Of a DNA stretch of 8,071 nt, positions 1 to 8,071 are shown one piece after another. The notes below the pieces were generated by a model. The model did no database searches. It saw only the letters and a list, made by a program, of their open reading frames with translations, and was not told the DNA's origin. The first letter of the stretch is position 1, and every line of letters starts with the position of its first letter. The stretch spans positions 25,572 through 33,642 of the forward strand of contig JALVPN010000091.1 of NCBI GenBank assembly GCA_027031765.1, written 5' to 3'. The stretch is from Promethearchaeota archaeon. Lineage in GTDB: Archaea > Asgardarchaeota > Thorarchaeia > Thorarchaeales > Thorarchaeaceae. A program made the position numbers and the translations under genes.

Positions 1-1
1 T

Positions 2-676
2 GACAACCAGCTCCGCGAACAGGGTGCGCTGGACAAGTACGACGAGGTCCTCAAGGAGGTGCCGCGTGTGCGTGCCGAACTCGGGTACCCGCCCCTCGTC
101 ACGCCCTCAAGCCAGATTGTCGGGACACAGGCGGTCCTCAATGTCATTACTGGCGAGCGCTACAAGATAATCCCGCATGAGGTCAAGCAGTACATCCGGG
201 GCTTCTACGGCCGTCCCCCAGCAGAGATAGACCCGGAAGTCCGTCGGCTCGCAATCGGGGACGAGGCCCCACTCACGTGCAGACCAGCAGACCTCCTCGA
301 GCCGGGCCTGCCTGCTGCGCGGGAGGCACTCAAGGACATCCCCCATAAGCCGCGCGACCTTGTGTCGTACGCGCTGTTCCCACAGTACGCACTGGACTTC
401 CTGAAACGCAGGGCCCAGCGCAGACAGCGCGGTACGACTACCGGGCCTCAGGAGGCAGCAATTATCGCCTCGGTGCTCCACCAGACCATCCAGATGGGCA
501 CCAGCCCCACCAGGGCTATGTCACATGGCAGCCCGTGGGCATCCGCCGGCCGCGAGGAGGCGGTATCGATACCCGTAGTGTATACCGGCCCGGGCCGCTG
601 GGGCAACTCAGGCTCACCTTGGTCCGCTGTCGGCCGCAGGCTCCTCATGCGTGCGAGGACCTTGGAGGGAGCATAG
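2..676 (+). CDS. pycB: Pyruvate carboxylase subunit B / oxaloacetate decarboxylase alpha family carboxyltransferase, 5'-truncated (C-terminal PYC_OADA region); no biotinyl domain; epsilon/PccX-like C-terminal tail
   Basis: The frame is open from nt 2 (DNQLREQGALDKYDEVLKEVPRVRAELGYPPLVTPSSQIVGTQAVLNV...ERYK...YIRGFYGRPP...ALFPQYA), so the GTG at 59 is internal. These are hallmark PycB/OadA/transcarboxylase-5S motifs. Stop TAG at 674-676. PycB, OadA and 5S cannot be told apart from this fragment. Confidence 0.9.
   Translation, partial: DNQLREQGALDKYDEVLKEVPRVRAELGYPPLVTPSSQIVGTQAVLNVITGERYKIIPHEVKQYIRGFYGRPPAEIDPEVRRLAIGDEAPLTCRPADLLEPGLPAAREALKDIPHKPRDLVSYALFPQYALDFLKRRAQRRQRGTTTGPQEAAIIASVLHQTIQMGTSPTRAMSHGSPWASAGREEAVSIPVVYTGPGRWGNSGSPWSAVGRRLLMRARTLEGA
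664..668 (+). promoter_or_regulatory. Shine-Dalgarno site for the biotin carrier gene
   Basis: GGAGG lies 7 nt upstream of the GTG at 676, embedded in the last codons of the upstream gene. Confidence 0.7.
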
Positions 677-1203
677 TGTCTTTCGAGTATGACATTTCCA
701 TTGACGGTCAGGACTATCGTGTGAGGATTGAGCGTCTTGACAGGGGTGGCCTCTTGGTAGTGCGCGTCGGAGACGAGACCTTCACCCTGAAGACCTCTCC
801 CAATGAGGATGGTACGTGGAGCGTGAGCGACCAGGCATCCAGCCATGTGGTGCGGGTCGTGCGTCGCATGGGCCGGAACGCCACCATCGAGCTCGACGGG
901 GTGTCACGAGAGGTCGAGTGGAAACGAGTACACAGGACGGTCGCTGCACAGAAGGCCCCAGAGGTACCTTCAGGGGGCGGCGGCCGGCAGCCCGGCGGTG
1001 TGTACCCGCCCATGCCCGGAAAGATCACCGAGGTGCTGGTCAGTGTGGGCGACAGGGTCGAGGAGGGCCAGACCGTGTGCATCCTCGAGGCCATGAAGAT
1101 GTTCAATGAGCTGCAGGCACCTTGCAGTGGCACCGTGCGTGAGGTGAACGTGACGCCTGGTGCTACTGTCAAGCAAGATGACCTGTTGGTCCTCATAGAG
1201 TGA
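676..1203 (+). CDS. Stand-alone biotin carboxyl carrier protein (biotinyl domain with an N-terminal beta-rich, BT-like region), 175 aa
   Basis: The GTG at 676 overlaps the upstream stop (TAGTG) and follows GGAGG at 664-668. C-terminal biotinyl domain PMPGKITEVLVSVGDRVEEGQTVCILEAMKMFNELQAPCSGTV, with EAMKM at 1087-1101. Ala/Pro/Gly-rich linker. The track's start at 535 overlaps the upstream gene and is unlikely. Confidence 0.92.
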   Translation: MSFEYDISIDGQDYRVRIERLDRGGLLVVRVGDETFTLKTSPNEDGTWSVSDQASSHVVRVVRRMGRNATIELDGVSREVEWKRVHRTVAAQKAPEVPSGGGGRQPGGVYPPMPGKITEVLVSVGDRVEEGQTVCILEAMKMFNELQAPCSGTVREVNVTPGATVKQDDLLVLIE

Positions 1204-1218
1204 CTGGGGCTGTGTGCA

Positions 1219-2382
1219 GTGGAGCCTGTGTTCGTCATCGGTGTGAGTATGACCCGGTTCGGAGTGCTCGGGGAGTCGTTCGCTGAGCTGGCCCTGTCAG
1301 CGGCAGTCGAGGCGATGCGTGACTCCCATACCCTTGAGATGTCCGTTGACCGGGTGGTCGTGGGGAGTCAGAGCCCCGAGGAGTTTGTCAATACGGGCCA
1401 TGTGTCCACCATGCTGGCCGACCTGTTGGGCACTGTACCCGCCGGTGCCACGCGCGTTGAGACTGGCCCGTCTTCAGGTGCCAGTGCATTCGAACTCGGC
1501 TCGGCCCTAGTCGCGTCCGGTATGGCAGGACTGGTACTGGTCATCGGTGTCGAGAAGATGACGGCGGTGGAGCGTGGCACGGCATCACGGGTCCTTGCCA
1601 AGATGATGTCATACGAGTCCGAGACCCGCTACGGTGCAACGCCCACGGCCCTGGCCGCAATGATTGCTCGGCGGTACATGCACGACTACGGTCTGACACG
1701 CGATGAGCTCTCACTTGTCCCCGTCAAGGCCCATGCCAACGGTGCCAAGAACCCGCTGGCCCACTTCCAGAAGGGGGTGTCAGTGGAGAAGATCCGTAGG
1801 GCACGGGTCATAGCAGACCCACTCACTCTGTATGACTGCTGTCCCACAAGTGACGGCGCCGCAGCCCTCGTCCTCGCATCGTCGTCAGTTGTACGTGACC
1901 TCGGTCTGCGTGACCAGGCCGTGCGCGTGCTGGGCGTAGGTCATGCCACTGACTACCTCGCTGTCCAGCACCGTCTGTCCCTGACATCGATGGGCGCCAC
2001 CGTGCGCGCTGCTGAGAACGCCTTTCATATGGCCGGCCTCCGTCCATCAGATGTTGATGTCTGTGAGCTCCATGACGCCTTCTCAATCCTAGAACTGATA
2101 GCGATGGAGGACATTGGCATTGCGCAGCGTGGACACGCCATCGACCTCGTGAAGGAGGGCCTGACAGAGGTCTCGGGAGACATCCCAGTCAATACGACCG
2201 GTGGCCTGAAGGCAAGGGGTCACCCGACCGGAGCTACTGGTGTCGCGCAGCTCCGTGACCTCGTCCTGCAACTACGTGGTGATGCACCCAAGGGGCTACA
2301 GGTGGACTCCCCCAGTGTGGGACTGGCCCACAACATTGGTGGCTTTGGCAACAACATGGTCGTGACGCTTCTCGGTCTATGA
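1219..2382 (+). CDS. Thiolase-family protein, SCP2/archaeal type, non-canonical active site (387 aa)
   Basis: N-terminal VIGVSMTRFG, GVEKM, DCCPTSDGAAA, ELHDAF (HDAF 2071-2082), GGLKARGHPTGATG (GHP 2218-2226) and HNIGG (2329-2343). The nucleophile loop reads RVETGPSSG instead of the usual RVExACASG. Confidence 0.93.
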   Translation: MEPVFVIGVSMTRFGVLGESFAELALSAAVEAMRDSHTLEMSVDRVVVGSQSPEEFVNTGHVSTMLADLLGTVPAGATRVETGPSSGASAFELGSALVASGMAGLVLVIGVEKMTAVERGTASRVLAKMMSYESETRYGATPTALAAMIARRYMHDYGLTRDELSLVPVKAHANGAKNPLAHFQKGVSVEKIRRARVIADPLTLYDCCPTSDGAAALVLASSSVVRDLGLRDQAVRVLGVGHATDYLAVQHRLSLTSMGATVRAAENAFHMAGLRPSDVDVCELHDAFSILELIAMEDIGIAQRGHAIDLVKEGLTEVSGDIPVNTTGGLKARGHPTGATGVAQLRDLVLQLRGDAPKGLQVDSPSVGLAHNIGGFGNNMVVTLLGL

Positions 2383-2400
2383 AACACAGTCCGTCCGAGA

Positions 2401-2430
2401 TTATCTTATAATAAACATGTTGCTTAATGT
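2401..2430 (+). promoter_or_regulatory. Probable archaeal TATA-box promoter for the 2575 operon
   Basis: Strongest AT island in the window: TTATCTTATAATAAACATGTTGCTTAATGT, with TTATAATAAA at 2406-2415. It lies in the only long intergenic gap. The strand is inferred from the downstream genes. Confidence 0.55.
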
Positions 2431-2574
2431 TTCTGTCCATTGTCTTGGACTGTTGCCGCGGGTCGCTTCATCTGTACTGCGAGTGGTCTCGACCTCGCAG
2501 CCCCGCTCTGTGGCCATTCGGGCCTGACCGTTGTGAGTGGACCCGCACACCTAGCAGTTGGGAGATGACCCAGA

Positions 2575-3741
2575 ATGCCTGAAGGACTAGCAGTACTGAA
2601 GTGGGATGATGAACTTGGTCCAGTGGTCGCAGCAAAGACCCCGAAGTCCCTGACCAAGGGTCTGGACCCGACCACGTCCATGCGCGTCTATGGTATCGCT
2701 ACACTAGGGGAAACAGAAGAGTCACAGAAGCCTGGTTTCAGTGCACTGTCGTTTGACGACTTCAAACTTGCTGTGTACTATGGTGGTCTGAGCATGCACC
2801 TGAAGGGACTTCCGTCCATGGTGTTCTTGGTGCTGCGTCCCGACGAAGACCCTGACGTCTACAAGGACGCCCTACCTGAGCTGGCCACCCAGATCTTCCT
2901 GAACGCCGAGGGCAACAAGTACAAGAAGCTGATACCCAAGTTCTTCAAGCAGATTGCACGGTACACGCTGATGACGCCTGAACAACGACAGGCGTCCGTG
3001 CTGAGCGACCCCGTCCGCAGGGCAATCCTACAGACCCTTGTACGTGATGGCACCATCCAGTCCAATGACCTCGAACAGATAATCTTCGAAGAGGTCGGCA
3101 AGAAGATAGATGTGGAGATGGTGCTCCGCCCCCTGGTCAAGATGGGGATCATAGCCACCGGCTGGGTCGAGGGCCTAGCGTCTGAGGTGATATATCTCAC
3201 CCGTGCCATCTTCATACTGCGGAAGATATCGATGGAAACAGTCCGTGCGGTCAAGAGTGGTGGCCTGCCGCAGGACACGGTCGCCCAGTTCGTCGAGTCG
3301 ACACGTCGGTATCACCGGGACTACATTGCTCGCCTGAAACGAGACCTCACCGACACACTCTGGAAGGACGCAGAGGAGCTAGCGAAGGTGCTGCTCGACT
3401 TCGATGCATACGACCTGATTCAGATATTGCGCGAAGGGCCCCAGCAGACAGAACATCTCCCGAGCCTGCTCGATACGACCAAGGCCCGACTGCGGAAGCA
3501 GCTCTCGGCCCTTGAGAAGGCCAACATCGTAATGCGTGTGAATGATGAGGGGGGACGTGAGCATGTCCTCTTGAAGTCAGACCCAGAAGTTGTCACGGTC
3601 TACCCTGAGTGGCTGATAGAGCGGACAGTCGAGCTCTACAATGATGAGGCAATACCCAGTCGTCAGGCAGTCCACTACCTTGAGATACTGAAGAAGTCGC
3701 ACCCGACCTATGCGACAGTGACGGTCACGGGGGGTGAGTGA
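2575..3741 (+). CDS. Longin/uDENN-like domain plus two winged-helix domains (388 aa), function unknown
   Basis: The ORF is clear, with GGGAG at 2560-2564. N-terminal GLAVLKWDDELGPVVAAKTP resembles the uDENN/longin opening hairpin. Two ArsR-like wHTH segments: LSDPVRRAILQTL...VLRPLVKMGII (3001-3198) and LDFDAYDLIQIL...LRKQLSALEKANIV (3394-3573). Domain calls are by eye. Confidence 0.7.
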   Translation: MPEGLAVLKWDDELGPVVAAKTPKSLTKGLDPTTSMRVYGIATLGETEESQKPGFSALSFDDFKLAVYYGGLSMHLKGLPSMVFLVLRPDEDPDVYKDALPELATQIFLNAEGNKYKKLIPKFFKQIARYTLMTPEQRQASVLSDPVRRAILQTLVRDGTIQSNDLEQIIFEEVGKKIDVEMVLRPLVKMGIIATGWVEGLASEVIYLTRAIFILRKISMETVRAVKSGGLPQDTVAQFVESTRRYHRDYIARLKRDLTDTLWKDAEELAKVLLDFDAYDLIQILREGPQQTEHLPSLLDTTKARLRKQLSALEKANIVMRVNDEGGREHVLLKSDPEVVTVYPEWLIERTVELYNDEAIPSRQAVHYLEILKKSHPTYATVTVTGGE

Positions 3742-3742
3742 G

Positions 3743-6700
3743 ATGGTACGCGTAGAAAGAGTCGCAGTCCTTGTTGTCCTTGCAGTCCTCATGGCTCTCC
3801 CGTCCATTGGGGGCAACAACACCACGAGTCCCAGGGATGATGCCCTCGTACCGGATTTGCTGATAGGAGGGCCCCACCACGAGACCGCATCAGCACAGGA
3901 CACTGTACCGTGGTGGAACACGAGCTTTGCATATCGACGGTACTACAACATCACCGAACCAGGGATAAGCGCACGACACAATACCCCTGTCCACCTGTCC
4001 CTGACCTTCGCACCAGGGCACTGCTACCGTGGCTCAATCCGCGTGTTGTACTACGACGGCGTGTCGTGGGCAACAAGGCCGTTCCAGGTCTGGAACGTGA
4101 CCTATGATGCAACGGGCGACTATATCCTGTCTGCCCGTGTCAGTTTCCTGGTCAACGTCTCCAAGAGTGGGGTCCAACAGAACTACTACATCTACTACTC
4201 GAAGAACGACGTGGGCACTGTCAGTTATCCTGACTTCTACCCGTTCGTCTACAAGACCTACACCTACTCCTTGCTGGAGCTGGCATCCTACTATGACAAC
4301 AACAACTACGAGGTCCTGATGTGGGACAGCGCAGCCCAGCAGTGGGACGACCCACGCAATGTCGATTCCCAGTGGGCCTCAGCCACCGGTATCATCCAGT
4401 CGGGTGTTGTGACGAATGTCCCCACAGGTACGCTCAACAAGTACCAGAACGTGCGCATAGAGCCCAACGTGGCCTACACCAACACAGCATTCCTCGGGTC
4501 CTACATGGTGCGCTCGAACTACCCGCTTGCATTCACGGCTGGCAGTGGGCACAAGAACTCCAACCCGGCTGTGAACGACTGGTACCCGAATGTCGACGAG
4601 ATTGGTTGGGGTGTCGGGACACGGTTCATCATTGGTGGTGTTTCCGGTTTCGACAACTACTACGAGGGCAAGTACTGGGTACAGGCACAGACCAACAACA
4701 CCCGTGTCTGGGTATGGACGGTCTCGGAGACCCCGGATACAAACTGGTACTTCTACAATGGCTCCGCAGTGTCGTCGTGGCCAGCCATACTCCATGCGGG
4801 CGAGTATATCTCGAAGAAGCGTGTCAACTACCAGACCTTCTACATGGTGAACGCCACCGGCCTGATCTCAGTGCGGAGCGGTGATGTCGACGCTGCTTAC
4901 TCCCGTGACGTGATGGGCTTCTATCCTGCCGTGACCGGCCTCCTTGTCGGCAACGAGTTCTACACAATCGACATGGGCCACTCCTCCGACCGCACGCGTA
5001 TCACCAATATCGGTACTTCTGCGGTCTCGGTCACGGTCTACAGGAACAGCGGCTCCGGCTGGACACAGATTGCCACTCCACTGATTGCAGCAAACAGTCA
5101 CTATGACGTGCCCAACGGTGTTGCAAGCGACTCCAATCCTGAGGATGTGCTACACATTGTCGCTCCCGCCGGTGCGAAGCTGATGGTCGAGGGCACCTAC
5201 AACCCCGGGGGCCGCAGTGACCACGGTGACTGGTTCCCGACAACGGGTGGCTATCGGTTTGGTACTCACTTCACTATCTGGGGCTTCTCCCAGTCCAAGT
5301 TCTTCATATTCGCTTGGGAGAACGCACAGGTCACTATAACCGGCTCCAACGGTGGCACCCTCCAGATCCCAGCTGGTGGGGCTGACACGTTCCTGCCACT
5401 TTCGAGCAGCCCGTCCCTGTACACGGTCACGTCGAACGCGACCATCGGCATCGTGCGTGCCTCCCGGTTCTACACATCGGCACCCTACGGTCCACGCGGT
5501 GACCAGGGCTATGGCTGGATGGTACCCGTCTACTCTCCGGAAGGGGACGAGCACGGCGTGACAGTGACAGAGAGTCCAGAGCGCCACCTCTTCGAGTTCG
5601 ACATCGTTGTGACCGACCTCGATGGTGCAGCCATTTCAGGCGCAACCGTCACACTCTATGACCCTGCTACCCACCAGGTCTGGCTGGATGACAACGGCCT
5701 CAACCGGACAGGCGTATCTGATGCGAACGGCAGGGTCGTATTCGAGGGCCTCAACAACATGACCTACGAGATCAGGACGCGCATCGATGCCGCAACGTGG
5801 CTGTCCACATCATACTCCCATGTCTGGGTGACGGACACATCCAATCACGCCATGACGGCAACAGTAACGGATGTCCAGATCACGCTCAACATTGCAACGG
5901 TCTATGTCCACCTCAACGACCTCAATGGCGAGTCCATGGACGACACGGTGGACGAGGACATCCTGATGAAGATGTGCAATGATACCAGTGACGACTCCCA
6001 GTACATCCACATCGCACAGGCGAACGGTACGGGCTGGCTGGAGTTCCCGAGGGTGCCGGTGCCCCAGACGGAGTACTACTTCCGTGCCCGCTATGCTGGC
6101 GCACACTCGTGGAACTCGTACTCATACGACCAGCTCAAGCAGTTTGCGAACTGGAACGTCAGCGCCGCGGACTTTGCAAGTGGCTCGTTCACAGAGCACT
6201 GGGCCCTCCCACTGGTCACACTCCAGATCCATGTCCATAGCTGGGACAACCTCCCAGTCCCCAATGCCTACGTCGAGTTGAACAACACCATGGACGAGCA
6301 GGCGTACCGCATCAACCCGCAGACAACAGACTCCAACGGTAACGTCACACTCAGACGCGTTGTCAGTGGGACATGGAAACTCAATGTCTGGCGCGAAGAT
6401 GACTTCGGCCTTGAAGTGCGCAACAACACTGCTGCGATAGTCCTGCACAATGTCCAGTCGTACACTGCATTCACAGTGCAGCTCAGGCTGACCCGCTTGA
6501 ACGTGGTAGTCAAGTATGGTGCTGAGCAGAACAATGTCGAGGGCGCCACAGTGAAAGTGTACCTCAACAATGAAACGCTCGTAGCGACTGGACAGACTGA
6601 TTCCAGCGGTGAGGTGGTATTCAAGTGGATTCGTGGCAACATGTCCTCACCTCACTGGTGGTACACCATCGATGTTGCGAAGGGCACTTCCAATGTCACA

Positions 6701-8071
6701 CGGCAGGGCGTACGTGCAGACTACAACTACACCTACTGGAACCTGGTGGTCTTGCCAGAGCCAGCATATCCAAAACCGTACACGGAGTTCCAGTCGAGCT
6801 ATAGCTTTGAACAGCGGTGGTGGTACAAGAACTTCACCTTCACCTTCGACTACTGGAACCGGACAGGTAGCGAGTCGTCCTCAGTCCTGACCAACGTGAC
6901 GTACGACGCTACCACATTCGTGATGTTCAAGATATTCATGGGCAGCACCCTGATAGGACAGGACGTATGGACCACCACAACATCGCAGTACATCACCTGT
7001 CATGCCAACATCCACACGTTCAATGCAACAATCGACCTTGTGCACTGGGCCCTCAATGCGAGCGACACACCGTACCGCATTGTGGTGTCTGCCCACACGT
7101 ACGGCTACGCTGACCCCAAGGAACTCGTCATATACCTGACCGTGTTGGAGGCTGAAACCACCGCGGGCTCCGATACGGGTGGTTCAATTGTTGAGTACTA
7201 CAAGATGCACAGTGCGCACCTGTTCTGGCTCAACGACACGAAAAATGGTGGCAATGTGAGCAGTCTGGACACCCACTCCTACTCGGTGCACCTTGGGCTG
7301 ACCGTACTACGCTCAGGACAGCTGACCGACAATGGCAATGGGACATACACACTGCCCGCCAGTGCCCTCCACGGCCTCGATGTGGGCACCTACGTTCTGA
7401 TTGCGAACCTGACCAAGCAGAACTTCGAGTCGGCTGTGCTCAGCATCGAGGTCACAATACGTGAGGTGCCAATGGCTGTCGACATCTCGCCGCACGCCTC
7501 CTACGAGTGGTCACTGGCGGCGGACCAGCTCCTCTTCAGGTACAACATCGCCAGCAACGGCACCACGCCCGACCTAGGAGGTATTTCCGTTACCATTGTG
7601 TGGATCAACCACACCTCTGGCACCGAGTACCTCACGGTCGAGAGGACTCTCAGCCTTAGTGGTGGGGACTATATCTACTCGTTCACACGCAATGTGGTGC
7701 CTGTCGGCCAGTGGGAGGTCAGGGTCACATGCAAGGCCGACAACTATGCAGAGGCGTCAGATGTGCTGGTCTACATCACGGTCTCTGCCGCAGCGACCAC
7801 TGCAACACCCGACCACGCGTCGGTGTCGGTGGACTGGGGCTCTGATGCGACGTTCGATGTGGCCTTCTCCAGAAACAGCGACTCTGCCGGTCTTGCTGGT
7901 GCTACTGTGACCCACAACTGGACCCAGCCCATAATCATCACCGACCTCGGCGACGGCCACTACACGGTGGTTGCAAAGACGCTTCTTGAGGCAGGCACAT
8001 ACACGCTGCACCTGACGTTCAGCACGGCGAACCACCAGGACGCGAGCGTCGACCTCTCAGTGGTCATATAC
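3743..8071 (+). CDS. Giant exported or cell-surface multidomain glycoprotein (adhesin/S-layer-like), 3'-truncated, >1443 aa
   Basis: Manual translation from ATG 3743 shows no stop through nt 8071 (1443 codons). It is missing from the ORF track, presumably because the stop lies outside the window. SD-like GGGGGGTGA at 3729-3737. Signal peptide MVRVERVAVLVVLAVLMALPSIGG. DUF2341-like PWWNTSFAYRRYYNIT...YYIYYS (3908-4201), then beta-rich repeats. About 34 N-X-S/T sequons by manual count. Confidence 0.92.
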   Translation, partial: MVRVERVAVLVVLAVLMALPSIGGNNTTSPRDDALVPDLLIGGPHHETASAQDTVPWWNTSFAYRRYYNITEPGISARHNTPVHLSLTFAPGHCYRGSIRVLYYDGVSWATRPFQVWNVTYDATGDYILSARVSFLVNVSKSGVQQNYYIYYSKNDVGTVSYPDFYPFVYKTYTYSLLELASYYDNNNYEVLMWDSAAQQWDDPRNVDSQWASATGIIQSGVVTNVPTGTLNKYQNVRIEPNVAYTNTAFLGSYMVRSNYPLAFTAGSGHKNSNPAVNDWYPNVDEIGWGVGTRFIIGGVSGFDNYYEGKYWVQAQTNNTRVWVWTVSETPDTNWYFYNGSAVSSWPAILHAGEYISKKRVNYQTFYMVNATGLISVRSGDVDAAYSRDVMGFYPAVTGLLVGNEFYTIDMGHSSDRTRITNIGTSAVSVTVYRNSGSGWTQIATPLIAANSHYDVPNGVASDSNPEDVLHIVAPAGAKLMVEGTYNPGGRSDHGDWFPTTGGYRFGTHFTIWGFSQSKFFIFAWENAQVTITGSNGGTLQIPAGGADTFLPLSSSPSLYTVTSNATIGIVRASRFYTSAPYGPRGDQGYGWMVPVYSPEGDEHGVTVTESPERHLFEFDIVVTDLDGAAISGATVTLYDPATHQVWLDDNGLNRTGVSDANGRVVFEGLNNMTYEIRTRIDAATWLSTSYSHVWVTDTSNHAMTATVTDVQITLNIATVYVHLNDLNGESMDDTVDEDILMKMCNDTSDDSQYIHIAQANGTGWLEFPRVPVPQTEYYFRARYAGAHSWNSYSYDQLKQFANWNVSAADFASGSFTEHWALPLVTLQIHVHSWDNLPVPNAYVELNNTMDEQAYRINPQTTDSNGNVTLRRVVSGTWKLNVWREDDFGLEVRNNTAAIVLHNVQSYTAFTVQLRLTRLNVVVKYGAEQNNVEGATVKVYLNNETLVATGQTDSSGEVVFKWIRGNMSSPHWWYTIDVAKGTSNVTRQGVRADYNYTYWNLVVLPEPAYPKPYTEFQSSYSFEQRWWYKNFTFTFDYWNRTGSESSSVLTNVTYDATTFVMFKIFMGSTLIGQDVWTTTTSQYITCHANIHTFNATIDLVHWALNASDTPYRIVVSAHTYGYADPKELVIYLTVLEAETTAGSDTGGSIVEYYKMHSAHLFWLNDTKNGGNVSSLDTHSYSVHLGLTVLRSGQLTDNGNGTYTLPASALHGLDVGTYVLIANLTKQNFESAVLSIEVTIREVPMAVDISPHASYEWSLAADQLLFRYNIASNGTTPDLGGISVTIVWINHTSGTEYLTVERTLSLSGGDYIYSFTRNVVPVGQWEVRVTCKADNYAEASDVLVYITVSAAATTATPDHASVSVDWGSDATFDVAFSRNSDSAGLAGATVTHNWTQPIIITDLGDGHYTVVAKTLLEAGTYTLHLTFSTANHQDASVDLSVVIY
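4232..5527 (+). repeat. Four degenerate ~100-115 aa protein repeats, IgGFc-binding (FCGBP N-terminal)-like
   Basis: Boundary motifs DFYP (4232), DWYP (4577), GFYP (4916), DWFP (5228) and GWMVP (5513). Internal motifs TLNKYQ/ILHAGEY/LIAANSH/QIPAGG and MVRSNYPLA/MVNATGLIS/TVTSNATIG. No clear DNA-level repeat. Confidence 0.55.
5591..6760 (+). repeat. Four tandem carboxypeptidase-regulatory-like / transthyretin-like beta-sandwich domains
   Basis: Units start near 5591 (VVTDLDGAAISGATVTL...SDANGRVVF), 5894 (HLNDLNGESM...ANGTGWLEF), 6212 (HVHSWDNLPVPNAYVEL...TDSNGNVTL) and 6488 (NNVEGATVKV...TDSSGEVVF). Confidence 0.65.
7150..8071 (+). repeat. Tandem ~100-aa Ig-like stalk repeats
   Basis: Recurring hairpin motif DNGNGTYT (7328), SGGDYIY (~7658) and DLGDGHYT (7943), each followed by a G-T/Q-Y/W-x-hydrophobic strand and an N-Y/F/H-E/Q-x-A segment. 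Boundaries are approximate. Confidence 0.55.

Follow-up and report, generated by a model that had tools for sequence, protein, structure and literature searches.

A thiolase-fold protein with proline in place of the nucleophilic cysteine, encoded beside putative transcarboxylase genes in a Thorarchaeaceae genome

The window considered here, a stretch of 8,071 nucleotides analyzed at its full length, comes from a metagenome-assembled Thorarchaeaceae genome. The features discussed below, all on the forward strand, are:

2..676, + strand: 3' part of a 5S-type carboxyltransferase gene (PycB/OadA/transcarboxylase 5S; PYC_OADA, Pfam PF02436, 3e-46, and NCBIfam models)
676..1203, + strand: biotin carboxyl carrier protein (BCCP), 1.3S-like, 175 aa (Pfam Biotin_lipoyl, 3e-20, and NCBIfam BCCP models)
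1219..2382, + strand: nucleophile-free thiolase-fold protein (P0001), 387 aa (Pfam Thiolase_N and Thiolase_C_1)
1465..1479, + strand: GPSSG loop, with Pro84 in place of the CxS nucleophile cysteine (from the sequence, its alignment and homologs)
1834..1845, + strand: DCCP motif, Cys207/208, also common in Cys-bearing relatives
2071..2082, + strand: HDAF (HDxF motif), aa 285-288, with His285 kept and Ala at the third position (from the sequence)
2188..2226, + strand: VNTTGG...GHP stretch, with Asn325 and His335, both invariant in Cys-less and Cys-bearing relatives
2329..2343, + strand: C-terminal HNIGG loop, aa 371-375, followed by FGN and lacking Cys (from the sequence)
2575..3741, + strand: longin/winged-HTH protein, first gene of a variable island (weak Pfam HTH_20 match)
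3734..8071, + strand: 5' part of a giant surface glycoprotein gene, an island member that runs off the window

The 5S gene opens an operon, its HMGL-like N-terminal half lying immediately upstream of the window; an apparent frameshift in that upstream part is merely a run of 10 N, and the gene is intact in a relative. The BCCP gene begins with a GTG that overlaps the TAG stop of the 5S gene; its AMKM motif has the biotinyl-lysine encoded at 1096-1098, and 15 nt separate its stop from the start of the thiolase-like gene, the last of the operon. This order (5S, BCCP, thiolase-like) is found in 17 of 19 orthologous loci. The 12S subunit gene (mmdA-like) is on the same contig as the window, C91, as are genes for methylmalonyl-CoA mutase, MeaB, epimerase and CoA-transferases. 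The transcarboxylase gene set (12S/5S/1.3S) is complete, and neither a biotin carboxylase (PF02785) nor the membrane beta subunit of a Na+ pump (PF03977) was matched in this 95%-complete genome, a combination that points to a transcarboxylase. The surroundings of the thiolase-like gene contain 5S, BCCP and longin-wHTH genes instead of an HMG-CoA synthase gene; the HMGCS-thiolase-DUF35 operon of this genome is on a separate contig (C47).

The thiolase-like ORF (1219-2382) is uninterrupted. An earlier note on this DNA had placed proline at the nucleophile position (aa 84, codon CCG at 1468-1470, within VETGPSSG), and had reported HDAF, a C-terminal HNIGG loop without cysteine, a retained GHP and a full-length reading frame, and the sequence bears out each of these readings: GHP is at 2218-2226 (aa 334-336), and the CxS motif is absent, the corresponding residues being PSS. 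The same note described the protein as missing both catalytic cysteines. The nucleophile cysteine is indeed lost, but the second loss was overstated, because not all enzymes of this type have the HDCF cysteine as a catalytic residue: the defining motifs of archaeal ACATs are HDxF and GHx (PMC12960953), HDAF itself is present in 21 of 86 Cys-bearing relatives and in the P. furiosus thiolase 7YVY, and the thiolase of the HMGCS operon in this genome has HDSF. Two other cysteine sites were considered as replacement nucleophiles and rejected: the DCCP cysteines, which are found in Cys-bearing thiolases too and are not kept across the Cys-less clade described below, and Cys282, whose conservation or clade specificity is wanting.

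Pfam, the AlphaFold2 (AF2) model and Foldseek agree on a thiolase fold of the SCP2/archaeal type (alpha-beta-alpha-beta-alpha). The best PDB sequence matches by phmmer are 7YVY (5e-90) and 6ESQ (1.5e-75); by Foldseek, the model has a TM score of 0.97 to 6ET9, rmsd values of 1.3-1.4 A for archaeal thiolases, and an E-value of about 2e-41 to ST0096 (4YZO). Pro84 is aligned with the CxS cysteine of 7YVY and 6ESQ at maximal posterior probability, and in the model it lies within the elbow between a strand (76-80) and a helix (86-99).

Could the proline be an assembly or sequencing error, or the gene a decaying pseudogene? The source genome is fragmented (229 contigs) and there are runs of N nearby. 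However, proline occupies the nucleophile position in 120 of the 120 closest database homologs, from independent assemblies, so that the Cys-to-Pro change is clade-conserved, a point for which the earlier note had proposed a phylogeny. Intact orthologs (61-75% identity, no internal stops, clearly apart from paralogs, which reach at most 43%) are present in 54 of 59 Thorarchaeaceae genomes. The Pro84 codon is CCT, CCA or CCC across 20 orthologous loci and CCG in the window: the residue is fixed while all four proline codons are in use. The model pLDDT of 97.4 is also at odds with decay. These homologs, orthologs and synonymous codons refute the error or pseudogene reading, to which we leave next to no probability; in agreement with the earlier view that the ORF does not look decayed, this pattern of sequence conservation argues that the gene is maintained under selection.

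The window protein falls within a clade of 45 Cys-less representatives (99% local support in FastTree, SH-aLRT 96-99% in IQ-TREE) that have Pro, Ser or Thr at the nucleophile position and never Cys. The clade is large and old, spanning archaea and many bacterial phyla, and it includes both ST0096 and the haloarchaeal BktB-alpha-type thiolase. His285, Asp286, Asn325 and His335 are invariant across archaeal and bacterial members that are about 40% identical. The sole clade-specific positions are Ala287, Arg333 and Asn379; in the comparison of Cys-less members with Cys-bearing relatives no gained catalytic residue specific to the clade was found, nor is any Cys or Ser conserved specifically in the Pro-type members. 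The tree shows at least five exchanges among Ser, Pro and Thr, in a site that is otherwise unchanging. Parsimony places Ser or Pro at the root of the clade, with Pro slightly favored for most of it. The haloarchaeal Ser-His-His ketothiolases may have arisen from a Pro-type ancestor by reversion, regaining a nucleophile through one CCN-to-TCN change; if so, this single step would account for their use of Ser rather than Cys. Gene contexts vary within the group. A bacterial branch with the motif NGPASG has AllH/FdrA/AllG-like and cyclase genes as neighbors, and Cys-less and Cys-bearing copies stand in tandem at four loci (L124, L181, L186, L187). For one Thermoplasmatota locus (L101), no orthologs were recovered from 80 genomes of its class at E <= 1e-110; either this cut-off is too strict or the gene is uncommon there.

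With no side-chain nucleophile at position 84, and no backbone NH there for the second oxyanion hole, no acyl-enzyme can form, and therefore the protein is not the acetoacetyl-CoA thiolase of its annotation: the label “acetyl-CoA acetyltransferase” is almost certainly wrong. The non-thiolytic character suggested earlier is thus upheld, the ping-pong thiolase cycle being impossible in the absence of an acyl-accepting side chain at this position. The invariance of His285, His335 and Asn325, on the other hand, suggests that the predicted CoA-thioester pocket is probably still used.

One way around this constraint would be a mechanism independent of position 84: either two bound thioesters would undergo Claisen condensation directly, or a nucleophile would be supplied from elsewhere or by the DUF35 subunit. 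Repeated Ser/Pro/Thr exchange in an otherwise fixed site is what would be expected of a dispensable side chain, the clade is shared with BktB-alpha, which uses propionyl-CoA, and the window gene adjoins those for propionyl-CoA-making enzymes. Against this, every characterized condensing enzyme of the thiolase superfamily works through a covalent acyl-enzyme (established knowledge; PMC12960953), the fold has a single CoA tunnel, the Pro-type members offer no specifically conserved Cys or Ser, and the haloarchaeal Ser is reported to be catalytic, as relayed by later papers. We regard such a mechanism as distinctly improbable.

A second alternative is that the protein is a pure pseudoenzyme, neither binding nor converting CoA esters, which together with DUF35 assembles or stabilizes other enzymes, in the manner of the chain-length factor of type II polyketide synthases or of PhlA in PhlACB. 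Possible clients would be the transcarboxylase, the mutase or a thiolase paralog that has its Cys. The window protein lacks the nucleophile, the cysteine of HDCF and one NH of the oxyanion hole, and nothing catalytic has visibly replaced them, Ala287, Arg333 and Asn379 being the only clade-specific residues; DUF35 is a known scaffold in the thiolase/HMGCS, Ltp2, Sal, PhlACB and archaeal FAS complexes; and the tandem copies noted above also favor this alternative. Pseudoenzymes, however, usually lose residues such as the two His, Asp and Asn that are invariant here, and in Thorarchaeota the gene stands alone, with no adjoining Cys-bearing thiolase. This makes a scaffold without CoA-ester binding rather unlikely, though it is to be taken seriously.

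The putative partner itself can be traced by synteny. A DUF35 ortholog is found in 50 of 61 genomes as a single-copy gene encoding a free-standing protein of 107-115 aa; in 36 it shares both contig and strand with the thiolase-like gene, and in all of these it is downstream, at distances from 27 nt to 20.5 kb. Relatives have also conserved the longin/wHTH gene on the downstream side of the thiolase-like gene, and the variable island that it begins separates the latter from its DUF35 partner; the DUF35 copy of this genome is on contig C34. We infer that the window protein is the alpha subunit of a predicted alpha/DUF35 pair acting at the propionyl-/methylmalonyl-CoA node. Independent lineages have Pro- or Thr-type genes with DUF35 beside mutase, B12-subunit, MeaB, epimerase or carboxylase genes. 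In a metagenome sample, mutase or carboxylase neighbors were not enriched (about 7 of 38 Cys-less loci and 5 of 31 Cys-bearing loci), and co-occurrence was non-discriminating, the mutase being present in 189 of 251 Asgard genomes and relatives of the protein in about 70. Apparent “5S” neighbors of three Thr-type loci (L141, L161, L184) are in fact LeuA-type synthases and were set aside.

A Cys-less thiolase fold paired with DUF35 also recalls the retro-aldolases Ltp2 and Sal, and a protein of this kind would release propionyl-CoA or acetyl-CoA from a 3-hydroxyacyl-CoA. Release of propionyl-CoA, as by Ltp2, would suit the neighborhood, and some relatives (L101, L128) have a gene for enoyl-CoA hydratase nearby. 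The Ltp2 analogy drawn in the earlier note nevertheless fails at the active site: the window protein has His in place of the catalytic Tyr of YDHF/YDCY, Ala rather than His or Cys at the third position of the motif, and Pro instead of the Gly that contacts the substrate hydroxyl through its NH (PMC12329534). Ltp2 is also a distant match (phmmer 5e-34, against 5e-90 for archaeal thiolases) and ranks 43rd among the structural neighbors by Foldseek; DUF35 is free-standing rather than fused to a MaoC hydratase, and the window and its flanks showed no MaoC gene. A retro-aldolase of the Ltp2/Sal type is accordingly very improbable.

The reading that we prefer, at about even chances, is a nucleophile-free alpha subunit that takes a short acyl-CoA into the predicted His-His-Asn pocket and either carries out non-covalent enolate chemistry on it or serves as a scaffold. 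From the earlier note it thus keeps the suggestion of CoA-ester handling or a scaffold role. The protein would bind, for example, (methyl)malonyl-, propionyl- or succinyl-CoA and polarize the thioester. It might then perform enolate chemistry without a covalent intermediate, the leading candidate being biotin-independent decarboxylation of (methyl)malonyl-CoA; alternatively, it might hold the CoA ester, via DUF35, for adjoining enzymes of the pathway. There is some precedent for the former in the thiolase-like TbSLP, which PMC12329534 describes as weakly decarboxylating malonyl-CoA. Several observations count against this preferred reading. The association with the pathway is not universal (the bacterial NGPASG branch is in another context); the mutase is far commoner in Asgard genomes than this protein, which shows that the pathway can do without it; a free decarboxylase would be partly futile with a transcarboxylase or ATP-dependent carboxylase alongside; and the invariant His, His and Asn could be retained purely for fold or ligand binding. 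A more specific version, in which Pro-type alpha/DUF35 pairs are enzymes that use (methyl)malonyl- or propionyl-CoA for C-C or C-CO2 chemistry with no covalent acyl-enzyme and that, in Thorarchaeota, work together with an ATP-independent transcarboxylase, seems unlikely as it stands.

Pro-type proteins are widely annotated as “acetyl-CoA C-acetyltransferase”, and thiolase/DUF35 pairs in Asgard archaea have been counted as evidence of a capacity for fatty-acid synthesis (bioRxiv 2024.07.05.601840). Each Thorarchaeota genome has one conserved pair that cannot be a thiolase, and this capacity is therefore overestimated by such counts. More generally, this is a family that has switched among Ser, Thr and Pro at the nucleophile site and has kept the remaining thiolase active site: either it has repeatedly lost and regained thiolase activity, or its chemistry is independent of that side chain. 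In Thorarchaeota, the gene is a marker of a propionate/methylmalonyl-CoA module that appears to be based on a transcarboxylase.

Among known systems, the haloarchaeal two-subunit ketothiolase BktB is a close parallel, with a “Ser-His-His” catalytic set (Hou 2013, as relayed by PMC7137286, PMC9049629 and PMC11205408). The thiolase encoded on Hfx. mediterranei pHM500 (4139-5290) is inside the Cys-less clade (SH-aLRT 99%) and 39% identical to the window protein; from its place as roughly the fourth gene and its DUF35 neighbor, rather than from a locus tag, it is most probably HFX_6004. Haloarchaeal BktB-alpha and the window protein both lack the nucleophile Cys and have both His (His285 and His335 here), a GGFGN C-terminal loop, a small DUF35 partner (OB-fold and zinc ribbon) encoded downstream and a link to propionyl-CoA. 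The haloarchaeal enzymes, which these secondary accounts give as active, have Ser (RIDQTSSSGG) and HDMF, whereas the window protein has Pro and HDAF, with no possible nucleophile and no NH at the site, and its neighbors are transcarboxylase rather than PHA genes.

The best matches in both sequence and structure are 6ESQ/6ET9 (the thiolase/HMG-CoA synthase/DUF35 complex of M. thermolithotrophicus) and 7YVY (P. furiosus PFC_04095, for which the literature search found no describing paper). These share the HDxF and GHx motifs and the DUF35 partnership with the window protein, 7YVY having the same HDAF, but they keep the CxS cysteine and adjoin HMG-CoA synthase, and the window protein does neither. 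ST0096 of Sulfolobus tokodaii (4YZO) is a solved member of the Cys-less clade, within which a representative with the same motif (P0201) also falls; its motifs are DNTSGSGG and HDMA, with Ser rather than Pro. The search found no published function for it, and it is cited just as a structural neighbor in PMC6392133.

The steroid side-chain aldolases Ltp2 (6OK1) and Sal, like the window protein, combine a thiolase fold lacking the nucleophilic Cys with a DUF35 domain. These aldolases (YDHF and YDCY, respectively) have a catalytic Tyr and a His or Cys at the third motif position, and where the nucleophile once stood they have a Gly that binds the hydroxyl of the substrate through its backbone NH (PMC12329534). 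They release short acyl-CoAs, and, unlike in the window protein, their DUF35 is supplied by a MaoC-type hydratase partner (ChsH2/Shy).

The TbSLP of Trypanosoma brucei (5AB4-5AB7) has an SCP2-type thiolase fold like that of the window protein and binds malonyl-CoA, which it decarboxylates slowly, with a kcat of 0.005 per s as quoted in PMC12329534. It differs in its YDCF motif, its low identity (22-23%), its eukaryotic origin and the absence of a DUF35 partner. Further afield, KS-Q and chain-length-factor relatives of the ketosynthases have likewise lost the active-site Cys and kept two His, and act as malonyl decarboxylases or as non-catalytic partners; they belong to another branch of the superfamily, are ACP-dependent, and have Gln at the site that is occupied by Pro in the window protein.

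The thiolase-like gene (1219-2382, forward strand) encodes a 387-aa protein with Thiolase_N and Thiolase_C_1 domains (Pfam), whose nearest named homologs are from Thorarchaeota. The motifs described in an earlier note, which had taken the protein to lack both catalytic cysteines, were recovered on re-reading the sequence:

1468-1470, forward strand, codon CCG: Pro84 at the nucleophile position, within VETGPSSG
2071-2082, forward strand: HDAF
2218-2226, forward strand: GHP
2329-2343, forward strand: HNIGG

In a phmmer comparison with PDB sequences, the CxS cysteines of two archaeal thiolases, 7YVY from P. furiosus (E 5e-90) and 6ESQ from M. thermolithotrophicus (E 1.5e-75), both fall opposite Pro84, which an AlphaFold2 model (mean pLDDT 97.4) places in the predicted nucleophile elbow (strand 76-80/helix 86-99); the top structural matches (Foldseek) are 6ET9 and 6ESQ (TM 0.97, rmsd 1.3-1.4 Å), followed by 7YVY and 4YZO. 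The nucleophile and the HDCF cysteine are indeed both lost, but the latter is evidently not diagnostic, HDAF being present in 21 of 86 Cys-bearing representatives. The defining motifs of archaeal ACATs are CxS, HDxF and GHx (PMC12960953), and 7YVY combines CASG with HDAF. The source genome (a MAG of 2.95 Mb, 95% complete) has four paralogs of the protein, three Cys-bearing and one Cys-less. A DUF35 gene follows each Cys-bearing paralog, and one trio is a canonical HMGCS-thiolase-DUF35 mevalonate operon (contig C47, locus L002, 418-3082) whose thiolase has CASG but HDSF, so that the HDCF cysteine is dispensable even in a presumed housekeeping enzyme. The Cys-less paralog (contig C49, locus L005, 1249-2565; 438 aa, nucleophile loop VENGGNTGG, HDAF) has a DUF35-like ORF after it and is placed outside the Pro/Ser clade described below; Cys has therefore been lost more than once in this branch of the superfamily.

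Pro84 itself is evidently neither an error nor decay. G-P at the site, HDAF and NIGG[F/L]G occur in all 120 of the database proteins nearest to it, which come from independent assemblies and are 68-75% identical, so the close homologs, far from retaining Cys, have Pro instead. The earlier view that the gene is not decaying is borne out by orthologs of 61-75% identity, intact and free of stops, in 54 of 59 same-family genomes among the 61 class genomes searched, genomes of one family being non-independent samples, and by synonymous variation of the codon (CCT, CCA and CCC in orthologs, CCG in the window): the residue is held while its codon drifts. Cys-bearing paralogs, at 43% identity or less, stand sharply apart from these orthologs.

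Among the 150 best matches of a search run exhaustively over 1.84 billion representatives, alignment showed Cys at the nucleophile position in 84, as against 23 with Ser and 15 with Pro. Whether the C-to-P change is clade-conserved, a question raised in the earlier note, is answered by the tree: one clade of 45 sequences (99% local support; recovered again by IQ-TREE with SH-aLRT 96-99%) has Pro in 24, Ser in 19 and Thr in 1, with one row gapped, and Cys is absent from the position in every member. Its loss co-varies with changes of HDCF to HDA/M-F and of GG[ST]G to GGFG. There are at least five Ser/Thr-Pro interchanges within the clade, the root being Ser or Pro by parsimony; His285, Asp286, Asn325 and His335 vary little or not at all, either here or in Cys-bearing relatives, and no new conserved catalytic residue appears in the clade relative to these.

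Inside the clade fall a sequence bearing the motif of ST0096 (4YZO; an S. tokodaii “thiolase-like protein”) and the thiolase encoded at 4139-5290 of Hfx. mediterranei pHM500, whose gene overlaps one for DUF35; judging from position, this pair is most probably HFX_6004/6003, BktB alpha/beta. BktB, as Hou et al. 2013 is quoted in reviews (PMC7137286, PMC9049629, PMC11205408), is a two-subunit ketothiolase that relies on a catalytic “Ser-His-His” and cannot do without its OB-fold beta subunit; it joins acetyl-CoA and propionyl-CoA by condensation. The family is already known through BktB/PhaA and 4YZO, and the Cys-less clade is not simply one of dead thiolases, because its Ser members are reported active; a literature search found no paper describing Pro-type members. 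One possibility is that the present protein, too, is an unconventional ketothiolase, which we consider improbable. In thiolase oxyanion hole 2, one of the two NH groups is supplied by the backbone of the nucleophile residue, and Pro has no amide hydrogen; with the nucleophile lost and no NH at this position, the ping-pong acyl-enzyme cycle is excluded.

The gene order leading to the thiolase-like gene is:

ending at 676, forward strand: 5S-type carboxyltransferase, first in the order
676-1203, forward strand: BCCP, its GTG start overlapping the TAG stop of the 5S gene; AMKM lysine at 1096-1098
1219-2382, forward strand: thiolase-like gene, beginning 15 nt past BCCP

This order is kept in 17 of 19 orthologous loci. 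With a 12S carboxyltransferase (best match mmdA) about 4 kb upstream, and neither a biotin carboxylase C-domain nor an OadB/MmdB-type pump subunit detected in the 95%-complete source genome, the three biotin-enzyme genes are best read as a putative methylmalonyl-CoA:pyruvate transcarboxylase. The window covers 25572-33642 of contig C91, which also holds genes for methylmalonyl-CoA epimerase, mutase and MeaB and two for CoA transferases. Between that block and the 12S gene (C91 1-13700, L119; 13600-21500, L025) sit redox genes (NiFe-hydrogenase large subunit-like, FAD/NAD oxidoreductase, 4Fe-4S and HdrD-like CCG-domain), which suggests that a redox module may be embedded in this metabolic neighborhood. 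The 5S gene (2-676) is seemingly in two frames, the break lying in the 10 bases just ahead of window base 1 (L025 11963-11972); a frameshift was rejected, since these are 10 N between duplicated “tga”, which marks a scaffolding gap, and N-runs of this kind (XXXX in translations) are also seen in a thiolase paralog (L004) and the giant surface protein. The C-terminal tail of the 5S protein (500-676), about 80 aa past the PYC_OADA domain with two GSPW-x3-GR copies, gave no family matches; relatives align across it at about 65-70% identity.

The thiolase-like gene is followed by genes for a longin-wHTH protein, a giant surface glycoprotein and then an Arf-like GTPase, and the longin-wHTH/surface protein island separates it from its DUF35 partner, whose ortholog in the source genome is on contig C34. 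A specific DUF35 ortholog is found in 50 of 61 class genomes and lies downstream on the same strand (27 nt to 20.5 kb) in 36 of 36 genomes with both genes on one contig; the ancestral unit was therefore 5S-BCCP-alpha-DUF35, alpha being the thiolase-like gene, later split by the variable island. Within the island, the longin/winged-HTH gene overlaps the surface protein start by 8 nt (2575-8071 and C91 beyond; L118), and the surface protein is N-glycosylation-rich and carries a TM helix at its C terminus as well as an acidic tail of PEAVE repeats.

Several further lineages have mutase genes beside Pro/Thr-type and DUF35 pairs:

Asgard family f7: classic thiolase, Pro-type, DUF35, mutase, in that order
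family f18: mutase 1.4 kb from the pair
a Thermoplasmatota MAG: the pair is flanked by BCCP, biotin carboxylase and carboxyltransferase genes at one end and by epimerase and mutase genes at the other
metagenome contigs L125, L148 and L186: beside the pair, a mutase accompanied by B12 subunit, MeaB or epimerase

In the metagenome sample, Cys-bearing loci are about as often near mutase/carboxylase-type genes as Cys-less ones. Nor is this neighborhood universal among Pro-type loci: a large bacterial NGPASG branch has instead an unknown protein of 220 aa (no Pfam match), Pro-type, DUF35, AllH-like, FdrA/AllF-like, AllG-like and PF04199 cyclase genes, a conserved and widespread cluster that many bacterial phyla share (the cultured Anaerocolumna aminovalerica DSM 1283 is one example) and that appears to represent an uncharacterised CoA-ester pathway. 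Bacterial and Heimdall/Bathy loci of this type are L036-L053, L139, L156, L174 and L176.

The protein retains the His/His/Asn set, by which the thioester is polarised, together with the entire CoA-binding fold. There is perhaps an even chance that the pocket still handles, non-thiolytically, an acyl-CoA from the propionyl/methylmalonyl node. Acyl-CoA bound there might undergo non-covalent enolate chemistry, for which (methyl)malonyl-CoA decarboxylation would be the simplest candidate; alternatively, the protein might bind a CoA ester and scaffold through DUF35. A purely scaffolding role, as the earlier note also entertained, seems rather unlikely. KS-Q domains are one precedent for decarboxylation. 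Another is the Trypanosoma brucei SCP2-thiolase-like protein, which weakly decarboxylates malonyl-CoA (PMC12329534).

The analogy with the retro-aldolase Ltp2, drawn in the earlier note, is not supported. Ltp2 shares the thiolase fold, but it (6OK1) ranks only 43 among the structural neighbors (Foldseek), and Ltp2/Sal aldolases depend on the Tyr of YDHF/YDCY and on the NH of a Gly at the former Cys position (PMC12329534). Aldol chemistry of this type is very improbable here: whereas Ltp2/Sal combine the Tyr motif with Gly at the old Cys position, the thiolase-like protein has HDAF and Pro84.

Follow-up and report, generated by a model that had tools for sequence, protein, structure and literature searches.

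NPRL2 and NPRL3 (Npr2 and Npr3 in yeast) belong as longin subunits to GATOR1/SEACIT, which acts as the GAP of RagA/Gtr1, while C9orf72 acts with SMCR8 in a longin-DENN GAP complex for Arf GTPases. Tandem winged-helix (wH) domains bind proteins both in NPRL2/3 and in ESCRT-II. In Asgard genomes, small GTPases and longin or roadblock proteins run to dozens of genes, of which almost none can be paired. NPRL2 and NPRL3 are built from an N-terminal longin domain followed by two or more wHTH repeats, and longin domains have recurrently served as GTPase platforms (PMC3747258). A GP motif has been described as specific to the longins of GAPs, and in C9orf72 it closes the motif W33-D34...G38-P39 (PMC12290439). 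In MK-D1, GTPase genes generally share no operons with roadblock, longin or TRAPPC3 genes (Tran et al. 2024), and the operon analysis of Loki GTPases has been named as an open question (Dey et al. 2016). The accessible text of a preprint by Liu et al. (10.1101/2020.10.19.343400) describes an NPRL2-like longin family in most Thor MAGs, using the asCOG catalogue that was also used in PMC9834061, and states that Asgard archaea have no TOR kinase homologue.

The window analysed here, a stretch of 8,071 nt from an Asgard archaeon, carries the gene for a 388-aa longin and twin winged-helix protein, P0001 (Table 1), whose reading frame opens with ATG and contains no internal stops. At E <= 1e-3 it matches 192 proteins, the best 120 of which are about 388 aa long and 66-80% identical to it; 180 representatives from a 50% clustering also match. 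The relatives include the SMTZ1-45 protein AM325_011815. Matches with a source name are from Thorarchaeota in almost every case, which supports an Asgard host, and all 26 genomes of the host's family carry the protein, which fits the report of Liu et al. for Thor. P0001 is a real, strongly conserved Thorarchaeota protein and not a chance frame. The longin/twin-wH family is present in 115 of the 151 genomes of the phylum, with up to 12 copies per genome, and its genes nearly always either adjoin the gene of a giant single-pass surface protein or continue that protein's cytoplasmic tail as a fusion, usually with an Arf-like GTPase adjacent too. It is probably identical with the NPRL2-like asCOG of Liu et al., whose accessible text describes that family for most Thor and “a few Loki”, a far narrower spread than the one found here, and holds neither the linkage to giant and Arf-like GTPase nor the fusions. 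No paper describing the three-gene linkage was found. The longin plus winged-helix architecture itself is already in print for Thor MAGs (10.1101/2020.10.19.343400), a report that the initial annotation had missed.

Table 1. Features of the analysed window (nucleotide positions counted from its first letter)
Feature	Position	Strand	Basis and details
Upstream intergenic region, 192 nt	2383..2574	+	Sequence reading
TATA-like AT-rich TTATAATAAA, putative promoter element	2406-2415	+	Sequence reading
SD-like GGGAGATGA	2560-2568	+	Sequence reading
Longin + twin winged-helix gene (P0001, 388 aa)	2575..3741	+	ORF list and translation; stop TGA 3739-3741
Predicted longin domain, aa 1-132	2575..2970	+	AF2 secondary structure and superposition on solved longins
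W-D-D-E-L-G-P hairpin motif, aa 10-16, between strands 1 and 2	2602..2622	+	Sequence reading
Winged helix 1 (wH1), aa 133-217, up to near-invariant R216 (nt 3220-3222)	2971..3225	+	C-terminal model
Helical insert between winged helices, aa 218-274	3226..3396	+	Both AF2 models
Winged helix 2 (wH2), aa 275-342, ArsR/SmtB-like in shape	3397..3600	+	Pfam and VIA superposition
C-terminal helical segment, aa 343-388, Y-P-E-W motif at its start	3601..3738	+	Both AF2 models
Junction of P0001 and giant gene	3730..3745	+	SD-like GGGGGTGAG 3730-3738 within the last codons, TGA 3739-3741, ATG 3743
Giant surface protein gene (2311 aa), 5' part, extending past the window	3734..8071	+	Pfam; full ORF L005:106-7041

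The full-length AF2 model of P0001 (pLDDT 78.7) opens with a domain of strand-strand-helix-strand-strand-strand-helix-helix order, in which DSSP places strands at residues 4-11, 15-22, 54-59, 64-69 and 80-87 and helices at 32-43, 99-109 and 112-128. This is the succession of hairpin, helix, three strands and closing helix that had been read from the sequence beforehand. The first element is a strand, without the preceding N-terminal helix that is the mark of a roadblock rather than a longin. Superpositions on solved longins (Z 10.4-9.6) align 106-130 residues, with roadblocks lower at Z ~8. They include the Lokiarchaeota longin 8yqg (VIA-align Z 10.4, rmsd 4.0, 130 aa), the NPRL2-type GATOR1 chains (Z 10.2-9.6, rmsd ~3.1, 121-123 aa; for 9o5a_H residues 7-142, Z 10.2, rmsd 3.1, 123 aa), and the SNARE-type longins Ykt6, VAMP7 and Sec22/Sec22b (Z 9.9-9.6). 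NPRL2-type chains have the top identity among the longin matches listed, at 12-14%, and the Z-scores tie NPRL2 with SNARE-type longins and do not separate the two. As modelled, residues 2-132 have the longin fold that the initial annotation had assigned to the N-terminus. A HMMER profile of the domain, built from 69 sequences, drew only chance rows from PDB sequences (E >= 0.8), and an Atlas feature search with the longin part gave scores of 0.82-0.83 and, as a mere lead, one Asgard cluster with NPR2 in 19% of its members.

Between the first two strands, W10-D11-D12-E13-L14-G15-P16 places G-P at the end of the strand 1-strand 2 loop, as in the GAP-type longins FLCN, SMCR8, NPRL2 and C9orf72, and P23 follows strand 2. 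Among 60 diverse family members, W10 and G15 are each retained in 57, D11 in 48 and P23 in 59, with P16 kept in only 13. The longin domain is also the most conserved part of the protein among Thor orthologues, being nearly invariant (entropy 0.35 bit). Across the 60 relatives, aa 1-132 contain no family-wide conserved Arg, and the strand 4-strand 5 loop, which we take to be the position of the NPRL2 Arg finger, is lengthened in P0001 by an insert confined to Thor, which contains K77 (R in one orthologue) and is a gap in most relatives. No classical Arg-finger GAP is therefore evident, and that P0001 acts as a GAP seems unlikely; it may instead be a GEF or a plain scaffold.

On the contig, P0001 is followed by the 2311-aa single-pass giant and then by a 293-aa GTPase encoded at C91:36539-37420, an order that recurs in other Thor genomes. 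The giant has an N-terminal signal/anchor (aa 4-28), Ig-like, CarboxypepD_reg and bMG3 domains and, near the C-terminus, a single TM (about aa 2106-2129). The juxtamembrane motif that follows, R-W-R-I-P-Y-Q-V-K-Q-I-N-R-A-I-K, is basic, and the tail beyond it is acidic with P/E repeats. Homologous TM-plus-juxtamembrane segments are found in 16 giants adjoining or fused to members of the longin/twin-wH family, and the unfused giants keep the juxtamembrane motif [RK]-I-P-x-x-[IV]-K-[KQ]-[IV] as the fusions do. Fusion of the module to the cytoplasmic tail occurs in Loki-type lineages, where proteins of 1330-2663 aa run from a signal/anchor through a Laminin_G/Ig ectodomain, a TM and a ~90-aa linker to the longin/twin-wH module.

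The 293-aa GTPase displays GHGGTGKT, DLGGQ and NKQD motifs and matches Pfam Arf at E 9e-13. The Arf-like GTPase of the module carries an N-terminal domain of ~120 aa, which scored at chance level in the Atlas feature search (0.75) and whose profile was aligned by hhalign to the P0001 longin with a probability of 1.5%. In the host genome, only three ORFs match a model of this N-terminal domain, and both full-length paralogues of the family (C91, C216) adjoin one each; the GTPases beside them are the best two of the 26 G-domain matches in the genome. Gtr1_RagA matches the GTPase of the paralogue at no better than E 0.02 and is absent from the matches listed for the one linked to P0001. A predicted complex of full-length P0001 with the downstream GTPase scored 0.00, a value that counts neither for nor against binding.

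With a probability of roughly 60%, P0001 acts close to the membrane as a protein-binding adaptor or regulator of an Arf-like GTPase switch and not as a DNA-binding factor, a reading that draws on the observed folds, motif, conservation pattern, gene linkage and fusions. Cytoplasmic P0001 would work on the inner face of the membrane, and its longin, whose WDxxxGP hairpin is typical of eukaryotic GAP-type longins, would be the platform for contact with the Arf-like GTPase, the product of the second gene downstream. The twin winged helices and C-terminal helices would be protein-protein modules, as in NPRL2/3 and ESCRT-II, and would keep P0001 attached to the giant's conserved juxtamembrane segment, a link that Loki-type lineages may have made covalent through gene fusion. 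P0001 presumably binds both the giant's tail and the GTPase. The initial annotation had left two functional options, a GTPase regulator and a longin-gated transcription factor, and genomic context favours the first, because the gene and its paralogues adjoin Arf-like GTPases and the module is elsewhere fused to a membrane-protein tail.

The adaptor reading also draws on 24 surveyed loci, taken from numerous families across the phylum. A giant ORF (at least 900 aa) adjoins the gene or is fused to it at 16 of these loci, and an Arf-like GTPase lies next to it or no more than ~1.5 kb away at about 14, counts that overstate independence because the surveyed loci share descent; only L026, on a stretch ending at a contig end, has neither. 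By a rough estimate from 76 long ORFs and 26 G-domain matches in ~3 Mb, chance adjacency amounts to only a few percent. Linkage to the giant is the more constant of the two, fusions included, and the Odin-type genome and several Loki-type loci have the gene/giant pair with no GTPase adjacent, a pattern that would suit P0001 as a partner in the biogenesis, anchoring or quality control of the giant, holding or sorting its cytoplasmic tail, or linking the tail to coiled-coil or cytoskeletal proteins, without direct regulation of the GTPase, which would lie nearby only through a shared pathway. Coiled-coil proteins do lie downstream of the GTPase in Thor operons, and a longin without a conserved catalytic Arg would serve such a partner well enough. 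This role is nonetheless unlikely: the gene occurs with a GTPase and without a giant at L016, L023-L025, L027 and the C216 pair of the host genome, the best conserved motif is the WDxxxG hairpin, which fits the GAP-longin class, and the recurrent use of longins as GTPase platforms (PMC3747258) speaks for a direct part of the GTPase.

The C-terminal half, modelled separately (aa 133-388; pLDDT 95.5, pTM 0.87), contains two H-S-H-H-S-S units at aa 146-208 and 276-333 with long helices at 220-274 between them. The initial annotation had put two wHTH units at aa 143-208 and 274-333 around a helical insert, so that the units and the insert stand and their limits move by very little. The insert forms helices at 220-228, 233-256 and 258-274 in the full-length and C-terminal models alike and is among the least conserved parts in Thor orthologues (identity to P0001 0.49, entropy 1.28 bit). 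The C-terminal segment adds helices at 345-357, 362-375 and 377-387; here conservation across the wide family is 90% or more at P344, L369 and L372, and P344 is near-invariant. The two winged helices align with one another by hhalign at 97.7% probability (E 1.9e-12, 76 columns) and are mutually homologous, the product of an internal duplication. At the end of wH1, R216 is retained in 59 of 60 relatives and is followed in most by P-P.

By Foldseek, the C-terminal model aligns over >200 columns with the tandem-wH proteins PF0095 and ESCRT-II. Likeness to ESCRT-II (EAP30/Vps22, Vps36, Vps25), where tandem winged helices make protein-protein contacts, reaches E 1.2e-3 over 203 columns of 3cuq_A, although global TM is low (0.21-0.24), ESCRT-II lacks a longin, and the P0001 locus has no ESCRT context. 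PF0095 of Pyrococcus furiosus is aligned over 218-231 columns at E 8e-4 but differs in the orientation of one winged helix to the other (TM 0.26-0.30), and twin-wHTH Atlas clusters of ~195 aa reach TM 0.64-0.66 by target. On its own, wH2 has the wHTH fold of ArsR/SmtB, with VIA Z 8.5-8.7 and rmsd 2.2-3.2 to CzrA, SmtB, HlyU and Rv0081 (CzrA and Rv0081 at Z 8.7 over 75-83 aa) and superposition on ArsR/SmtB at rmsd 1.2-2.3 A; because matches to wH2 filled the VIA-align listing, wH1 was scarcely covered there.

Such resemblances invite the view of P0001 as a longin-gated transcription factor, whose winged helices would bind DNA, perhaps at the promoter of its operon, and whose longin would sense a ligand or the state of a GTPase, the fused forms then being membrane-tethered regulators, released or not. 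The full-length HMMER profile, run against PDB sequences, matches only wHTH regulators, with PH1932 at E 2e-4, and relatives are annotated at source as ArsR/HxlR/MarR regulators. The wH2 recognition helix (aa 303-315) does carry a net charge of +4, yet its entropy is 1.5 bit against 0.35 for the longin. DNA reading is disfavoured because orthologues hardly differ in the longin and vary most in the HTH helices of wH2 (1.5-1.9 bit), the “recognition” helix of wH1 is hydrophobic, and the protein has a net charge of -6. The match of wH2 to Pfam HTH_20 (E 2e-5, 24.9 bits) falls short of the 27-bit cut-off, as does that of P0001 to HTH_5 (17 bits) of its 22-bit cut-off, and at E <= 1 these models match only 9 and 6 of 60 relatives, respectively. 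Unlike the archaeal tandem-wHTH and ArsR/SmtB regulators, P0001 has an extra N-terminal longin and poorly conserved HTH helices, and it is partnered in the genome by a membrane protein and a GTPase rather than by target operons. Repeated fusion of the module behind the TM helix of giant surface proteins, the pairing of each of up to 12 paralogues per genome with its own giant, and the protein-binding tandem winged helices of NPRL2/3 and ESCRT-II likewise make a DNA-binding role, in free or tethered form, improbable, and a protein-binding GTPase adaptor preferable.

Such an adaptor shares with NPRL2 and NPRL3 a similar size, an equal domain order and a link to a small GTPase, and its G-P opens strand 2 as described for NPRL2 (PMC12290439). 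In whole-model Foldseek searches, GATOR1 chains are aligned over 360-456 columns (E 3e-3 to 3e-2), and a eukaryotic NPRL2 Atlas cluster aligns 183 residues across aa 2-388 at TM 0.36. The NPRL2/3-like order put forward in the initial annotation holds in structure, AF2 and hhalign giving an N-terminal longin and then two winged helices, but finds no counterpart at the sequence level, where Pfam/NCBIfam scans of P0001 and 60 relatives turned up no longin, NPR2, NPR3, uDENN or roadblock model. Pfam NPR2 (PF06218) has no match at E <= 1 in any of these proteins, and against the whole genome its best E is 0.2, elsewhere and nothing relevant; a search with PF12257 (IML1) found no match, its controls likewise giving none. 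Without a Pfam NPR2 or longin match, P0001 is therefore not filed as an NPRL2 family member. The C-terminal half alone retrieves archaeal tandem-wHTH regulators, ESCRT-II and ArsR/SmtB, with NPRL2/3 chains absent among the best 50 Foldseek or VIA-align matches. P0001 further differs in that its family lacks a conserved Arg at the finger position, its linked GTPase is Arf-like and not Rag-like, and the family is partnered, sometimes by fusion, with a giant single-pass surface protein for which GATOR1 has no counterpart. To our knowledge, the P0001 family has no DEPDC5-like subunit. That P0001 is a true NPRL2/NPRL3 orthologue, part of a nutrient-sensing GAP complex like GATOR1 that acts on Rag-type GTPases, is highly improbable: the shared domain order, the place of NPRL2-type chains among the top structural matches, the Atlas cluster and the name NPRL2-like given to the Thor family in the accessible text of Liu et al. 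are set against the unmatched NPR2 model in protein and genome, longin Z-scores that tie with SNARE longins, a C-terminal half that does not retrieve NPRL2/3, the Arf-like GTPase, the giant partner and the lack of an Asgard TOR kinase homologue stated in the same text.

Likeness to C9orf72 lies in the identical W-D-x-x-x-G-P spacing of the first hairpin, the longin fold (Z 8.2 to 7o2w_A), an Arf-type GTPase as client (for P0001, suggested by gene linkage) and the presence of WD and GP together with the absence of an obvious Arg finger of its own. P0001 differs in having winged helices in place of a DENN domain and in the rarity of the motif's final P among its relatives; no SMCR8-like partner of P0001 was identified. 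It is conceivable, if doubtful, that the family represents an archaeal forerunner of the NPRL2/3, FLCN/FNIP and C9orf72/SMCR8 regulators in the form of a receptor-tethered switch, in which the giant's juxtamembrane tail would hold the module and the module would control a dedicated Arf-like GTPase. If so, events at the cell surface would be relayed to a small-GTPase switch inside the Asgard cell. The locus supplies a concrete set of three parts, namely a surface protein whose inner tail is conserved, a putative longin adaptor of NPRL2-like shape with the hairpin motif of GAP longins, and one specific Arf-like GTPase. Many families of the phylum conserve this set, and in some it is fused. Recombinant proteins would therefore allow direct tests of binding, of GAP or GEF activity and of localisation, and the set bears on the origin of eukaryotic longin GAP complexes.

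As regards the flanking DNA, no Rfam family matches within the window, and folding of the upstream intergenic region as RNA is no better than that of shuffles (z -0.62). At the equivalent of the downstream junction, the two called genes of relatives lie 0-2 nt apart, and the arrangement of signals suggests that P0001 may be translationally coupled with the giant gene.

P0001, a 388-aa protein, is encoded in a window of 56–64% G+C, downstream of three other genes and immediately before a very long reading frame. Its TGA stop codon (3739–3741) is followed one base on by an ATG at 3743, and an SD-like GGGGGTGAG lies within its final codons. In two other Thor genomes (stretches L007 and L008, taken around family members), the upstream carboxyltransferase/biotin-carrier/thiolase genes (window 1–2382) keep their order beside the P0001-type gene, and are separated from it by ~200–260 nt, a gap which suggests that they are probably a separate unit. 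Conservation marks P0001 as a real gene: it has 192 protein matches at E ≤ 1e-3, of which the top 120 are 66–80% identical, about 388 aa long and, where a source is named, almost all from Thorarchaeota. A search performed without a word index returned 180 cluster representatives, the majority full-length relatives at 21–35% identity.

Reading frames in the window
Feature	Position (nt)	Strand	Basis or remark
Carboxyltransferase, 3' end	2–676	+	ORF list, family scans
Biotin-carrier domain protein	535–1203	+	ORF list, family scans
Thiolase-fold protein	1219–2382	+	ORF list, family scans
P0001, 388 aa	2575–3741	+	192-nt gap separates it from the thiolase-fold gene
Very long ORF (giant)	from 3734/3743, leaves the window at its end	+	

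The N-terminal domain (aa 1–132) is firmly predicted to adopt a longin fold. An AF2 model built from 24 orthologues (pLDDT 78.7, pTM 0.69) has strands at 4–11 and 15–22, a helix at 32–43, strands at 54–59, 64–69 and 80–87, and helices at 99–109 and 112–128; this order opens with a strand, as in longins, where a roadblock would open with a helix. The strand 1–2 hairpin is formed by W10-D11-D12-E13-L14-G15-P16, with P23 after strand 2. When aa 2–132 were placed on solved longins by all-against-all structural search, the highest value belonged to a Lokiarchaeota Roadblock-Longin protein (8yqg; Z 10.3–10.4), followed by GATOR1 chains over residues 7–142, taken as NPRL2 by length (Z 10.2–9.6), Lst4 and Ykt6 (both 9.9), VAMP7 (9.7), Sec22b (9.6), FNIP2 (9.2), DENND1 (8.9–8.6), FLCN (6nzd_H; 8.6), C9orf72-SMCR8 (7o2w_A; 8.2) and roadblocks (about 8), and a repeat search gave similar values. 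As the longin matches are tied within about one unit, the search does not tell which kind of longin this is.

The remainder of the protein (aa 133–388), modelled from 66 diverse sequences (pLDDT 95.5, pTM 0.87), is predicted to hold two helix-strand-helix-helix-strand-strand units, at aa 146–208 (wH1) and 276–333 (wH2), linked by long helices (220–274) and with three helices after the second. Profile alignment of the two winged helices (97.7% probability, E 1.9e-12) indicates an internal duplication. wH2 superposes on ArsR/SmtB repressors (Z 8.5–8.7, rmsd 2.2–3.2), and the C-terminal half matches two tandem winged-helix proteins over >200 columns, PF0095 (E 8e-4) and ESCRT-II EAP30 (E 1.2e-3). 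The initial annotation had described a W-D-D-E-L-G-P hairpin, a proline after strand 2, a longin-type order of strands and helices, and winged helices at 143–208 and 274–333 around a helical insert; given the agreement of both models with these elements, each domain being predicted in the fold proposed for it, this description is confirmed almost residue for residue.

Its interpretation, as an NPRL2/NPRL3-like protein, is partly supported. P0001 has the domain architecture that Levine et al. 2013 (PMC3747258) give for NPRL2/NPRL3, and this likeness stands, as does the Asgard/ESP context; membership of the NPR2 family is not supported. The Pfam NPR2, NPR3, longin and uDENN models matched neither P0001 nor 60 relatives, NPR2 matched nothing in the window's own genome, and a HMMER profile of the longin domain retrieved no solved longin. 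The C-terminal half alone retrieved archaeal twin-wHTH regulators, ESCRT-II and ArsR instead of NPRL2/3. An Atlas shape search with P0001 returned Asgard clusters at TM 0.84–0.86; the one eukaryotic cluster that it returned was of NPRL2, with TM 0.36 across 183 residues. The bare architecture is already catalogued, the NPRL2-like Thor family of Liu et al. (2020 preprint, 10.1101/2020.10.19.343400) being very probably the P0001 family.

The motif in the hairpin is suggestive of GAP-class longins. G-P is reported to be present at this position in FLCN, NPRL2, SMCR8 and C9orf72, and absent from FNIP2, NPRL3 and non-GAP longins, and C9orf72 to carry W33-D34...G38-P39 (PMC12290439); the W-D-x-x-x-G-P spacing in P0001 is the same. 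Across the family the tryptophan and glycine are each found in 57/60 members and the aspartate in 48/60, the proline in only 13/60. No catalytic arginine is evident among 60 diverse members aligned. The strand 4–5 loop, in which we take Arg78 of NPRL2 to lie, is a Thor-specific insert in P0001 with K77 (arginine in one orthologue) and a gap in most relatives. The sole near-invariant arginine, R216 (window 3220–3222; 59/60 diverse relatives), follows the wing of wH1; P-P comes after it in most relatives, but not in the Thor subfamily. With WD and GP and no evident arginine finger, the family looks more like a C9orf72-type partner than NPRL2 itself.

On the rest of contig C91, from which the window is taken, the gene after P0001 encodes a 2311-aa protein, here called a giant, which carries a signal/anchor at its N terminus, domains of the Ig-like, CarboxypepD_reg and bMG3 types, and a single TM helix towards the C terminus (about aa 2106–2129). 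Its cytoplasmic tail starts with a basic R-W-R-I-P-Y-Q-V-K-Q-I-N-R-A-I-K and closes with acidic P/E repeats. These terminal tandem repeats (L005:6400–7041, on C91) are of the E-P-E-A-V-E-P-E-V-T-E type, Loki-type giants have another, E-Y-P-E-V-E-K-E-P-S-E-P-E, at the same place, and an acidic repeat tail thus recurs in both lineages. The giant is followed by the gene for a 293-aa protein combining a ~120-aa N-terminal domain with an Arf-family G domain (GHGGTGKT, DLGGQ and NKQD; Pfam Arf E 9e-13); the best 120 homologues listed for this protein are 77–90% identical and from Thorarchaeota wherever a source is named. The order P0001-type gene, giant, GTPase, small coiled-coil proteins is present in other Thor genomes. 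The small proteins 3' of the GTPase in relatives (186–193, 122–128 and 113 aa; L007:19371–20314, L008:18774–20196) have weak coiled-coil-type Pfam matches only; the window's contig ends earlier.

Searched with a profile of 60 diverse members, 115 of the 151 genomes sampled from across the phylum (58/72 high-quality ones) proved to contain the family, in as many as 12 copies each; no match came from four of the phylum's families (0/13, 0/4, 0/5 and 0/7), some of their genomes being complete and single-contig. Another 20 members, drawn from many families, were each examined within a 20-kb stretch, shorter at contig ends, whose ORFs were scored with purpose-built HMMs; with the earlier loci this makes 24 independent places. 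In 16 of these, the family module directly adjoins, or is fused to, a reading frame of 900 aa or more. About 14 have an Arf-like GTPase as neighbour or no more than about 1.5 kb away, usually one that carries the N-terminal domain described above; only one place (L026), where a contig end shortens the stretch, has neither. Because the loci share descent, no statistic is attached to this linkage. One lineage has the order giant, P0001-type gene, GTPase, and in AT-rich Loki-type lineages giant and adaptor (the P0001-family member) form a single protein of 1330–2663 aa, comprising a signal/anchor, Laminin_G/Ig ectodomain, one TM helix, a conserved ~90-aa linker and the longin/twin-wH module. In each of the 16 giants examined, fused or unfused, the motif [RK]-I-P-x-x-[IV]-K-[KQ]-[IV] comes after a single C-terminal TM. 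In a genome of the same taxonomic family as the window's (L014; G069:C1:1220000–1239999) the pair occurs twice in tandem: an adaptor with a 2216-aa giant is followed by another adaptor with a giant of 2126 aa or more.

Folds, hairpin motif, conservation pattern, gene linkage and fusions are shown by the analysis. From these, P0001 probably sits on the cytoplasmic tail of the giant, where it would serve the linked Arf-like GTPase as a platform or regulator, be it as a GAP, a GEF or a scaffold. Of the two roles initially proposed, genomic context favours the GTPase regulator; the other, a longin-gated transcription factor, is disfavoured. The repeated fusion of the module behind a TM helix implies a membrane-bound protein, and so favours protein binding over DNA binding. 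Between close orthologues the longin domain hardly varies (entropy 0.35 bit, 0.18 bit in the hairpin), and variability is highest in the HTH helices of wH2 (1.5–1.9 bit); the 'recognition' helix of wH1 is hydrophobic, and the net charge of P0001 is −6. Tandem winged helices that bind proteins have precedents in NPRL2/3 and ESCRT-II. A protein-binding role is therefore preferred. Fusions of longin domains with Arf-like GTPases have already been published for Loki; in open-access text, no description was found of the linkage of the P0001 family to giants and one dedicated Arf-like GTPase, or of its fusions to giants. The receptor-tail, adaptor and GTPase module would be a new variation on the theme of longin-based GTPase regulators, and is a good target for experiments.

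The window's own genome holds five family members and only three ORFs that match a model of the GTPase N-terminal domain. Each of the two full-length members (contigs C91 and C216) adjoins one of these three, and the two GTPases are the two best of 26 G-domain matches in the genome; given that about 3 Mb holds 76 long ORFs and these 26 matches, chance adjacency is estimated at a few percent. Contig C27 carries a third adaptor-like ORF, of greater divergence (E 1e-8), at a distance of 6 kb from the sole remaining N-terminal-domain match (E 3e-6); these two ORFs (C27:1192–2235 and C27:8057–9541) may be a third pairing. On contig C130, two tandem paralogues (L004:1345–1896, 2114–2794) lie beside a thymidylate kinase gene, one longin-only (183 aa) and the other ending with the contig after wH1.
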